Shown here: positions 1 to 64,000 of the stretch, in pieces
How the letters are laid out: every line of letters starts with the position of its first letter
Position numbering within the stretch: the stretch's first letter is position 1
NCBI GenBank assembly: GCA_965228005.1
Contig: CBDDGV010000003.1
Location: 828,244 to 892,243 of the forward strand
DNA from: Lacipirellulaceae bacterium
GTDB taxonomy: Bacteria; Planctomycetota; Planctomycetia; Pirellulales; Lacipirellulaceae
Direction of reading: 5' to 3'
DNA length: 64,000 nucleotides
Made by a program: the position numbers and the translations under genes
Notes under the pieces: generated by a model
Seen by the model: the letters and a program-made list of their open reading frames with translations, nothing else
What the model was told of the DNA's origin: nothing
Database searches by the model: none

Positions 1-9
1 CCGCAGAGC

Positions 10-531
10 TTGGGCCTGAATCGGTTCGACCACGACGATCAGATTCACGTGTTCCTCGAGAGCTTCCGCAACCAACTCGGACACGACCTGCGAGTCGACG
101 TGGCAAACACCGGCCGCCACACAGTCTTCGGGCCCGAGGGCGGCAACCTCAAGGCCGGGGTGGTGTTCCACTGCTACCTTGTCCATTTCAGCCCCTTGCA
201 GCGGCGCCAGGTCGTCGAGGGTTCTGTGACCTTCCCAGGCAAGATCCTCGGCGTCCTGACAGATTCCGACCGCCTCAACGGGAGCAATCCGATCCTGGGG
301 TCTGATTGGACGCTCCAGTGCTTCCACCCGCAACGCGGCTTGGAATCCACTCCCGACCGGAACTCGGATATCCTCAAGATCAGCAGTGACGGTCGCACGC
401 TTTCCGCAACCATGCGGACCGAAGCGATCGACCAGGTCCGCGTGCTGGTCGCGGCAGACGAGCAGCCGGTCGACTTGGCCCGCATCGGTCAGCGCCGGCT
501 GGTTTCGCAAGCCCGCTCTGGCAGGCGGTGA
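10..531 (+). CDS. 3' portion of an unknown CDS; 5' end probably lies outside the window
   Basis: ORF ends at 531, overlapping the start of the next gene by ATGA, which suggests an operon with the GH78 gene. No recognisable motif. Confidence 0.25.
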   Translation: MGLNRFDHDDQIHVFLESFRNQLGHDLRVDVANTGRHTVFGPEGGNLKAGVVFHCYLVHFSPLQRRQVVEGSVTFPGKILGVLTDSDRLNGSNPILGSDWTLQCFHPQRGLESTPDRNSDILKISSDGRTLSATMRTEAIDQVRVLVAADEQPVDLARIGQRRLVSQARSGRR

Positions 532-2981
532 CGCAGTTGCGTTGCCGTAACGGCCTGCCCCGGGGGATCGTGGCCCTCTTCTGCGTGGCTCTGCTTGGGG
601 CCGGCGCCGCCGCGAACCCCTCCTGGCCAAGCGATCCCGCGCCGCCAGCGACGAACCCCTTCGTGGGAGCCGCATGGATTGCCCCGCCCGCGGATGCCGA
701 CCCGAGCGGACTTCGATCGGTGCTCTTCCGTCGTGAATTCACCCTCGCCGACCAACCCCAAAGGGCAACGCTGCGTGTTGTGGGTCTCGGAGACTTCGAC
801 CCGCGACTGAACGGTCGGCGCCTTGCCGACACGGGGATGAACCAAGCATGGACCCAATACGAGAAGTCGCTCTACTACCGCGAGTTCGACGTCCTAGATG
901 CGGTGCGGCCTGGTCAGAACTGCCTCGCGTTCGTGCTGACCAACTCGTTCTGGCACAACCAGAAGCCGCCCGGAGAGCGGTACTTCAAGAGCGGCCCTCA
1001 GCGATCGGCGGACGAGCCTCACTTACTACGCGCGGAACTCTACATCACGTTGCCATTGGGCGAGGTGCGGCGGATCGCGACCGACGAAGATTGGCGAACA
1101 CACCCGGGGCCGATCGTGTTCTCGCACATCTTTGCCGGTGAAGACTACGATGCCCGTGCGCGGCAGCCCGGCTGGGATTCGCCCGGTTTCGATGACTCGG
1201 GGTGGGCGAGAGCCCGGTTAGCGGAGGAACCCGCCGCGATCCTGCGGCGCCAAACCTGGCCGCCGATCGCGTCGCACGAGCGCTTCGGGCCAACTTCCGT
1301 CACCGAAGCGGCGCCGGGCGTCTGGTCCTACGCCTTCCCCCAGAATTGCTCGGCCCAGCTCCAAATCAAACTCAACGGCGGCGACCCGGGGGATCGCGTC
1401 ACGCTGCGGTGCGGCGAGCACCGCAGCGCCGAAGGGCGATTATTCGGCCACTACGTGGTCGACTGCCACGTCACGACCGACGGTGAGCCAATCGATTACA
1501 GGTGGTCGTCTTTCTACCTCGGCATGCGATTCGTCGAAGTATCGGGCGCCGTGCCGCAAGGGGTCCCCAACCCCGACGGCCTGCCGGTCATCGAGGCGAT
1601 GACGCTCGTTCATGTCCGCACAGGGTTGCCGGAAGTCGGGAGCTTCTCGTGCTCGAGCGAGTTGCTCAACCGCACGCAACGCCTAGTCGATTGGGCGATG
1701 CGTTCCAACACGCACCACGTCCTAACCGACTGCCCCCACCGCGAGAAGCTGGGCTGGCTCGAGGTGCCCTACCTAATGGCCCCGAGCTTCCAGTACCGCT
1801 ACGACTGCCGCACCTGGCACAACAAGATCATGGGCGACCTCCGCGACTCCCAACTGCAAAACGGTCGCGTGACCACGGTCGCGCCGCCGTACCCCCGGGG
1901 CAGGTTCCCCGACAAGTTTGACTGGACCGTCGAGTGGGGCGCCGCGGCCGTGCTGCTGCCCTGGGAGCAGTACCGGTGGTCGGGTGATAAGCGCATCTTG
2001 CGTGACAACATCCAAATGATGCGGCGGTTCGTCGACCACGTGGAGTCCGAGGCTAAGGACGGCATCGCCCCCGGCGGACTCGGCGACTGGTACGACTACG
2101 GCCACGGGCAGCCGCCCGGCCCGTCGCGCTTTACGCCGACCGAACTCTCGTCGACCGCAACTTGGGCGCTGTGTTCCCAGCGTGTTGCCGACGCAGCTGC
2201 GGTCCTCGGTGAGAAGCAGGCGGAGCAGTATTATCGCTCGCTTCACCAGGATATTGCCCAAGCGTTCCGACGACGCTTCCGAGACCCTGCCACGGGCGAC
2301 CTCCAGCACACGGGCAGCCCCCAGTGCGCCAACGCCATGGCTCTCTGTGCCGATGTGGTTCCACCCGAAGACCGAGCCCGGCTCATCGAACAGATCATAG
2401 CCGACCTCGAGCAACGCGGCTGGCAGCAGACCCCGGGAGACATCGGCCACGTCTACCTGATCCGCGCGCTCGCCAAAGCGGGGCGGTCCGACGTCTTGCA
2501 CAAGGTGTATTCCCGGACGAGCGCCGGCAGTTATGGCAGCGTCCTGGCGAAGGGGCTCACCTCGATGCCCGAAACGTGGGACGCCACCATGGACGGTTAC
2601 CAATCTCTCAACCACTGCATGCTCGGCCACGTCATGGAGTGGCTCCACGGCTACGTCGGCGGCATCCGGCAGCAGCCCGATGCAGCCGGTTGGACCGACG
2701 TGCTCATCGCCCCCGAGCCGGGACCGCTGACTCACGCAGAGACGAGCCTCGCTGCGCCAACCGGCAAGATCGCTGTCCGCTGGGAGATCACCGACGGCGA
2801 GTTTCAGCTCACAGCCGAAATCCCCAACGGCGTCGCCGCTGAGGCCCGCCTCCCCTCGGGCGCCGTCTACCCCCTCGCCGCCGGCGAGCAGACGCTCACC
2901 GAACCGTGGCCGAGGCCCCGGGTGATGGACGACGAGGGTCCCGCCAACAAGGCCGCGGCACAAGCAGACAGCGATGGATGA
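528..2981 (+). CDS. alpha-L-rhamnosidase, glycoside hydrolase family 78
   Basis: 817 aa with an N-terminal signal-like hydrophobic segment. Contains the motif HHVLTDCPHREKLGWLE typical of the GH78 catalytic (six-hairpin) domain. Confidence 0.8.
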   Translation: MTQLRCRNGLPRGIVALFCVALLGAGAAANPSWPSDPAPPATNPFVGAAWIAPPADADPSGLRSVLFRREFTLADQPQRATLRVVGLGDFDPRLNGRRLADTGMNQAWTQYEKSLYYREFDVLDAVRPGQNCLAFVLTNSFWHNQKPPGERYFKSGPQRSADEPHLLRAELYITLPLGEVRRIATDEDWRTHPGPIVFSHIFAGEDYDARARQPGWDSPGFDDSGWARARLAEEPAAILRRQTWPPIASHERFGPTSVTEAAPGVWSYAFPQNCSAQLQIKLNGGDPGDRVTLRCGEHRSAEGRLFGHYVVDCHVTTDGEPIDYRWSSFYLGMRFVEVSGAVPQGVPNPDGLPVIEAMTLVHVRTGLPEVGSFSCSSELLNRTQRLVDWAMRSNTHHVLTDCPHREKLGWLEVPYLMAPSFQYRYDCRTWHNKIMGDLRDSQLQNGRVTTVAPPYPRGRFPDKFDWTVEWGAAAVLLPWEQYRWSGDKRILRDNIQMMRRFVDHVESEAKDGIAPGGLGDWYDYGHGQPPGPSRFTPTELSSTATWALCSQRVADAAAVLGEKQAEQYYRSLHQDIAQAFRRRFRDPATGDLQHTGSPQCANAMALCADVVPPEDRARLIEQIIADLEQRGWQQTPGDIGHVYLIRALAKAGRSDVLHKVYSRTSAGSYGSVLAKGLTSMPETWDATMDGYQSLNHCMLGHVMEWLHGYVGGIRQQPDAAGWTDVLIAPEPGPLTHAETSLAAPTGKIAVRWEITDGEFQLTAEIPNGVAAEARLPSGAVYPLAAGEQTLTEPWPRPRVMDDEGPANKAAAQADSDG

Positions 2982-4083
2982 ATCCGCCGCCCCGGTGCTC
3001 GGGGTCACTTACCACGCTATCGGCGGTCTAGCCGCCGCAAGCTTCTACCTCCCGTACAAGCGCGTGAGGGGCTGGCCGTGGGAAAACGCTTGGCTCATGG
3101 GAGGCGTCTTCAGTTGGATCTTCGCCCCGATCGCGGCCGCCGTGATCCTGGCGCCAGAGACCTTCAACGTGCTCCAGCAGGCGCCCCCCCGCCCGCTCTT
3201 CCTGACGTGGCTGTCGGGCTTTCTTTGGGGCATTGGCGGCGCCGCTTTCGGGCTCAGCATGCGCTACCTGGGCATCGCGCTCGGCTACGCCATCGCCTTG
3301 GGGATGTGCGCCTTCTTCGGCACGATCCTGCCGCCGCTGTTCGCTGGAGAATTCAGTCAGGTGGCTTCAACAACACCGGGGCGCTTCACGCTCCTTGGGT
3401 TGGCGGTCTGCCTCGCCGGGATCGCCATGAGCGGCAAGGCAGGCCTCAACAAAGAACGGGAACTCAGCACCACTGAGAAGAAGGACGCGATAGGAGAGTT
3501 CCGCTTCGGCGCAGGCGTGCTAGTCGCACTGGTCGCCGGTGTGATGAGCGCATGCATGGCTCTCGGTTTCTCGACCGGCAAGCCCATTGCCGAGCTGGCC
3601 ACCGCGTCGGGCGTCGCGCCACTCTGGCAGAACCTGCCCGTGCTGATCGTCGTGCTCTTCGGCGGGTTCTGTTTGAACCTGCTGTGGTGCGGATGGTTGA
3701 TCGCCCGCCGAGGCTCGCTGCGGCTGTACTGGGGCACAACGACAAACCCGGGAGCCGACCCGAGCGTCCCAGCGGAACCGCAGCGCCCGCCCTTGGCGGC
3801 CAACTACCTGTGGTGCTTCGTTGCCGGCGTCACCTGGTACCTCCAGTTCTTCTTCTACGGCATGGGCACGACCAAGATGGGCGCATTCGAGTTCTCGAGT
3901 TGGACGCTCCACATGGCGTCGATTGTCTTGTTCAGTACAGTGTGGGGGTTTGCCCTTAAAGAGTGGCGTGGCACCAGCTCTGCAACCCACCGCTGGATCG
4001 CCGCTGGCCTCGCGATGCTGCTCCTCAGCACATGCATCGTCGGTTGGGGCAACTCGCTCGCGGCCGCGCCGGCGGGCCACTAA
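2974..4083 (+). CDS. rhaT: L-rhamnose/H+ symporter (RhaT family)
   Basis: 369 aa polytopic membrane protein. Its N-terminus resembles RhaT. It is adjacent to GH78 and its start overlaps the upstream stop. Confidence 0.65.
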   Translation: MDESAAPVLGVTYHAIGGLAAASFYLPYKRVRGWPWENAWLMGGVFSWIFAPIAAAVILAPETFNVLQQAPPRPLFLTWLSGFLWGIGGAAFGLSMRYLGIALGYAIALGMCAFFGTILPPLFAGEFSQVASTTPGRFTLLGLAVCLAGIAMSGKAGLNKERELSTTEKKDAIGEFRFGAGVLVALVAGVMSACMALGFSTGKPIAELATASGVAPLWQNLPVLIVVLFGGFCLNLLWCGWLIARRGSLRLYWGTTTNPGADPSVPAEPQRPPLAANYLWCFVAGVTWYLQFFFYGMGTTKMGAFEFSSWTLHMASIVLFSTVWGFALKEWRGTSSATHRWIAAGLAMLLLSTCIVGWGNSLAAAPAGH

Positions 4084-4104
4084 CCGCCACACAGGGAGCA
4101 TACA

Positions 4105-5616
4105 ATGGATCGTATCAAGCCGCCCAAACGCCCACGCATCGGGCTCTACTCGATCGGTCACCCCCACTACTGGAACCAGTTCGCGGGGCTGCTAGACCGT
4201 CTGAACGGCTACAACGCCTTCATCGAGAAGCGGCTGAGCGAGTGGGGCGAAGTCACGAACGCGGGCATGATTGACTCGGAGCCGGGTTCCCGAGCAGCCG
4301 CCGAGCGGTTCAACGCTGCGAACGTCGACATCCTTTTCTGCCACGCCGCGACCTACGCCTACAGCGCCTCAAACCTTCATATCGCACGCCACTGCAAGCG
4401 GCCGGTCGTTGTGCTGAACCTCCAACCGGCCGCGGCGATGGACTACGACCGCACCACTACGGGCGAGTGGCTCGCGCACTGCGTCGGCTGCTGCGTGCCG
4501 GAGATCAGCAACGCCTTCAACCGCGCAGGAATCGACTTCCACGTCGTCAGCGGCCTGCTCGGGCTCAGCGAGTCGCCCGCGATCGCCATCGCTGACGAGG
4601 CGACCGCAGAACACCCGGAAGCGCGGCGGGCCTGGCGCGAGATCGGCGAGTGGGCCCGCGCCGCCGGAGTCGCCCGCACCCTCGCCGAGGGACGCATGGG
4701 CTTCCTCGGCCACACCTACCCCGGCATGCTCGACATGTACTCCGACTTCACGATGGTGACCGGCCAGACCGGCATGCACGTGGAGGTCCTCGAGATGTGC
4801 GACCTGCAGCGGCTGCTTGACGGCGTCAGCGACAACGACACACGGAGCAAGCTCAAAGAGGTGGAGGCGATGTTCGTTCTTTCAGAGGACTCTCCGGCCG
4901 ACCCGCTTGCCCGGGCCCCGAGGCCTGAGCAGCTCGACGTCGCCTGCCGAGTGGCGGTCGCCCAGGAACGCCTCGTCCGAGAGCAGGACCTCGACGCCCT
5001 CACCTACTACTACCGGGGCGCAGACGGCAACGACTACGAGCAGTTGCAAGAGGCGTTCATCCTCGGTCACTCGCTCTTGACCGCACGCGGCGTGCCCTGC
5101 TCGGGCGAGGGCGACACGAAGACCGCCATCGCGATGAAGGTCTGCGACACGCTCGACGTCGGCGGGTCCTACTGCGAGATCGTCGCGTCGGACTACGAGC
5201 AAGACACGATCATCCTCGGGCACGACGGGCCTTTCCATGTCTCCATCGCCGACGGCAAGCCGATCCTCCGCGGCATGGGCCTCTACCACGGGAAGTGGGG
5301 CAACGGTGTCAGCGTCGAAGCAACCGTCCGCAAGGGGCCCGTCACGCTGCTCAACGTTACCCAGACGGCCGAAGGTCGCTTGCGGACGATCGTCAACGAA
5401 GGCGAAGCGATCGAGGCGCCGATCCTGAAGATCGGCAATACGATGACGCACGTCCGCTTCCCGGTCGGCCCCACCGACATGATGAACCGGTGGTTCGCTC
5501 TGGCCCCGACCCACCATTGCGCGATGAGCGTCGGCAACAACGCCGGGCAGCTCCGCAAGGTCGCAACCGTGATGGGGCTGCCCTGCGCATCCGCGATTAC
5601 TGTTTCCGAAGCGTGA
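4105..5616 (+). CDS. L-arabinose isomerase family (AraA/FucI superfamily) sugar isomerase
   Basis: 503 aa. N-terminal IGLYSIGHPHYW and GEGDTKTAIAMKV segments resemble AraA FVIGSQHLYG and GEGDWKTAALLRIMKV. Sits in an operon with rhaT and GH78. Confidence 0.6.
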   Translation: MDRIKPPKRPRIGLYSIGHPHYWNQFAGLLDRLNGYNAFIEKRLSEWGEVTNAGMIDSEPGSRAAAERFNAANVDILFCHAATYAYSASNLHIARHCKRPVVVLNLQPAAAMDYDRTTTGEWLAHCVGCCVPEISNAFNRAGIDFHVVSGLLGLSESPAIAIADEATAEHPEARRAWREIGEWARAAGVARTLAEGRMGFLGHTYPGMLDMYSDFTMVTGQTGMHVEVLEMCDLQRLLDGVSDNDTRSKLKEVEAMFVLSEDSPADPLARAPRPEQLDVACRVAVAQERLVREQDLDALTYYYRGADGNDYEQLQEAFILGHSLLTARGVPCSGEGDTKTAIAMKVCDTLDVGGSYCEIVASDYEQDTIILGHDGPFHVSIADGKPILRGMGLYHGKWGNGVSVEATVRKGPVTLLNVTQTAEGRLRTIVNEGEAIEAPILKIGNTMTHVRFPVGPTDMMNRWFALAPTHHCAMSVGNNAGQLRKVATVMGLPCASAITVSEA

Positions 5617-6396
5617 ACTGGATGGCAAGGCAGTCCTGGTTCGAGGAAGACTCTCTCGAACGAATGGACATCTGGGTCCGGTAAGAGCTGACCGACGAGA
5701 GTCCGACCGCCGAAGAGAAGCGGCGGCCGCATCCTTCCTACTGCAAACGGAAGCTGCCGCCGAACTCCGAACGGAGGAGCACTGCTGATCGCCGACGCCC
5801 GCGGCGGTCCTACCGCCCTTGCGGTCGGCCAGGTCCCAGCGGTGCGCCGCCCCGCTGCGGCGGTTGACGTTCACTCTGAACAGGCCGCCGTGGCGCTCGA
5901 GCAGATTCCGGGCTTTGGTTCCCCAGCTGGCCGCGAAGCCGGCCTCGTGGCTGGTGAGGATCACGCGGTGTTGGGGGCGGCAACCCAGGTACCAGCAAGC
6001 CTCCGCCGATAGAGTCCTAGGCAATGAGACCGCCGTCGATGTGTCGTGCCGACGCAGGTTAGGGCAGCCTCTGAAACTGCTGAGGTCTAGCTTACCGCCT
6101 GCAACTAGCCAAATCGCTCAGAGTTGTCGGCTGGTTCAACTGATGACAGTCTTAGACCGCACGGCCTGAAGACTCGAGCTGAGGTGTTGGGAGATCCGGG
6201 AGAATCTGGGAGCCGTTTGCCCCTGAGAATCCGTGTTAAGAATCCATGGGGACGCTGCCACGGCTTCATGGCGCATTCTCTTGCAATGATGCCCAGCGGT
6301 CGCGACATTTCTATGGCGTAGCGCGGAAGACAAACCGCCTCCACCGCCGCACGGCTCCCCGCCGCTTGCCCCGCCTAAACTCTCAATGGAATTCGT

Positions 6397-8928
6397 TTGA
6401 TGACCGCTGCCGCCAACAAAAACACGTTGCCCAGGGCGCCATGGCTTTCGTTGGCCACGCCTCTGGGGTTTCGCCGAGAAGCCTTGCTGTCCCGTCCGGC
6501 CGCGCTGGCCGGGCGTCTGGGGCTGTCGGCGCTGGCCGTGCTGCTGCTGGCGCCCGCGGCCCGCGCTCAGGTCTTTGATCCGGGGCCGTCCGACCCGTCG
6601 CTGTTCGACGAGGTGATCAGCCTGCCGGGCGACCCGGTGTTCGGGGACGAGATATCCGGCTCGGTGGGCGACAGCACCGGCGGCGGTTCGCCGACGACCC
6701 AGCTCAACGTCGCCGACGGCGGGTCCGTAGGCGACCTCTTCGACGCCTTTTCCGGCAGCGAGGTGAACATCAGCGGCGGGACTGTCGGCGACGATTTTCG
6801 CACCTTCGCTGGCAGCGAGGTGAACATCAGCGGAGGCGATGTGGGCGCCAGGTTTAGCGCCCGGTCTGGCAGCCTAATCAACATCAGCGGCGGAACCGTC
6901 GGCGGAGGCTTCGATGCGGAACCCGGCAGCGTGGTGAACATCAGCGGAGGGGACGTCGGCGACTCCTTTTTTGCCCTAGGAAGCAGCGAGGTGAACATCA
7001 GCGGCGGAACCGTCGGCAACGACATGGAAGCCTTCTCTGGCAGCGTGGTGAACATCAGCGGAGGGGAAGTCGGCTCGCGCTTCGGCGCCCGTTCCGGCAG
7101 TGTGGTGAACATCACCGGTGGCATGGTCGGTTTTCGCTTCGACGCCTTCTCCGGCAGCGAGGTGAACATCAGCGGCGGGACCGTGAATAACCTGTTCAGC
7201 GCCTTGTCGGGCAGCGTGGTGAACATCAGTGGTGGGAACATCGGACGGGGCGGCTTCGGCGCCTTTTCCGGCAGCGTGCTGAACATCAGCGGCGGGGCCT
7301 TCGGCAACAACTTCACGGCCGAGTCGGGCAGCGAGGTGAACATCAGCGGCGGCAGCTTCCGAAGTAACTTCGACGCGCTTCCCGGCAGCGACGTCGCGTT
7401 GATCGGCGGGGAATTCCGTCTCAACGGCGCCGTGTTCACCGGCCCGACGATCACGCTGTCCGGGGGCGACGTCTTCACCGGCACGCTCGCCGATGGGTCG
7501 GCGTTTATCTTCGCCGCAAACAACTCCGACGAAATCTCCGGCGTGACGCTGACGCCCGCGTCGTTGCCGGCGGTCGACCTCACGCCGATCGTGGTGGATG
7601 GCCTGGCGGCCGACGACCCGGTGGGGCTGCGGGCCGGGCAGACGCTCACGCTGGTCGACGGCGGCGAGCTGGGCGAGAACTCCGGCTTCAACGTGGTCGA
7701 CGGGACGCTACACGTCGAGGGCGGCAGCCTCGGAGATGGGGCCGAGGCCTCCCGCAGCGTGGTGAACATCCGCGGTGGAACGGTCGGCGGCTTCTTCAAC
7801 GCCTTCGCCGGCAGCGAAGTGAACATCAGCGGCGGAATCGTCGGCGAGCGCTTCGACGCCTTCTCCGGCAGTGTGGTGAACATCAGCGGCGGAACCGTGG
7901 ACCGATTATTTGACGCCTTCGCCGGCAGCGAAGTGAACATCAGTGGCGGGAGCGTCGGCGACGAGTTTGACGCCAAGTCGGGCAGCCAGGTGAACGTCCG
8001 CGGCGGCAGCGTGGGCGACGACTTCGACGCGGAGTCGGGCAGCGTGGTGAACATCAGCGATGGAACCGTCGGCAACGAATTCGACGCCTTCTCCGGCAGC
8101 GTGGTGAACATCAGCGGCGGGGACGTCGGCTTATTCTTCGACGCCGAGTCGGGCAGCGAAGTCAATATCAGCGGCGGGACCGTTGGCGATGGCTTCCAAG
8201 CCCTCTCCGGCAGCGTGGTCAACATCCGCGGCGGGGAGGTCGGTTTGCTGTTCGAAGCCGGGTCGGGCAGCGAGGTGAACATCAGCGGCGGAACCGTGGC
8301 CGGCGTTGTCGACGCGCTCGCCGGCAGTGTGGTGAACATCAGCGGGGGAACCGTGGGTCCCGGGTTCGACGCCTTTTCGGGTAGCGAGGTGAACATCAGC
8401 GGCGGGGAGGTCGGCGTGAACTTCAACGCCCTCTCGGGCAGCGAGGTGAACCTCAGCGGCGGGACCGTGGGCGACGACTTCGACGCCTTCCCCGACAGCG
8501 AGGTGAACCTGTTCGGGACCGAGTTCTTTCTGGACGGCGTCCTGCTCGACTCGCTGGTGCTCGGCGAAGCGTTCACCATCACCGACCGCGACGTCGACCT
8601 TACCGGCGTCTTGGCCGACGGGTCGGCGTTTAGCTTCGAGCTCAATCCATTCCAGGTCATTGGGGTGACTGCAGACTCCTTCGCCCCCGACGCCACGCTG
8701 ACGGTGACGCTGGTAGAAGCCGGCGATTTCGACAGCGACGGCGACGTCGACGTGGCAGACGCACTGCTCGGCCAGCGCCTCGGTGGAGACCTCGGCCCGG
8801 GAAGCGGCTGGGCGAACCAATTTGGCGCGGGATCGGCTCCGTTGTCGGCGGTCGCGGCCGTGCCTGAGCCGACAGCCTGCTTGCTGGCCCAACTTGGCAT
8901 CTGGATGCTTTCGTGCCGCCGTCGGTGA
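6397..8928 (+). CDS. PEP-CTERM sorted surface protein made of ~30 tandem 20-aa repeats, with a dockerin-like C-terminal module
   Basis: Signal peptide, followed by repeats of the form SGSEVNISGGTVGDDFDAF. C-terminus carries GDFDSDGDVDVADALLGQR, then VPEPTACLLAQLGIWMLSCRRR (PEP motif + TM helix + basic tail). Confidence 0.7.
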   Translation: MMTAAANKNTLPRAPWLSLATPLGFRREALLSRPAALAGRLGLSALAVLLLAPAARAQVFDPGPSDPSLFDEVISLPGDPVFGDEISGSVGDSTGGGSPTTQLNVADGGSVGDLFDAFSGSEVNISGGTVGDDFRTFAGSEVNISGGDVGARFSARSGSLINISGGTVGGGFDAEPGSVVNISGGDVGDSFFALGSSEVNISGGTVGNDMEAFSGSVVNISGGEVGSRFGARSGSVVNITGGMVGFRFDAFSGSEVNISGGTVNNLFSALSGSVVNISGGNIGRGGFGAFSGSVLNISGGAFGNNFTAESGSEVNISGGSFRSNFDALPGSDVALIGGEFRLNGAVFTGPTITLSGGDVFTGTLADGSAFIFAANNSDEISGVTLTPASLPAVDLTPIVVDGLAADDPVGLRAGQTLTLVDGGELGENSGFNVVDGTLHVEGGSLGDGAEASRSVVNIRGGTVGGFFNAFAGSEVNISGGIVGERFDAFSGSVVNISGGTVDRLFDAFAGSEVNISGGSVGDEFDAKSGSQVNVRGGSVGDDFDAESGSVVNISDGTVGNEFDAFSGSVVNISGGDVGLFFDAESGSEVNISGGTVGDGFQALSGSVVNIRGGEVGLLFEAGSGSEVNISGGTVAGVVDALAGSVVNISGGTVGPGFDAFSGSEVNISGGEVGVNFNALSGSEVNLSGGTVGDDFDAFPDSEVNLFGTEFFLDGVLLDSLVLGEAFTITDRDVDLTGVLADGSAFSFELNPFQVIGVTADSFAPDATLTVTLVEAGDFDSDGDVDVADALLGQRLGGDLGPGSGWANQFGAGSAPLSAVAAVPEPTACLLAQLGIWMLSCRRR
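6750..8520. repeat. 60-bp tandem repeats encoding the 20-aa units of the PEP-CTERM protein
   Basis: Recurring ggcagcgaggtgaacatcagcggcgg... blocks with 60-nt period, visible directly in the sequence. Confidence 0.7.
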
Positions 8929-9746
8929 TCCGCCAGACCCAGAGCCATACCGATTCGGGCGCCATATCGGAGAGTGCAGCAAACGCATGAAGGAGCGGTG
9001 TAACCTTCAGCGGTTGCATCGACTTCGCGGAGTTCGCGCTAGCCCGAAGCCGCTGAGTTAGCCCAGACCGCCGCGAGTTTCAGCCGTCTCAATTCCGCGT
9101 CGAACGTCGACACCGAAGCAAGCCCACGATTCCTTGTCTCGGAGTTGACTGGCTAAACCGACGTATCTGCACAGAGTCGGCCCTGCAGAGGCCCCAAGCT
9201 CCTGACCGAGGCCCACCGCTGCCGGCGGCTCACCAAGTTATCCGGGGCAGGGCAGGGCCCCGCACTCCCAACTCGGGAAAAAGGCCCTCTCGCCGAGGCT
9301 AGCGAATGGCCAACTCGTATAGTATACATAAAAGCACTGCATGCAGTGATCCAGCCAACGGAGCCGCCGCACCAAGCCCCGTCCGGCAAACCCGACACGA
9401 AAAACCGTAAACTCGAAGAGTTAAGACCGCCCCCATGAAGCCCCGAGCCTGGAAAACCCGCCCAGCGAAGAAACCGCTCGCGACAAAACGCGCGACTTTT
9501 GGCGTTTCGCCGCGTGTTCGCGTCCCCGGTCCAAAAGAAGCAGGCAAACCCTGCGAAACAAGCCCGGCCCGCCGACTTCCGTCCGTGGGAGCCCCGAGAG
9601 GGGTCGACAAAACAAGACCCGCAAACAAGAGGGAAGGACACCCCCCGCGTGACGAGGTCTTGGCCGTGCCAAGTCGAGACCGCTTGCAAGAACATGCAGC
9701 GCGACGAAGGCCCGCCGCAGGCGGGCTGAGGCCGCCAAGAACCAAG

Positions 9747-9788
9747 TGGGCGACACTGGATTCGAACCAGTGACCTCTGCGGTGTGAA
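9747..9788 (-). repeat. Partial tRNA-Val copy: 42-nt identical to the 3' half of tRNA-Val(CAC) at 39727-39768 (att-like direct repeat)
   Basis: tgggcgacactggattcgaaccagtgacctctgcggtgtgaa occurs at both sites. Identity stops inside the anticodon loop. Same orientation. Confidence 0.65.
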
Positions 9789-9982
9789 ACCGACTCGCCG
9801 AGAGCCTTGCTCCTCAGCAATTCCCGAGGAATACGGGCATCTTAGGGCTTAGATGTACCATTGCAAGACATCTCATTTGATTGCAGAGTTTCTCGGGAAA
9901 TAGCGGTATAGGGTTGAGCGACTAGTCGCGCAACACAGTAACAAAACGGTAGTGCTCTGAGGCGGTTGGCCCAAAGAAGAAC

Positions 9983-10433
9983 CGGAGCCCGAGATCGCTC
10001 CCGGGCCCCGGCGTCGTCAACAACAAGAACGGCCTACAGCAGGTTGACCACACGGTCGGCGAGGCCCTTCTCGCCGAGCACGACGTTGAGCTTGCCGCTC
10101 GTGGCGACCTTCTCCAGGACCTCCAGTTCCCGGAGACGCATCAGCGTCGTGTTGTCGGCGAGCAGGCGGGCCGTGTTGGCCTGCGACCGCATCGCGGCCG
10201 TCTCCTCGCGTCGGGCGATCAGGTTGGCCTCGGCGGCCTTCTTGGCCTCCGTGACGCGGTTGAGCAGGACCTTCATGTCGCCCGGCAGGATCACGTCCTT
10301 GACGCCCACCGAAACGACTTCCAGACCCAGCTCACCCGACCGACGACGGACCGACTCGGCGAACTCGTCCGTGACGGCGTCCTTGTCCGTCAGGAACGCG
10401 TCCAGGTCGCGCGTCGCCACGACCGCACGCAGA
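9983..10433 (-). pseudogene. Truncated duplicate of the 3' end of the SPFH/band-7 gene (98% identical to 31385-31853)
   Basis: ORF 10034..10420 translates to the last 128 aa of the 31448..32596 protein. The nucleotide repeat begins at agaaccggagcccgagatcgc at both loci. No N-terminal part is present. Confidence 0.7.
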
Positions 10434-10783
10434 GCCAGCTGAGTGGCCCGTCTCCGAGGGGTTTCAGCTGTTCCACTACTCTGCGTCTACGCATCTGATC
10501 CGTAAGGCGACTGGTCATTCGGAGATGCGATACCTACTGTGATGACTGGTCGAGTATGTGTGGGCAGATCGGTAGTTGCTGCAGAGCGGCACCGGCTGTA
10601 ACGACTCCTCCCTCTCTGGCGGGTCCGAGGCACTCGACGATTGGCCACATTCTTCTGCAATGGTTCGCGTCCTCGATTCAACCGCTTTCAATTCATCGAG
10701 ACCGCCAGAGACAGCTACTACTAGTAGCATTGAAATCAAACAAAGACGCGGCACAAGATGCAAGGAGAGAGGCGTGGATTCGA

Positions 10784-13198
10784 CTACTCGGTTACGAGCT
10801 CTAAGTCAGCGTTAACGCGAAGCTCTTCGCCGGGTTGGATACGAAAGGGTCTGAGCGATGTGCCGTGACGGAGAAGGAAGTGTGCCCCACCCCGAGAGCG
10901 AATCGTCGCCGACGAAAGCCGTCCATCCACCCATTGGACATCGACGTTAAACGCTCCACGCGCGCAGAGCCCAGAGACCGACCCGTCCGGCCACGCCTCG
11001 CTCGGGAGGGCTGGGAGCAAGTGGAGTTCGTAGGGGCCGGTTGGACCGTCGTGCTGAATGTGAGACTGCAGGAGCATCTCCGCGACACCGGCCGTGCCGC
11101 CGAAGTTGCCGTCGATTTGGAATGGCGGGTGGTTGTCGAAGAGGTTCGGGTGGGTGCTCTTCGTCAACAGCGCTTGTAGGTTCTCGTAGGCGAGATCGGC
11201 GTCGCCAAACCGGGCGAAGAAGTTGATGATCCACGCGCGGCTCCACCCGGTATGGCCCCCGCCATGCTGCAGCCGGAAGTCGATCGACTTGCGCGCCGCG
11301 TCCAGCATCTCGGGCGCCTGGAGACGGGTGTATTGCCGACCGGGGTGCACGGCGAACAGGTGGGATAGGTGGCGGTGCCCGGGCTCCGGTTCGCCGAACG
11401 GTCGGCTCCACTCCATGAGCCGACCGTCGTCGCCCACCCGGGGCAGATAGAGCCGCTCGAGCGATGAGCGGATTTCACGGAGCAGCTCGTCGTCCTCAAG
11501 CCCCAGTACCTCAGCCGCATCGAGCGTGGCACTGAACGTCTCCCAAATGATCTGCTGGCTCATGCTCGGCCCCATCGACACCGAGTAATTGCCGCCGTCT
11601 TGGGCCCGATACTTGTTCTCAGGCGAGTTGTCGGGCCCCGCTACGTAGAGGTTGGTCTCGGGGTCCAGCGTCAAATAGTCAACGTAGAAAGCAGACACCT
11701 CTCGCAACAACGGGTAAGCACGGTCGCGGAGAAACTCAGTATCCCCCGTGAAGCGGTAGTGCTCACTAAAGTGAGTTGCGTTCCACCCCAACCCGTGAGG
11801 CCACATGCCCCAGTTCAGTTGTCCGATCAACGAGGTCCAGTGCCAGACATCGCTGGTGTGACCGGCCGCGGACCCGCGTGCGCCAAACATGTTGCGAGCG
11901 GTCTTCCTTCCAGAGGGCAGCAACCGTTCGGTGTACGCAAGAAAGGGTTCGTGCAGTTCGGAAAGATCCGTTAACTCAGCCGGCCAGTAGTTCATCTGCA
12001 GGTTGATGTTCAGGTGGTAGTCGGCGTTCCAGGGGGCCTCCAGGTGCTCGTTCCAGATGCCTTGTAGGTTTGCGGGGAGGTTGCCAGGCCGCGACGATCC
12101 GATCAGCAGGTAGCGGCCGTACTGGAAGTAGAGCGCGTCGAGCCCCGGGTCGGGCGTTCCGCTCTTAACTCGCTCGAGCCTCTCGTCGGTTGGTAGCGCG
12201 TCCATGTCTCCGCTGCCCAGGTCGAGCGACACGCGACGGAACAGCTCCCGGTGCTCGGTGATGTGCCTGCTTAGGAGTTCTCCGAGTCTCTTGCCATCGA
12301 CTCCTGCGAGCGCCTCACCGACTCGATGTTGTGGCAGTTCCGGCGAGCGGCGGTGAGGCGATTGCGGCTGGTAATCCGTTGCAGCAGCGATGTAGAGGGT
12401 CACGCTGTTGGCGTCTGACACTTCGATTGATTCGCCGACGAGTTTCCTATTTCCTCCGTCGGTAACCGTCCGCACAGTCGCCTGCCAGAAGACCCCTGCG
12501 TGTTTGCCCTCATGGCTAGCCTGCCCGGCCATGGTCAGCAGCCCACGGTCGTCGCCGCTGGTGCTGAAACCGGACGTCCGGTCGAGCCGCACGCGGAGAT
12601 TGACTGCATTAGGTTGGTCCGCCTCGATCGAGACGACCAGCACATCGTCAACCGCCGACGCGAAAACCCGGCGGCGGTAGGTTACGCCTTCAATGTCAAA
12701 CGAAGTGGAGGCGATTGCCGAGTCGAGGTCGAGCTGTCGGCGGTACCCCGTCGGCCGGCCTTCGACGCCAAGCAGCGTCAGGCGTAAGTCGCCGAGCGTC
12801 TGGTAGCTTCGCGGCGAGATCCGCTCAGACATGCTCGATTGCAAGAGCCGATGCGCCTCGGCATAGTTGCCGGCGAACCACGCAGCCCGCGACTTGGGGA
12901 GCGCATCGCGCATCGAAGGGTTGTCCTGCGGCGTGGGGGGGCCCGCCCAAACAGATTCCTCATTCATCTGGATGCGCGCCTCGGATACGCCGCCGAAGCA
13001 CATCGCCCCCAGTCGCCCGTTACCGACGGGAAGCGCCTGTGTCCATTGCTCGGCAGGCTTGTCGTACCACAGGCAAGCGCCGGGCCCCGCCAACGCCGAG
13101 CTTACCCAAAAAAGGGTCAAACAAACCCACAGGTAACGGCCGCGTGCGCCCAGCCTGTTGCGAATCAGCTCAGACAACTCAACAAAGCCCCAATTCAA
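10784..13198 (-). CDS. glycoside hydrolase family 95 (alpha-L-fucosidase-like)
   Basis: 804 aa. N-terminal [43 protein letters not shown] matches the conserved GH95 N-terminal motif. Confidence 0.7.
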
Positions 13199-13297
13199 AA
13201 CGCCGCCCTCCTGTGCCGTGTATCAAAACGCGCCGTGAATCGGAACGCGTAGGCAAGAATAGCCCTGCTCAGCCGAGTAGATCATGAGCGTAGACTT

Positions 13298-14545
13298 CTA
13301 CCCATTGTCTTTGTCGAAGCTCGAGAGGTCCCAACGAGTCCGCCATTCGATTCGAAAAGAGCCGTCCCCGTCGAAACGAAGCGGCAGCCAATAGTAGCGG
13401 CCGTCGATGGCGTTCTTCGGTCGCCACTCGTCGAACAAAGCGATGTACGCGTTCTCTGATCCTTTAACCGGGAGCACGTAGGTGCTCTGCCCGCCGAAGG
13501 TCTTCTCCGGCCCTAACCCGTTGTGCGGATTCGTCCCTACACAAGGATTGCCCAGCGGTTTCCAGGGCCCCCAAATCGAGTCCGCCACCGCCGAGCGCGC
13601 CGCGTTTGGCGCCCACCCGGTGCAGCCCGAAGCAAGCAGGTAGTACTTCCCTTGGTGCTTGAATAGCGCCGGCGCCTCGTTGTGCCCGCCCGGCAACACG
13701 CGGACGTAGCGGCCGGTGAAATCGAGGTAGTCGCCCGATAGTTCCGAGATATGCAGCGTGTGATTTTCCTCGGAAGCGTGAACGTGGTAGGCAGTGCCGT
13801 CGTCATCGACAAACAGCGTCATGTCCCTTGCCATCTGACCGCCTTCGTAATCGCGCCGTGTTAGCACTCCTTCGACCACACTGTCGTGGTCGAAGGCGGC
13901 ATCAGAGGACTCGCCCGCCAGTCGGTTCTTCGCGGGTAGATTCTCTGGCCACTTGTCGGCGTTGGGGCGGTGTGATCCGAGATAGCGATAAGGACCGGCC
14001 GCGTCGTCAGCCACAGCGAGCCCCGTGCGGGCGGCCTTGTACCCCCGGCCGCGGAGTTCGAGGTGAAACCACATCACGAACCGCTTGGTCTTGGCGTTGT
14101 AGATGACCTTGGGGCGCTCGATGACGCAGCCAGCGACAATCTCGCTGGACGGGTCGTCCGAGACCGCGAGGGCGACGCCCTGATTGGACCAGTTGTAGAG
14201 GTCGGTCGATCGGTAGCACCGCACCCCGACATTGGCCACGTTGCCCGCTGAGCCCTGCGTCTTGTGCTCACCGAACCAATAGTAGGCCCCTGCGTGCTGC
14301 AGCAACCCGCCGCCATGAGCGTTGATGTGGACGCCGGCCTCGTCTGGCCAGAGCTGACCGGGCAAGAAGGAGTCGCGGGGCGAACCCACGGCGGCGGTTC
14401 CCACATCGCCTTTAGCCGTCTCGGCAGGAGCAGCGCTGTGTAAGCACCAAGTTGGTAGCGTCAACGCCAGTATCCCCACGGCAATACCACGGACGGATGG
14501 TCGAGTCGCCCAGTGACCGTGACGACCTCTGCCTAGGTTTGACAT
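13298..14545 (-). CDS. glycoside hydrolase family 43-like (five-bladed beta-propeller) protein
   Basis: Start chosen at MSNLGRGRH with a signal peptide; the longer ORF would overlap the upstream gene. GH43-like segments AYYWFGEHK and YYLLASGCTGW. Confidence 0.55.
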   Translation of the reverse strand: MSNLGRGRHGHWATRPSVRGIAVGILALTLPTWCLHSAAPAETAKGDVGTAAVGSPRDSFLPGQLWPDEAGVHINAHGGGLLQHAGAYYWFGEHKTQGSAGNVANVGVRCYRSTDLYNWSNQGVALAVSDDPSSEIVAGCVIERPKVIYNAKTKRFVMWFHLELRGRGYKAARTGLAVADDAAGPYRYLGSHRPNADKWPENLPAKNRLAGESSDAAFDHDSVVEGVLTRRDYEGGQMARDMTLFVDDDGTAYHVHASEENHTLHISELSGDYLDFTGRYVRVLPGGHNEAPALFKHQGKYYLLASGCTGWAPNAARSAVADSIWGPWKPLGNPCVGTNPHNGLGPEKTFGGQSTYVLPVKGSENAYIALFDEWRPKNAIDGRYYWLPLRFDGDGSFRIEWRTRWDLSSFDKDNG

Positions 14546-14577
14546 CGACCCCGGACATCCTAGTGAGCCGACCAGCG

Positions 14578-16152
14578 CTACCTCCAGATCTCCCATGTAT
14601 CCGTCCTGAATGGAGTGACGGGCAGAATGCCCTTTTCGGTGTACAGGTTGCACTCCGGATTGTCGCCCCACGCATAACGAACGGCCAGGGGCTCTGTGAC
14701 ATAGGGATGCCACACCTCAATCCTTCCATTGCCCAGGTGGCGGGCAAAAGCTGCTCGCCAGGTCCGGTCGGACCCGCGGATCGCGAATCCAACGATCGGG
14801 TCCCCAGCGTCGCCGTCGACGGTTTGCAAGCCGTTCCCAATGGGCGAGAGAGTCACCACGACCTTGTCCTCCACGATCTTATGGTCGACCAGCCTGGGGC
14901 TCTCGTAATCGAGGTCGTAGCCGTAGTTCTTCGCCAAGGCGATTCGGGCCAGGCGGTTTGCAACCTCGTGCTTATTGCGAGGGTGCACGTCGTCCGAGGC
15001 GCCAAGATCGATGATGACCGCTTGACCCGTGTCCGACAGGCGATCGAGCGTCAAAGTCTGAGCTTCCCGCAACCGAGCCCACGACGAGTCGAAGGACCCT
15101 TCCTGGCGTTCCAGATAAGCGGCGAGCTGCACCCAGTAGAACGAGAGCTTCTCTTGGTTCCATGCGTCCCGCCACGACTGAATCAAGAGCGGGAAGAGTT
15201 CCCGGTACTCTTCCGGCCGCCAGGCATTCGACTCGCCCTGATACCAAAGCACGCCCCGGACCGCGTACCCGGCAATCGGCGCGATGCGTGCTTCGTAGAG
15301 GTTGCCGGGCCTGGCGTTACCCATGGACCAAATGCTAGACGGGAGCGGCCGCTCCTCGGGCTGCCGACCTTCTTGCCGAAGCTTGGTCGACCGTCGCTCC
15401 CAATCAGAGAACGCCTGCTCGAACCAGGCCTTCGCCCCGGCGTCGTCTCCTTCACGGTCTTTCTGGCGCCACTCATCAAGACGGTTGGCGAACGCCGGGT
15501 CGGCTTCAACGATCCGCCGGGGAGTCCATGCTTCGGCAGCGGATCCCCCCCAGGCGTTATCGATCAGGCCGACAGGTACACCGAGCGTTCCTTGCAGACG
15601 CCTCGCAAAGTAGTAGCCGACCGCGGAGAATCGTTGAGCGTTCTCGGGAGTGCATCGTTCCCAAGAGCCTTCGAAGTCGTAGAGCGGCTCTTCCGACCCA
15701 TAGTTGTCCACCGTAAGCAACCGGATCGACGGGTGATCGGCGACGAGCAGTTCGATGTCTCCGTTCATCGCCCCGCCCACCGAGAACTGCATGTTCGATT
15801 GCCCAGAGCAGACCCAGACTTCACCTACGAGAACGTCCGTCAGCTCGATCTGGCCATCACCGTCAACAAGGATGGTCAGCGGCTCGCCCGTCGTGAGAGG
15901 ATCCAGCACGACCCGCCACCTCCCGTCTACTGCGGCGGTGGTCGTGTGGGTCTGATGGTTCTCACCACCGGAGACGGTTACCGTGACCTCGGTTCCCGGC
16001 GCGGCCTTCCCCCATAGCGGGGCCGCAGCGTCACGCTGCAGGACCATGCCGTCGCTGAACAGGTTCGGCATGGAAAGCTCTGCGTGAGCGGCGGAGCAAA
16101 GTACCGCCAGAAAGGCAGGCCACGCAACGTAAGGAAGCCCCAGGAGATTCAT
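14578..16152 (-). CDS. sialate O-acetylesterase family (SASA/DUF303) carbohydrate esterase
   Basis: Signal peptide, then EVWVCSGQSNMQF and WYQGESN motifs characteristic of the SASA esterase fold. Confidence 0.7.
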   Translation of the reverse strand: MNLLGLPYVAWPAFLAVLCSAAHAELSMPNLFSDGMVLQRDAAAPLWGKAAPGTEVTVTVSGGENHQTHTTTAAVDGRWRVVLDPLTTGEPLTILVDGDGQIELTDVLVGEVWVCSGQSNMQFSVGGAMNGDIELLVADHPSIRLLTVDNYGSEEPLYDFEGSWERCTPENAQRFSAVGYYFARRLQGTLGVPVGLIDNAWGGSAAEAWTPRRIVEADPAFANRLDEWRQKDREGDDAGAKAWFEQAFSDWERRSTKLRQEGRQPEERPLPSSIWSMGNARPGNLYEARIAPIAGYAVRGVLWYQGESNAWRPEEYRELFPLLIQSWRDAWNQEKLSFYWVQLAAYLERQEGSFDSSWARLREAQTLTLDRLSDTGQAVIIDLGASDDVHPRNKHEVANRLARIALAKNYGYDLDYESPRLVDHKIVEDKVVVTLSPIGNGLQTVDGDAGDPIVGFAIRGSDRTWRAAFARHLGNGRIEVWHPYVTEPLAVRYAWGDNPECNLYTEKGILPVTPFRTDTWEIWR

Positions 16153-16328
16153 CGGGTGACCTAAAGGAGTGCATTTCGAGGTTGGGAAACGAAGATAGAA
16201 ACAGATCGCGGCAGAGTTGAGCTGAGACGACGCCTGCTCATTGGCCGCAGCGCAGGTTGGGCTTCAAGGAGGGCTTGCGAGTCGAGCAGCCAAACGAAGT
16301 CGAGTGCATCCTATTAAAGCAAATCGAC

Positions 16329-17333
16329 TCAGAAGTCTCCGACCGGGTTGAAATCGGCGCGACCCCCTAGGAATTGGTAAACCGTTTCGAACTCGATATC
16401 CTCGCTCAGGAAGTGAACCGCACCGTCCCCCATCAGGAAGTGCGCACCGCCCGGGTGCGACGAGATGAACCCGTTCGATGCGTTCCAGTTGTTTGGGCCG
16501 CTGCAACGGAATGGCGTCGACTCGTCGCAAGTGTTGGTGTTGATGGGCACCGCCGTGCTCCGACTCCCCTGGCCGTTGTTGCTGCGGAACCAGCCCCTGG
16601 CGGTGTGCACTGAGCACTGTGGCCTGACCTCCCCAAAAAAGATGGTGGAGCTGAGCCCATCCGTGCAGTGACGGAACTCGATCCTGTGGTTGTGTCTCGT
16701 GAAGGGGCCGGAGATCTCGTCAAGATCCATGCCCGCGTTCGGGAACGCTTTCTCCGCGATCAAGTTCCAGTCGGCGATTGGGTACGAGGGCGTGTGAGCG
16801 GGGTTGCAACCTACGAGCAAGTTGGCGTTGGACCCGCTGGAAGCGTTGTAGTTGTGAGCCGCTCGCAGTCTTTCCTCTGCCCCGGCGTTATTCACCGGCC
16901 GCCACATGCCGTCCAGCAGGTCGTCGGACGGACAGATATAGACCGGGATCACAAGCTCGTCGATCGGTTGCCCATTGGGCTGGGTCTGATCTTCAATCGG
17001 CATCGAGAAGTCGATGAAGTCGAAGGCGGCTTGTTGCTCCATGTACGGAAGCAGGAATACGAGCACCGAGCCGCGGCCCTCTTCAACATCGTCGCCCGGG
17101 GGAAGCCTTCCCTGGGTGCCGTGGTAGTTGTGGAGCGCTAAACCGATCTGGCGGAAGTTGCTGATGCAAGCCGAACGGCGCGCCGCCTCGCGTGCCGACT
17201 GCACCGCGGGGAGCAAGAGGGCGACCAGTACACCGATGATTGCGATGACGACGAGGAGTTCAACTAGAGTAAACCCTAGACGGCGGTTGGCGCGTGGTTG
17301 TCGATGAGTCATCTCAAGCGCTCTCGTGTACAT
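16329..17333 (-). CDS. DUF1559 protein with prepilin-type N-terminal cleavage/methylation domain (Planctomycete-specific)
   Basis: N-terminus GFTLVELLVVIAIIGVLVALLLPAVQSAREAARRSAC. Confidence 0.8.
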   Translation of the reverse strand: MYTRALEMTHRQPRANRRLGFTLVELLVVIAIIGVLVALLLPAVQSAREAARRSACISNFRQIGLALHNYHGTQGRLPPGDDVEEGRGSVLVFLLPYMEQQAAFDFIDFSMPIEDQTQPNGQPIDELVIPVYICPSDDLLDGMWRPVNNAGAEERLRAAHNYNASSGSNANLLVGCNPAHTPSYPIADWNLIAEKAFPNAGMDLDEISGPFTRHNHRIEFRHCTDGLSSTIFFGEVRPQCSVHTARGWFRSNNGQGSRSTAVPINTNTCDESTPFRCSGPNNWNASNGFISSHPGGAHFLMGDGAVHFLSEDIEFETVYQFLGGRADFNPVGDF

Positions 17334-17387
17334 TCGTGGTTTCGAAAAGAGTGAGTAAAGAGAATGGTGTCTAACTCAGCAGAAACA

Positions 17388-18518
17388 CTATTCTTCAAAT
17401 CCGGGGATGACCTCGCGGATAAACTCCGTGAGCCGCTCTGCCATAGCTTTTTGTCGTTCTGCCGACGGGTGCGCATCGCCCGTGTAGGGGAAGATCAATC
17501 CGTAGACCCTGGGGTCGTTGTGTTTGCTCCTCAGTTCTTCAACCGCTCCGCGCAAATAACCCGGCCAAGGCGAGTCGTCATCGGTGGCCTGCATGCTGCC
17601 TAGACTGAGGATGATGTGGGCCCCGGGATAACGATCGCGGAGTGTGCGGGCGAAACGGATATAGTTCTCCTTCGCGCCTTCCGCGGTATGAGGTCCCCAA
17701 GCGTCGTTCTGCCCCAGGTTGACGACGACCAATTGGGGGGTCCACTGGTCAAAATCCCAAGGCTTGGACGGCCCGAGTTTGTCGTAATACAGCGTCTGCA
17801 TGTTTCCGCCGAAGCCCCAGACATCAACGTAGAGGCCGATGCCCGAGACCGAGATGCAGTGGTACTCGGCGGCAAGCTCCCGGGCTGTGATGCCCGCGTA
17901 AGCGTAGTAGTTGTCCTTGGCGACGGCGTCGTTCGAGTCGCCCTTCGTAGACGCTACCGAGTGGCCGGCGGTAATCGAGTCCCCATAGAATTCGATCCTC
18001 CTCTTGGGGCGCTCCGGCGGCGGCAGAAGCTGCTTTCCCGCGTCGAGCATGAAACCGCGGAACGCCGTTTTGCCTTCGGCGGTCTCGGTCCGCTTGAACA
18101 GCGTCACGGTGTGCACAGTGTCGCTGAGGCCCTCGGCGACAAGGTAACTCGACTGGCCGGGATTTAGATCAAACAGGGCCGGGGGACCGCCGTCGACGAT
18201 GGCATAGAGGTAGTTGTCGCCGTAATCGTGCAGGGTCGCGGTAATCGACTCCCCTTCGAACCGGGCCGTAACTTCGCTACCAGGCCACCAGAGAGTAGGC
18301 GCCTTCGGGTCCTCGTGATCAATACGTCCCGTGTAGCGGATGTGAGGGTGATCAGCCTCAATGACCGTCACGGCAAAGGCCGGATGGCAAAGGCAAGCCG
18401 TGCACATCAAGAACAGGCTCATGCCCCGCCAGGCCTTGGCGGCAAAGCCGCACCGATAGCGAGTCACTCCTGCTGTCGGAGCGTGAGCAGCTTCGTAGTA
18501 GCGTGGCAAAACGATCAT
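17388..18518 (-). CDS. SGNH/GDSL hydrolase family esterase
   Basis: FYGDSITAGH (GDS block) and DGIHP-like C-terminal block. True start is probably the internal Met before the signal peptide MSLFLMCTACLC. Confidence 0.55.
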   Translation of the reverse strand: MIVLPRYYEAAHAPTAGVTRYRCGFAAKAWRGMSLFLMCTACLCHPAFAVTVIEADHPHIRYTGRIDHEDPKAPTLWWPGSEVTARFEGESITATLHDYGDNYLYAIVDGGPPALFDLNPGQSSYLVAEGLSDTVHTVTLFKRTETAEGKTAFRGFMLDAGKQLLPPPERPKRRIEFYGDSITAGHSVASTKGDSNDAVAKDNYYAYAGITARELAAEYHCISVSGIGLYVDVWGFGGNMQTLYYDKLGPSKPWDFDQWTPQLVVVNLGQNDAWGPHTAEGAKENYIRFARTLRDRYPGAHIILSLGSMQATDDDSPWPGYLRGAVEELRSKHNDPRVYGLIFPYTGDAHPSAERQKAMAERLTEFIREVIPGFEE

Positions 18519-18563
18519 GCTATGCTGACAAACTCTTCACTAACTAATCGGAGAAAGCTCTCG

Positions 18564-19034
18564 ATGGAACCGAACCACTCTTTGTTGTTCCTGCGGCGAC
18601 CAAGCATGTCGATAATGTGGTCCTTTCTAGGTCTGGCAATGCTTGGCTGCGGCTCGGGCAGCGTTTCTGTTACTGGGACGGTAACCCTTGACGGCTCTCC
18701 ACTTGCTGAGGCTTTCGTGTCATTCACTCCGGATGACGGCGGTCGGCCGGTATCAATAACAACGAATGACTCTGGAGAGTTTGCCTTCGACGACGGGACG
18801 CCTCCTGGACTATTGGCCGGGGTGTATAAAGTGACTGTTAGCAAGACCGAGAGACTTGGCTTGCCCCCTGGAATCGAGGAAGGCGGGCCGATCCCCGCGG
18901 ACTTCGACCCGGCCAGCGCCAAGGAGCACTGGGTCACGCCGCGAAAGTACGCAAAAACTAGCACCTCCGGATTAACCGCGAACGTGGAACGAGGGATGTC
19001 GCCAGTGGCATTAAATCTGATCTCGGATGAGTAG
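18564..19034 (+). CDS. small secreted/lipoprotein with a carboxypeptidase-regulatory-like beta-sandwich
   Basis: ATG at 18564 preceded by ggagaaag. LGCGSGS lipobox-like. Resembles the small proteins that accompany DUF1559 genes (compare 29337..29765). Confidence 0.4.
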   Translation: MEPNHSLLFLRRPSMSIMWSFLGLAMLGCGSGSVSVTGTVTLDGSPLAEAFVSFTPDDGGRPVSITTNDSGEFAFDDGTPPGLLAGVYKVTVSKTERLGLPPGIEEGGPIPADFDPASAKEHWVTPRKYAKTSTSGLTANVERGMSPVALNLISDE

Positions 19035-19053
19035 CGTCCCGGGCGCCGTCTGA

Positions 19054-20892
19054 TCACAAGCGTTTGTCGAGCGGGCTCCCGAGCCGCTGATCTGATGAGC
19101 CAGGGTCGCTTTGTGAGTCGACGGGTTCGATACGCGGATCGACAAGAACAACATGGTCGTGGTGCAAGGAGCCGTCTGCATCGGATGTCACAATTGTCAG
19201 GTATCGAGCGCTGAGGGGCAGGGGAATCTCGAAGGCCTCATCCCCGTCGCTCCGCCCGAAGTCTAGGCGGCTGTAACAGAGCTCGCCGTCGACATAGACC
19301 CGTGCGTCCACGCGCGACGGGTCGACCGGGTGGTCCATCGTGTGCGAGTTGTCCAGGTTCGTAACCGAACCCACCAAGCGAATGTCCGTCGATTCGCAAG
19401 CGGCAAGCCGGCGGACGGATCTGAGGTTGAACGTAATGCCGACGTTGGAGTGCAGGCCGAGGATGCCGTCTGCTGCCGTGGCGAGTCTAGCGGTGGCGCA
19501 CTCGAACGCGGTCCGGCCCCAGAAGTCTTGATCCTGACCGCTAAAGACACTGTTCTCCACTTCCGGTTCGAGCCGCCGACGTGACCAGATCGGCCCCCAA
19601 GAATCTCCGCTGGTTGAAGGCAAGTCGATCTTCCCGCCCTCCGAGTTGTACTGAGTCGCGATTCCGTCGGCCTCGGGCACGAACACGCCGTCGATGAGTG
19701 GGGTCCAGCGGGTGGCCCTGTAGGGCGTTCCATCGACTTCGACTTTCCGGTAGTAGGCCTCCTGGTCGATCGAGTAACCCTTGTATCGACCCCAGAAACC
19801 TGTGACCGGGTCGACCGAGCCAGCGACTACCGGGCCATTGGATTTCTTGCCCGCGAGCAGGTCGAGCAGGCTCACGGCTTTCGGCTCCCGGTTCGGTTTT
19901 GCTTCGTGCAGGCTCTGGCGCCCTTCGTACAAGCTTGCGACAGCCCTGGGGGAGGCGTTGCGGTGAACGCCGTCACGATCGACTCGGACGGACATGCCTT
20001 CGAGTAGCTTGCGCACAAAGCTGCTAGCGGGCTCGGTGGCATGCAGGCCGTGCACATGGACCTCGCCATCGAAAACGCTCACGTCGGTGCCGTCCCCGCC
20101 AACCCTAACGCCGAACTCGGTCCCCACATCGACAACGGTTGCTGAAGGGGTGACGACAGTGAAGGACTCGTCTCCGTTGGCGCGGCCAACAACCATCCCA
20201 TCGAGCAGCCTCGCAGAGGTCGGGCTTGTGATCTGTAGTTGGGAAGCGGGATTGATGACTAACTCCGCCCCGCTTGTAAACTCGATCGTCGCCGTTCCTC
20301 GTTCGATCGCCAGGAGGTCGCCGGGCCGCAGCCGCATCAAGAAGTCTGCAGGGGCGGCATCGTTGACCCACCGGAGGTCGTTCGAGATGGAAACAACACG
20401 CGCTACGATCTGCTCGGTGTCTTCCACAAAGAGAGAAGCAGGTTGCGACGAGCTGTCGGCCGGCGAGGAACCGGGCGGGCTTGTCTTGCCCCGATCCGCG
20501 ACCACCCCTGAATCGGGCTCCAGGCCTAACCAGAACAGTGCCGCGGCGACCAAACTAGCAGCCAGGCCAACCGTGATGCGAAGAAGCGGTCCCGCACTCT
20601 TGCGTTCACGGCCCACGCTGTGGGCCTCACGCTTCTCATGTCTGGGCTCGTTCATCAGGGTCAACAGCCCGTTGATGTCGCCGCTGCCACGCGAATTCCC
20701 CCAGCTCCGCATGCCCGCTAGGAGGTGGACCGTCTTGAGGTAGGTTCGACGATTCGCTTCATCAGTTTCAAGCAGGCCCTTTAGTTCCTGAGCCTCAGCA
20801 GCCGTGAGCTCCTGGTCGCAGAGCACCCCTAGCAACTCTTCCAGTCGCTGCTCTTGCGTCCTTCCGCGACGGGGATCTTGTTCTTGCGCCAC
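19054..20892 (-). CDS. FecR-domain anti-sigma factor
   Basis: N-terminal anti-sigma helix region, one TM segment and a FecR-like region (TATIEFTSGAELVINPASQLQI...VVDVGTEFGVRV). Start overlaps the stop of the upstream sigma gene. Confidence 0.55.
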   Translation of the reverse strand: MAQEQDPRRGRTQEQRLEELLGVLCDQELTAAEAQELKGLLETDEANRRTYLKTVHLLAGMRSWGNSRGSGDINGLLTLMNEPRHEKREAHSVGRERKSAGPLLRITVGLAASLVAAALFWLGLEPDSGVVADRGKTSPPGSSPADSSSQPASLFVEDTEQIVARVVSISNDLRWVNDAAPADFLMRLRPGDLLAIERGTATIEFTSGAELVINPASQLQITSPTSARLLDGMVVGRANGDESFTVVTPSATVVDVGTEFGVRVGGDGTDVSVFDGEVHVHGLHATEPASSFVRKLLEGMSVRVDRDGVHRNASPRAVASLYEGRQSLHEAKPNREPKAVSLLDLLAGKKSNGPVVAGSVDPVTGFWGRYKGYSIDQEAYYRKVEVDGTPYRATRWTPLIDGVFVPEADGIATQYNSEGGKIDLPSTSGDSWGPIWSRRRLEPEVENSVFSGQDQDFWGRTAFECATARLATAADGILGLHSNVGITFNLRSVRRLAACESTDIRLVGSVTNLDNSHTMDHPVDPSRVDARVYVDGELCYSRLDFGRSDGDEAFEIPLPLSARYLTIVTSDADGSLHHDHVVLVDPRIEPVDSQSDPGSSDQRLGSPLDKRL

Positions 20893-21441
20893 TTACTGTG
20901 CCCCACTCGTTTGAATCTGAGATTCTATGCATCGCATCAGCGCGGCCCGGACAGCCGCGAGCGATTTGTAGACGCCATTGGGAGTAATCCCGAGGCGGTC
21001 GGCGATCCCCGAAACTGCTTCTCCGGCGCCGTACCGCATCTTGATGAGTTCACGCTGTCTTTCTGGCATCTTCTCCATGCAGTCGGCAAGGGCTTCTTGC
21101 CGTTCCCCCAGTTCGACTTGCATCTCTAATTGAAGGTCCGCCAGATCTTCGACTAACTCACTGCTGAAAACGACCTTTGCTCGGCTGGCTCGTTGGTAGT
21201 ACCGGAGTACTTCGTATTTTGCGATGGTGCAAACCCAACGAACGAATTCCTCGTCGGGGTCATCCTTGCTGTAAGTGAAGGAATCAATCTTTCGGAAGGC
21301 CGCGACGGAAGTGTTCTGGAAGACATCGTCCACTTCGCTGGAGGGCAGCAAGAGGCTGGCGACAAAGCCGCGCACCCGCTGCTCGTTTGCGATAAGCAAC
21401 CCAACAAAGGCCTCGTTCGTGAGTGGTTTCCCCGAGCGCAT
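20893..21441 (-). CDS. ECF-type RNA polymerase sigma-70 factor
   Basis: 182 aa with sigma-70 region 2 (FVRWVCTIAKYEVLRYYQR) and region 4 (ADRLGITPNGVYKSLAAVRAALMRCIE). Confidence 0.75.
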   Translation of the reverse strand: MRSGKPLTNEAFVGLLIANEQRVRGFVASLLLPSSEVDDVFQNTSVAAFRKIDSFTYSKDDPDEEFVRWVCTIAKYEVLRYYQRASRAKVVFSSELVEDLADLQLEMQVELGERQEALADCMEKMPERQRELIKMRYGAGEAVSGIADRLGITPNGVYKSLAAVRAALMRCIESQIQTSGAQ

Positions 21442-21900
21442 TTGCTCACTCGTTTCCTCTGAGGGCTCCGCGCATGCAACTGGTACTCCGTGCCATTCCC
21501 GGCCTCCGTGCCGGACTACCTCAATCAGTCAAAGGAGTGCTGATTCGATCAATGCCCTTCAGTTCGCTACCACGCCCCAAGCGAGGAATTGGACTCAAAT
21601 CCTGGTCCGAATGACTTTCTCGACGCGGACGCATAATCAACGTAACAGGGGTGCGGTCCCCCGCACGCCTGTTTGCGATCTACAAACCGAATCAAACTTT
21701 ACGCCCGAATATCGACCCGATTTTGGGCAAGCTCAGGAAACTTTGCGTTCTATTTCTTTTGTTTCCACAATGGAAGCAATCGTGCGGTAGCAGATAGCCG
21801 GCAACTCGCCGCAGTCGTTCTCCTTTCGATTGCCCAGAGTGAGTCCAGCAGCCGTCTTTTCATTTGCCTCTCGTTCTCATCTCCAACTCGCAGGCACGCA

Positions 21901-22974
21901 ATGTCGATCCGCAAAGAAGAGAGCCACGCATCCGAGAGTTCCTCCGAGGGAGATTTTGCCGGGCGGCTCAGAAACTACTCTCGCATGGTGAGCGAGAAGC
22001 TCGACTTGAATCGCCAATCTGCTGCCAAAGTCGTCGGGATGTCGGCCGCGGCTTGTGCGGCACTCTCGGCCCACCAATCGGCTGAGGCGGCGATCCGCTA
22101 CAGCGGTCCGCTCAACCTCAACGCCGCGGTCTACACCAACTTCTCATTCCAAAACGCTTCGTTCAACATCGACGGGCTTGCCAACTTCGGGATCTCTGCA
22201 GCTCGTTTCTCGGCCTACTACCTCTACGGCTTGCAACAAGTCGGCTTCGGAACAACGGGCACGGTGAACAACACGAATGCCGCTGGCCCAAATGGTGAAG
22301 AGATCGTCTTCGCCCCCGGCCCCAATGGCGACAACCAGCCGGATAGGCTCGGTGCAGGAACGACGATCGATTCCAACTCGCCCTGGTTTGCGCCGGCCAT
22401 CAACGCGGGCAACATCAACAAGGCCGTGATCCAGGCGAACAACTACGCCCCCTATTCCTACTTTTCTGGGAACAACTGGCCGAACCCAGCCGCCGGATTC
22501 AACTACCCCAACTACGGCTACGGTTACTTCTACACCGCCACCGGCTTCGCGGGCATCCGCTTCGACACGGCCGGCGGAAACGCGAAGCATAACGGGTGGG
22601 TCCGCCTTCAAATCACTAACAACGGGACCGTTGGCGGGTTCACCCAGCGGTACCAGGTCGGCAGGATTGATGTCCTCGAATGGGCCTACGAGACAACCCC
22701 GGATGCTCCGATCGAAGCCGGCGCAGGCGTAGGGGCCGGAGATTTTGACGCCGACGGAGACGTGGACATTGCCGATCTCGCGCTCTGGCAGCGAGACGAC
22801 GGCTCGGCCGCCGGGCTGGAAGAGTGGCAGGTCAACCTCGGGCGTGTCGATACGCCTGTGCCGGCGATCTCGAGCGTGCCTGAGCCGGGATCGGCTGCAC
22901 TGCTGACCCTCGGTCTCTTGGCGACGGGGGCCCGCGGAGTCCGCAGGCAGCGGAAAATCAAAGAAGCAAAGTAG
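21901..22974 (+). CDS. PEP-CTERM protein (paralog A) with dockerin-like DxDxDG motif
   Basis: Start taken at MSIRKEESHASE. C-terminus GDFDADGDVDIADLALWQRDDGSAAG ... VPEPGSAALLTLGLLATGARGVRRQRK. Confidence 0.6.
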   Translation: MSIRKEESHASESSSEGDFAGRLRNYSRMVSEKLDLNRQSAAKVVGMSAAACAALSAHQSAEAAIRYSGPLNLNAAVYTNFSFQNASFNIDGLANFGISAARFSAYYLYGLQQVGFGTTGTVNNTNAAGPNGEEIVFAPGPNGDNQPDRLGAGTTIDSNSPWFAPAINAGNINKAVIQANNYAPYSYFSGNNWPNPAAGFNYPNYGYGYFYTATGFAGIRFDTAGGNAKHNGWVRLQITNNGTVGGFTQRYQVGRIDVLEWAYETTPDAPIEAGAGVGAGDFDADGDVDIADLALWQRDDGSAAGLEEWQVNLGRVDTPVPAISSVPEPGSAALLTLGLLATGARGVRRQRKIKEAK

Positions 22975-23105
22975 CCGTGCAGTGCGTGGAGTGTCGGCGG
23001 GCGTACGGGGCAGTACGCTCTGCCATGCAGCCGCAGCGTCGGCCGTGATTGGTTGGCTCTGCTCGAAGAGTTCTTTTCCGTTTTCTCCACAGTTAGGTCT
23101 GTCTA

Positions 23106-24002
23106 ATGCAAAGAACACCCGGGAATCCGACCTTCTCCGACCGCTTACAGAGTTACTCTCGGATGGTGACGACCAAGCTCGACGCCGGCCGACAAAAAGC
23201 GGTCCAGGCCACGGCGCTCACTGCGGCGGCGAGTGCGACGCTCTCGGCCCACCAAGCCGCCGAAGCCGCGATCGTTTATAGCGGCCCGGTGAACCTCACC
23301 GCCGCGGTCTACTCCGACTTCTCTTTCCAGAACGCCTCATTCAGCATCGACGGCCTAGCCAACTTCGGCATCTCGGCCGCCCGGTTCTCCGCCTACTACC
23401 TCTACGGCTTGCGGCAAGTCGGTTTCGGGACGACGGGTTCCGTCAACAACACCGGCGTCCCGGGGCCGAACGGTGAAGAGATCGTTTTCGCGCCGGGCGG
23501 GGGCGGCCAGAACCAACCCGACAAGCTCGGCGCTGGCACGACCATCGACTCGAACTCGCCCTGGTTCGCGCCCGCGATCAACGCGGGCAACGGCAACAAG
23601 GCCCTGATCGAGGCGAACAACTACGGTTCCGCCGCCGCCGGGAACAACTGGCCGAACCCGGCAGCCGGCTTCAACTACCCCGCCTACGGCTACGGCAACT
23701 TCTACACCGCCACGGGCTTCGCGGGCGTCCGCTTCGACACGGCCGGCGGCAACGCGAAGCACAACGGATGGGTGCGTCTGCGGATCACCAACAACGGCGT
23801 CGGCGGGACCTTTACCCAGCGTTACCAAGTCGGCAAGATCGACGTTCTCGACTGGGCGTACAATTCGATCCCCGACGCCCCGATCGCAGCCGGCCAGATC
23901 CCCGAGCCGTCGGCCGCCGCACTCGGCACGCTTGGCGCCTTGGCTCTCGGCGCCTCGAGCGTGAGAGCAATTGGTCGAAAGCGTCGGAGCAAAGCCGCTT
24001 GA
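23106..24002 (+). CDS. PEP-CTERM protein (paralog B of 21901..22974)
   Basis: N-terminal 180 aa are near-identical to paralog A (YSRMV..KLD...SAHQAAEAAI.YSGP.NL.AAVY). Ends IPEPSAAALGTLGALALGASSVRAIGRKRRSKAA. Confidence 0.6.
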   Translation: MQRTPGNPTFSDRLQSYSRMVTTKLDAGRQKAVQATALTAAASATLSAHQAAEAAIVYSGPVNLTAAVYSDFSFQNASFSIDGLANFGISAARFSAYYLYGLRQVGFGTTGSVNNTGVPGPNGEEIVFAPGGGGQNQPDKLGAGTTIDSNSPWFAPAINAGNGNKALIEANNYGSAAAGNNWPNPAAGFNYPAYGYGNFYTATGFAGVRFDTAGGNAKHNGWVRLRITNNGVGGTFTQRYQVGKIDVLDWAYNSIPDAPIAAGQIPEPSAAALGTLGALALGASSVRAIGRKRRSKAA

Positions 24003-24124
24003 GCACAGCGTCGCACGGCGCAGTCGCAAAACGACTCTGGGAAACATGTTCCCAGAGTCGTTTTTTTGGCATCCGGTTTCCCCACGCGGCGATGATGCCC
24101 CAATCCTGAAGACAACGAGCTCCA

Positions 24125-26608
24125 TTGGCCACGCCGATGATAACCAACGGAAAATCGAAGAAGATCCTGCTGATCGGCTGGGACGCCGCGGATTGGAAGG
24201 TCATCAACCCGCTGCTCGACGCCGGGAAGATGCCCGCACTCGAGGGGATGATCAACGGCGGCGTGATGGGCAATCTAGCCACCATCCACCCGATCCTCTC
24301 GCCCATGCTCTGGACCTCGATCGCCACCGGCAAGCGCGCCTTCAAGCACGGCATCCATGGCTTTACCGAGCCAACAGCGGACGGTTCGGACATCCAGCCG
24401 ATCACCAACCTGTCTCGGAAGACGAAAACGTTCTGGAACATCTTCAACCAGAACGGGATGCGGGGGCACATCGTCGGTTGGTGGCCCAGCAGCCCGGCGG
24501 AACCGATCAACGGCGTGATGGTCTCGAACCACTTCCAACGCATGGCGTCGATCGATCCCGACGAGCCGTGGCCGATGGCCACGGGCACCGTGCACCCCCC
24601 GGAGATGCAGGAGGAACTCGAGGAGCTTCGGTTCCACCCGGCTTGGCTCGACGAACGACAGGTGCGGCCGTTCATCCCTCATGCGGAAGAGGTCGATCAA
24701 GACAAAGACAGCCGCATGGCGTCGTGCATGAAGATGATCGCCGAGTGCACGAGCATCCAAGCAGCTGCGACCCACCTGTTGCAGACGCAACCCTGGGACT
24801 ACGCGGCGGTCTACTTCGACGCGATTGACCACTTCTGCCACGGGTTCATGAAGTACCACCCGCCGCGGCAGGAGTTCATCTCCGAGCAGGACTTCCGGCT
24901 CTACTCAAACGTGGTCGAAGCCGGCTACCGCTTCCACGACATGATGCTGGCCACGCTGCTGACCCTGGCCGGCGAGGACACCACGGTGATCCTGATCTCC
25001 GACCACGGCTTCCACCCAGACCACATGCGGCTCAAGAGCATGCCCAACGAGCCCGCCGCCCCCGCCGCGGAGCACCGTGACCTGGGGATTATCGTCATGA
25101 AAGGCCCCGGGGTCCGGGAGGACGAGAGGATCTACGGGGCGAGCCTATTGGATATCTGCCCGACGTTGCTGACCGCCGCAGGGCTGCCGGTGGGGGAAGA
25201 CATGGACGGCAACGCATTGGTGCAGGCCTGGGAGGAACGACCCGAGGTGCAGCGCATCCCCTCGTGGGAGGACGTTGCGGGCGACACCGGCCAGCACCCG
25301 CCCGACACGAAGCTCGACCCCCGCGAGTCGCAACAGGCGATCCAGCAGTTGGTCGAGCTCGGCTACATCGACAAGCCCGCAGGCGACAAGCAGCAGGCGA
25401 TCGCGCAGACCGTCGGCGAACTGAACTTCAACCTAGCACAAGCCTATATCGACGCCGACCGCCACGCCGAGGCCGTCGAGATCCTGGCCGAGCACTACGA
25501 GAAAGACCCGACCGACACGCGCGTCGGGATGCGGCTTATCTTCTGCTACCGCGCGCTAGGGCGGATCGATGAGATGAAGCCCCTGCTCGAGCGTGTCAAG
25601 AGGCATCGGGTCGAGAAGGTGACGGAGTCTGCGAGAATGCTCGCGGCCCTCGTCGACAAGATCTCCCTTCGCTCAGAAGACGCTCCGCGACGATCGAAGA
25701 AAGACGGCAAAGAAGAAGGCGCCGGCCCTCCGACTCCTCGGGACCCTTCGGAAGACGCCGAACTGGCCGCCGCGATGGCCGCCGCCGAACGGCTTGCCGC
25801 GATCGAGGGTGACGAGGACGCCTCCGACGAGCAGAAGCTGAAAGCCCGCAAGGAACTCGCCGAGAAGCGACAATCGATCTTCCAGAAGGCGGTGCAGAAG
25901 GCCACCGACACAGAGAAGCGGCAGATACAGATGTTGCTCAAGGAGTCGCAGCACAACCCCTATTCGTTCGACTACCTCGACGGCTACGTCTTGCTCGCGG
26001 AGGGAAAGGTAGAGGAATCGCTGGAGTGCTTCCGACGCGCCGAAGAGGTCGAGCCGAATCGCCCGTGGCTCCCCATCCAGATCGGCGAAGCCTACCAGCA
26101 ACTCAATCGGTGGGAGGAGGCGGAGACCAGCTTCCTACGCGCCATCGAATTAGACCCCGAGAACGCCTCGGCTCATTCCGGGCTGGCGAGGACCTACCTG
26201 GGGCTCTCCCAGAACCAAGAAGCGGCCGAATCCGCGCTCACGGCCGTCAGCCTGCAACACTTCGCTCCCTACGCCCACTACCTGCTCGGGTCCGCGCTGC
26301 ACCGCCTCGGCGAAGTCGATCGGGCCGTCGAAGCTCTCAGCACGGCCGTGAGCATCAATCCCAACTTCAGCGAAGCACACGGCCGGTTGGCGTTGCTCTA
26401 CGAACGTCAACTCAACGACCCCGAGAAGGCGACCTACCACCAGAAGTGTGTCAGCCAGGCCGCTGCGAAAGGGCCTTCGTCCGCGATGCCTACTCCCGTC
26501 GTCGGCATCGCCGCATCGGCCAAAGACAAACAGGCCCTGTGGGACAGCATCACGGATTTAGTGACCGAACGCCCGCGCTCCGACCGGGGCTCGACCTCTC
26601 CGGCGTGA
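24125..26608 (+). CDS. alkaline-phosphatase-superfamily phosphodiesterase/nucleotide pyrophosphatase fused to C-terminal TPR repeats
   Basis: KILLIGWDAADW metal-site motif typical of type I phosphodiesterase/NPP. C-terminal half holds TPR-like repeats (AYIDADRHAEAVEIL..., AYQQLNRWEEAETSFLRAIELDP). Confidence 0.6.
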   Translation: MATPMITNGKSKKILLIGWDAADWKVINPLLDAGKMPALEGMINGGVMGNLATIHPILSPMLWTSIATGKRAFKHGIHGFTEPTADGSDIQPITNLSRKTKTFWNIFNQNGMRGHIVGWWPSSPAEPINGVMVSNHFQRMASIDPDEPWPMATGTVHPPEMQEELEELRFHPAWLDERQVRPFIPHAEEVDQDKDSRMASCMKMIAECTSIQAAATHLLQTQPWDYAAVYFDAIDHFCHGFMKYHPPRQEFISEQDFRLYSNVVEAGYRFHDMMLATLLTLAGEDTTVILISDHGFHPDHMRLKSMPNEPAAPAAEHRDLGIIVMKGPGVREDERIYGASLLDICPTLLTAAGLPVGEDMDGNALVQAWEERPEVQRIPSWEDVAGDTGQHPPDTKLDPRESQQAIQQLVELGYIDKPAGDKQQAIAQTVGELNFNLAQAYIDADRHAEAVEILAEHYEKDPTDTRVGMRLIFCYRALGRIDEMKPLLERVKRHRVEKVTESARMLAALVDKISLRSEDAPRRSKKDGKEEGAGPPTPRDPSEDAELAAAMAAAERLAAIEGDEDASDEQKLKARKELAEKRQSIFQKAVQKATDTEKRQIQMLLKESQHNPYSFDYLDGYVLLAEGKVEESLECFRRAEEVEPNRPWLPIQIGEAYQQLNRWEEAETSFLRAIELDPENASAHSGLARTYLGLSQNQEAAESALTAVSLQHFAPYAHYLLGSALHRLGEVDRAVEALSTAVSINPNFSEAHGRLALLYERQLNDPEKATYHQKCVSQAAAKGPSSAMPTPVVGIAASAKDKQALWDSITDLVTERPRSDRGSTSPA

Positions 26609-27159
26609 TCACCATCGTCACCGGCCTGCCAAGGTCCGGCACCTCGATGCTGATGCAGATGCTCACCGCGGGAGGGCTGCCCGCGTTCACCGACGGCGAA
26701 CGCGCCGCCGACGAAGACAACCCCAAGGGCTACTTTGAACTGGAGCGGGTGAAGCGAATCCGCAGCGACGCGTCCTGGATCTCCGACGCGCGCGGCAAGT
26801 GCATCAAAGTCATCGCCCAGCTACTCCCGATGCTGCCCAAGCAGCGCTACCGGATCATCTTTGTCGATCGCGACCTGGACGAGGTCGTCCGCTCGCAGCG
26901 TGCGATGCTCGACCGCTCGGGCAAAGCTGGCGCAAAGCTGTCCGACGAGCAGCTCAAGGACGCCTTCACGAAGCAGACCCGGGCCATCGGCGAGATGCTC
27001 GAGGCGACGCAGATTCCCGTGATCAAAGTGCGACACCGAGACTGCATTCACGAGTCGGCGACCGTGGCGACCAAGATCAACCAGTTCTTAGGCAGCGGGC
27101 TCAACGAAGAGGCGATGGCCGCCGCAGTAGATCTCGATCTGTACCGGCAACGGGCGTGA
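26605..27159 (+). CDS. sulfotransferase family protein (P-loop PAPS-binding)
   Basis: GTG start at 26605 overlaps the upstream TGA (GTGA). Encodes VITIVTGLPRSGTSML (5'-PSB loop) and RIIFVDRDLDEVVRSQ (3'-PB-like). Confidence 0.55.
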   Translation: MITIVTGLPRSGTSMLMQMLTAGGLPAFTDGERAADEDNPKGYFELERVKRIRSDASWISDARGKCIKVIAQLLPMLPKQRYRIIFVDRDLDEVVRSQRAMLDRSGKAGAKLSDEQLKDAFTKQTRAIGEMLEATQIPVIKVRHRDCIHESATVATKINQFLGSGLNEEAMAAAVDLDLYRQRA

Positions 27160-27223
27160 ACGCGTACATTGACGTTCCCGGCTGAAACCAGGTCGTTCTG
27201 CGCTGTGCAACGGTAGGAGTTCC

Positions 27224-29230
27224 ATGAAACGAGAGCGTCGGCTGCAGCCGCCCCGAGTCAAAACCGACCAGCTTAGGCAATGCCTGGTAGTCCCGGGTTC
27301 GTGGCCTTGTGAGGTGCTCCTGGCCGCTGTTCTGTTGCTCGGCGCCGGTTCCCACCAGTCGTCCGCCGACGTATTCACAAACGTCGCGGAAGCGACCAAC
27401 GACGGGTACGAGCTGATCTACACGCTGCCGATCCCCGATTCGGCTTCGTTCAGCTCCACCAGCGTCATCCCGTTCTTGGTAGACAACTCCGCCAGCTTCG
27501 CCAACACGCCGTTTGATCGCGTGGCTTACTACTTGGAACTAGCCGGCGGCCAAGGACTCACTTACGCGTACACCTCTATGGACGCCTTTTCGACCAACCT
27601 CAGCGATATCGGTTTGCCAGCCGATGGGCAGCTTTTCCAGCAGAACGTGTCGAACCTAAACGTCTTCTCTAACTCAACCTCGTTAACGACCGGCATCGGG
27701 ATTTCCACGGGAAACATCGAGTTCTGGAACACCAACTACGGCACCGCGAACAGCGCGGGTGTTCCCGGCGCGAACGACGGGACGTACGACTTTGGAGACA
27801 GCGTCTCCGGCAACGGGAGCTACTCGTCGTTCCAGGTGCACAACCACGGAGCCGGGGAGACGATCATCGCGTACAACCAGTGGGCCGGATTCAACCCGAA
27901 TGCGGACAGCGACCTGGGCATTGGGAACAGACCCGTCGGGAACCCCGATTGGACGTTCTCGCAGAGCGCCGGGTCGTACTCGGTCAAGAACCTGCAGGTC
28001 TTGATCAGACCGTCGGGCCTTTCGGTCGACTCTTCCCTGCAGCGCGCAATCTTCCAACGCAACTACCAGAACTCCGCGACGATCCCCCTCCAGGGCCAGG
28101 TGGACGCCTCGGCGGCCGTCTCCATTGAGGCCCGGGCCGTCCCGCGCGCCGGCTACTCGGGGGTCGCGACCGGATGGGTCACGGTCGATTCCAGCCTTCA
28201 GTCCGGCTCATGGGACGGGGCGCTTGATCTGCTGGCGGGTTGGTACGACATCGAAGTCCGGTCGATCGATGGGGGCGGCAACGTCGTTGACCAGCAGTCC
28301 GTCAATCGCGTCGGCGTTGGCGAAGTCTTCGTGGTCGCCGGGCAGTCCAACTCCGCGAACTACGGCAACCCGACGCTCTCCGCGCAGGACGACCGCGTCT
28401 CTGCGTTCGATCTAACGAACTGGCAGAAGGCCAACGACCCCATGCCAGTAGCCGACGGCTCAGGTGGTTCTCCTTGGCCGGCGCTCGGCGATATGCTCAC
28501 CGAGGAGTGGGACGTTCCCGTAGGGTTCGTGTCGGTCGGGTGGGGCGGAACCTCCGCCGCGCAATGGGAGCCCGGGGCCACCGGGCCGGACGCCGAGCCG
28601 CTCTACAACCGACTTCAAGACGCGCTAACCGCCCTCGGCCCCGACGGCGCCCGAGCCGTACTTTGGCACCAAGGTGAGGCTGACAACGCCTTCAACACGT
28701 CTGCGGTTGCATACGAAGCTTCGCTCGAGACGATCATCGCACAGTCGCGTGTCGACGCGGGTTACGACGTGCCGTGGGGAATCGCGCTGGCCTCATTCAT
28801 TTCACTGGGCAACCCCAACGACCCCAATATCACCGCCGCCCAGCAGAAGGTCGTCGACGACGACCCGCTAAACTTCCTCGGAGCCGCGACAGACGACCTT
28901 GGCGGCCCGGCATGGCGGTGGGACGGCATCCACTTCAACGAGCCCGGTCTCCGCGAACACGCGCAGCGCTGGTTCGACCAACTCCTAGCGTCACTTGAGT
29001 TCCCCACTCCGACCCCCGGCGACTACGACGGCGACGGAGACACGGACATCGCAGACCTCATGAGATGGCAAAGAAACGACGGATCAGCCGCAGGCCTGGA
29101 TGCCTGGCGGACCGGAGCCGGGGCGGGCGGCACATCAACGCAATCCGCCTCCGCCGTACCAGAACCACTCAGTATTTGGGGCATTGTCGGCGCCGCCCTT
29201 TGCCTGGCACATGACAGGCGGCGCCGCTAA
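27224..29230 (+). CDS. SASA-type carbohydrate esterase with PEP-CTERM anchor
   Basis: VFVVAGQSNSANYG and LWHQGEADN motifs. C-terminus GDYDGDGDTDIADLMRWQRNDGSAAG ... VPEPLSIWGIVGAALCLAHDRRRR. Confidence 0.65.
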   Translation: MKRERRLQPPRVKTDQLRQCLVVPGSWPCEVLLAAVLLLGAGSHQSSADVFTNVAEATNDGYELIYTLPIPDSASFSSTSVIPFLVDNSASFANTPFDRVAYYLELAGGQGLTYAYTSMDAFSTNLSDIGLPADGQLFQQNVSNLNVFSNSTSLTTGIGISTGNIEFWNTNYGTANSAGVPGANDGTYDFGDSVSGNGSYSSFQVHNHGAGETIIAYNQWAGFNPNADSDLGIGNRPVGNPDWTFSQSAGSYSVKNLQVLIRPSGLSVDSSLQRAIFQRNYQNSATIPLQGQVDASAAVSIEARAVPRAGYSGVATGWVTVDSSLQSGSWDGALDLLAGWYDIEVRSIDGGGNVVDQQSVNRVGVGEVFVVAGQSNSANYGNPTLSAQDDRVSAFDLTNWQKANDPMPVADGSGGSPWPALGDMLTEEWDVPVGFVSVGWGGTSAAQWEPGATGPDAEPLYNRLQDALTALGPDGARAVLWHQGEADNAFNTSAVAYEASLETIIAQSRVDAGYDVPWGIALASFISLGNPNDPNITAAQQKVVDDDPLNFLGAATDDLGGPAWRWDGIHFNEPGLREHAQRWFDQLLASLEFPTPTPGDYDGDGDTDIADLMRWQRNDGSAAGLDAWRTGAGAGGTSTQSASAVPEPLSIWGIVGAALCLAHDRRRR

Positions 29231-29336
29231 GCGGATGAGGCTGGAGCCGCTAGAGGAACGATGCGGCACGATCAAGAACGCAAGCCCAGTGCTTTGCCCA
29301 CGCAGGACATTCCCAAGGAAGCTATCCGATCGTCCG

Positions 29337-29765
29337 TTAAGGAGACAGGTTGAGCTGCAAACCTTCTCCCTCCCCCACAGTCACCGTCAAGCCAGAGCTG
29401 TCCACGCTCTCGTACTTCTCTGGCACTTGGAGAAACGTCCCTTCAAGTTTGCGCATCGGCATGGCCCTACCGCCACGGCTCTCTTTGCCCGCCGCTGCCA
29501 TCCCGGCGTACATCGAAGTGTTCACAGCAACGCGGTACTCTCCGGGCTTAACCGCGTAAACGGTAAAGACCCCGCCTACTCTCAGGTCACTCGATACCTG
29601 CGGGCCCCCTTCCACCGGCGCAAGCAACACCATGCCAATCTCGAGCGGCTGGCCATTGAGCGTGGCTTGGCCGTTGACATCGATTTGTTCCTGGGCATTT
29701 GGGCCACACCCCGCGCAGAGGGCGGCGGTCACGACAACCAGGGAAAGCTGGAAACAAGAGTGCAT
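29337..29765 (-). CDS. small lipoprotein (carboxypeptidase-regulatory-like domain) co-transcribed with a DUF1559 gene
   Basis: AALCAGCG lipobox. Lies 33 nt downstream of the DUF1559 gene on the same strand. Confidence 0.45.
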   Translation of the reverse strand: MHSCFQLSLVVVTAALCAGCGPNAQEQIDVNGQATLNGQPLEIGMVLLAPVEGGPQVSSDLRVGGVFTVYAVKPGEYRVAVNTSMYAGMAAAGKESRGGRAMPMRKLEGTFLQVPEKYESVDSSGLTVTVGEGEGLQLNLSP

Positions 29766-29797
29766 AGCTGCGATTGATCGAATGTAGGGTCTAGCGG

Positions 29798-30805
29798 TCA
29801 GTTCAGCGCGTCCTGGATGACTTGCCCGTCACCCGGAAGGATCAGATGGCTCCAGGGAATGATGTCGATGGTATCGCTGACGGTTCTGACGGCCCCGTCC
29901 CCCATCCCGACAAGAACGATGCCGGCGGAGTGGCCGATCGCCCGGTACTCTGCCCACCGGCATTCGCCCGGGTTAGGTGTCGAGATCGGCGGGAAGAACT
30001 GGTTGTATTCGATCTCCTCAGGGTTGTCCGTGAAGGCAATGTTCGTCCTGGCAAATACCGGCCAGTAGCGATCGTCCGCGGTGTAGCCCCACGAGTTGCC
30101 AAACGTGTCTGTGTTGTTCGGCTCACTGGCGGGGCCGCAGCCCATCTGACGCTCGGCAACAAAAACCGTGTTTGACGTGCCGTCCAGAATCTGCCGCAGA
30201 CGCCGGTCGCCGGCCCCGTTCCTCCACTCCCAGATGTCCTCGGGAGCGAACTCCGGGTCGCCGAACACCTGCCAGTTGCACCCGTAACTCGCCAGCGCCA
30301 CATCGACAGGGCGCCTCCACATCCAGCCGATGTTGCAACCGTCCACAAACACGCCGTCCTGGGGAGCGCTGGCATCATTCGGAGCGATCAGCACAGAGAG
30401 AGGAACGCTCATCGCCGCTTGCGTGTCGTTAATCGGCCCTAAGACACTCTTAGATGTGTTCCCGAAATCCGAAATGCTCTGACCGATCGCCCCCTGCTCA
30501 AAAAAAGGCAGCAGGCTGAAGAAGAAGGTCGTGTCGTCTGAGTTGTACGGCCCGGAGTAGTTGTCAACCCACCAAGCCGCATAGGCGGGGGGGAGGACGG
30601 AGTATTGGTTCTCCGCATTCAAAACGGACAGCATGATCTGCCTAAGATTGTTGGAGCTCTGCGTTCGTCGTGCTGCCTCTCGTGCGGCTTGCACTGCCGG
30701 CAGGAGCAGCCCCACGAGGACTCCAATAATCGCGATCACTACGAGTAGTTCTACGAGGGTGAATCCTGGGCTTGTCTTTCGCTCGATTCGATTCGGCATA
30801 GTCAT
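29798..30805 (-). CDS. DUF1559 prepilin-like protein
   Basis: GFTLVELLVVIAIIGVLVGLLLPAVQAAREAARR. Confidence 0.8.
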   Translation of the reverse strand: MTMPNRIERKTSPGFTLVELLVVIAIIGVLVGLLLPAVQAAREAARRTQSSNNLRQIMLSVLNAENQYSVLPPAYAAWWVDNYSGPYNSDDTTFFFSLLPFFEQGAIGQSISDFGNTSKSVLGPINDTQAAMSVPLSVLIAPNDASAPQDGVFVDGCNIGWMWRRPVDVALASYGCNWQVFGDPEFAPEDIWEWRNGAGDRRLRQILDGTSNTVFVAERQMGCGPASEPNNTDTFGNSWGYTADDRYWPVFARTNIAFTDNPEEIEYNQFFPPISTPNPGECRWAEYRAIGHSAGIVLVGMGDGAVRTVSDTIDIIPWSHLILPGDGQVIQDALN

Positions 30806-31447
30806 GTACCCGCGTTGAGGGGATAGGAGCCGCTTGTGACGAAGCCGCTAAGGGGCGCTGCCGACGGCTGTTCGGCCTACAAGTCCGCCTAGGTAATCCC
30901 AGAGAATCCAGAAGAGAGTCAGTAGAGAATATGAAGAGAGTCTATGAGAATTACTCGAAGTGCTCCGGCATCTCCTAATTCGGGGCCATTCTCGCCGGCC
31001 CCGCCACCAACCCGGGGCGCCACGGTGTCCGGTTCTTCTCGCATCATGGATGGCTCAAGCACCCGACCCTCTCGCTTCTTGCGGTAAGCCACTTATGAAG
31101 TACTGTGGCTCGAGCCACCATGCTGGGACGATGTCCCGCTGAAGCCTTCCGCAAGCAACCACATGCGGAGCAGAGAATTGGAGAGAAATAGCCACAGCGG
31201 CGAAGAATTGATCGCTTCCTTCCGGAAACGCTCTGCAGGACTCCGTCGTCGGCACAAGTGTTAGGGATCGTAGGAGCCTATAGAATTGACATGGACGGCG
31301 CCCCCGCCTTTTCTACTGATAGACTGTCCGGGACGGGCCGCGCAGTGGGAAGGCCGTCGTTTCCCCGTTTCGTTCATCAACGGAGAGCGAAAGAACCGGA
31401 GCCCGAGATCGCTCCCGGGCCCCGGCGTCGTCAACAACAAGAACGGC

Positions 31448-32596
31448 CTACAGCAGGTTGACCACACGGTCGGCGAGGCCCTTCTCGCCGAGCACGACGT
31501 TGAGCTTGCCGCTCGTGGCGACCTTCTCCAGGACCTCAAGTTCCCGGAGACGCATCAGCGTCGTGTTGTCGGCGAGCAGGCGGGCCGTGTTGGCCTGCGA
31601 CCGCATCGCGGCCGTCTCCTCGCGTCGGGCGATCAGGTTCGCCTCGGCGGCCTTCTTGGCCTCCGTCACTCGGTTGAGCAGGACCTTCATGTCGCCCGGC
31701 AGGATCACGTCCTTGACGCCCACCGAAACGACTTCCAGACCCAGCTCACCCGACCGGCGACGGACCGACTCGGCGAACTCGTCCGTGACGGCGTCCTTGT
31801 CCGTCAGGAACGCGTCCAGGTCGCGCGTCGCCACGACCGCACGCAGAGCCAGCTGCGCCTCGCGGTACAGCGACTGCTTCGCGCCGTCGGCCACGGTGAC
31901 CGCCTGCCGCGCGTCGACCACGCGGTAGGTAACCACGGCGTTCATCCGCAGCGTGACCTTGTCGGCGGTCATGATTTCCTGACCGGCGACATCGAGGGTC
32001 TGCTCACGGAGGTCGACCTCGACCACCTTCGCGTCGGCTGTGCGCCGCCAGTACGCGTACTGGCCCGGCGGCAGCGTCTCGACGAAGCTGCCGTCGTAGA
32101 ACACGACGCCGACCGAGTTCCGCGCAACCGTGCAGATGTCGAGCACCTGCGAGGCGTACGGGCTGCCGAGCACACGGTTGAGGTCCTTGTGACGGAAGCG
32201 GACCTCGCCGGCGTCGACGACCTCGACACGCACGTCCTTCTCGCCGGTCCAGTACGCGTACAGGCCCGGCGGCAGGATGTGGCTGAAGCGGCCCTCGATC
32301 CAGACCAGGCCGCGGTCGTTGTCCTTGAGGTCCACGACCACCGCCTCGCCTTCCAGGGCGCCGCTCTTCACGATCGCCTCGAGTTCGTCGTGCGCCAGCC
32401 AAGGGTCGCGACGCGACACGACATCGACCCGCACCTTCCACGACGGGGCCTTCAGCCAGTGCCGCCCGCGGGTGAGCAGGCCCTGGAACTCGCCGTCTCG
32501 GAAGTAGAGGCCTACTTCGTAGCTACGAATCTTGACTCGCTTGTAAAACGTCATGGGAGGCCTCCTTTCTGTGGCCAAGGGGTTGGGTGCACTCAA
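31448..32596 (-). CDS. SPFH/band-7 (HflC/stomatin-like) family protein
   Basis: 382 aa with an SPFH-like central region. N-terminal repeated GxYAYW motifs. The 3' 400 nt are duplicated at 9983-10433. Confidence 0.7.
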   Translation of the reverse strand: MSAPNPLATERRPPMTFYKRVKIRSYEVGLYFRDGEFQGLLTRGRHWLKAPSWKVRVDVVSRRDPWLAHDELEAIVKSGALEGEAVVVDLKDNDRGLVWIEGRFSHILPPGLYAYWTGEKDVRVEVVDAGEVRFRHKDLNRVLGSPYASQVLDICTVARNSVGVVFYDGSFVETLPPGQYAYWRRTADAKVVEVDLREQTLDVAGQEIMTADKVTLRMNAVVTYRVVDARQAVTVADGAKQSLYREAQLALRAVVATRDLDAFLTDKDAVTDEFAESVRRRSGELGLEVVSVGVKDVILPGDMKVLLNRVTEAKKAAEANLIARREETAAMRSQANTARLLADNTTLMRLRELEVLEKVATSGKLNVVLGEKGLADRVVNLL

Positions 32597-32996
32597 TTGG
32601 CGAGTGCAGGAAGTGAAAGACTCGGTGTATCTCGATTGGTTCGTTGGTAATGGTGAATAAACCCTCGGGCGGCGGTGCGATCCGTTGGATCACGCACGCG
32701 CTACGCGGAGCACGCTTGAGCGGTCGTTGGCGCTGCGGCTTCGGGGAGCGTCTGCCGTGGAGGCTCGCGCGGGGCTTCCCGCGGTTGCGTCCAACGGCTT
32801 GGTCTCCCTTCGGCACGCCGCGCCGCTGCAAAGCGGTATCTGCGTGCTACAAAGCGGCGAGTGGCGTTGCCGGCGCTGCTTCTACGACAGGGATTGGCCG
32901 GAGCCTCTCCGAGCCGGGTCCGCAACGGCCGGCCGATCCAACGTCCGTCCGCCGCCCTCGGGCTTCTTGGTGACGCTCTCGCGTCGACACCCTTCA

Positions 32997-33071
32997 TGGT
33001 GGGGGGTGCGGGAGTCGAACCCGCGACAGCCAGATTAACAGTCTGGTGCTCTACCACTGAGCTAACCTGGT
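32997..33071 (-). tRNA. tRNA-Asn(GTT)-like with encoded CCA; acceptor strands not complementary, likely a pseudogene
   Basis: Perfect T-arm gcggg/cccgc, D-arm gctc..gagc and AC loop ctgttaa. The 5' acceptor accaggt cannot pair with 3' acccccc. Confidence 0.4.
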
Positions 33072-33193
33072 GGCGATCTGACGTTGGCCATCCTAGAACC
33101 CATGCACGGAACACGCCCGCCCAACCGAACCAAGCGGGGACGGACGCGCCGCTGGCCCGGCACGTCAAAACCTTGCTTGTAGATCGTTCTAAG

Positions 33194-33265
33194 AGACGCC
33201 GGTGGGAGTCGAACCCACTTCAAACCGGGTTGCAGCCGGTTGCCTCGCCGTCGGGCTCCAGCGTC
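33194..33265 (-). tRNA. tRNA-Cys(GCA)
   Basis: AC arm accgg-ctgcaac-ccggt. U73 discriminator. 7-bp acceptor with one G-U pair. 3-bp D-stem. Confidence 0.6.
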
Positions 33266-33288
33266 TTCGTTGTCACTGAAAGTGTCAG

Positions 33289-33360
33289 CAGCCTGTCCAG
33301 GAGTTGAACCTGATCCTCGACCTTCGCAGGGTCGCGTGCGATCCGCCACACCCACAGGCT
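33289..33360 (-). tRNA. tRNA-Arg(GCG)
   Basis: AC arm cgacc-ctgcgaa-ggtcg. Acceptor agcctgt/acaggct perfect. Confidence 0.6.
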
Positions 33361-33364
33361 GTAG

Positions 33365-33437
33365 TACCTCGCCAGGGAATCGAACCCCGTCTTGCAGATT
33401 CGAAGTCTGCCGTGCTCGTCCGTCACACTCGCAAGGC
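33365..33437 (-). tRNA. tRNA-Arg(TCG)
   Basis: AC arm gcaga-cttcgaa-tctgc. D-stem gtgt/gcac. Confidence 0.6.
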
Positions 33438-33469
33438 GTCGTAGCCCGTCCAGGAATCGAGGGGCTGGT

Positions 33470-33530
33470 CAACTCTACCGCGTGCCGCCTTCATCCTCCC
33501 TCGCCGGTCGGCGGCGTCACTTGCTTCCAA
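33470..33530. repeat. Conserved ~60-nt element, copy A (second copy at 37262-37316)
   Basis: ctaccgcgtgYcgcct...tcctccctNNccggtcggcggcgWcacttgctYcc is shared by both loci. Contains the hairpin cgccg-gtcgg-cggcg. Not foldable as a tRNA. Confidence 0.5.
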
Positions 33531-33580
33531 CAGCTTCGGAAGCTGACATGCGCTCCGGCACACCCACGGGCCGTACTCAG

Positions 33581-33652
33581 CATCTCGACCTGGGGTCGAA
33601 CCAGGACCTGGGCTTTAGGAGAGCCCCGTGCGGTCCATTACACTATCGAGAT
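33581..33652 (-). tRNA. tRNA-Arg(CCT)
   Basis: AC arm gggct-ctcctaa-agccc. Acceptor perfect. Confidence 0.6.
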
Positions 33653-33656
33653 GTGG

Positions 33657-33730
33657 GGCCGACGGCTGGATTCGCACCAGCATGATCCGGTTTACAAGAC
33701 CGGCGCCTTTCTAGGTCGAGCCACGTCGGC
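33657..33730 (-). tRNA. tRNA-Thr(TGT)
   Basis: AC arm ccggt-cttgtaa-accgg. T-loop variant tgcgaat. Confidence 0.55.
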
Positions 33731-33734
33731 ACAG

Positions 33735-33803
33735 CAGGAGTGCAAGGAATCGAACCCTGCTCGGCGGTTTTGGAGGCCGCTTGCTTCCCAGAAGCACACT
33801 CCT
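33735..33803 (-). tRNA. tRNA-Trp(CCA) with an unusually short D-arm
   Basis: AC loop ctccaaa. Acceptor aggagtg/cactcct perfect. D region is only 16 nt. Confidence 0.5.
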
Positions 33804-33813
33804 GTAGTTCGAG

Positions 33814-33887
33814 GGCATCCGGAGGGATTCGAACCCTCACTTCCTGCTTCACAGGCAGGCGTGCGTACCGTGTACACCTCGGACACC
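33814..33887 (-). tRNA. tRNA-His(GTG) with encoded G-1
   Basis: AC arm cctgc-ctgtgaa-gcagg. Extra 5' G opposite C73, as expected for bacterial tRNA-His. Confidence 0.65.
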
Positions 33888-33921
33888 ATAAGTTGGGCCG
33901 CCGTCGCCGACGGCCCAACAG

Positions 33922-34722
33922 TCAGTCGATGAACGCCACGTGCCGCATGGCCGCCGAGTCGGTCTCGGTGTTCAACAGCACCTGACGCCACTCCTTCAGC
34001 ACGATCGTCTTGTGATCGGCGTGCCGTACCTTGCCGCGTACGAAGACCAGAGGGTTCCGCTTCTGGGTGACCCAGTGCAGGTTCCGCATCTTCGGCCGAC
34101 GGCTGATCAGCTGACGGTACTGCTCGACGGTCAAGCCGTTCGGACGCGCGTTGCTGACGTAGACGGTCTCGCCGCCCTGACGCACCAACTCGTCGACCAT
34201 GTGCGGCTTGCCGCCGCCGCGGATCAGCGGCTCGTTCCGCAGGATCAGCCTCTCGTCGACCCGCACCCACCGTGGGACCGGGACGAAGAACCACTCACCC
34301 TGGCGGACGAACGCCTCGTTGCGACGGCGGTTCCGCTTCCTCCGCTTGACCTTCAGCTCGTCCTGCCGACGCCGGACCGGCAGCGGCTTCAACGCCTCCA
34401 TCGCCGTAATGACATTGGAGGCGCCCGCCCGCTCCGGCACCGCGGCGACGAACCAGTGACGCTCGTCGTGGCCGCATAGGAACTTGTGCTTCCCGTCCGA
34501 ATCACGGGACATCAGCAGCAAGTGCCGCTCCCGCGGCCGCGTATCGACGACCTGCAGCTCCCGCTCACGACCGGGCAGGACCGAAACGCCGAAGAACTCG
34601 CCCTCGGCGTCCGACCCGATGTCGATCGATACGCTGCTCTGCAGCCGCCTCGATACGCTAACGTCAACCTTGGCACGCGCGCCGATCTTGGCGAAGTGCC
34701 GCTCAATCAAGTGCGCGTTCAT
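33922..34722 (-). CDS. hypothetical protein embedded in the tRNA array (267 aa, basic K/R-rich centre)
   Basis: ORF on the same strand as the tRNAs, with no overlap of neighbouring tRNAs when started at MNAHLIERHF. Contains FLCGHDERHWFVAAVPE and KVKRRKRNRRRNEAF. No family recognised. Confidence 0.5.
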   Translation of the reverse strand: MNAHLIERHFAKIGARAKVDVSVSRRLQSSVSIDIGSDAEGEFFGVSVLPGRERELQVVDTRPRERHLLLMSRDSDGKHKFLCGHDERHWFVAAVPERAGASNVITAMEALKPLPVRRRQDELKVKRRKRNRRRNEAFVRQGEWFFVPVPRWVRVDERLILRNEPLIRGGGKPHMVDELVRQGGETVYVSNARPNGLTVEQYRQLISRRPKMRNLHWVTQKRNPLVFVRGKVRHADHKTIVLKEWRQVLLNTETDSAAMRHVAFID

Positions 34723-34757
34723 AGGAACGTCCTCCAGGAAACAGAAAACAAAACCAG

Positions 34758-34842
34758 CGGAAGGAGAGGGAGTCGAACCCTCAAGGCAGTGAAGCTCCAC
34801 CGGCTTCCAACCGGGTCCCGTCGCCCATCGGGTAGCCCTTCC
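34758..34842 (-). tRNA. tRNA-Ser(GGA), type II
   Basis: 85 nt. AC loop ttggaag. Long variable arm. G73. Confidence 0.55.
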
Positions 34843-34850
34843 GTACCCAG

Positions 34851-34940
34851 TAGCCCGACCAGGATTCGAACCTGGCCCCGTCACTCAGCAAACGCGGCTC
34901 GTTAGAAGCGAGGGATGATCGTCCGTTTCACCATCGAGCC
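34851..34940 (-). tRNA. type II (long variable arm) tRNA with apparent anticodon TCT; identity ambiguous
   Basis: 90 nt, A73, 21-nt variable arm. AC loop cttctaa closed by a 4-bp stem plus a C-C mismatch. Confidence 0.4.
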
Positions 34941-34963
34941 AAACTCTTTTTTGCAAACGCAAG

Positions 34964-35053
34964 CGGAAGGCATGGGATTCGAACCCACATGCCGCGAGTG
35001 AGGCGGCTCCGCATTAGCAGTGCGGCCCGGCGAGCCGTATCCGGCTGCCTTCC
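34964..35053 (-). tRNA. tRNA-Ser(GCT), type II
   Basis: 90 nt. AC arm ccgca-ctgctaa-tgcgg. G73. Acceptor perfect. Confidence 0.6.
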
Positions 35054-35061
35054 GTGTTTAG

Positions 35062-35150
35062 TGGACCCACTGGGAATCGAACCCACCGCGTTCCCCTAAG
35101 GACGTAGGCCGACCTGCCGAGCCGGTGTCGTCCCGTTGGACCATGAGCCC
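35062..35150 (-). tRNA. type II tRNA-like gene, anticodon unresolved (Leu-like D-arm)
   Basis: 89 nt. Acceptor pairs with G-U wobbles. D-arm resembles tRNA-Leu. AC loop tcggcag has no U33. Confidence 0.35.
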
Positions 35151-35161
35151 TCGTGTGGAGT

Positions 35162-35234
35162 GGACCGGAAGGGAATCGAACCCTTCGCACCGACTTTGCA
35201 AGAGTCAGTCGCCCCCTTGGAACATGCCAGCCCA
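35162..35234 (-). tRNA. tRNA-Ala(TGC)
   Basis: G3:U70 in the acceptor. AC loop cttgcaa. A73. D-arm non-canonical. Confidence 0.55.
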
Positions 35235-35243
35235 TTCTCTGAG

Positions 35244-35314
35244 AGGTCCGTCCGGGAATTGAACCCGGTCCTCGTCCTTACCACGGACGCGTGCGGCCGA
35301 AACACTTACAGACC
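35244..35314 (-). tRNA. tRNA-Thr(GGT)
   Basis: AC arm cgtcc-gtggtaa-ggacg. Confidence 0.55.
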
Positions 35315-35320
35315 ATCGAG

Positions 35321-35393
35321 TGATCCCGGATGGAATCGAACCATCTATCTCCTGGGTGTCATCCAGGCGTCGTAGCCGTTGGACCACGGGATC
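35321..35393 (-). tRNA. tRNA-Val(GAC)
   Basis: AC arm cctgg-atgacac-ccagg. Acceptor perfect. Confidence 0.55.
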
Positions 35394-35398
35394 GTCAG

Positions 35399-35474
35399 TG
35401 ACCAGGGTGGGAGTCGAACCCACAAAATCACCAGGCTCTCGACCTGGTCGCTTTGCCAGTTTGCGTACCCAATC
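35399..35474 (-). tRNA. tRNA with Leu-type anticodon GAG on a short-variable-arm scaffold (atypical)
   Basis: AC arm ccagg-tcgagag-cctgg. 7-nt variable region. D-arm ta-cgc-aaactggcaa-agcg. A73. Confidence 0.35.
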
Positions 35475-35482
35475 ATGGGAAG

Positions 35483-35550
35483 TAGCGGGTCCGGGAGTCG
35501 CACCCGACGGTCCAGGCTTATGAGGCCCGGCTGAGCCTGGCTCACCCGCA
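35483..35550 (-). tRNA. tRNA-Met(CAT)-like with 1:72 mismatch and aberrant D-arm
   Basis: AC arm cgggc-ctcataa-gcctg. U1-U72 unpaired. D region is only ~14 nt. Confidence 0.35.
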
Positions 35551-35557
35551 TCAGCAG

Positions 35558-35658
35558 TAGCCAAGGGGCCGCGTATTCAGGGAAACGGGGCGAACTCCCA
35601 CGCCACAAGTGGCACGACATTCTGAGTGTCGCGTGTCTACCTGTTCCACCACTTGGCT
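35558..35658 (-). tRNA. tRNA-Leu(CAG)-like, type II, atypical T region
   Basis: AC arm cgaca-ctcagaa-tgtcg. Variable hairpin gccac-aa-gtggc. Leu-like D-arm tg-gtg-gaacaggtaga-cac. Acceptor agccaag/cttggct. Confidence 0.4.
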
Positions 35659-35665
35659 GTATCAG

Positions 35666-35736
35666 TAGCCCGTACGGGAATCGAACCCGTGCCGCGAGTT
35701 TGAGGGACTCGCATCCTGCCGCTAGACCAACGGGCC
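35666..35736 (-). tRNA. tRNA-Glu(CTC)
   Basis: Glu-like D-arm tg-gtc-tagcggcagga. AC loop ccctcaa with C33. Confidence 0.5.
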
Positions 35737-35749
35737 TCTCTCGTGTCAG

Positions 35750-35831
35750 TGCGCCGGGCAGGAGTTGAACCTGCACAGCCCGAAGGCGGGTGGGTTACAG
35801 CCACTGGGGCTCGCCGATGCCCAGCCGACGC
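35750..35831 (-). tRNA. tRNA-Tyr(GTA), type II
   Basis: 82 nt. AC loop ctgtaac. D-stem gggc/gccc. Long variable region. Confidence 0.55.
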
Positions 35832-35846
35832 ATGAGTTGTTGCCAG

Positions 35847-35923
35847 TAGCACGGGTGGGAGTCGAACCCACAAACTGTCACGAAGGTTTGAGCTTCGTCG
35901 CTTTGCCGTTTGCGTACCGTGCC
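35847..35923 (-). tRNA. tRNA with Leu-type anticodon CAA on a short-variable-arm scaffold (atypical)
   Basis: AC arm cgaag-ctcaaac-cttcg. 9-nt variable region. A73. Confidence 0.4.
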
Positions 35924-35931
35924 GGATCGAG

Positions 35932-36006
35932 CGTCCCCGGCGGGATTTGAACCCGCGTCCTCCACCGTGACAGGGTGGCGAGCACTCCAGGCTGCTCCAC
36001 GAGGAC
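35932..36006 (-). tRNA. tRNA-Asp(GTC)
   Basis: AC arm ccacc-ctgtcac-ggtgg. G73. D-stem gagc/gctc. Confidence 0.6.
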
Positions 36007-36014
36007 CTGTTGAG

Positions 36015-36088
36015 TGGCTCAGGTGGGATTCGAACCCACAGCATCCTCGGGTTTAAGCCAAGGTGGTCTGCCGATTGCCTACCGAGCC
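36015..36088 (-). tRNA. tRNA with Leu-type anticodon TAA on a 74-nt type I scaffold (atypical)
   Basis: AC arm cttgg-cttaaac-ccgag. 6-nt variable region. A73. Confidence 0.4.
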
Positions 36089-36109
36089 GCCCGTTCACTT
36101 GCTTGTGAG

Positions 36110-36182
36110 TACCCAAAGCAGGATTCGAACCTGCAAACACCTGATCCTAAGTCAGGCCGCTCAGCCGTTGGCGTATCTGGGC
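36110..36182 (-). tRNA. tRNA with Leu-type anticodon TAG on a 73-nt type I scaffold (atypical)
   Basis: AC arm cctga-cttagga-tcagg. 5-nt variable region. A73. Confidence 0.4.
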
Positions 36183-36194
36183 ATCGCATCGAAG

Positions 36195-36267
36195 TAGTCC
36201 TGGGTGGACTCGAACCACCGATCTTCTTCTTGTAAGGAAGCCGCCTTTGCCGCTAGGCCACAGGACT
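36195..36267 (-). tRNA. tRNA-Val(TAC)
   Basis: AC loop cttacaa. Acceptor agtcctg/caggact perfect. D-stem gcct/aggc. Confidence 0.55.
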
Positions 36268-36366
36268 GAAAACCACAGTGCTTTAGCAAAAGTTGACCTA
36301 CTCGCATTTGCTTGCTAACCTTTGCTGGGCGCAGCGGAACAGTACTTGGAAACAGCGGTCGAGCCA

Positions 36367-37044
36367 ATGAAACGCTACCTACTTCTGTTCATATTCACCT
36401 CTCAATCAGTTTGTTTTTCTAGCAGTCTGATACTTGACCAATCGTTTGAATGGGAATCACCAGCACACTATGGTGGTTTCGGTTCAGCCTCCATGGGAAA
36501 AAGGCAAGCCCAAACCTTTACAGTTGGAGTTACAGGATCATTGCGTCGCATTGAGATTGCTGTTCGTCCGGAAGGCGAGCGTGAAGAAATGAACACAGAT
36601 CAAATTGAAATCTTTCTTGTGCAAACGGTGTCTGGATTACCAAACCTAAACCCGGCTAGTATGTTGGCATCAAGTTCAGAAACCATTCCGACTCCGGGTT
36701 CAGTACTCGTCCAGGGTGGGGAAAACAATAGGTTCCAGGACTTCCATTGGGCACAGTTCGACCTACCTCCAACAAGTGTGGTGTCTGGCGAACTCCTTGC
36801 AATCGTCTTGTCTACCGAAATCAATCATGGGTATCATTGGGCAGCAAGTTTTCCCGGATCATATTTATACGGTCGTGGGCTAAGAGGCTCTTCGGAAGGT
36901 ATATATGCTGAACCTCCGATTAACTTTCAGCATCGCGACTGGTTGTTTCGAACCTATGTCGTTCCGATTCCAGAGCCATCAGGAGCGCTATTGCTGGCTT
37001 TGGGAACAATTACTTTATGCGCCATCAGGAAGCGCCGAAGTTGA
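36367..37044 (+). CDS. PEP-CTERM protein, low-GC (foreign-looking) gene inside the tRNA array
   Basis: MKRYLLLFIFTSQSVCFSS signal. Ends VPIPEPSGALLLALGTITLCAIRKRRS. Coding sequence is AT-rich relative to the ~65% GC surroundings. Opposite strand to the tRNAs. Confidence 0.55.
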   Translation: MKRYLLLFIFTSQSVCFSSSLILDQSFEWESPAHYGGFGSASMGKRQAQTFTVGVTGSLRRIEIAVRPEGEREEMNTDQIEIFLVQTVSGLPNLNPASMLASSSETIPTPGSVLVQGGENNRFQDFHWAQFDLPPTSVVSGELLAIVLSTEINHGYHWAASFPGSYLYGRGLRGSSEGIYAEPPINFQHRDWLFRTYVVPIPEPSGALLLALGTITLCAIRKRRS

Positions 37045-37060
37045 TTCGATTTCTAGGGAA

Positions 37061-37122
37061 CTGCGGGGGTTGGAATCGAACCAATCCCAGCGCGCCCCGT
37101 CCTACCGTTGAACGACCCCGCA
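37061..37122 (-). tRNA. truncated tRNA-like gene lacking an anticodon arm (pseudogene)
   Basis: Perfect 7-bp acceptor tgcgggg/ccccgca, D-arm and T-arm present. Only 12 nt sit in place of anticodon arm plus variable region. Confidence 0.4.
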
Positions 37123-37140
37123 TAAGTTATCTCCCTCTAG

Positions 37141-37215
37141 TTCCGGGGGTAGGAATCGAACCTACGGACTCCTGGTTCAAAGCCAGGCAACACTACCAGC
37201 AGCGTCGACCCCGGA
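37141..37215 (-). tRNA. tRNA-Gln(TTG)
   Basis: AC arm cctgg-ctttgaa-ccagg. Acceptor perfect. Confidence 0.55.
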
Positions 37216-37261
37216 ATGCTTCCATCAAGAGAGTGCCCTGCGGGAGTCGGCCGCTCCACGA

Positions 37262-37316
37262 AGGACTACCGCGTGTCGCCTCGCTCCTCCCTACCGGTCG
37301 GCGGCGACACTTGCTC
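37262..37316. repeat. Conserved ~60-nt element, copy B (see 33470-33530)
   Basis: ctaccgcgtgtcgcctcgctcctccctaccggtcggcggcgacacttgctccc. Confidence 0.5.
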
Positions 37317-37425
37317 CCGCCTCGCCTGGTTGGAAGCCCGGAGCCTCTGCCGCTCGGCCAACGGAAGCAACCGAGCACGGCTGACTCAACGTCAGCCGAG
37401 CGCAGGGCGGTAGCTCTCAGAAAAG

Positions 37426-37513
37426 CGGAAGGAGTGAGAGTCGAACTCACAAGGCGCGCGTGGCGCTCGACTGCTTTCGAGGCAGCTGCCATCGCCCATT
37501 GGCTTGCCCTTCC
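37426..37513 (-). tRNA. type II tRNA-like gene with Ser(GGA)-like acceptor and abnormal (6- or 8-nt) anticodon loop
   Basis: Acceptor ggaagga/cccttcc identical to the tRNA-Ser(GGA) at 34758. Anticodon hairpin ctcga-aagcag-tcgag. Confidence 0.35.
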
Positions 37514-37521
37514 GTTTGGAG

Positions 37522-37593
37522 CACCGGTGGGAGGACTCGAACCTCCACTCGTCGGCTTAACAGGCCGCCGCCTTACCGTTTGGCCACACCGGT
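37522..37593 (-). tRNA. tRNA-Asn(GTT)
   Basis: AC loop ctgttaa. Acceptor accggtg/caccggt perfect. Confidence 0.55.
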
Positions 37594-37602
37594 TCATGTG
37601 AG

Positions 37603-37676
37603 TCAGGACGGCTGGATTCGAACCAGCGGTCTCGTGCGCCCGAGGCACGCGGAATACCAGGCTTTCCCACGCCCTG
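37603..37676 (-). tRNA. tRNA-Pro(CGG)
   Basis: AC arm cgtgc-ctcgggc-gcacg. D-stem ggaa/ttcc. Confidence 0.55.
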
Positions 37677-37683
37677 AATCGAA

Positions 37684-37754
37684 TGCGCCCAGCCGGAATC
37701 GAACCGACACACCCTGCATGGCGAGCAGGAAGGCTGCCACTACATCATGGGCGC
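37684..37754 (-). tRNA. tRNA-Gly(GCC)? (C33 in loop)
   Basis: AC arm cctgc-tcgccat-gcagg. Acceptor gcgccca/tgggcgc perfect. Confidence 0.4.
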
Positions 37755-37807
37755 AAAACAATGCGAATTAAGTTGTCAAAGAACGCGGAACGACCGGCCG
37801 TTCCGAG

Positions 37808-37879
37808 AGCACCGGGAGGGATTCGAACCCACGTAGCCGCTGTACGAGAGCGGAGTCTTTGCCTCTAGACGACCAGTGC
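37808..37879 (-). tRNA. tRNA-Thr(CGT)
   Basis: AC arm ccgct-ctcgtac-agcgg. Confidence 0.55.
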
Positions 37880-37889
37880 TTGTTGTCAG

Positions 37890-37962
37890 TGGGACCAGAG
37901 GGACTCGAACCCTCACCCGCCTGGGTAAGAACCAGGGATGCTGCCGCTAACACCTCAGTCCC
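37890..37962 (-). tRNA. tRNA-Lys(CTT)
   Basis: AC arm cctgg-ttcttac-ccagg. Confidence 0.55.
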
Positions 37963-37977
37963 AAAACCGTCTCGCAG

Positions 37978-38050
37978 TTGGCGCGGGAGGAATTGAACCC
38001 CCGACCCACGACTTATAAGGTCGTCGCTCTCACCACTGAGCTACGCGCCA
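37978..38050 (-). tRNA. tRNA(TAT), AUA-decoding tRNA-Ile2-like
   Basis: Fully canonical cloverleaf. Acceptor tggcgcg/cgcgcca. D-arm ta-gctc-agtggtga-gagc. AC arm acgac-cttataa-gtcgt with U33 and A37. Confidence 0.6.
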
Positions 38051-38069
38051 TGAAAGGGGGCGCAAGCAG

Positions 38070-38141
38070 TGGGGCCGGAGGGATTCGAACCCTCACCGTG
38101 CGGATTAAAAGTCCGTCGTGCAGCCGTTACACCACAGCCCC
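38070..38141 (-). tRNA. tRNA-Lys(TTT)
   Basis: AC loop cttttaa. Acceptor pairs with one G-U. Confidence 0.55.
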
Positions 38142-38223
38142 GAGGTCTGGGTTGGGCGTATCGGTTTGCGTCGGCGGACAGTCGACATCGTGTTGCTCCT
38201 AGTGGTTCGCGAAGTGCCGTGAG

Positions 38224-38295
38224 TGGTAGTCCTGGGAATCGAACTCAGCGCCGCGGTCTTATCAGGACCACTTGGGCAACCAGCCCTCGACTACC
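38224..38295 (-). tRNA. tRNA-Ile(GAT) (array copy, distinct from the chromosomal copy at 49397)
   Basis: AC loop ctgataa. Acceptor ggtagtc/gactacc perfect. Confidence 0.55.
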
Positions 38296-38299
38296 GTGA

Positions 38300-38392
38300 G
38301 TCGGGCGCCTCGGGGTCGAACCGCCGTGTCCCTTAGCAAACGGGGCTCCTGCTCCCAAAAGCAGGCGTGCTCCCATCTGCACCTCCGCCCGG
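38300..38392 (-). tRNA. type II tRNA-like gene with an 8-nt anticodon loop ttttggga (Pro UGG-like plus one U)
   Basis: AC arm cctgc-ttttggga-gcagg. Long variable hairpin. Weak T-stem. Confidence 0.3.
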
Positions 38393-38401
38393 TGTTTTCA
38401 G

Positions 38402-38475
38402 TCAGAACGGTCGGATTCGAACCGACGGCCTCTTGGCCCCCAGCCAAGCGCGATACCTAGCTTCGCCACGTTCTG
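38402..38475 (-). tRNA. tRNA-Pro(GGG)
   Basis: AC arm cttgg-ctggggg-ccaag. Acceptor cagaacg/cgttctg perfect. Confidence 0.55.
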
Positions 38476-38484
38476 ATTGGTCAG

Positions 38485-38556
38485 CACCCCGTGAGGGAAT
38501 CGAACCCTCATCTGCGGATTGAAAGCCCGCCATCCTCGCCGTTAGACCAACGGGGC
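38485..38556 (-). tRNA. tRNA-Glu(TTC)
   Basis: AC loop ctttcaa. Glu-like D-arm tg-gtc-taacggcgagg. Confidence 0.55.
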
Positions 38557-38610
38557 GTGTCGTGTCTCCTTGTGCGCGCACCGGGTGCGCACGGTGTCTC
38601 TGAAACCCAG

Positions 38611-38682
38611 TGGGCCGGGAGGCGCTCGAATCCTCGTCTGCGGTTCTTCAGACCGCCGCTATACCGTCTCAGCTACCAGCCC
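38611..38682 (-). tRNA. tRNA-Phe(GAA)
   Basis: AC arm gcggt-ctgaaga-accgc. D-stem gctg/tagc. Confidence 0.55.
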
Positions 38683-38721
38683 TAATGGTCGTGGGGTCGG
38701 CCTCTTCGATCGGCAGGAGCC

Positions 38722-38759
38722 AAAGAAAAAGGCCCGGCGTCTGTCTGACACCGGGCCTT
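38722..38759 (-). terminator. intrinsic terminator-like hairpin for minus-strand transcripts arriving from the NUDIX gene
   Basis: ggcccgg...ccgggcc stem followed, on the minus strand, by TTTTTCT. Confidence 0.35.
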
Positions 38760-39054
38760 GTGGCTCATCAAAGAGTCCAGCCGAGTGTCATGTGCGCCTT
38801 GGTTCGCAGGCGGGCGCGTACCCAGGCTTATCGTTCGCCGGTTGGGCGAGCGGCAAGCCGGCGGTATTCGCCGTATGCGATGAGCGTATGAAACTCAGCT
38901 GTAACATGGTTCCGTCTCCGGAGAGGGTTGCTTCTTTTCAACTCTACCCGCTTTTCACGCCGCGGGTCGCGTCTAGGTAACTATAGACGACATAAACCGG
39001 GTCAGGTTCACAGGCTTTCTTGGAAAAAACCACAAATCCGTTTTGGCTCGGAAC

Positions 39055-39483
39055 TCAGCCGCCGCAGTCGGTCTGCAGTGCGCCGAGAAGTGCGTCCAGA
39101 ATCTCGGCCAACGACGGAGCCAAGAGTTGTCTGGCTTCTTCGAAGCCGACGACCAGGCGCTCTCGAGTTGCTTGCTCCTCCCACTCCTCGAGCAGGCTCT
39201 CCACGGCGAGAGGGTAGATGTCGATGCGTGCGAGGCCGCCCCATTTCTCCTGCTCGTAAGTCCCGAGTGCCTCTCCGGTGATCCGTCCGACGACGCCCGC
39301 CTCTTCCTGGGCTTCTTTCACCGCGGTTGATTCCGGCGTCTCCCCGGGGTCGATCACCCCCTTCGGGAAAATCCACTTCCCCGATGACCTGGACGTGATG
39401 AGGACAATCTCCAGCCCAACGCCGTCCTGCAGGTACGGCAGACCCCCGGCCTGACGGAACAAGAAGTCCGGTTTCTTCGCCAA
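39055..39483 (-). CDS. NUDIX hydrolase
   Basis: Nudix box GKWIFPKGVIDPGETPESTAVKEAQEEAGV. Confidence 0.75.
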   Translation of the reverse strand: MAKKPDFLFRQAGGLPYLQDGVGLEIVLITSRSSGKWIFPKGVIDPGETPESTAVKEAQEEAGVVGRITGEALGTYEQEKWGGLARIDIYPLAVESLLEEWEEQATRERLVVGFEEARQLLAPSLAEILDALLGALQTDCGG

Positions 39484-39726
39484 ATCGAGTCCTCCTGAAG
39501 TTGGGAACGATTTGCAAGCTTCTCGAACAGTTTAGAGGCAATACCAACGCTGTCACTGACCAACAGGCACATTGGTAGATCTCCGACGAGGACTTCGAGA
39601 AGGACTCAACAGACCGCTGCCAACCGCGTAGCAGCAGGCAGCCAGTTGGGCTCGCATAGCAAAGGAGGGCGAGCGTGCACGAGAGCCGACGAGCCCTGTC
39701 TAGCCGGCCGAAGAGGAGAGATTCAG

Positions 39727-39800
39727 TGGGCGACACTGGATTCGAACCAGTGACCTCTGCGGTGTGAACACAGCGCTCTAACCAACTGAGCTAGCCGCCC
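39727..39800 (-). tRNA. tRNA-Val(CAC), intact; its 3' 42 nt are repeated at 9747-9788
   Basis: Canonical cloverleaf gggcggc-ta-gctcagttggttagagc-g-ctgtg-ttcacac-cgcag-aggtc-actgg-ttcgaat-ccagt-gtcgccc-a. Confidence 0.85.
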
Positions 39801-39854
39801 TGAGAATCCCAGATTCTAACGCTTCCCGGCCCGCCGTTCCAGGCGCCCGGCCGG

Positions 39855-40226
39855 TTACGCTGTCGGGGTCGTCGGCTTGTCGTCCGCCGCTGAATCGGCG
39901 GCTTCCCCCTCCGGTGCCGACCCCTCCAGCTCGTTGTCTGAGCCGTCGTCGTCCGAGCCATCCTCGTCCGAGCCGGCGTCGGCGTACTGCTGCTCGTCGT
40001 AGTACGGCAGCCGTTCGGTATCGGTATCGACGTACAGCGACTGGTTGAACTCGTCCTGGATGCCGCTGAGCCCGCGGCGGAACTCGGCGAGCGTCTGCCC
40101 CCAGCTGCGGGCCACCTCCGGCAGCCTGCCGCCATACAGGAGCAGCGCCACGCCCAGAATGAGCAGCATCTCCCCCGGGCCGGGGCTCCAGAAGGCGAGG
40201 ATGGAGTGCATGATCATCGATGCCAA
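39855..40226 (-). CDS. tatA: twin-arginine translocase TatA/E-like protein with acidic C-terminal tail
   Basis: N-terminal TM helix LLILGVALLLYGG, amphipathic helix RLPEVARSWGQTLAEFRRG, then a D/E-rich tail. Confidence 0.55.
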   Translation of the reverse strand: MASMIMHSILAFWSPGPGEMLLILGVALLLYGGRLPEVARSWGQTLAEFRRGLSGIQDEFNQSLYVDTDTERLPYYDEQQYADAGSDEDGSDDDGSDNELEGSAPEGEAADSAADDKPTTPTA

Positions 40227-40261
40227 CCCAACGGCTGATTTGGCGTGCTTGTGCGCCGCCG

Positions 40262-40495
40262 TTACTTCTGGGCGAATTCCTTTTCGCGTTCGCCGCTGGA
40301 GGCTGAGTGCACCTGTTCCTCGATCTTGTCCTCGGAGGTGTCTCCGTCCCTGATGCCCTTCTTGAACTCAGTGATGCCGACTCCTAGAGATCGCATGACC
40401 GAGGGCAACCGGTTGCCGAACAAGAGAAGCAACACAAAAGCAACGATCAGCATCTCGGGCACACCGGGGAACCCGATAGCGAACAGGATGTCCAT
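40262..40495 (-). CDS. tatA: twin-arginine translocase subunit TatA
   Basis: 77 aa: MLIVAFVLLLLFGNRLPSVMRSLGVGITEFKKG. Confidence 0.7.
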   Translation of the reverse strand: MDILFAIGFPGVPEMLIVAFVLLLLFGNRLPSVMRSLGVGITEFKKGIRDGDTSEDKIEEQVHSASSGEREKEFAQK

Positions 40496-40639
40496 GGGTT
40501 ACTCGCCTTTCTCGGTGTCGGCTCGTCGCCTATCGTAAACTTTGTCTGCGCAACACGTTCGGTTCGAGACCCTCTATTATTCCTCTCGTAACGCGTCTAG
40601 TCAAACCGCCGATTCCTTTGGCCGAAACAAAGCGATCCT

Positions 40640-42454
40640 CTAGCGTGGGATCGCCTCCCACCCCCGCCGTTCCGCCACCTCAGGGCTGTCCTCGGGAGAG
40701 TACCGGTAGTACACCTCCAGGCACAACGCGGCCATCGCGGTGGTGTACACGCGCCCGCCGTAGCCGCCCCAGACGGTGTCCGTGCCCCAGCCGCCGTCGG
40801 CCTGCTGCGTGGTGGTGAGCGCAGCGGTCAACGCGCGGTTCCAGCGCCGCCAGGCCAACTCCGCGTCGACCGAGGCGTCGCTCGCCGATTCCAAGGCCAG
40901 CGTGGCGTAGTACCAGTAGTAGAAGTTAGCGCGGCCCGATCCCGGAGGCTGTACGAGCAGCGAGTCGACCGCCTCCTTAGTCGCCGCGGGAGCCACGGCT
41001 GATGCGTTGCCCGCCAGCAGTTGGCGGCAGTACAACGCCTCGGCGGTCATGGTCCGGCTTGCCCGGGTCACCGGCTGGTAAGCCGCCAACCCTCCGGAGG
41101 ACCCTCGACGGACGCTCCGCAGAAACCGTTCCACCCGCGTCCAGGTGACCGAAGGCACGTCGACACCCGCGAGCTGCGCGGTCTTCAGTCCCATCAGCTG
41201 CCAACCCAACTGGCTCGTGTCCCCGGTGTGACCGCGGAGGTACCGCCAGCCGCCGTCCGACGGGTGCTGCAGGCTGAGTGAGTACCGCACCGCCCGCTCG
41301 CACATCGGCCTCAGGTCGTCGTCGTCGGTGACGGCCATCGCCTCCAGTGCAGCGAGCGAAGCCATCGAGTGGCAGTAGGTTTGCGCGAACACCTGGGCGT
41401 CGCCGTAGAGCGAGCCGTCGGACCGTTGCCGCTGCCGGAGGTAGGTGAGCCCGCGGTCGACGTTCTGCGCGTACGGCCCCGACTCGTGCGTGCTACCCGC
41501 GCCGAGGAAGGCCAGCAGCGCCAGACCGGTCACGCCCGTGTCGGCGTTGGCGCCGGCGCGGTTGCGGTTGTGCCCGAGCACGACGCGCTCCTCACCGGCC
41601 CCGTGCCGCGCGGCGACCCACCCCCCGGAGGCCGCCTGCGTGGAGGCTAACCAGGCGAGCGCCTTCCGCACGGCCCGCTCGGTCTGGGGGCTGCCCCCCC
41701 GACGCGCGGCGCGCTGCAGGCGGTCGGCGGCGAATCGATCGGCGTACTGCGAAGGAACCTCAGGGTCGCGCCGCGGCCGCAGCGGGTTCACCGGCTCCGG
41801 CGGCTCAACGGACTTGGCCTCAGTAGAATCCGTCTCCGATTTCGCCAATGGGGCTTCCACGACTGAGTCGTCCTCCGCTGCCGCCGACTCAACCGCGCTG
41901 TCTCCTGTCTCCTGTTCCCCTGTTTCCTCTTCCCTCTCCTGCTTCCCTGTCTCCTCCGCCGCCTCCGGCTCGCTTTCCGTATCTTCTGCCGGCGTCTCCT
42001 CGGCAGCTTCCGTCTCTTCGATCTCTTCCAGCACCTCTTCGAGTTCTTCGGCCGTCACCGGTTCCGGCGGCGTCGGCTCGGGAGTCACCACCGCTTCCTC
42101 GATGGGTTGCTCCCAATCGGCCAGCGGCGGCGCTTCATCGAGTTCTTCCTCTTCTTCCACCGGCGCCTCGTCCGGCAGCATCGCGATGCGGATCGGCGCC
42201 TCGGACCCGTCGCCCCCCGCGCCCGAGACGATCCGGATCGTCGTCGCCACGCACGCCAGCAGCAGGTGCACCCACAACGACAACGCGGCGCAGCGGTGCC
42301 AGGCCTTGGCGCCGCGCCACCGGGTGCGGAACAGGAAGACCAGCCCCACGCCGCTCGCCGCGAGCGCAAACCACAGGCACGCCGCGACGCTCGGCCAGGC
42401 GAACCCGATCAGCGGGTCGGCCATCATCGACGGGGGAGGGCAGGGCGGGAGCAT
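40640..42454 (-). CDS. membrane-anchored protein with acidic linker and prenyltransferase/squalene-oxidase-like (terpenoid cyclase fold) repeats
   Basis: N-terminal TM helices, an E/T-rich segment, and C-terminal repeats with SGGW/DGGW motifs (QAASGGWVAARHG, QHPSDGGWRY, QQADGGWG). Confidence 0.45.
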   Translation of the reverse strand: MLPPCPPPSMMADPLIGFAWPSVAACLWFALAASGVGLVFLFRTRWRGAKAWHRCAALSLWVHLLLACVATTIRIVSGAGGDGSEAPIRIAMLPDEAPVEEEEELDEAPPLADWEQPIEEAVVTPEPTPPEPVTAEELEEVLEEIEETEAAEETPAEDTESEPEAAEETGKQEREEETGEQETGDSAVESAAAEDDSVVEAPLAKSETDSTEAKSVEPPEPVNPLRPRRDPEVPSQYADRFAADRLQRAARRGGSPQTERAVRKALAWLASTQAASGGWVAARHGAGEERVVLGHNRNRAGANADTGVTGLALLAFLGAGSTHESGPYAQNVDRGLTYLRQRQRSDGSLYGDAQVFAQTYCHSMASLAALEAMAVTDDDDLRPMCERAVRYSLSLQHPSDGGWRYLRGHTGDTSQLGWQLMGLKTAQLAGVDVPSVTWTRVERFLRSVRRGSSGGLAAYQPVTRASRTMTAEALYCRQLLAGNASAVAPAATKEAVDSLLVQPPGSGRANFYYWYYATLALESASDASVDAELAWRRWNRALTAALTTTQQADGGWGTDTVWGGYGGRVYTTAMAALCLEVYYRYSPEDSPEVAERRGWEAIPR

Positions 42455-42470
42455 CGGCTTGTTCCCCCGC

Positions 42471-42902
42471 TTACCTTCGAGACGCGCCGCCGCCGTCGGC
42501 CAGGCGCACTGTGATGCCGAGCTCCGCGACCCGCGCGTCCTTGCACGCGGACAACGCCGAGGCGATCTCCTGGAACCGGCTCTCCGCCGCGCCGCGGATC
42601 ACGACGCTCGTCCCCGGGTACGCCGCCACCGCCGAGGCGAGCCGCCCCCGCAGCGTCTCGAGCGAGACCGTCTCGCCGTCCAGCGCCAGCGTCCCGTCGC
42701 CGCGCACGGTGACGACCCGCTGCTTGGGGGCCGGCGTCGAGGGCGACGCGGCGGCCACCTCCGGCAGGTCGAGCGGGATCTCGTGCTCCATGTCCACGAA
42801 CTTCGTCGCGACCATGAAGAAGATGATCAGCAGGAACACCACGTCGATCATCGGCGTGAGGTTCAGCACGGGCTGGTCGTCTTGTTGGGTTTTCAGCGGC
42901 AC
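42471..42902 (-). CDS. exbD: ExbD/TolR biopolymer transport protein
   Basis: 143 aa: LNLTPMIDVVFLLIIFFMV, then a periplasmic domain. Confidence 0.75.
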   Translation of the reverse strand: MPLKTQQDDQPVLNLTPMIDVVFLLIIFFMVATKFVDMEHEIPLDLPEVAAASPSTPAPKQRVVTVRGDGTLALDGETVSLETLRGRLASAVAAYPGTSVVIRGAAESRFQEIASALSACKDARVAELGITVRLADGGGASRR

Positions 42903-42924
42903 GGCGCCTCCCTCCCGCGGCGGG

Positions 42925-43725
42925 TCAAGCGGCCTTCTTGCCGGCGGCCTTGATGCCCGTCTGGCTCGCCCGCGAGCGGCGGTGCTCCAACGCCTCGCAC
43001 GAGATGAGGTTCACCAGGTCCTGGCCCAGCCGGTCGATCTCCATCACCAGCGAGTCGACCCGCCCCACAAACCACAGGTAGAGGATCAACGCCGGGATGG
43101 CGACGAACAGCCCCGCGGCGGTCGAGAGCAGCGCCCCGCTGATGCCCTGGGCCAAGAGCTCCGGCCGGCCCATCGCGGCCTGCCCGGCGATCGCGTTGAA
43201 CGCCTCCATCATCCCCCACACGGTGCCCAACAGCCCCATCAGCGGGCTCACGGTCGCCACGCCGTTGATCACGCGCAGGAACCGTCGCAGCTGGTTCGCG
43301 GCCCGCTCGCCTTCGTCGAGCACCGCCTGCTCGACCTCCACGGCCGGCTTGCCCCATTTACGCACCGCGGCGGCGAACACCTCCGCCACGTAACTGCCGT
43401 TTTGCTCGCAGAGGGCGAGCGCGTGGTCGCGGTCGACGGCGCCTTCGCTGATTTGCAGCAGGAACCGCTCGGCGAACAGACGCGGCGCCACCCGGCGCCG
43501 ACGCAGGCTGAACGTCCGCTCGAAGGTCACCAACAACAGCACGAACGAGCAGAGTAGGATCGGCAGCAGCAGCGGGCCGCCCGCCCACAGCATGTCCCAC
43601 ACGCTGGTGGTGGGGATCGCTTCTTCGACTGCGGCGTCGGCGGCTTCCTGCGCGCACGCCGCCGCCGGAGCGAGCGTTGCTAACGCCGCCCATGCGAAGC
43701 CCGTGATTCGATTCCGACCGATCAT
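42925..43725 (-). CDS. exbB: MotA/TolQ/ExbB proton channel
   Basis: Three TM helices: GLLGTVWGMMEAFNAIA and LSTAAGLFVAIPALILY. Confidence 0.75.
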   Translation of the reverse strand: MIGRNRITGFAWAALATLAPAAACAQEAADAAVEEAIPTTSVWDMLWAGGPLLLPILLCSFVLLLVTFERTFSLRRRRVAPRLFAERFLLQISEGAVDRDHALALCEQNGSYVAEVFAAAVRKWGKPAVEVEQAVLDEGERAANQLRRFLRVINGVATVSPLMGLLGTVWGMMEAFNAIAGQAAMGRPELLAQGISGALLSTAAGLFVAIPALILYLWFVGRVDSLVMEIDRLGQDLVNLISCEALEHRRSRASQTGIKAAGKKAA

Positions 43726-43780
43726 CCCTGACCGCCTGTTCCTGTCCGCTTCCTAGCGGGTCTGTCCTCACGCTTGCCGC

Positions 43781-45187
43781 TTACTTCCGCCGGGCGACCC
43801 GGTCCCGGGTGTGCGCCATCCGCCCGCGCAGCTGCTCTTCGATCGGCGAGCCGGGCCAACGCTCCGCCGCGTCCTCGTACACGCCGGACGCCCGCCGCCA
43901 ATCGCCTTCGATCTCGTGTGTCTTGCCGATCTCCAACGCCGCCCGGGCCTGCCATTCGAGGTGGTCGTGTTCGTCGATCACCCGCCGGAGTTCTTGCCGG
44001 GCCCGCTGCATGTCTCTCTGGTGGAAGAACGTCTCGCCGATCATCCACTGGGCCATCGCCGCGATCGTTTGGTTCTTGCTCCTCGGGTCGGTCAACACCT
44101 TGCTGTAGGCTCTCCGCGCCGCCGGGAACTGCCCCCGTCCGGCCAGGGCCCGCCCGCGCAGGTAGTGCAGTTCAGGCGAGAGCTCGAAGCCCGCGGCGTC
44201 GATCGCCTCGGCGTGCTCCAGGGCCCGTGTCCACCGCTGCCGGCGCGCCGCGAGCTGGCCCAGCCTCAACCGCACCACGTCGCGTACCCGGTCGGCGACG
44301 GACGACAGCTCCGCCTCGATCCGCTCGAAGCGCTCCGCCGCCTCTTCGAAGTCTCCTGTTCGGTAGGCCGCTTCCGCTTGCCAGTAGGCGAGCTCGGCGG
44401 CGGTCTCGTTGTCGATACCCGATCCGTGATCGGTCAGCGTGGCGGCAACTTCGTCCCAACGCCGCCCCGCGGCGAGCGTCCGGCACTTCAGCGCCAGCGT
44501 GTTGGCGTAGAGCGCTTCGGCCGCGCGGTCCTCTACGGCTTCGTCTGCCTCAACGCGTTCTTGGGCGCCGCGTTGTTGGTCGCCACGTTCGTGGGCGAGC
44601 GTGGCCAGCAACGCGTCGGCGTGGGCCACGCACTCTTCCGCCCGGTTATCTTCGGCACAAAGCAGTGCTAGCCAGTAGGCCGCCCGGTGCGCCTGCGGTG
44701 AGCCGGGGTGCTCAGAAACCACACGACCGAAAGAGTTTTCCGCGCCCGCAAGGTCGCCCAACTCGTAGCGGATGCGGGCGGACGACTCGAGCGCGGCGGC
44801 CGCGTAGGGGTTCGGCCGGGGCGCCGCGGCGATCTGGTCGAACAAGGCCGCCGCCTCGGCGCGCCGTGAGAGCTTCAGCTGCAGCAGGGCCGCCTTCCAC
44901 TGTGCGGTTGCACGCTGGCTGAAGTCGGTCGCCTCGTCGGCCGCTTGGCGGTAGGCGTCGATCGCCGCCTCGAGCCTTTCCTGCTGCTCCAGCCGCAGGC
45001 CCTCGACCAGGGCAGCCGATTCGGCGCAAGCGGCTTGTCCGCCAAACGCGGCAGCGGTCAAGAGCAGGCCGGCGATCGCTCGAAGGGTTCGGTCCATGCC
45101 AACCAGCCCGCTAGGAAGAAAAGGGCCCAAAGAAAAAGGGCCTGCCGATCCGCCCGACCGGCGATTCGACAAGCCCCGTGTCCCCAA
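43781..45187 (-). CDS. TPR repeat protein with signal peptide
   Basis: Repeated A/Y/W/L-rich 34-aa units, e.g. AYRQAADEATDFSQRATAQWKAALLQLKL. Confidence 0.5.
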   Translation of the reverse strand: MGTRGLSNRRSGGSAGPFSLGPFLPSGLVGMDRTLRAIAGLLLTAAAFGGQAACAESAALVEGLRLEQQERLEAAIDAYRQAADEATDFSQRATAQWKAALLQLKLSRRAEAAALFDQIAAAPRPNPYAAAALESSARIRYELGDLAGAENSFGRVVSEHPGSPQAHRAAYWLALLCAEDNRAEECVAHADALLATLAHERGDQQRGAQERVEADEAVEDRAAEALYANTLALKCRTLAAGRRWDEVAATLTDHGSGIDNETAAELAYWQAEAAYRTGDFEEAAERFERIEAELSSVADRVRDVVRLRLGQLAARRQRWTRALEHAEAIDAAGFELSPELHYLRGRALAGRGQFPAARRAYSKVLTDPRSKNQTIAAMAQWMIGETFFHQRDMQRARQELRRVIDEHDHLEWQARAALEIGKTHEIEGDWRRASGVYEDAAERWPGSPIEEQLRGRMAHTRDRVARRK

Positions 45188-45200
45188 CCGTCTGTTTTCT

Positions 45201-45812
45201 CTACCGCGACGAGGGCCCGTACGACTCGCTCGGTCCGGTGTCGACGTTGCCCACCATGTGCAGGTGGTTGTGGTCGATATAGATCACCTCGCGGGCGTCC
45301 TCGTCCACAATCGTGTGCGGCACGGGCCAGCCGACGCGGCGGACATCTTGATAGAAGATCGTGCACTTGTAGTGGGCGTGGTGCTGCTGAGCCGGCCCGA
45401 TCAGCGGGTACACCCGCGGCGGGTCGACGTAATCGGCGATCTTCTCCTTCACGATCCGCACGTCGTTGCGGTTGTGCTCGTACAAGAAAGGCACGCCGCC
45501 CTGCACCTTGTCGGCACGCTCCAGGGCACGCATCACTTCGTCGTCGCTCGGCGGGTCCAGCGCCGCGATCTCGCCGCCGGAAGTAATCGGCCCCAGGATC
45601 GGCACCCGGGCGTAACGCTCCTGGATCCACGCCTCGTCTTCCTTCTTCTTCTGGAAGTACGGGCTCACCGGGATCGGAACCGCGAACGGACCGAGGCTCG
45701 GCCCCAGGTTCTGCAGACCCCAGAAGCACCCGGTTGAGGAGAGCGACCCCGCCGCAAGCAGGGTGACCACAGCCAAACGCAGGTTGCGAGTGATGCAGAG
45801 TTTCGGATCCAT
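45201..45812 (-). CDS. hypothetical lipoprotein
   Basis: Start placed at MDPKLCITRNLRLAVVTLLAAGSLSSTGC (lipobox). Confidence 0.35.
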   Translation of the reverse strand: MDPKLCITRNLRLAVVTLLAAGSLSSTGCFWGLQNLGPSLGPFAVPIPVSPYFQKKKEDEAWIQERYARVPILGPITSGGEIAALDPPSDDEVMRALERADKVQGGVPFLYEHNRNDVRIVKEKIADYVDPPRVYPLIGPAQQHHAHYKCTIFYQDVRRVGWPVPHTIVDEDAREVIYIDHNHLHMVGNVDTGPSESYGPSSR

Positions 45813-46076
45813 CGAAATGCCTTGCTCGGTGTCTTCTGTGGGGGGCGGCTGACACGCCTGTGGCCGGAACTCCTCCGGTCCACGGAAGTAGTTATCGTGT
45901 GAACGTGGGCAAGACTTGCAGGTTTTTCGGATTATTCCGGGAAAGTCGATTTTGCGGACGCCGGCAATGCTATCGCCCCTGTCGCGGCCTCTCCTAGAGC
46001 AGCAAACAAAAAGGCCCCGCCGGCGATTCGCCGGCGGGGCCGTGGACGCTTCACTCACACTCTGCCTGACGCCGGC

Positions 46077-46883
46077 TTAATAGTGCTTGTTGTCCTTGAA
46101 GTCCAAGAACCACCAGCCGTCGTCCCATTCCAGCTGCACCTTCCGCCAGCCCAGGGGCACCTGCGGGTAGGGATAGAACGGGCCGATGTAAGGCCAGGCC
46201 GAAGGCGAGTACTGCTTCGGGTACGTGAGCGCCGCGTAGTTCGGCGCCGCCGCGTAGCTCGGCCACGCGTAGCCCGGCAGCTGAGGGTTGTCGTAGCTGA
46301 CCGACTGACCCACCGCCGGCGGGATCTGTGCGGTCGGGACGGGCCCGCCCATCCCGGCGCCGCCGGCGCCAGCGTAACCGCCGCCCGCGTAACCCCCGGG
46401 GGGGCAACCGGCGCCGGCAAACGTCGCGGCCTGGATCGGCGCGCCAGCCGGGGCGTACGGCAGCGGCATGTTGCCGCGGGCCGGCCGGCGAGCCGTCATC
46501 GGCTGCACGTGAGGAATCTGGTCGAGCGATTGTTCGATGCTAGCCAGCTCCGGATCGACCAACGGGTTCTTGGCCAGCTTCGGCTCGGGAAGCTGCTTGG
46601 CAGGCTCCTCGATCGTGATCCGGCTCACTACTGCCTCGACACCCTCGGTGCCGCGGGCGAGCTGCTCGGCGATCTTCTTTTGCTCCGCACTGGTCACCGT
46701 GCCCATCAGCCAGGCGACGCCGTCCTCGTACTTCACGCCAACTTTGTAGCCCTTCAGACGCCCGCTCTCTTTCATGTTGCGGGCGATCAGGTTCGCGGTC
46801 TTGTCCTTGGCGCTTGCGGCCTGGGGCGCAACCGCGCCGCAGAACAACGCCAGGGCCATCAGACCCACTGTGAGTTTTCGCAT
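46077..46883 (-). CDS. BON-domain protein with a G/P/A/Y-rich low-complexity C-terminal region
   Basis: Signal peptide MRKLTVGLMALALFCGAVAPQAASA, then a BON-like region (KGYKVGVKYEDGVAWLMGTVTSAEQKKIAEQLARGTEGVEAV). Confidence 0.5.
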   Translation of the reverse strand: MRKLTVGLMALALFCGAVAPQAASAKDKTANLIARNMKESGRLKGYKVGVKYEDGVAWLMGTVTSAEQKKIAEQLARGTEGVEAVVSRITIEEPAKQLPEPKLAKNPLVDPELASIEQSLDQIPHVQPMTARRPARGNMPLPYAPAGAPIQAATFAGAGCPPGGYAGGGYAGAGGAGMGGPVPTAQIPPAVGQSVSYDNPQLPGYAWPSYAAAPNYAALTYPKQYSPSAWPYIGPFYPYPQVPLGWRKVQLEWDDGWWFLDFKDNKHY

Positions 46884-47172
46884 CTCCCCCTCCTGGTGAG
46901 TGAGCGCCGTCGCGAACACCCGCACAGCGGCTGGCGTCGCGGCAGAAAAGTGTGCGTCCACGCCCGGCGGTGCGTCTCTGGCGACACGCCGCCCGGGCAT
47001 CCGACCGCCCGGCGCCCCCCGCGGGGCACAATCCGAGACTGGTCTGGTTACGCTTTTCGGCACACGGTCATGCCGGAGAGGAGTTTTTTTCCGATTTTGC
47101 CAGCCGCACCGCTCCTAACGGCTCTGCCGGTCGTCCGGCCGAGCCGTAAGTACAAGCTGCGCACTATCGGTG

Positions 47173-49116
47173 CTAGCGCTTGTTGCGCCGGCTCTGGTTC
47201 GCCTGCCGAGAGGTCAGCAGCTTCTGCACCGCCTCTTCCAGCTCGGTCGCCTGCAGGTCGTTGTCGACCAGCCGGCCCTGCTGATCGATCAGCAACAGCA
47301 TCGGCATCGAGGGCACGCCCATCTCGGTGGCCAGACGGCTCTCGAAACCGCCCTCCTCGTGCAGCTGCTTCCACGGCAGGCGGTGCTTCTTGAGGTACGC
47401 CTGCGCGGCGGACCTGTCGTAGTCGAGGTTCACGCCCAAGATTTCCAACCCTTGCTTCCGGTACTTCGTGTACAGCTCCTTCATGATCGCGTGGTCGGTT
47501 TTCGACACGTCCGGAGAAGTCGCCCAGTACTGCACCACCACCACCTTGCCGCGGTAGTTGTTCAGCCCTAGTTTGCCGCCCCCGAGGACCGCCCCGGAAA
47601 TCCGCACCGGCTTGCCCACGCCTGCAAGCCGCGTCAGTGCGCCGCGGGCCCGTGGGGCGTGCACGTTCTGTGGCGCCTGTGTCACAATCCGCTGGTACCA
47701 CTTCGCCGCGGCCTTCGGGTCGGAGATCTCACTACCCAACGCGAGCTGGTAGTACGCCTCGGCGGCCTGCTCGCTCTTGGGGTACTTCTTCACGAACGCT
47801 TCCAGGCTCTCCAGCCAGGCGTCGTTCGTCTTCGCGTGGTCCACCCCCGGCTTGCCCAGGGCGGCCATGTACTCCGCCAGCATCCGCTGGAACTGGAAGT
47901 ACGGAACCAGGTCCTTCGTCCCGGCCCGCTCGGCGAGCTTCTTCTCCCAGCTGGCCAGATACTTCACGCCGCCGTCGAACTGACCCATCTGCGTCGCCGA
48001 ACCCACCGTGTCCGCGATCTGCTTCAGCCACAAACGCTGCTCCTCGGCGCTGGTCGCGGCGGCCGCCAGACGCCCCAACAGCTCCGCCCGCTGCCGGTTC
48101 AGCTTCGGCAACTCCGCGGCCTTCCCCTGGATCATCTTCTGGTCGATCGCGTCCAGCGAGGTCAGCAGCTCCTGCATCTTGTTGTCGTCGCCGGCGCTCG
48201 CCATGGCCGTTGGCAGCGGCACGACGCTGCCTGTGGGGCTGTAGAACAACCCGGCCGTGGCCGTCCCTTCGGAGGAAGCCGCCGGCGCGTCGATCAGCTT
48301 CCACGCATCGCCCACCCGCACCATGGTGCCCAGGTTGAGCTGGTTGTGATCCTCGCCGTCCTGCACCATTGCCCAGGCGTTTTCGTACACCAGCAGGTCC
48401 TTGCCGGCCTTGCCCTCAGCCGGGATCAGCCCCGGCCGCAGCCCGCCGAAGTCGGAGAACTCCGTCTGCTTGCTCAGCCCGGCCTGCTTCGCGTTCGCGG
48501 CGAAGTCTTTGCTCGCCGCGGCAATCCTCTCGGAAACCCGCTTCGACTGCCCCGCCTCCAGGCCGAGCGTCTTCAGCTCGCCGGCGGTCAGCAGCAAGCT
48601 AGCAAACCTGCGCGAGTCGCCCTCGGCCAGCGCGTGCACCGCTTCCTCAGCGGCCTCCTCGGCCGATATCCGCTTCCACTGGTCGATCTTGCCGTCCTGG
48701 TTGCGGTCGATCCCCCAGCGGGTGCCCCCCTGGTGGAACCAACGCGATTGGTCCGCCTTGTTGTCGAAGTCGCTATCGATGTCGCGGTACACCTCCACGC
48801 CGTTGCTGTAGTAGCTCCAGCGGTCGACCACCTTGTCGTTGTTCGTGTCGGCGAACTGCCGCAGCACCACTCCAGCGCCCGAGCGGACCACCCACGCCGT
48901 GGAGTCGCCCACCTTCTCCGCCTTCACGGTGCAGGCTTCCACCTCGCCCGGCTCGGGCCGGTCGTACTCCACGCCCGCCTGGATCGGTTCGTACGCCAGC
49001 GTGTCCGCCACCTTCGGCGCGGCCCACGCGCCCGCGGGCAGCACGACCAAGCAACCTAGCGCAGCCATCCACGGGCGGCGAACAACGGCACAAACGGCGA
49101 GCGGATTCATCGACAA
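47173..49116 (-). CDS. large periplasmic protein with a C-terminal TlpA/thioredoxin-like domain lacking the CxxC motif
   Basis: C-terminal GKVVVVQYWATSPDVSKTDHAIMKELYTKYRKQGLEILGVNLD aligns with TlpA-type thioredoxins, but YWATSP replaces WCxxC. Confidence 0.5.
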   Translation of the reverse strand: MSMNPLAVCAVVRRPWMAALGCLVVLPAGAWAAPKVADTLAYEPIQAGVEYDRPEPGEVEACTVKAEKVGDSTAWVVRSGAGVVLRQFADTNNDKVVDRWSYYSNGVEVYRDIDSDFDNKADQSRWFHQGGTRWGIDRNQDGKIDQWKRISAEEAAEEAVHALAEGDSRRFASLLLTAGELKTLGLEAGQSKRVSERIAAASKDFAANAKQAGLSKQTEFSDFGGLRPGLIPAEGKAGKDLLVYENAWAMVQDGEDHNQLNLGTMVRVGDAWKLIDAPAASSEGTATAGLFYSPTGSVVPLPTAMASAGDDNKMQELLTSLDAIDQKMIQGKAAELPKLNRQRAELLGRLAAAATSAEEQRLWLKQIADTVGSATQMGQFDGGVKYLASWEKKLAERAGTKDLVPYFQFQRMLAEYMAALGKPGVDHAKTNDAWLESLEAFVKKYPKSEQAAEAYYQLALGSEISDPKAAAKWYQRIVTQAPQNVHAPRARGALTRLAGVGKPVRISGAVLGGGKLGLNNYRGKVVVVQYWATSPDVSKTDHAIMKELYTKYRKQGLEILGVNLDYDRSAAQAYLKKHRLPWKQLHEEGGFESRLATEMGVPSMPMLLLIDQQGRLVDNDLQATELEEAVQKLLTSRQANQSRRNKR

Positions 49117-49396
49117 GGGTCCTTTATCGAGAGCGGGTCTGCCCGAACCTCCCTGGCCCGGTGCGGATCACGACAAGCGGGGCTACGCAACAAGCCCCGA
49201 GCCACGACTTATAACGCTCCTGCGGGGCCGGCGGCTAGATCGGATCGCCCGGGCCCGGTCCGTGCCGCCGCGGCGCGCCCCCTGGCGACCCCGCCAGGAG
49301 CGACTTATACTAGCGAATTCCCGTCGCCGCGGCGTCGCCTGCAAGCAATGCCGGCACGCCGAGCGGGCCCCAAACGGGCCCAAACGCCGCGACCGG

Positions 49397-49470
49397 GGGC
49401 GTGTAGCTCAGTTGGTTAGAGCGCAGCCCTGATAAGGCTGAGGTCCCAAGTTCGAATCTTGGCACGCCCA
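49397..49470 (+). tRNA. tRNA-Ile(GAT), chromosomal copy
   Basis: gggcgtg-ta-gctcagttggttagagc-g-cagcc-ctgataa-ggctg-aggtc-ccaag-ttcgaat-cttgg-cacgccc-a. Confidence 0.85.
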
Positions 49471-49529
49471 CTCCTGTTTTCTGTCTCCTGTCTCCCGTCT
49501 CCTGGGGTCCGAAGCTCCCTCCGATTCGA

Positions 49530-50633
49530 TTGCTCCGACCCATCCCGTTGGTGCACGCCATGGGGGCAACGCTTCTAAACGGCCTCATCTACCTCCTCAG
49601 CGTCCCCGCAGCGCTGTGGGCCGCCGGGGCTCTCTTCTACGACGCCGGACGCGCCAAACCACTCGGCATGGTCCTGGTCATCCTCTGGATCGTCGCCGTC
49701 AGCGCGCTCTTCGTGCTGATCTCGCCGCCGTGGAAAGCGTTCGCCGTCTTCGCCCTCGCGATGGCGGTCTTGCTCACCTGGTGGCTCTCGCAGAAGCCCT
49801 CCATGGACCGCGACTGGGACCCCAACTACGCGCGCCTCCCCAGCATGGTGGTCGACGGCGACCAGCTCACCATCCACAACCTCCGCAACACCGACTACCA
49901 GCCCGACGGACAAACCACACCTCGGTTCGAGACGCGCCGCTACCGCATGTCCCAGCTCCGCGGCGTCGACGCCCTCGTCCTCACCTTCGGCGTCCCCACT
50001 ATGAGCCACCCCATGTTCGTCTTCGACTTCGGCGAGGACGGGCGCGTGTGCATCTCCATCGAGGTCCGCTACCGCGTCGGCCAAGACTACGACCTGCTCC
50101 GCAGCATCTACCGCCAACAGGAGCTCATCTACGTCGTCAGCGACGAACGCGACTCCGTCCTCCGGCGCACCCTCGGGCACGCAGACCGCAACCTCTACCT
50201 CTACCGTCTCACCGCCGAGCCGCTCATCGTCCACCAGTTCTTCCTCGAGTACGCCAACAGCGTCAACCACCTCGCCGAGACGCCCCGCTGGTACAACGGC
50301 ATCACCCGAAACTGCACCACCAGCATCTACTCCCAGGCCAAGGGCCGTATGCAATGGGACTGGCGCATCCTCTTCAACGGGGCCCTCGGCCGCATGATGT
50401 ACGAACTCGGCATACTCGACCAAACGCTCCCCTACGATGAGCTCAAGCAGCAGAGCCGCGTGACCGATATCGCCAACCGGGCCCCCGCCGAAGGCTTCAG
50501 CGACTACCTCCGCAGCGAGCTGCCCGGCTACAGCCCTCACGCCGTCGGACACCACAGCGTGGCGTCACTGCCGGCCCAGAGCGGCCCGAAAGAAGACCCG
50601 CCCGAAGCAGCGGAAGAAGGAGCCCCAGCGTGA
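49530..50633 (+). CDS. hypothetical membrane protein (DUF4105/Lnb-N-like)
   Basis: Three N-terminal TM helices followed by a soluble domain. Family assignment tentative. Confidence 0.4.
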   Translation: MLRPIPLVHAMGATLLNGLIYLLSVPAALWAAGALFYDAGRAKPLGMVLVILWIVAVSALFVLISPPWKAFAVFALAMAVLLTWWLSQKPSMDRDWDPNYARLPSMVVDGDQLTIHNLRNTDYQPDGQTTPRFETRRYRMSQLRGVDALVLTFGVPTMSHPMFVFDFGEDGRVCISIEVRYRVGQDYDLLRSIYRQQELIYVVSDERDSVLRRTLGHADRNLYLYRLTAEPLIVHQFFLEYANSVNHLAETPRWYNGITRNCTTSIYSQAKGRMQWDWRILFNGALGRMMYELGILDQTLPYDELKQQSRVTDIANRAPAEGFSDYLRSELPGYSPHAVGHHSVASLPAQSGPKEDPPEAAEEGAPA

Positions 50634-52459
50634 TCCTCGACAAAGTACTGCTCCTCAAGCGCCACCCCTGCTCCCGCGGGCTCGACGAGGCCGCCCTCGA
50701 AGAGATCGCCGAAGACGTCGAGCTGCTCCGCCTCGACCAGGGCGAGGTGATCTGCGAGCCAGGCGACCCGATCTCTAGCGTCTACCTCGTCATCCACGGC
50801 CGGTTGCGCGTCGAGCTCCACGACGAGAAGGGCAACCTCATGGTCGACCGCCTCCTCCGCGCGGGGAGCCAGTTCGGAGGCCTCGCCGCGGCGTTCGGCG
50901 AGCCGATCCCTCTAGGGTGCGTCGTCCAAGACCCGTGCCTGTTGCTCCGCATCGACCACGACCGCGTCGTAGCCCTCACCAAGAAGCACGATGCGCTCCG
51001 TGCCAACTTCGCCCGCCTCATTGCGCTCGGGGTCCGCAACGCAGTCTTCGCCGATAAGACCCCGCGGCCGCCGCGCTTGGTCTCTTTCTTCCACGCCTCC
51101 GACACCACACGCGCTATCACCCAGCAGCTCGTCGAGCGGCTCGCGTCCCTCGGCGAGGCCGTCGGCGTCTTCTCCGACCGTCGGCTGGAATACCCGGGGG
51201 TCAGCGACTACCGCCTCATCAGCGGCGACGATCCCCCCGCTCCGACGGAAATCCAAAACCGGGCCGCCGAGCTCAGCCAGGAAGGCCGCGTTATCTTCGA
51301 TGCGTCCGCCGACTACAACCACGAACGCGCGCTCGACGCCTGCGAGGCCTGCGGCCAACTCTTCTGGTGCGTCACGCCAGATAATTGGGAAGGGTCCCTC
51401 GCCTACCTCCAGAAACTCATGCAACGCGCCCCCACCTGGCGCGACAAGCTCCACATCGTCTGGCTCCTCGAGCCCGGGCAGCACGCCCCAGTCGCCGCCC
51501 CGCTGCGGGAGCACGCCGCAGGCGACTTCAAGCTCTGCTTCGGGCCGCCGACCGAGAACCAAAGCCCCTCGATCAACCACGGCTTCGAGCGGCTCGTCCA
51601 CCGCCTCCGCGGCGTCCAGATCGGCCTCGCCCTCGGCGGCGGGGCGGCCCGCGGCATGGCCCACCTCGGCGTCCTCCGGGCGCTGCTCGACCACGGCATC
51701 GTCGTCGACCAGATCGTCGGCACCAGCGCCGGCGCCATGACCGGCATCCTCGGCGCCGCCGGCTTCCACCCCGACTACCTCATCGAGCGGTTCATGGCCG
51801 ACCTCCGACCGTCGCGCCCCTTCCAGTGGCTGCCGCGCGGAGGCCAGTGGTACCTGCTCTACAAGTACCGCACCCGGCAGTTCGACCCCATGCTCCGCAA
51901 GTACCTGGGGGACGCCCGCATCGAGCAACTCCCTATGCCCGTCCGCTCGGTCGCCGTCGACCTCATCAGCGGCCGGACCGTCGTCCGCAAGAGCGGCGAC
52001 GCCGTACACGGCATCGTCGAGAGCATCAACCTGCCGCTGCTGGCCACCCCCATCAACCGCGAGGGCGAGGCGCTCGTCGACGGCGGGCTGCTCAACAACG
52101 TCCCCGCCGACGTGCTCTCCAAGAACGAGTGCAACTTCATCATCGCCGTCAGCGTCACGGCGAAGATGGAGTTTGAGTTCGCCAGGAACCGCGCCGACAC
52201 GCCGCTCGACAACATGCGGCGCGCCTCCACCATCCAGACGCTGCTCCGCAGCACGCTGGTGCAGAGCTACAACATGAACTCCATCGGCGTCGAGCCGGCC
52301 GACATCGTCATCGAGCCCGACGTCACCGGCTTCGACCTCTCCGACTTCGGCAGCACCGACGCCATGGCCGCCGTCGGCGGCCTCGCCACCGACGACGCCA
52401 TGCCCAAGATCAGGAGCCTCCTCAACAAGCTCGACCCCAAACTCTTCCCCGAGCCCTAG
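50630..52459 (+). CDS. cyclic-nucleotide-binding-domain protein fused to a patatin-like phospholipase
   Basis: GTG start overlaps the upstream stop. N-terminal cNMP-binding-like region. Patatin motifs GGGAARGMAHLGVLRAL (oxyanion), GTSAG (GxSxG) and DGG. Confidence 0.75.
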   Translation: MILDKVLLLKRHPCSRGLDEAALEEIAEDVELLRLDQGEVICEPGDPISSVYLVIHGRLRVELHDEKGNLMVDRLLRAGSQFGGLAAAFGEPIPLGCVVQDPCLLLRIDHDRVVALTKKHDALRANFARLIALGVRNAVFADKTPRPPRLVSFFHASDTTRAITQQLVERLASLGEAVGVFSDRRLEYPGVSDYRLISGDDPPAPTEIQNRAAELSQEGRVIFDASADYNHERALDACEACGQLFWCVTPDNWEGSLAYLQKLMQRAPTWRDKLHIVWLLEPGQHAPVAAPLREHAAGDFKLCFGPPTENQSPSINHGFERLVHRLRGVQIGLALGGGAARGMAHLGVLRALLDHGIVVDQIVGTSAGAMTGILGAAGFHPDYLIERFMADLRPSRPFQWLPRGGQWYLLYKYRTRQFDPMLRKYLGDARIEQLPMPVRSVAVDLISGRTVVRKSGDAVHGIVESINLPLLATPINREGEALVDGGLLNNVPADVLSKNECNFIIAVSVTAKMEFEFARNRADTPLDNMRRASTIQTLLRSTLVQSYNMNSIGVEPADIVIEPDVTGFDLSDFGSTDAMAAVGGLATDDAMPKIRSLLNKLDPKLFPEP

Positions 52460-52537
52460 GGAGTGCGTGTACTTGCTTCAGAGCCGCAAGCACGCAGAGC
52501 CGCAAGCCGTAAGGCTGCGGAAGCCCCACGCCCCCGC

Positions 52538-52603
52538 TTTCTTGTAGCCGCTTTCTTGTAGCTACTTTCTTGTAGCTACTTTCTTGTAGCTACTTTCTTG
52601 TAG
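52538..52603. repeat. five tandem copies of a 14-bp unit (gctttcttgtagct-like)
   Basis: gctttcttgtagcc gctttcttgtagcta ctttcttgtagcta ctttcttgtagcta ctttcttgtagaaag. Lies 310 bp upstream of the FGGY kinase gene. Confidence 0.5.
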
Positions 52604-52914
52604 AAAGTGGCCACCCACTCTGATAAACAGAGGGGTCGAAGCAGGCAGGCACTTGGTTGCCTGCACACGCCACCGCAGAAAACTGGAGCCGCTTTGGCCA
52701 AAACAGACCGCGGCCCGCTCGCCTCCAACAACGACTTCACCCGAAGAAAACCGACCTCTGACCCCCGGCCTCTCACCACTCCCAACAGCCTTTAGGCGTA
52801 TCGCCGCGAGTTCGCCGGCGCACCGCCGACCAAGAACACGCAACACCGTATCAGCCCGCAACTTCCAGCGACCAGCCAACGAATAACGCCAACCGCCAAC
52901 CGACAAAACCCAAC

Positions 52915-54423
52915 ATGCCCACTTCAGGCTACCTCGGAATCGACGCCGGCACGCAGGGACTCTCCGTCCTGTTCGTCGACCAGGCTATGCAGACCGTCGC
53001 CCTTGGCGAAGGCGGCTACGACATGGTCCCTGGCCTCGACGAAGGCTGCTACGAGCAGCACCCCAACGACTGGATCGCCGCCCTGCGCAGCGCCAGCCGC
53101 GAGCTGCACGAAAAGCTCACCGCCCAAGGCGTCCAGCCGGAGGTGCTCGCGGTCGGCATCTCCGGCCAGATGCACGGCGAGGTCCTCGCCGACGAAGCCG
53201 GTCAGCCGCTCGGCCCGGCCCGGCTCTGGTGCGACTCCCGCAACGACGCCGAGGGCGAAGAGCTCACTGAACTGCTGGGAGTCAAAATCCCCAAGCGGAT
53301 GACCGCCGCCCGCTGGCTCTGGACACTCCGCAACCAGCCCGAACGAGCCCGCCGCTGCCGGCACATCACCACCCCCGCGGGTTGGATCGCCCACGCCCTC
53401 ACCGGCGATTGGCAGCTCGGCGTCGGCGACGCCTCGGGGATGTTCCCCATCGACCCCCAGTCCAACGGCTACCGCACCGACCTGCTCGACCGCTTCGCGA
53501 CTGTGGTCGCCGACGCCCCGTCGCTCGCCGAACTACTCCCAGAGCCGCGCATCGCCGGCCAGCCCGCCGGAGTGCTCAACGAAGCCGGAGCCGAACTGCT
53601 CGGCCTGCCCGCCGGAGTCCCCGTCGCCCCCGCCGAGGGCGATCAACCCGCATCCCTCGCCGCCTCGCTCATCGGCTCCCCCGGCATGGTCTCGATGAGC
53701 TTCGGCACTTCCGTGGTGGCCAACTCCGTCAGCGACCGGCCGTTCGAGGGCGTCCACGCAGCCGTCGACCACTTCTGTGCGCCCGACGGCAAGCCGATCA
53801 ACATGGTCTGCCTGCGGAACGGCACCACGTTCCTTAACGCGGTCGTCCAGATGCTCGGCGGCCGGTTTGACGAGGTCATCCCCGCGCTGCTCCAGGCCCC
53901 GCCCGACTGCGGCGGGCTGCTCGCCCTGCCGCTGATGGACGACGAACCCGCCCTCGGCGTCGACGCCGGCGGCACGGCCACGCTGTTTGGCCTCGACCCC
54001 GAGAACGCCACGCCCGGCAACGCCGCCAAAGCCGCTTTGCTGGCCACCACGTTCAACCTCCGCATCGGCTCGGAAGTCCTCGCCGCCCAAGGCCAACCCC
54101 GCACGCGAATCATCCTCACCGGCGGACTTGCCAAGACGCCCGAGCTGGGCCAGATCATCGCCGACGCGTTCGCCACGCCGCTGTTCGTGCCCGACAGCGC
54201 CGACGAAGGAGCCGCCTGGGGCGCCGCGCTCTTGGCCAAGTACCTCCACGCCACAACCTCGGACGCGGCACAGCCCTGGCCCGAGTTCCTCGAGGCCCAC
54301 GCCGCCCCGCCGCTTGCGGAGTTCCAGCCCAACGCCGACCGCAGTCATGCGTACGACGGCGTCTACGCCCGCTATCAGCGGCTGTTGGCCGCCCGAGCGG
54401 CCCTGGCGGCAGTATCCGAATGA
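52915..54423 (+). CDS. FGGY-family carbohydrate kinase
   Basis: N-terminal YLGIDAGTQGLSV. FGGY N- and C-domain motifs (GTSVV, GGLAKTPELGQIIADAF). Confidence 0.7.
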   Translation: MPTSGYLGIDAGTQGLSVLFVDQAMQTVALGEGGYDMVPGLDEGCYEQHPNDWIAALRSASRELHEKLTAQGVQPEVLAVGISGQMHGEVLADEAGQPLGPARLWCDSRNDAEGEELTELLGVKIPKRMTAARWLWTLRNQPERARRCRHITTPAGWIAHALTGDWQLGVGDASGMFPIDPQSNGYRTDLLDRFATVVADAPSLAELLPEPRIAGQPAGVLNEAGAELLGLPAGVPVAPAEGDQPASLAASLIGSPGMVSMSFGTSVVANSVSDRPFEGVHAAVDHFCAPDGKPINMVCLRNGTTFLNAVVQMLGGRFDEVIPALLQAPPDCGGLLALPLMDDEPALGVDAGGTATLFGLDPENATPGNAAKAALLATTFNLRIGSEVLAAQGQPRTRIILTGGLAKTPELGQIIADAFATPLFVPDSADEGAAWGAALLAKYLHATTSDAAQPWPEFLEAHAAPPLAEFQPNADRSHAYDGVYARYQRLLAARAALAAVSE

Positions 54424-55406
54424 CGACGAGCAGCAAACCCACGATCGCGATCTCCACCGGCGACCCCGCCGGCGTCGGGCCCGAGATCGTCTGCAAGGCC
54501 CTCGCCGACGCCGACCTCCGCGACTCCGCGCGCTGGGTGCTGATCGGCGACCGCTGGGTCTTCGAAAAGCAGCAGGAACAAACGCCGCTTGAGATCGACC
54601 AGCACGCCGCCGACTGGCAACAACTCGACGCCAACGCTTCGGTCGCCCTGCTCGACGCCCGCCAACTCCAGCCCGAGCAGGTAACCGTGGGAGCGGTCCA
54701 CGCCGCCTGCGGGGCCGCTTCGCTCGAGTACGTCCGCCAAGCAGCCGCCGCCTGCATCGACGGCCGCGCCGCCGCCATGGTGACCGCCCCGCTCAGCAAA
54801 GAAGCGGTCGCGCTGAACGGCATCGCTTTTACCGGCCACACCGAGTACATCGCCGGCCTCTGCGGCCGCGACGACTCGAGGCTGCTGCTCTACCACAAGC
54901 AGATCTCGGTCGTGCACGTCTCGACCCACGTCAGCCTGGTCGAAGCCGCAAAGCTGGAAGTCGGTCGGATCACCAAGACCATCGAGCTGGGCGCCGACGC
55001 GATGCGGCGGTTCGGCGTCGCCCAGCCCCGCGTCGCGGTCTGCGGCCTCAACCCTCACGCCGGCGAGAACGGCCTGTTCGGCACCGAGGAAACCGAGTTC
55101 ATCGCCCCCGCCATCGAAGCCGCCCGTAGCGCCGGAGTCGACTGCTACGGCCCGCTGCCGGCCGACACGGTCTTCCTGCAGGCGGTCAACGGCGCCCACG
55201 ATCTGGTGGTCGCCATGTACCACGACCAGGGTCACGCGCCGATGAAGCTGTTCGACTTCGAGCACACCGTGAACGTCACCCTCGGCCTGCCGATCATCCG
55301 GACCTCGGTCGACCACGGCACCGCGTACGACATCGCCGGCAAGGGGCTGGCCTCAGAAGTCGACATGCAGACCGCGATGCGGCTGGCGTTGCAGATGACC
55401 CGATGA
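54420..55406 (+). CDS. pdxA: PdxA-family 4-hydroxythreonine-4-phosphate dehydrogenase-like NAD-dependent dehydrogenase
   Basis: IAISTGDPAGVGPEIVCKA, TGHTEYIA, LNPHAGENG, DHGTAYDIAGKG motifs. ATGA overlap with the FGGY kinase. Confidence 0.75.
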   Translation: MTTSSKPTIAISTGDPAGVGPEIVCKALADADLRDSARWVLIGDRWVFEKQQEQTPLEIDQHAADWQQLDANASVALLDARQLQPEQVTVGAVHAACGAASLEYVRQAAAACIDGRAAAMVTAPLSKEAVALNGIAFTGHTEYIAGLCGRDDSRLLLYHKQISVVHVSTHVSLVEAAKLEVGRITKTIELGADAMRRFGVAQPRVAVCGLNPHAGENGLFGTEETEFIAPAIEAARSAGVDCYGPLPADTVFLQAVNGAHDLVVAMYHDQGHAPMKLFDFEHTVNVTLGLPIIRTSVDHGTAYDIAGKGLASEVDMQTAMRLALQMTR

Positions 55407-55588
55407 CCAGCCGCGAAAGTGTGGGCCCCGACCGCCGTCCGGCGCAACCCGACCAAGCCTCATATGCCGCAACCGCCCGCGGCAAACCCCTGCGGGGGAC
55501 TGGAGTATGGCATAGTTGTGTAAGGCCGAGCCGCTACCGCGGGCGGCCCCTGTCTGCCGGTCCTCACAGCACTCAGGCCTCTCTTCAC

Positions 55589-56191
55589 ATGACCACACTC
55601 CGAAGCGGCGGTGCGTCTACAGTCTCCCGGGTCCACTGCGACGCCTGCGACATGGCGTTGCCCCTCCGCCTGGGCGGGATGAGCGAGCGTTCGGCCCAGT
55701 GGGAGTGCGGCCGCTGCGGCTCGTCGTTCATGTCGGTGTACGACACGGTCTCTCCCAAGCACCGGATGTCGCTGATCCGTCTGGGGGACCTGCACTTCGA
55801 CGCCTCGCGGGCCCCGAAGGTCACGCCGCAGATCAAAGCGCGGATCGAGATGATCGTCGAGAGCCAACGCAACGAAGAGTTCCACGAAGCCCGTCGCGAA
55901 AAGCGTATCCGCAGGTCCCTGCCGATCACCGGCGTCCGCGTCGACGAGAACCTGTCTCCTACGGGCGGGGGCTTCTCGGCGATGCTCGTGGATATCTCTA
56001 CGGGCGGCTTGGGCATGGTGAGCTTGGAGCCGATCGACACCGAGTCGGTCATCGTGCAACTCCCCAAACCCCAGGATCGGCTGATGCAGGTTGTCCTGAA
56101 GATCACGCACAACCACGAGATCGACCGCGACCTGTACCGCGTGGGCGGCCCGCTCGTTGGCCGGTTCGCCGAAGCGGTCGTTCAGGCCTGA
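55589..56191 (+). CDS. PilZ-domain-like protein with N-terminal Cys4 cluster
   Basis: CDACDM...CGRCG zinc-ribbon-like, then RREKRIRRSL...DISTGGLGM resembling PilZ RxxxR / DxSxGG. Confidence 0.45.
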   Translation: MTTLRSGGASTVSRVHCDACDMALPLRLGGMSERSAQWECGRCGSSFMSVYDTVSPKHRMSLIRLGDLHFDASRAPKVTPQIKARIEMIVESQRNEEFHEARREKRIRRSLPITGVRVDENLSPTGGGFSAMLVDISTGGLGMVSLEPIDTESVIVQLPKPQDRLMQVVLKITHNHEIDRDLYRVGGPLVGRFAEAVVQA

Positions 56192-56239
56192 CTAAAAAAC
56201 CAGCGTCCTGCTCTCCGCAATCGGTTAGCTCTAGAGCGG

Positions 56240-56980
56240 CTAAGCCGCAAGGCGATCGGCCGATTCGTGGCCGCCGCTCTGCTCGCGGTGGGCTTTCAAT
56301 GACGGGCGTTCGGGCAGTTCTTCCCGAGCCTGATCTGGGTAGGACTGCAGCAGGTAGTGCGCCACAAGGCACCCGATCGCCCAGCCGACGAGCACGTCGG
56401 AGAGGAAGTGGGCCCCGACGACGAGCCGCTGGACGCCGACCCCAAGCGCCAACAGCGTGAAGAGCGTTCGCCCCCGAGGGTAGAGCCAGGTCAGACCGAT
56501 CGCGAGTCCCGCTGCTGTGGCCGCGTGGGCGGAAGGGAAGCTCTGGCCGCCTGCACCGGCGCTGATGAGCGGCAGGAAGTCGGTGAATGTCTCCAGGTTG
56601 CTGAGGCCTTCCAATTGAAGCTGGCGGGGGCGCTGGCGGCTGACGATCAGCTTCAGCACATCGGCGGCGAGCCCGCCGCCGAACGCGCAGGCGGCCAACC
56701 AGGGGACCAGCTTCCGGCGGAGTGGATCGAGGTTGGCCACCACGGCCAACACCAGCAGCACCCCGAGGCCGTGGCCGAACATCTCGGCCATGAACAGCAG
56801 GTCCGTGGACAAGCCCTGGAAACGGACGGGGAGCAGGGCGCGTTGCAGGGGGACGTCGACAACCAACGCCGAGCCGAACAGTACCGCGGCCGTCGCGGCG
56901 GCCAAGCCCAGCCGGAAGGCAGTGCGCTCCCTCAACGGGGTGCGTTCGCCGTTCAGAGCGCGGACGCTTGCTGTTGTCAC
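56240..56980 (-). CDS. PAP2-family phosphatase (phosphatidic acid phosphatase type 2)
   Basis: KLIVSRQRP, SFPSAHA, GAHFLSDVLVGWAIG motifs. Six TM helices. Confidence 0.7.
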   Translation of the reverse strand: MTTASVRALNGERTPLRERTAFRLGLAAATAAVLFGSALVVDVPLQRALLPVRFQGLSTDLLFMAEMFGHGLGVLLVLAVVANLDPLRRKLVPWLAACAFGGGLAADVLKLIVSRQRPRQLQLEGLSNLETFTDFLPLISAGAGGQSFPSAHAATAAGLAIGLTWLYPRGRTLFTLLALGVGVQRLVVGAHFLSDVLVGWAIGCLVAHYLLQSYPDQAREELPERPSLKAHREQSGGHESADRLAA

Positions 56981-57305
56981 CTGACCCCCCAGGAAGTGAC
57001 GGACGACCTTCGCGGTACGCTAGCTAATTGCTGCCGATCGACCGGCTCCGGTCCACACAGTCGAAGCGCCTCGGCCCGGCAGTAGAAGTGATCGGGCGGG
57101 GGGCCGCACAGCTGCGGAAAAACCTCGGTTTTTCTCTTGCTCTTCAGCGGATGTTAACGGCCGCTTCATAGGGAGACCGCCCAATCGACTCGGCTTGTTG
57201 GGCCCCGGCCCATTCCATAACCTCCGCGCGATAATTTGCTCGCCAGAGGAGCCGATTTCTGCTCGCTCCATAACTCCTTACTCTGTTCAGCCGGAGGCGT
57301 GAGCC

Positions 57306-59105
57306 ATGCTTAGCCAATTGAAAGGCGCTCCGCTGGCGCTGGCCGTGACGGCCGTGGTGCTGTTCCTCTCGAACCTGGGAGGAGCCCGGCTCTGGGACGA
57401 CGACGAGCCCAAGAACGCGGCATGCGGTCGGGAGATGTACGAGGAGGGCAACTGGACCGTCCCCATGTACAACAACGAGCTTCGCCCTCACAAACCGGTG
57501 CTGCTGTACTGGGCGATGATCGCCTCGTACGCGACCGTAGGGGTTACGGAGTTTGGGGCCCGCCTCCCGTCGGCGCTTGCCGGCATCGTGACGGTGCTGC
57601 TTTGCTATCAACTGGGGCGGAAGCTGTACGACGACTGGGCCGGGCTGGCCGCCGGCGTGCTGCTGGCGAGTGGATTGATGTTCGCCGTGCTCTCGCGTGC
57701 GGCGACGCCGGACGGGGTGTTGATCGTCTGCATCACGGGTTCACTCTGGTGCTTTGCTTCCGGGGTAGCGGAACTACGCGGCGGGCATTTCAGCAAGGTA
57801 TCGCCGGCGGAGAAGGCAGGCGGCGGTCTGTTCGACGGGCAAGCGCTTCCCCTCGGTTGGACCGCCGGGATGTACGGCTGCATCGGGCTGGCCGTGTTGG
57901 CGAAGGGGCCGATTGGCGTGCTCCTGCCCATGTCGATTACGGGGCTCTACGCGGTCTTGGCGCGTGCGAGGTTTGAGAGACCTGGCGGAGCAACCGGTTG
58001 GAAGCAGGCGGCCAGCCATGCCTTGGCTCTGGTTGCTCCGTGGCGACTCTGGTCCATCGCACGCGGGATGCGGGTGTGGACGGGGGCGGCGATTGCCGGC
58101 TGCGTGGCGCTGCCTTGGTACGCCGCAGTGACGTACGCCACGGGCGGCGAGTGGCTCGCCGGGTTCCTGGGAACCCACAACATGCACAGGTTCATGCGCC
58201 CGATGGAGGGGCACAGCGGGCCGGTGTTCTACTACCTGATCGCCATCATGGCGGGCTTCTTCCCGGGGTCGTGCTTCCTACCGGTTGCTCTGGTGCGTGC
58301 GGTGCGCGAGCAGCGGGGCGATGCGAGACTGCAGCAGTCGCACCTGTTCTTGCTCTGTTGGGTGGCTTGCTACCTGATCGTGTTCACGGCGGCCGCGACC
58401 AAGTTGCCGAACTACATCGTGCCGTGCTTCCCGGCGGTTGCATTGCTGACGGGTTGCTGGCTGGCGGACGCGGCTCGGAGCGGGGCGGGGCAGCGGTTCT
58501 GGCTGCGATTGGGGCTGAGCTCGTTGGCCGTGGTCGGGGTCGTGCTGACCGCGGGGCTGGCCTACGTCGCGTCGCGCTACCTGGATTCGGACTGGACCAT
58601 CCCTGTCGCAGGCTTGGCTCCGGTCGCCGGAGCGGCGGTAGCTCTGGTGCTTCTCCGACGGGACCAGGCCGCCGAAGCGGCGATGGCCTTCGCCGCCACC
58701 TGCGTGGTGTTTTCTCTGCTGGCCACAGGGGTGACGGCTCCTCGCATCAGCCCGTACCAGACCAGCCCGCGGGTGGCGCTCCGCTTGACCGAGATTGAAG
58801 AAGAGTACGGCACAGGTCCCGTGAACGTAGCGACCTACCGCTACACAAAGCCGAACGTGGTTTACTACCTGGGCCGACCGGTGCCGAAACTTGAAAACGA
58901 CACGGACCTGGTGGAGCACCTGTCCACGCGAGACGGGTTGGCTGTGTTACCGCTCAATGTCTACGAAAGCCTCAGCGACCGGTTGCCGCCGGGTGTCGGC
59001 GTGGTCCACACCGAACCCCGGTTCTTCAAGCCGGGGCAGGCGGTGGTGATCGTGGGACGCGCACCCGCGGTCGCGCATTCCGATGGCCATGTAGAGCGGC
59101 GTTAG
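57306..59105 (+). CDS. ArnT/PMT-like glycosyltransferase (GT39/GT83, undecaprenyl- or dolichyl-phosphate sugar dependent)
   Basis: RLWDDDEPKNAACGREMYEEGNWTVPMYNNELRPHKPVLLYW (DE-loop motif). Polytopic. Confidence 0.7.
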   Translation: MLSQLKGAPLALAVTAVVLFLSNLGGARLWDDDEPKNAACGREMYEEGNWTVPMYNNELRPHKPVLLYWAMIASYATVGVTEFGARLPSALAGIVTVLLCYQLGRKLYDDWAGLAAGVLLASGLMFAVLSRAATPDGVLIVCITGSLWCFASGVAELRGGHFSKVSPAEKAGGGLFDGQALPLGWTAGMYGCIGLAVLAKGPIGVLLPMSITGLYAVLARARFERPGGATGWKQAASHALALVAPWRLWSIARGMRVWTGAAIAGCVALPWYAAVTYATGGEWLAGFLGTHNMHRFMRPMEGHSGPVFYYLIAIMAGFFPGSCFLPVALVRAVREQRGDARLQQSHLFLLCWVACYLIVFTAAATKLPNYIVPCFPAVALLTGCWLADAARSGAGQRFWLRLGLSSLAVVGVVLTAGLAYVASRYLDSDWTIPVAGLAPVAGAAVALVLLRRDQAAEAAMAFAATCVVFSLLATGVTAPRISPYQTSPRVALRLTEIEEEYGTGPVNVATYRYTKPNVVYYLGRPVPKLENDTDLVEHLSTRDGLAVLPLNVYESLSDRLPPGVGVVHTEPRFFKPGQAVVIVGRAPAVAHSDGHVERR

Positions 59106-60247
59106 CGCTGCACCCGGGCGGAGCCGCCGGTGGCGAGGGCCTCGACCTCGGCCAATGTCGCCATGGAAACGTCCCCGGTGAAGGTGGTCAGCAGCGCGCC
59201 GTGGGCCCAGCCGATGCGGAGGGCCTCTTCGTAGGGCCGGCCGCTGATCAGGCTGTAGATCAGCCCCGAGGCGAATCCGTCACCTCCTCCGATTCGGTCA
59301 ACGACGTCGAGCTCCAGCGTCGGGCTTGTGAACTGCTGACCGTCGACCCAGAGGACGGCGCCCCAGTTGTGGCGGTTGGTGCTCTTGACCTCTCGGAGCG
59401 TGGTGGCGACTGCCTTCACCTGCGGCAGTTCGACGCGCACCGCGTCGATCATCTTGAAGAACGTATTCGGGTCGAGTTCCGAAGGCTTCTCCTTCAGGTC
59501 GACGCCTTGCGAGCCAAAGAGCTCGGACGGCTCGAGGTCCGATAGCTTGGTCTCGACTTCGGGGCCGCGGATGCCGAGGCCCTTCTGGAGGTCCTCTTCG
59601 TTGCCGATCAGCACGTCGACGTGTTCCACGATCCGGCGGAAGACCTGTTGGGCTTCCTCGATGCCCCCTCGGGCCGCCCACAGCTTGGCGCGGTAGTTGA
59701 GGTCGAACGACGTGACGGCCCCGGCGGCCTTGGCGGCCTGCATGGCCTCGATGATCAGCTCGGCGGTCGTGTCGGAGAGAGCGGCGAAGATGCCGCCGGA
59801 GTGGAACCAGCGGACGCCACCGTCGAAGATCTCCTGCCAGTTGAAGTCGCCCGGCTTGAGCAGGGCGCCGGCCTCGTTGGAGCGGTTATAGAACACCACT
59901 GGCGGACGGACGCCTTGACCACGGTCGCTGTAGACCGTCGCGATGTTGGGGCCGCGGACGCCGTCGTACTCGAAGTGCTTGTAGAAGGGTTGGACCCCCA
60001 TCTCTCGCACGCGGGCTTGGACGAGTTCGCCCACTGGGCTGTCGACCATCGCCGTGGCGACGCCCGTGCTAAGGCCGAAGCAGCTCGCCAGGTTGGCGGA
60101 GGTGTTGTACTCGCCGCCGGAGACGTGCACTTCGAACGACCGAGCGCGGCGGAAAGGAATGATGCCGGGGTCGAGCCGGTGCACAAGGGCGCCGAGCGAG
60201 AGGAAGTCGAGCCGGCAGGGGTCGGTGCGGACGGCGAGTGACGACAT
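59102..60247 (-). CDS. PfkB/ribokinase-family sugar kinase
   Basis: DRIGGGDGFASGLIY (GG/DTxGAGD block) and an NxxE region. Confidence 0.7.
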   Translation of the reverse strand: MSSLAVRTDPCRLDFLSLGALVHRLDPGIIPFRRARSFEVHVSGGEYNTSANLASCFGLSTGVATAMVDSPVGELVQARVREMGVQPFYKHFEYDGVRGPNIATVYSDRGQGVRPPVVFYNRSNEAGALLKPGDFNWQEIFDGGVRWFHSGGIFAALSDTTAELIIEAMQAAKAAGAVTSFDLNYRAKLWAARGGIEEAQQVFRRIVEHVDVLIGNEEDLQKGLGIRGPEVETKLSDLEPSELFGSQGVDLKEKPSELDPNTFFKMIDAVRVELPQVKAVATTLREVKSTNRHNWGAVLWVDGQQFTSPTLELDVVDRIGGGDGFASGLIYSLISGRPYEEALRIGWAHGALLTTFTGDVSMATLAEVEALATGGSARVQR

Positions 60248-60461
60248 TGAATTGGGTGGGCTGGGGATGAGCTTGACGTCACGGCGGGGAAGCCGCCGCT
60301 GCTATCCGAAGGCCTAGCAGTGTAGGCCGTGCTTGGTCTGCCGCCGCCACTGCCGAAGGGATTTCTTATCCCTGCATTCTTACTGAAAGACCGCCCAACG
60401 CCAGGGCGTACGCAGAAGTCGGACACGCTGTGCGGAAAAACGGAGTTGGTTGCTCAGACGG

Positions 60462-61691
60462 CTACCCGGCGGCCCGGTAGATCGAAAGAAAACCCTCGGC
60501 GTCGAGGGCGACCGGATTGAACGTACCGGTCCACTGCGGCACGGCCTCCTCGGCCAGGCGGGGCAGGGCCTCGGACGGCACCTGCAGGTCGGAGAGAGTA
60601 GTCTCTAGGCCGGCTCGGCGGCACAGATCCTCTAGCAGAACGGCCGCTGCTTCCACCGAATCGGCCGGTGACTCGCCTCCGCCGGTAACCGGCCCGGCGA
60701 TCAGGCCATACGCTTGTGCACACTCTTCGCAGTGGGCGCCGTTGTGCCGGACTACGTGGGGGAGCATGACGCCGACTGCCTGCCCGTGGGGGACGCCGAA
60801 TTTCGCCGTGAGCGGGTTGGCCAGTGCGTGGGCCGCCCCGAGCATGGAGTTCTCGATCGCCAACCCGGCGAAGCAGGCGCCGAGCTGCATGTCGGCGCGG
60901 GCTTCCAGGTTGTCGGGCTCCTCGAAGACCCGGATCCCGTTGACGAGCGCCCGCCAAGCCTCTCGGGTGAATGCCTCCGAGCAGTGGCTCCGCTTGGTGG
61001 TGACGAGCGTCTCGACCGCGTGGGCAACGGCATCGATCCCGGTGAGCGCGGTGACCATCGGGGGCTGGGTGAGGGTGAGTTCGGGGTCGAGCACCGCGGT
61101 GCGGAAGGCGGCCCGCTTGTCGCCGCAGGCCATCTTCACGTGTGTTTCGGCGTCGGAGATTAGGGCGAAAGACTGGGCCTCGCTGCCCGTGCCGGCCGTG
61201 GTGGGGACGGCGATCATCGGCAAGAGGTCGGCGGTGGCTTTGCCCACGCCCCGGTAGTCTTGCATCCGCCCGCCACAGGAGTGGATGAAGTTGATGCCCT
61301 TGGTGCAGTCCATGCTGCTGCCGCCGCCGAGGCCGACGAGGATGTGCGGGTCGAACTCCTTGGCGACCGCGACGCCCGCGTCGACGTTGTCGGTGGTGGG
61401 GTTCTCCTGCACGCCGTCGAAGAGGAGCGTCGCGTGGCCGGCGGATTGGAGGGCGTTGATGCCCCGCTGGGTGTGACCCGCGGCGATCACGCCCGGGTCG
61501 CTGACGATCATCACCCGGGCGCGGGGCCGGATCAGCGCGGCGAGTGCGCCGAGTTCGGAGACGCGGCCCGGTCCGAACGCGATGCGGGTGGGGCAGCTAA
61601 AGTCGAACGGCGTCATCCGGTTGCGGCGACCTGCAGCGCGCGGCTGCGGTAGAGGAACTCGATGAGGTTGCCCTCGTGCGGCTGGAGCCAA
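60462..61691 (-). CDS. iron-containing alcohol dehydrogenase (lactaldehyde/propanediol oxidoreductase-like)
   Basis: GLGGGSSMDCTKG, VPTTAGTGSE, HAVETL motifs. Confidence 0.75.
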   Translation of the reverse strand: MAPAARGQPHRVPLPQPRAAGRRNRMTPFDFSCPTRIAFGPGRVSELGALAALIRPRARVMIVSDPGVIAAGHTQRGINALQSAGHATLLFDGVQENPTTDNVDAGVAVAKEFDPHILVGLGGGSSMDCTKGINFIHSCGGRMQDYRGVGKATADLLPMIAVPTTAGTGSEAQSFALISDAETHVKMACGDKRAAFRTAVLDPELTLTQPPMVTALTGIDAVAHAVETLVTTKRSHCSEAFTREAWRALVNGIRVFEEPDNLEARADMQLGACFAGLAIENSMLGAAHALANPLTAKFGVPHGQAVGVMLPHVVRHNGAHCEECAQAYGLIAGPVTGGGESPADSVEAAAVLLEDLCRRAGLETTLSDLQVPSEALPRLAEEAVPQWTGTFNPVALDAEGFLSIYRAAG

Positions 61692-63040
61692 TCGAGCTTC
61701 GGTGTGGGGATGGGGCCGAGGTTGAGGCGGTCGATGTCGGTGCTCCCGATGAGAGCGTCCTGGAAATCGGCGTCGTCGGTAAGTGCAGTGCCTACCAGCG
61801 TGGGGCCGATGTGGCGGAGCATCTGGTCCTGCGGGCAGCAGACGACGCTGGCCATCGGGAACATATACTCCTTATTCGCGGCGGGGATTTCCGGCGAGTC
61901 GACATGGAGAATTGTGGGGCGGAGGTAGGCGCAGGTCTCGTGCTCCACAAGCCTCGGGCCGTAGGCCTCGGTGGCGTGGGCGACGCCATCGGTTGCGATA
62001 TCTGCTTCGAGCGCTTTCCACACCGCGGCCGCGACGCCCTCGGTGGTGAACGCGGCGAGGCCCGCGTCGGGGTTGTCGGGCGGGAGCGCCTCGATGGGGC
62101 CGAGCTTCTCAGCAATCGCCGCGGCAATCTCTTCGGTGTGCCGCGACGCGTAAACGCTGCTGCAGTTGATGCAGCTCCGCCCGCCGTTGCGGTAGATGCT
62201 GTCGGCGATCAGGTCGACGAACTCCGGCCAGCTGTCGACGCAGTCGTCGCCGATGAGGATCTTGCTGTAGCCGGGGCCGTGAACCTGGACGCGGGGGTTG
62301 CCCTCGTACTGCTGCACGGTGCTGGGGCCGCCGAAGATCATCGCCCGTCGGTAAGCGGCGAGCAGGGCCCCGCCAACCTCGGCGCCGGGGCCGGGGTAGA
62401 GCGAGATCGCCTCCGCAGGGATGCCGGCCTCGATCATCGCGGCGGCGACCCGGTAGGGGGTCCACGGTTCTTGCGACCCCGGCTTGAGGGCGAGCCCCAT
62501 CTGCAGCGGGATCACCGGCAGCCACAGTGTGTGGACGCCCGGTGAATTGGAGGGGAGAACGGCCCCGAGGGCGTCGGTTTGGGCTTGGTAGCTGACGGTG
62601 ACGCCACGGCCTTCGTCGCCGTAGCCTCGGGCGAGGATTTCCGGCGAGATGCCGCGGGTGAGGCAGTCGAGGATCTTCTCGATGTTCTTGAGGACGAACG
62701 CGTTCTTGGTGACGTTCGCCTTGCACATTGAGATCGGCATGCCCGTGGTAGCCGACTGCTGGGCGACGAAGTCGTCCGGCGACTGCGGGCTGTCGCCGAC
62801 GGTGACCGTACCAGACTCGAACAACTCACCTGCCTTGCGGCAGCGCTCCATGAGCTCGGCGGGCGAGACTTGGCGGAGGGCCTCACGGGCCTTGGCCGCC
62901 TTCTTGGCATCGCGCTTGACGATGCCGCCGCCGACAGTGTGAACCTTTGCAACCGGCTCGCCGGTGAGGAAGTGCGAGACGGTTTCGGCTTCCAGGGACT
63001 CGTAGGGCTGGCCCCAGCGGTAGGCTGGTAATTCAATCAT
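61613..63040 (-). CDS. aldehyde dehydrogenase family protein (acylating, EutE/PduP-like)
   Basis: 475 aa with GGRSCINCSS catalytic Cys region. Overlaps the ADH gene, consistent with an operon. Confidence 0.55.
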   Translation of the reverse strand: MIELPAYRWGQPYESLEAETVSHFLTGEPVAKVHTVGGGIVKRDAKKAAKAREALRQVSPAELMERCRKAGELFESGTVTVGDSPQSPDDFVAQQSATTGMPISMCKANVTKNAFVLKNIEKILDCLTRGISPEILARGYGDEGRGVTVSYQAQTDALGAVLPSNSPGVHTLWLPVIPLQMGLALKPGSQEPWTPYRVAAAMIEAGIPAEAISLYPGPGAEVGGALLAAYRRAMIFGGPSTVQQYEGNPRVQVHGPGYSKILIGDDCVDSWPEFVDLIADSIYRNGGRSCINCSSVYASRHTEEIAAAIAEKLGPIEALPPDNPDAGLAAFTTEGVAAAVWKALEADIATDGVAHATEAYGPRLVEHETCAYLRPTILHVDSPEIPAANKEYMFPMASVVCCPQDQMLRHIGPTLVGTALTDDADFQDALIGSTDIDRLNLGPIPTPKLDWLQPHEGNLIEFLYRSRALQVAATG

Positions 63041-63088
63041 AAGGAACCGCCGATGAACGCTGATGAACGGAGATAGTCGCGGGTAGAG

Positions 63089-63505
63089 TTAGTAGTTGTT
63101 GACAACACGTTTCACTTCGACCTTGGGGTTGCCGAAGTTCATCAGAAGGGCAACTGATAGCCCTGTTGCCTTGAGATAGTTCATGCACTGGGCTTGGTGG
63201 ATGCTATCGAGTTGCCTAACGGCTTTCAGCTCAAGGATGACGCTCTGATCGACGACCAAGTCGGCGACGTACTCGCCAACGACGGCGCCGTCGTAGACTA
63301 CTTCGATTCCCTTCTGCTGCTCCACTTTGAAGCCACGTTTCCGGAGTTCATGGCAGAGAGCGTTTTCGTACACCTTCTCTAAGAATCCTGTGCCTAGAGC
63401 GTTCGCCACGTCGTAGGCCGCTCCAATGATCGCCTCGGTGAGCCGATCGCTGTGCGATCTGCGTTCATCAGCGTTCATCGGCGGTTCTGCTCTAGTAGAC
63501 CCCAA
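63089..63505 (-). CDS. GxxExxY family protein
   Basis: GTGFLEKVYENAL...VGEYVADLVVDQSVILELKA. Confidence 0.6.
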   Translation of the reverse strand: MGSTRAEPPMNADERRSHSDRLTEAIIGAAYDVANALGTGFLEKVYENALCHELRKRGFKVEQQKGIEVVYDGAVVGEYVADLVVDQSVILELKAVRQLDSIHQAQCMNYLKATGLSVALLMNFGNPKVEVKRVVNNY

Positions 63506-63959
63506 CGGTGGTCGCCTCAGCTAGTCGGCGGAACGGCCTCACGCCGCTGATGCCGTCCCAGGGGTATTGTTCGCAGGGGGGCTCGCGTTCGCCTTCGTCC
63601 CGCTCCAGGAAGCCGGGGACGAAGAACTCTTTCGTGAGCGTGGTGAGCTTTGCGCGACCGGTCTCGCCGTAACCAACCACCGCGTTGGTGTCGTCGAAAT
63701 CCACCACCTCGACGACCGCACGGGGTTGCGGTGCGTAGTAGCTGATCTTGTAGGCGTTTTCGGCGGTCACCGGGGCGCTGCAGGCCAGGCCCATCAAGGT
63801 GTTGCCGTAGGTGGGCGTCATGTAGATGCCGCTCTCCTCGGGGGGGCCGCCGAAGAGTTCCTCCACGCAGAACTTGGTCCACTGGGGCGTGAACTCCGTG
63901 CCTCCGGAGAAGATGCCGGTTACGCCCTGCTCGGCGAGGCTGGTGCCGCGTTCTTCCAA
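63492..63959 (-). CDS. C-terminal part of an unknown CDS; frame ambiguous and probably continues beyond the window end
   Basis: Two overlapping minus-strand ORFs reach the window edge. No motif recognised. Confidence 0.2.
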   Translation of the reverse strand: MEERGTSLAEQGVTGIFSGGTEFTPQWTKFCVEELFGGPPEESGIYMTPTYGNTLMGLACSAPVTAENAYKISYYAPQPRAVVEVVDFDDTNAVVGYGETGRAKLTTLTKEFFVPGFLERDEGEREPPCEQYPWDGISGVRPFRRLAEATTVGVY

Positions 63960-64000
63960 CTCGAGGCACAGAGCTTCGATGAGCTTCGGCGTGCCGAACA

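Follow-up and report, generated by a model that had tools for sequence, protein, structure and literature searches.

Short-armed tRNA-Leu genes of a Planctomycetota tRNA array as probable leucine isoacceptors

Four tRNA genes that have leucine anticodons and short variable regions are found in a dense tRNA array of the window, which is the whole 64-kb stretch of DNA that was analysed. They are probably genuine type I leucine isoacceptors, kept by selection, of a conserved Planctomycetota L-array, and this array is related to the tRNA arrays of phages and cyanobacteria. Most likely, they accept leucine and belong, as supernumerary tRNAs, to an L-array that spread horizontally.

In textbooks and in most of the annotation logic of tRNAs, the long variable arm is diagnostic of bacterial tRNA-Leu, and the four genes do not have this class II architecture. 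The sole bacterial exception in the literature searched is one Streptomyces gene, which is described as rare. An arm-less tRNA-Leu lineage, which has four to five isoacceptors in each array and a conserved signature of its own, is standard in long arrays of Planctomycetota, cyanobacteria and many phages.

The four genes and the array around them

ARAGORN and the Rfam tRNA model RF00005 both call the four genes where a preliminary description of this DNA had placed them, and both put all of them on the minus strand (Table 1). The RF00005 scores are above the gathering score of 29 bits and model positions 1-71 are covered, while the anticodons GAG, CAA, UAA and UAG are located at positions 34-36 of 7-nt anticodon loops. 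A73 is present in all four genes and CCA is encoded in none of them. The variable region has 7 nt in Leu(GAG), 9 nt in Leu(CAA) (UGACAGUUU), 5-6 nt in Leu(UAA) and 5 nt in Leu(UAG), so the range of 5-9 nt and the A73 given in the preliminary description are confirmed by the Rfam alignment and by ARAGORN. In type I tRNAs the variable region is not longer than about 10 nt and forms no extra stem-loop, as is the case in all four genes. Variable regions of 7-9 nt exceed the textbook 4-5 nt, yet they are too short for an arm.

Table 1. Coordinates of the tRNA array, its tRNA-Leu genes and associated features in the window
Feature	Coordinates	Strand	Evidence or remarks
SPFH/Band 7 gene just downstream of array	31448..32596	-	Pfam PF01145, E=1e-29
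tRNA array, ~36-38 co-oriented tRNA genes	33193..39800	-	ARAGORN, Rfam
Protein gene, 266 aa from M55 of ORF, embedded in array	33922..34722	-	ORF; tblastn
tRNA-Leu(GAG), type I	35399..35474	-	ARAGORN (35398-35474); Rfam RF00005, 39.8 bits, E=1e-5
Non-canonical tRNA-Met(CAU)-like gene	35487..35548	-	Tiny D arm, T loop UGCGACU
Degenerate type II tRNA-Leu(CAG)	35558..35658	-	Alignment to homologues in loci L029 and L025; syntenic position
tRNA-Leu(CAA), type I	35847..35923	-	ARAGORN (35846-35923); Rfam RF00005, 49.1 bits
tRNA-Leu(UAA), type I	36015..36088	-	ARAGORN (36014-36088); Rfam RF00005, 43.2 bits
tRNA-Leu(UAG), type I	36110..36182	-	ARAGORN (36109-36182); Rfam RF00005, 53.7 bits

A D-arm common to the four genes had also been described, which is true only in part. 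The sequence UA-CGC-AAAC(N)GGCAA-AGCG is shared by Leu(GAG) and Leu(CAA) and is found in an altered version in Leu(UAG), whereas Leu(UAA) has a D-arm of its own, UA-GGC-AAUCGGCAG-ACC, with U15 and a weak D stem of 2-3 bp (GG/CC plus a C-A mismatch). U33 is near-universal in tRNAs, while the anticodon loop of Leu(GAG), UCGAGAG, has C33, followed by A37 after the anticodon, and its acceptor stem is weakened by three G-U pairs. Leu(CAA) and Leu(UAG) begin with a G1-U72 pair, and Leu(UAG) has G37. Among 74 unique Leu(GAG) sequences of type I, 53 have C33, and this base, the 9-nt variable region and G1-U72 are shared across genomes and not private to the window. Most CUN readers of these arrays have A37 rather than G37.

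The array comprises 36 ARAGORN calls, all on the minus strand, at about 5.4 per kb, and therefore has the size (at least 20 tRNA genes), the density (at least 2 per kb) and the common orientation that define an L-array. Its approximately 38 anticodons form a near-complete set, which covers nearly all amino acids, and C-U follows almost all of the genes, without an encoded CCA. One tRNA-Ile is located outside the array, on the plus strand, at 49397-49471. A strong terminator-like hairpin (38759-38729) lies just upstream of Phe, the first conserved gene, and a promoter scan returned sites no more frequent than in shuffled sequence, so that no promoter was assignable. No phage genes were recognised near the array among the window ORFs with Pfam.

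The type II Leu(CAG)-like gene of the preliminary description is indeed homologous to the Leu(CAG) of related arrays, where it has 84-86 nt, but in the window its T arm is disrupted by an insertion of about 22 nt and by mismatches, and neither ARAGORN nor Rfam calls it. Next to it, the Met(CAU)-like gene has a weak Tymo_tRNA-like match as its sole Rfam match; several loci, L025 and L072 among them, have homologues that are called as tRNA-Met, and it is part of a conserved Leu(CAG)-Met-Leu(GAG) order. Homologues of the 266-aa ORF are found by tblastn inside the arrays of at least 10 loci, being placed between tRNA genes in L143, and number at least 7465 overall, while the protein has no match in Pfam, PHROG or NCBIfam and no structural match in the PDB. 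Homologues of the Band_7 gene adjoin or lie within arrays in L119, L132, L114, L134, L113, L087 and L143.

Fold and leucine identity

The preliminary description had allowed for a mis-fold, in which the true structure has a long arm or another position of the anticodon. The cloverleaf is the minimum-energy fold of Leu(CAA) and Leu(UAG), while Leu(GAG) and Leu(UAA) prefer other folds, which would fit such an artefact; thermodynamic folding is weakly informative for these genes (z-scores of -1.5 to -2.6), and the cloverleaf of all four therefore rests on covariation. The covariation set was a MAFFT alignment of 129 type I Leu sequences, less than 88% identical to each other. These sequences had been selected by ARAGORN, a program that reports only sequences which fold into cloverleaves, a bias that inflates a separate set of pairing statistics. 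In the alignment, 97.3% of the cells are paired, compared with 65.9% after shuffling, the covariation score reaches 0.826 (0.205 when shuffled and 0.08-0.14 in slid controls) and compensatory changes occur in 19 of 20 pairs. The stem register is that of a short-arm cloverleaf and the slid controls collapse. The two tRNA detectors, which are independent, agree, and the check proposed earlier, with a covariance model, places no long variable arm in any of the four genes (RF00005). Because the covariance model and the covariation both place no long arm, the four genes are not mis-folds, and the probability left for an annotation artefact is negligible.

In 287 unique type I Leu relatives, the variable regions are of 4-9 nt by the ARAGORN count, which omits up to one base. 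A73 is present in 281 of them, U8-A9 in 92%, and the D stem has 3 bp in 91%. Within the type I Leu family, A14 is invariant, U8, A15, G18, G19, U48 and A73 are each present in at least 90%, and positions 13:22 are unpaired in 96%. The D region has 17 nt, exactly as in the type II Leu genes of the arrays, and most other isotypes differ. The four genes have the leucine anticodon, the A73 and the tertiary core of bacterial tRNA-Leu, as in the identity set of E. coli and Aquifex, with the exception of Leu(UAA), which departs from this core by its U15 and its short D stem.

A type I Leu profile built without the window gives the four genes +14 to +42 bits, and they are negative on every other isotype profile. 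Among 2127 other tRNAs from 141 loci, only eight score above 0 on the type I Leu profile and none of normal length scores above 5 bits; a type I Leu body with a non-leucine anticodon was found in none of them, except for five insertion-bearing variants. The type I body is not second-best on the type II Leu profile, and the two profiles are unlike at the sequence level, so the claimed likeness between both types is reduced to the layout of the D-loop.

These results bear on the proposal of the preliminary description that the genes have a hybrid identity, which means that a body with a leucine anticodon is charged by another synthetase and mistranslates, in the manner of tRNA-ProX/ProA or nev-tRNAs. 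Odd tRNAs do occur in these arrays, such as the Arg(UCU), Ala(GGC) and Pro-like genes of the window, which have long variable arms, or an Asn/Lys-like body, distinct from the type I Leu body, which bears leucine anticodons in L085, L087 and L132. The D-arm of the type I Leu genes is also present in three cyanobacterial tRNA-Gln genes, and the aberrant gel mobility of the operonic Phe and Ile tRNAs of Nostoc left misacylation possible (PMC8421152). In the four genes, however, the identity elements and the anticodon do not stand for different amino acids, as shown by the negative profiles of all other isotypes and by a body that at normal length bears only leucine anticodons. U1-A72 and G73 are identity elements for glutamine, and the three cyanobacterial tRNA-Gln genes have them, so that identity follows the anticodon in genes that share the D-arm. 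SerRS requires the long variable arm and a short-armed tRNA is no substrate for it. None of the 287 sequences has a G3:U70 pair. The majority of synthetases recognise the anticodon, and LeuRS, SerRS and AlaRS are the only bacterial ones that ignore it (PMC11028032; also general knowledge). A hybrid identity is accordingly very improbable.

Distribution and proposed role

A D-arm pattern derived from the four genes leads to arrays of this kind in the genomes of more than 119 species, which are mostly of Planctomycetota among the matches listed, and thereby establishes the conservation in related genomes that had been proposed as a check. The pattern also matches 19 viral contigs, nearly all of which are tRNA arrays with tRNA-Leu genes of 73-81 nt. 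The recurring set is formed by GAG (about 77 nt), CAA (75-80 nt), UAG (73-75 nt) and UAA (about 75 nt), together with a type II CAG gene of about 85 nt, and related Leu genes are seen in phages, cyanobacteria, myxobacteria and one Lachnospiraceae MAG. Comparison of the region with PLSDB plasmids by blastn returned only tRNA-Asp-like matches and no informative Leu match. In the delta plasmid of Nostoc, the first 50 kb have no tRNAs and the array is located in the last 6 kb. Within Planctomycetota, the gene order and the neighbours, such as the 266-aa ORF and Band_7, are kept, which fits a long vertical residence too. L044 has a canonical type II Leu(GAG) that stands alone, 3 kb away from the array; like the tRNA-Ile outside the window array, it hints at a dispersed housekeeping set to which the array genes would be supernumerary.

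Leu(GAG) and Leu(CAA) are 93% and 95% identical, respectively, to their counterparts in L079, and the body of Leu(CAA) closely resembles a viral Leu(CAG) of contig L008. The closest relatives of Leu(UAA), at 92-93% identity, bear UAG instead of UAA, and its anticodon therefore switched inside the leucine box. Leu(UAG) is 85% identical to the Leu(UAG) of the viral contig L005, with compensatory changes in the anticodon stem, and its closest relatives among genomes bear UAA. The same body with different leucine anticodons is thus seen for the UAA and UAG genes of the window, and also for the type II CAG body.

The array could also be the dead relic of a prophage or of a transferred element, in which the four copies are decaying pseudogenes. 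Signs of decay are the disrupted type II Leu(CAG), a tRNA fragment without acceptor stem at 33005-33067, the insertions in three array genes of the window, a foreign ORF at 36322-37044 that breaks into the array, and the score of Leu(GAG), just 39.8 bits. All stems of the four genes are kept, however, and these genes are 82-95% identical to orthologues in Planctomycetota arrays that have the gene order in common with the window and overall DNA identity of just 70-77%. The substitutions in stems are compensatory and the odd features are common across genomes, which makes decay distinctly unlikely.

For genuine leucine isoacceptors, the proposed explanation starts with the array, which would be transcribed and its tRNAs cut out. 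The LeuRS of the host, which is blind to the anticodon in bacteria, would then recognise A73 and a Leu-type D-arm and elbow, probably composed of U8-A14, A15-U48, a D stem of 3 bp, an unpaired 13:22 and G18G19 in a loop of 10-11 nt (positions 13 and 22 included), and the long arm would be unnecessary for this recognition. The charged tRNAs would read CUN and UUR codons as leucine and would be supernumerary to the housekeeping type II tRNAs, or a back-up for them. We infer leucylation by the host LeuRS, expression and translational use, and a housekeeping type II Leu set is presumed in the genome of the window. The C33 and the weak acceptor stem of Leu(GAG), the D stem of 2-3 bp and the U15 of Leu(UAA), as well as the A37 of most CUN readers, were counted against this explanation.

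The short form recurs in those many genomes, in phages and in the Nostoc operon, so the class is under-noticed and not unique, and the window, as one more member of the arm-less tRNA-Leu family, is by itself a modest result. The family bears on tRNA annotation and isotype models, on substrate recognition by LeuRS across phyla and on the purpose of L-arrays and of the tRNA sets of phages, and Stieleria, Rubripirellula, Rhodopirellula and Nostoc 7120 are natural cultivable test systems. The literature found on phage or array type I tRNA-Leu extends no further than PMC6614811, and a prior mention in Puerto-Galan & Vioque 2012 or Pope et al. 2014 is possible.

Comparison with known systems

The tRNA-Leu(CAA) of Streptomyces coelicolor, like the window genes, has a leucine anticodon and a short variable loop, of 5 nt; it is charged by LeuRS with a kcat/Km of about 44% of that of the type II form, and coexists with type II tRNA-Leu and one LeuRS (Fan et al., NAR 2019, PMC6614811). 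In view of this charging, the premise of the preliminary description, which took type II as universal for bacterial tRNA-Leu, is outdated, and the short genes of phages Wildcat and Acibel004 and of Nostoc PCC 7120 also depart from it. Some bacterial LeuRS enzymes can do without the long arm (PMC6614811; also general knowledge), while the E. coli LeuRS failed to charge the type I tRNA-Leu of S. coelicolor, so charging depends on the enzyme. The two cases, which were compared by description, differ in several aspects. S. coelicolor has one essential housekeeping gene with one anticodon and a 5-nt variable region, whereas the arrays have four isoacceptors, up to five in relatives, and variable regions of 7-9 nt besides 5 nt. 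A73 is not an identity element in S. coelicolor and is 98% conserved in the array family.

L-arrays, or tRNA array units, have been described in several phyla, Planctomycetes and Cyanobacteria among them (Tran et al. 2016, PMC4758250; Santamaria-Gomez et al. 2021, PMC8421152), and those of Planctomycetes were reported as horizontally acquired, supernumerary sets. Like the window array, they are long, dense and co-oriented and cover most amino acids; the short variable arm is not mentioned in the text of either paper. In the trn operon of Nostoc PCC 7120, too, there are four short Leu genes with these anticodons (UAA, GAG, UAG and CAA), which are about 50-57% identical to those of the window and have U8-G9 and Leu-II-like D stems, with a degenerate T arm in Leu(GAG). 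Unlike Nostoc, the planctomycete arrays have in common a conserved order of genes of their own, and protein genes that are embedded in the array. In the Nostoc operon, 23 of the 26 tRNAs were found to be aminoacylated in vivo and to occur on polysomes, and the text does not name which three genes are pseudogenes (PMC8421152); at least one of the four short Leu tRNAs is therefore charged.

Under standard conditions, L-arrays have so far been found almost silent (PMC8421152), and the window array is probably mostly silent as well, which would suit tRNA-like RNAs with a non-translational function, such as decoys or sponges of tRNA-targeting toxins, regulatory RNAs, or aminoacyl donors in non-ribosomal transfer. 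The C33, the A37 in CUN readers and the partial 3' ends of some array genes are ill-suited to efficient decoding, and the conserved protein genes embedded in the array point in the same direction. A decoy, however, needs neither strict leucine-box anticodons nor a set of about 38 anticodons in conserved order, and the charged, polysome-associated tRNAs of Nostoc argue against such a function, which is unlikely. Translational use as leucine isoacceptors is preferred.

Phages Wildcat (of Mycobacterium) and Acibel004 (of Acinetobacter), both cultured and with short tRNA-Leu genes annotated, and many IMG/VR contigs have tRNA-Leu genes of 73-77 nt with the same type of D-arm and A73. The phage genes have a 5-nt variable region (UGUUU), belong to arrays of 20-37 tRNAs and in many copies encode the CCA, whereas the window genes end in C-U and have a chromosomal, planctomycete context. 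The loss of the long arm may have been an escape of phage or array tRNAs from factors of hosts or competitors that pick type II tRNAs by their arm, a doubtful idea, to which the C33 of Leu(GAG) and the A37 of CUN readers would add. Loop mutations are a known means by which the tRNAs of phages escape anticodon nucleases (PMC10264068). If the escape were true, the L-array would be a toxin-resistant spare translation set.

Animal mitochondrial tRNA-Leu, of another lineage, is also of type I, with A73 and no long arm; its elbow is relaxed and a mitochondrial LeuRS is dedicated to it. The window genes differ from it by their canonical G18G19 and a TPsiC-type T loop (UUCGAMU). In the nev-tRNAs of nematodes and the tRNA-ProX/ProA of bacteria, body and anticodon disagree, which leads to mistranslation. 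Like the window genes, these are non-canonical pairings of tRNA class and anticodon that were found by genome mining. Unlike in nev-tRNAs and ProX, the body, the discriminator and the anticodon of the window genes all point to leucine, and the arm alone is missing.

Short-arm leucine tRNA genes and their array

The four short-variable-arm (type I) genes with leucine anticodons GAG, CAA, UAA and UAG would, on the best-supported reading, encode leucine-accepting type I isoacceptors. ARAGORN and the Rfam tRNA model (gathering score 29) both call them where the preliminary description had placed them, and the ARAGORN structures, short-arm cloverleaves in all four, are consistent with the Rfam match. 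Each gene carries the discriminator A73, as first described, and none encodes CCA. The D-arm said to be common to them is present in the GAG and CAA genes and roughly in the UAG gene, but not in the UAA gene, whose D stem is weak. The GAG gene has C33 for the near-universal U33 (anticodon loop UCGAGAG), a change shared by 53 of the 74 type I Leu(GAG) sequences that are unique, including those of loci L015, L016 and L017 and of many genome loci, and essentially missing from the other Leu isoacceptors. In the arrays, the majority of Leu tRNAs that read CUN have A37 rather than G37.

Covariation was measured on 129 type I Leu sequences of less than 88% mutual identity, aligned with MAFFT, with the standard short-variable-region cloverleaf imposed. 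Standard pairs occupy 97.3% of cells vs 65.9% after shuffling, the observed value being reached in none of 500 shuffles, and 19 of 20 pairs have two-sided changes. The covariation score is 0.826 vs 0.205 for shuffled alignments, and it falls to 0.08-0.14 when the 3' partners are slid by 1-3 columns. A second pairing count, on ARAGORN parses (98.1% vs 70.7%), is inflated because ARAGORN reports solely cloverleaf-folding sequences. Between the window Leu(UAG) gene and its copy on the viral contig L005, the acceptor, D and T arms are near-identical and the anticodon-stem differences are fully compensated. Mis-folding, which had been offered as one explanation, is excluded by the Rfam covariance-model match together with the covariation of the short-arm cloverleaf.

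ARAGORN finds 36 tRNA genes at 33193-39800 on the minus strand, most of them confirmed by the Rfam model. The GC content is about 65% and the genes beside the array are typical of Planctomycetota; a DUF1559 protein with an N-terminal methylation motif, proteins with PEP-CTERM-type C-termini and an ExbB-like protein are encoded in the flanks. The supposed separate type II (long-variable-arm) Leu(CAG) gene is homologous to intact orthologues of 84-86 nt but is a damaged copy, in which the alignment reveals a T loop and stem split by about 22 nt and neither ARAGORN nor Rfam calls a tRNA. The Arg(UCU), Ala(GGC) and Pro-like genes each carry a 17-20 nt variable-region insertion that their orthologues in other arrays lack, and are normally type I tRNAs with acquired long variable arms. 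Such decay would suit a reading of the four Leu genes as decaying pseudogenes too; conservation of these genes, however, far exceeds that of the sequence around them, and they share their odd features with other genomes rather than having them privately, which makes that reading very unlikely.

A hairpin of about 20 nt (GACCAMCGC-TGCG-GCGKCGGTG and variants) recurs in tRNAs of differing isotypes and genomes, giving genes of 90-97 nt. It sits in the variable region in loci L046, L047, L108, L122 and L129 and in the anticodon loop of type I Leu bodies in L122, L116 and L071; a small mobile insertion and a grafted arm are both conceivable. In other genomes the Met(CAU)-like gene occupies the matching place in the array, often as a tandem pair, and tRNA-Ile(UAU), whose anticodon is rare among bacteria, also holds its position in related arrays. 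The PEP-CTERM-type ORF has no homologue among the other array loci and looks like a later insertion. The terminator-like hairpin is found shortly upstream of tRNA-Phe, which opens the conserved array order, and sets tRNA-Val(CAC) apart from the core array. C-U directly follows the discriminator in 97% of window array tRNAs and, across the genome loci L022-L140, in 80% of 2167 genes; viral loci almost always encode C74 too, often as the full CCA. The C-U trailer suggests a specific mode of 3'-end processing. An 85-nt ARAGORN call of tRNA-Ala(ggc) at 28529-28613 (minus strand) is probably a false positive, as it lies within a SASA-esterase ORF (27224-29230) and has no Rfam tRNA match.

Features of the tRNA array and its borders (window coordinates)
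Feature	Position	Strand	Remarks
SPFH/Band 7 gene	31448-32596	-	directly downstream of array
Partial tRNA, Asn(GUU)-type anticodon loop	33005-33067	-	Rfam 57 bits, model positions 5-66; acceptor stem unpaired
266-aa protein gene	33922-34722	-	within array
Long-armed Arg(UCU)	34850-34940	-	90-92 nt class
Long-armed Ala(GGC)	35061-35150	-	90-92 nt class; C33
tRNA-Leu(GAG)	35399-35474	-	ARAGORN; Rfam 39.8 bits
tRNA-Met(CAU)-like	35487-35548	-	about 67-70 nt; minimal D arm without G18G19; T loop UGCGACU, not UUCRANU
Type II Leu(CAG), damaged	35558-35658	-	sole type II Leu gene of window array
tRNA-Leu(CAA)	35847-35923	-	ARAGORN; Rfam 49.1 bits
tRNA-Leu(UAA)	36015-36088	-	ARAGORN; Rfam 43.2 bits
tRNA-Leu(UAG)	36110-36182	-	ARAGORN; Rfam 53.7 bits
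PEP-CTERM-type protein ORF	36322-37044	+	breaks into array; GC 55% vs about 63%
tRNA-Ile(UAU)	37977-38050	-	71 bits, highest of all Rfam matches
Long-armed Pro(UGG)-like	38300-38391	-	90-92 nt class; 8-nt anticodon loop, ARAGORN anticodon 'ttgg'
Terminator-like hairpin	38759-38729	-	strong; 13 bp, 9 G-C pairs, then T run
tRNA-Val(CAC)	39726-39800	-	

Probable leucine identity of the short-arm genes

In E. coli and Aquifex, leucine identity is reported to be set by A73, A14, A15-U48 and the position of G18G19 (summarised in PMC6614811), and the short-arm family bears these features. In a set of 287 type I Leu sequences, all unique, A73 is present in 281, U8-A9 in 92% and a 3-bp D stem in 91%. 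A14 is invariant, and A15, G18, G19, U48 and A73 each reach a conservation of 90% or more. Position 13:22 is unpaired in 96% of type I Leu tRNAs and the D region has 17 nt, as in the arrays' own type II Leu tRNAs (98%, 17 nt), and most other isotypes differ from both.

Position-specific isotype profiles were built from about 2500 array tRNAs, leaving out the anticodon and the window. In a first version of the classifier, with no profile for type II Leu, 26 of 28 window tRNAs were given the isotype that their anticodon assigns. Scores above 0 on the type I Leu profile occur in just 8 of 2127 tRNAs that are not type I Leu; five of these are the same type I Leu body with an insertion of about 20 nt, and three are cyanobacterial tRNA-Gln that have the common D-arm but U1-A72 and G73. 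The four window genes score +14 to +42 bits on this profile and negative on every other, and G3:U70 never occurs in the type I Leu sequences. UAG genes elsewhere are 92-93% identical to the window UAA gene, UAA genes are the nearest to the window UAG gene, and the type II CAG body is also found with CAA, UAA and AAG. Anticodon switching is confined to the leucine box, a pattern to be expected from an enzyme that charges regardless of the anticodon, with selection demanding leucine delivery. The profile scores, the lack of G3:U70 and this confinement leave the suggested hybrid identity, or mischarging, of the four genes highly improbable. Better candidates for hybrid identity would be tRNAs of loci L085, L087 and L132, in which the body type of the partial Asn-type tRNA bears the leucine anticodons UAA, AAG and CAA.

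Distribution and associated protein genes

Scanning viral contigs with a pattern of D-arm and T loop gives 19 loci, nearly all of them tRNA arrays with 73-81 nt tRNA-Leu of several anticodons. Among cultured phages, BLAST finds two homologues each in Mycobacteriophage Wildcat (74 and 73 nt) and Acinetobacter phage Acibel004 (both 77 nt), annotated as plain tRNA-Leu; GenBank entries of homologous phage Leu genes go back to 2006. The check for conservation in related genomes, with a narrower pattern and one genome per species, bears out the family: at least 119 loci, overwhelmingly from Planctomycetota (Pirellulales, Planctomycetaceae, Gemmataceae, Isosphaeraceae, Thermoguttaceae). The matches listed include the cultured genera Stieleria, Rubripirellula, Rhodopirellula, Aporhodopirellula, Novipirellula and Maioricimonas and, outside the phylum, a few cyanobacteria, myxobacteria and one Lachnospiraceae MAG. 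Nearly all genome loci are arrays with 10-38 tRNAs per 8 kb and a recurring Leu set: GAG of about 77 nt, CAA 75-80, UAG 73-75, UAA about 75 and type II CAG about 85 nt. The order ...Val, Leu-UAA, Leu-UAG, Asp, Leu-CAA, Tyr, Glu, Leu-CAG (type II), Met, Leu-GAG, Val, Thr, Ala... is kept although array DNA is just 70-77% identical to the window. A non-translational role of the short Leu RNAs is unlikely, as it leaves unexplained why their anticodons stay in the leucine box within a near-complete, ordered anticodon set.

The 266-aa protein has at least 7465 homologues in public data, all unnamed, and these sit inside tRNA arrays at other loci. Protein-family searches gave no family match, and its confident AlphaFold model (pLDDT 82.6) has no fold match in the PDB. 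The residues that never vary (His, Asp, Glu, Arg and Trp) suggest an enzyme or a nucleic-acid binder. Homologues of the SPFH/Band 7 protein, 57-69% identical, are encoded beside arrays or interrupt them at no fewer than seven other loci.

Putative charging and comparison with known systems

As leucine-accepting isoacceptors, the short tRNAs would be charged by LeuRS via A73 and a Leu-type elbow, and would serve as supernumerary decoders in a putatively horizontally spread L-array, a long array of co-oriented tRNA genes. A canonical type II Leu(GAG) gene lies 3 kb from the array in one related genome (L044). The premise that bacterial tRNA-Leu is universally type II does not hold: besides mitochondria, one Streptomyces gene is known to encode a short-arm tRNA-Leu (PMC6614811). 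In S. coelicolor, LeuRS acts on this type I tRNA-Leu(CAA) with a kcat/Km of 6.25 s^-1 uM^-1 vs 14.2 for type II (PMC6614811). The E. coli LeuRS does not charge the Streptomyces type I tRNA, so a fit with the planctomycete LeuRS, and leucylation by it, is an inference.

L-arrays are likewise known (PMC4758250, PMC8421152) and are described as supernumerary, gained by horizontal gene transfer and present in Planctomycetes. The literature searched contains no statement that Leu tRNAs of long tRNA arrays and phage tRNA clusters systematically lack the arm and bear a conserved signature, and an earlier mention elsewhere is possible; at the family level this is a genuine, if modest, gap in that literature. 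More speculatively, loss of the arm and the anticodon-loop changes may help escape from factors that target type II tRNAs; arm-dependent targeting has precedents in MenT3 and SLFN11.

The trn operon of Nostoc/Anabaena PCC 7120, the sole L-array with an experimental study, has, like the window, four short Leu genes (UAA 75 nt, GAG 78, UAG 75 and CAA 78). Of the 26 tRNAs of this operon, 23 carry an amino acid in vivo and associate with polysomes (PMC8421152). Short Leu genes account for four of the 26, and with just three pseudogenes at least one of the short Leu tRNAs must be charged in Nostoc.

Follow-up and report, generated by a model that had tools for sequence, protein, structure and literature searches.

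A canonical tRNA-Ile(UAU) gene in a mobile 'degenerate' tRNA array of a Pirellulales-type planctomycete

Background

Canonical, high-scoring tRNAs with the anticodon UAU are a published, recurrent feature of 'degenerate' tRNA gene clusters in planctomycetes (Kim 2016, PMC4807772). The planctomycete UAU tRNA was attributed in that study to horizontal transfer, and it was proposed to help translate recently acquired genes, AUA being commoner in genomic islands. Neither lysidine nor TilS occurs in the study's supplementary text, and the 'transition state' with both routes of AUA decoding that was postulated by Taniguchi 2013 (PMC3575796) was not considered by Kim 2016.

Among bacteria as a whole, tRNA-Ile(UAU) is uncommon, being found in nine tilS-less species and in a few with both systems (Taniguchi 2013, PMC3575796). 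The first situation is exemplified by Mycoplasma mobile (PMC3575796, PMC1635315), in which tilS and tRNA-Ile(CAU) have been lost, and IleRS (Arg865) and the ribosome have co-adapted to the encoded UAU anticodon. The second is found in Cyanothece PCC 7424, Ferrimonas balearica, Lactobacillus casei, and L. plantarum, where tilS and tRNA-Ile(TAT) occur together (PMC3575796); array location of these coexisting copies is not discussed in Taniguchi 2013. Also relevant are long tRNA arrays, the array unit being defined as at least 20 tRNA genes at a density of at least 2 per kb (Tran 2016, PMC4758250). According to Santamaria-Gomez 2021 (PMC8421152), Tran 2016, and Morgado and Vicente 2018 (PMC5966550), these arrays consist of dozens of dense, same-strand, often divergent tRNAs for nearly all amino acids; their distribution is patchy, they show links to mobile elements, and Planctomycetes are among the phyla that carry them.

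Here we describe a locus that is a fresh instance of the phenomenon published for planctomycetes in 2016. Judged from its sequence, it is very probably a functional isoleucine tRNA gene with an encoded UAU anticodon, and the single structurally canonical member of a horizontally mobile 'degenerate' cluster of Pirellulales-type planctomycetes. It shares with the clusters of Kim 2016 a planctomycete chromosome, a single high-scoring UAU tRNA among many low-scoring tRNAs, the rarity of AUA (1.9% of isoleucine codons here, 2.4-5.9% there), and signs of mobility. It differs from them in belonging to another genome of higher GC content (~65%), in the size of the array (~37 genes versus 10-28), and in lacking an AUA-rich island beside the array in the local data; furthermore, the evidence for conservation is not confined to the score here but includes covariation among orthologues. 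The likeness to M. mobile lies in the encoded UAU, by which AUA would be read without lysidine; here, however, the gene is an accessory one in a mobile array, and the canonical AUA-decoding system is probably still present in the host. Bacteria with both tilS and tRNA-Ile(TAT) are similar in their presumed redundancy of LAU and UAU decoding, although they belong to other phyla. The likeness to long arrays extends to dense, same-strand organization, with the difference that an uncharacterised protein (ORF266) and an SPFH protein accompany the present array, whereas a conserved HNH endonuclease is found in the arrays of Mycobacterium avium.

Methods

The window, by which we mean the whole 64-kb stretch of DNA analysed, was searched for tRNA genes using ARAGORN and, independently, using Infernal with the Rfam tRNA model RF00005, for which the gathering score is 29 bits. 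Protein families were assigned using Pfam, defence systems were sought with PADLOC, and RNA secondary structures were computed with ViennaRNA. Related arrays, designated below by L numbers, were located via contigs encoding homologues of ORF266. Covariation was evaluated on a gapless alignment of five distinct Ile(UAU) orthologue sequences.

Results and discussion

Anatomy of the tRNA-Ile(UAU) gene

ARAGORN called a tRNA-Ile(tat) gene on the minus strand at 37977-38050, the only UAU gene in the window, and RF00005 matched 37978-38050(-) end to end (71.2 bits, E = 1.5e-13 for the window, model positions 1-71 of 71), with zero non-canonical pairs flagged and with the top Rfam score among the tRNAs of the array. 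The 73-nt minus-strand reading is UGGCGCG-UA-GCUC-AGUGGUGA-GAGC-G-ACGAC-CUUAUAA-GUCGU-GGGUC-GGGGG-UUCAAUU-CCUCC-CGCGCCA-A. It comprises a 7-bp acceptor stem (UGGCGCG/CGCGCCA) followed by U8 and A9, a D arm with a 4-bp stem and the loop AGUGGUGA, a 5-bp anticodon stem (ACGAC/GUCGU) closing the 7-nt loop CUUAUAA (U33, U34-A35-U36, A37, and A38), a variable loop of 5 nt, a T arm with a 5-bp stem (GGGGG/CCUCC, one G-U pair) and the loop UUCAAUU, and the discriminator A73, after which no CCA is encoded. The cytoplasmic tRNA-Ile(UAU) of eukaryotes has the same anticodon and reads the same codon; its anticodon is pseudouridylated on an intron-containing precursor, and the intron is absent from the window gene.

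The original prediction had described a fully canonical cloverleaf at this position, and both programs and the minus-strand reading agree with its coordinates and anatomy, adding the strand, which it had omitted. It was equally correct about a UAU anticodon flanked by U33 and A37, a loop that is invariant in the five orthologues. It had also named two ways in which it might be overturned. An alternative fold is not the answer, as the thermodynamic fold returns the identical anticodon hairpin and offers no register with a different triplet at positions 34-36. Nor can the anticodon be due to miscalled bases, given that the same loop is present in five distinct orthologues from independent assemblies. 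The claim that a genomically encoded UAU tRNA is rare holds only in part: such genes are uncommon across bacteria (Taniguchi 2013), yet they are recurrent in planctomycetes, where they have been published (Kim 2016) and where we find the gene in four further related arrays.

Composition of the array

The gene is indeed borne in an array, as had been supposed. ARAGORN called 36 tRNA genes on the minus strand, the outermost being Cys(gca) at 33193 and Phe(gaa) at 38682, and the whole L-array, or 'degenerate tRNA gene cluster', amounts to ~37 tRNA genes in ~5.8 kb, all on one strand and most of them non-canonical. Its density of ~6.6 tRNA genes per kb makes it an array in the sense of Tran 2016. 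Unusual D arms are frequent in the raw sequences of its tRNAs, and the Rfam gathering score is reached by 25 of the 36 ARAGORN-called genes, the remaining 11 falling below it. Spacers are mostly 3-25 nt (14-18 nt between Ile(UAU) and the Lys tRNAs on either side), and three gaps, protein-coding or unassigned, break up the array.

All anticodons of the array begin with G34, U34, or C34 and none with A34, four-codon boxes being served in the same manner. In particular, Arg(GCG) at 33288-33360(-) is present instead of the near-universal bacterial Arg(ACG); Arg(GCG) is also found in arrays L123, L124, L128, L135, L206, and L209, while a few related arrays have ACG. No canonical CAU tRNA was called by ARAGORN in the array or elsewhere in the window. 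The single occurrence of CTCATAA in the window belongs to a CAU tRNA-like gene of ~69 nt at 35483-35551(-), which has a CUCAUAA loop, a reduced D arm, the T loop UGCGACU, and a U1-U72 mismatch; it was missed by ARAGORN, and its Rfam matches are tRNA-like but sub-threshold. This gene, which may be Met, initiator-like, or Ile2 in identity, is kept in L123, L124, L128, L135, and L206, where its acceptor, anticodon, and T stems show compensatory changes.

Several other members depart from the norm. The array tRNA-Ile(GAU) at 38223-38295(-), called by ARAGORN alone, has an odd D arm and stays below the Rfam gathering score. The 92-nt gene at 38300-38391(-), reported by ARAGORN as 'tRNA-??? (ttgg)', corresponds by orthology to Pro(UGG) of L123 and L124. 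Its anticodon loop has 8 nt, and 18 nt are inserted ahead of the T stem; damage to the copy is the probable cause, a four-base anticodon being formally possible. A Leu(CAG)-like type II remnant lies at 35575-35658(-) (Rfam 16 bits), at a place where a Leu(CAG) gene is called in L124, L127, and L128. The array ends downstream with a tRNA-Asn(GUU)-like remnant at 33005-33067(-), with no ARAGORN call (Rfam 57.3 bits, model positions 5-66), which combines a canonical body with an unpaired acceptor stem and may be the leftover of an integration site; a search for integration-site repeats around the array returned nothing beyond tRNA T-arm similarity, and no direct repeat matching the Asn remnant.

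Immediately upstream of the first array tRNA, between it and a NUDIX gene (39055-39483), is a strong terminator-like hairpin at 38729-38759(-), a consensus match consisting of 13 bp followed by a U-rich tail. A canonical tRNA-Val(CAC) also lies just upstream of the array, and the NUDIX gene has no counterpart in the collinear array L123. Matches in a sigma-70 promoter scan were no more frequent than in shuffled sequence.

Protein-coding genes of the array and the window

The gene for the 266-aa protein ORF266 lies within the array at 33922-34722(-), and its product is identical to database protein P0001. No known family or fold was matched. ORF266 has more than 7,400 homologues, and it is linked to such arrays across metagenomes, same-strand tRNAs having been found within 400 bp of 43 of 88 loci with such a homologue. 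That a large uncharacterised family travels with the array suggests that it has a function. An SPFH/Band_7 gene (31448-32596(-); Pfam Band_7, 1.3e-29) follows the array in the window as it does in L123, L124, and L206, the window block aligning to that of L123 at 72%. A PEP-CTERM protein ORF inserted in the array (36322-37044(+); TIGR02595 PEP_CTERM match), which is on the strand opposite to the tRNAs, is missing from the collinear L123 array, and its GC3 is 0.42 versus ~0.85 in its neighbours.

Planctomycete-type proteins identified by Pfam elsewhere in the window include two DUF1559 proteins with N-terminal methylation motifs, PEP-CTERM proteins, GH95, a rhamnosidase, SASA esterases, and ExbBD with TPR proteins. 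Together with the named homologues of ORF266 (Novipirellula, Rhodopirellula, Rubripirellula, and Pirellulaceae MAGs), this protein content identifies the host of the array as a planctomycete chromosome of Pirellulales type. A mycobacterial or actinophage origin of the array was considered and rejected: megablast against phage and plasmid collections yielded at most a tRNA-Asp match of 65 nt, and proteins of planctomycete type flank the array. Two further features of the window are recorded here. An 85-nt 'tRNA-Ala(ggc)' called by ARAGORN at 28529-28613(-) lies inside a SASA-esterase ORF (27224-29230), has no Rfam support, and is likely a false positive. At 22045-22722 and 23223-23894 (+), two neighbouring stretches of 255-300 nt each recur at a distance of ~1.17 kb with 78-82% identity, which points to tandemly duplicated paralogous genes, namely a PEP-CTERM protein gene at 21673-22974 and its neighbour at 23106-24002.

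Related arrays and mobility

The array of L123, on a 5.66-Mb contig, comprises 34 tRNAs in the same order as in the window (Phe-Glu-Pro-Lys(UUU)-Ile(UAU)-Lys(CUU)-Thr(CGU)-Gly(GCC)-...-ORF-His-Trp-Thr-Arg-Arg-Arg-Cys-Band_7). The pair Lys(UUU)-Ile(UAU) is kept not only there but also in L206 (9.1-Mb contig, 29 tRNAs), in a thinned version of 21 tRNAs in L124/L125 (JGI and Logan metagenome contigs), and in L209/L210 (Pirellulaceae MAGs, 16 tRNAs). Ile(UAU) is directly followed by Lys(CUU) in the window, L123, and L206, and by Thr(CGU) in L124; the window array as a whole is collinear with those of L123 and L206. An HNH gene was observed as well in the related array L209.

Between the window and L123, array tRNAs are ~92% identical (median), versus 72-78% for the ORF266 and Band_7 blocks, and the odd structures of the 'degenerate' tRNAs thus seem to be maintained rather than decaying. 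The surroundings of the module vary: L206 has an integrase, an excisionase-like HTH protein, and a DnaB-type helicase beside it, L124 has a Prim-Pol primase, L123 has IS66 and IS3 transposases, and the window has ordinary genes. Because the flanks are unlike from genome to genome, the array module has evidently moved.

In its D arm, its variable loop, and its T loop, the UAU tRNA follows the CAU-type Ile2/Met body plan. When this body pattern was searched in viral contigs with C or T allowed at position 34, the first 120 matches listed consisted of 117 CAU and 3 UAU tRNAs; with T34 fixed, 50 IMG/VR contigs with such a tRNA were found. The closest of these is an 84-kb viral contig, L226 (IMGVR_UViG_3300014205_000206), whose Ile(UAU) is 85% identical to that of the window and has the same acceptor stem. 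Genes for RtcB tRNA ligase, PRPP synthetase, and NAMPT lie directly upstream of the array that contains it, in which there are at least 21 tRNAs. This contig is compatible with phage-borne arrays having been a vehicle of the UAU tRNA.

A mobile module of this kind raises a possibility that does not exclude our main explanation, namely that the whole array is a self-sufficient spare set for decoding, held as a back-up or counter-defence under translational stress or attack by anticodon nucleases. In such a set, the UAU tRNA would free AUA decoding from host TilS, and Arg(GCG) would avoid the A-to-I editing on which Arg(ACG) depends. The replacement of ACG by GCG, that of the standard tRNA-Ile2(CAU) by Ile(UAU) (the sole CAU gene being the non-canonical one at 35483-35551), the conservation of non-canonical tRNAs above that of flanking DNA, and the occurrence of a similar array beside RtcB, PRPP synthetase, and NAMPT in L226 are all in keeping with it. 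In addition, L-arrays are described in PMC8421152 as aiding survival under translational stress in Anabaena, and arrays have been discussed as anti-defence elements (PMC12803027). However, PADLOC recognised no defence or anti-defence protein in the window's module, and arrays L139, L156, and L171 use Arg(ACG) and carry Met(CAU), such that a 'modification-free' logic is not universal; we hold this reading to be possible, but would not favour it. Its fullest form, in which the 'degenerate' cluster is a selectively maintained moving module of ~35 conserved non-canonical tRNAs, ORF266, whose family accompanies arrays of this sort in thousands of metagenomic sequences, and the SPFH protein, serving as an autonomous decoding kit without TilS and TadA for use in stress or against tRNA-targeting defence, is more speculative still, and we regard it as doubtful. 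Were it correct, Ile(UAU) and Arg(GCG) would bypass both anticodon-editing enzymes, TilS and TadA, on which decoding in bacteria otherwise depends.

AUA usage and the canonical decoding route

Demand for an AUA decoder is low in the window. In its 36 predicted genes, AUA accounts for 12 of 15,851 codons (0.76 per thousand; 1.9% of isoleucine codons), and the 291 AUG codons of the same genes outnumber it 24 to 1. Three of the 12 AUA codons are in the PEP-CTERM ORF at 36322-37044. Mobile-element genes beside the L206 and L124 arrays use AUA for 4-6% of isoleucine codons, which is similar to other neighbours, and no enrichment of AUA was seen in genes adjoining the arrays of the window, L206, and L124. 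A comparison of AUA usage between genes of an island and the core genome had been suggested with the original prediction, but no protein-coding island surrounds the gene; the flanks are ordinary planctomycete genes, with AUA at 1.9% of isoleucine codons throughout. These local codon data neither support nor refute the proposal that the tRNA helps translate acquired genes.

With respect to the enzymes concerned, Pfam gave no match to the TilS or IleRS families among most of the long ORFs of the 64-kb window, and our literature search returned nothing direct on IleRS type or TilS in Planctomycetes. Among 234 bacterial genomes, however, only M. mobile was without tRNA-Ile(CAT) (Silva 2006, PMC1635315), and the TFAM paper mentions kIle tRNAs from Planctomycetes. 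From these two reports we infer that planctomycetes keep the TilS route, which would make the UAU tRNA redundant. How well a UAU tRNA is charged is governed by the wobble-recognition site of IleRS, which corresponds to W905 in E. coli: a bacterial-type enzyme that has Trp there is poor at charging such tRNAs (Taniguchi 2013, PMC3575796). Arg or Lys in place of Trp is characteristic of decoding systems of the M. mobile type.

The same reports weigh against the UAU tRNA being the sole AUA decoder of a lineage that has lost tilS and tRNA-Ile2(CAU) in the manner of M. mobile. What speaks for such a loss is the lack of any canonical CAU tRNA among the ARAGORN calls for the array and the window, and the statement that UAU was the only anticodon found exclusively in degenerate clusters (Kim 2016, PMC4807772). 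The latter statement, however, does not bear on tRNA-Ile2(CAU), since tRNA finders label this tRNA as Met. Moreover, L122 and L208 keep a close homologue of ORF266 with no tRNAs near it, so AUA must be readable there without an array. Loss of the canonical route is thus improbable, and a redundant UAU tRNA remains the better reading.

Conservation of the gene

In the five orthologues, the loop CUUAUAA, A73, C4-G69, and the D loop are invariant, while 6 of 21 stem pairs (1-72, 6-67, 27-43, 30-40, 50-64, and 51-63) have changed on both sides. Paired cells amount to 98%, the covariation score was reached by 0 of 500 shuffles, and sliding the 3' partners destroys pairing. Covariation of this kind around an invariant loop marks a tRNA whose function has been preserved by selection. 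Conservation of Ile(UAU) is not above that of its 'degenerate' neighbours; it therefore seems that the entire array is under selection, an aspect left unexplained by an AUA-helper role alone.

One might still suspect a non-functional relic drifting in a decaying cluster, given neighbours that look degraded (11 below the Rfam threshold, Pro(UGG) with its 18-nt insertion, and the tRNA-Asn remnant) and an A12-A23 mismatch in the D stem of the L124 copy. Compensatory changes at six stem pairs and an unvarying anticodon loop over five lineages rule out a decaying pseudogene, and the gene has the top covariance-model score in the array; we consider a relic very unlikely.

Isoleucine identity

The IleRS identity set of E. 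coli, said to have been worked out by Nureki in 1994, reportedly consists of A73, C4-G69, U12-A23, C29-G41, A37, and A38. The Ile-type A73, C4-G69, A37, and A38 are present in all five orthologues and U12-A23 in four of five, whereas pair 29-41 of the Ile(UAU) tRNA is G29-C41 rather than C29-G41. Its closest relative in the window, at 73% identity, is a housekeeping-type, stand-alone tRNA-Ile(GAU) at 49397-49471(+) (Rfam 77 bits), with which it agrees at positions 2-5 and 7 of the acceptor (GGCG.G), in the D stem, and at A73. This likeness supports an isoleucine identity of the UAU tRNA, in so far as identity can be read from sequence.

The UAU tRNAs of more distant arrays (L156:10888-10978, L167:8683-8778, L171:13924-14016, and L194:13130-13223) were observed to be of another build, being 91-96 nt long with a long variable arm that contains a conserved GCGCCAGAUUAGCGCG hairpin. 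This class II shape is unexpected for a tRNA-Ile, and these tRNAs may have another identity (cf. allo-tRNAs, PMC5389517). Although these long-arm tRNAs, and the reading of AUG as well as AUA by an unmodified UAU anticodon on E. coli ribosomes (Taniguchi 2013, PMC3575796), could be taken to mean that the window tRNA alters the meaning of AUA or AUG through charging with another amino acid or significant reading of AUG, it is a class I tRNA with Ile-like acceptor and D stems and A73, and its gene is conserved where AUG misreading would be costly at a local AUG excess of 24 to 1, so we consider recoding highly improbable. The suggestion in the original prediction that an array-borne copy could alter AUA/AUG decoding is accordingly speculative.

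Proposed function

For a functional isoleucine tRNA read from the UAU gene, the following course of events is envisaged. Ile(UAU) would be transcribed together with its neighbours as part of a polycistronic minus-strand precursor, as its tight spacing from the Lys tRNAs (14-18 nt) and the use of a single strand suggest. It would then be excised by RNase P and a 3' endonuclease, and CCA would be added post-transcriptionally, none being encoded. Host IleRS would presumably charge the tRNA with isoleucine, and rare AUA codons would be read through direct pairing of U34 with A, with no need for the lysidine that TilS has to introduce into the usual CAU-type tRNA-Ile2. Its role is most likely that of a supplementary, redundant AUA decoder beside the canonical TilS system. 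The benefit may lie in the expression of AT-richer acquired genes, after the proposal of Kim et al., although the local demand for such help is tiny.

Conclusions

For the tRNA itself the significance is modest, in that a covariation-backed case is added to the short list of bacteria with tRNA-Ile(UAU). In Pirellulales, Ile(UAU) belongs to the conserved core of a mobile tRNA array, and Planctomycetes could serve as a natural system in which the lysidine and UAU routes of AUA decoding coexist. The wider value lies in the array, in which oddly shaped tRNAs are conserved above neighbouring coding DNA alongside an uncharacterised protein family.
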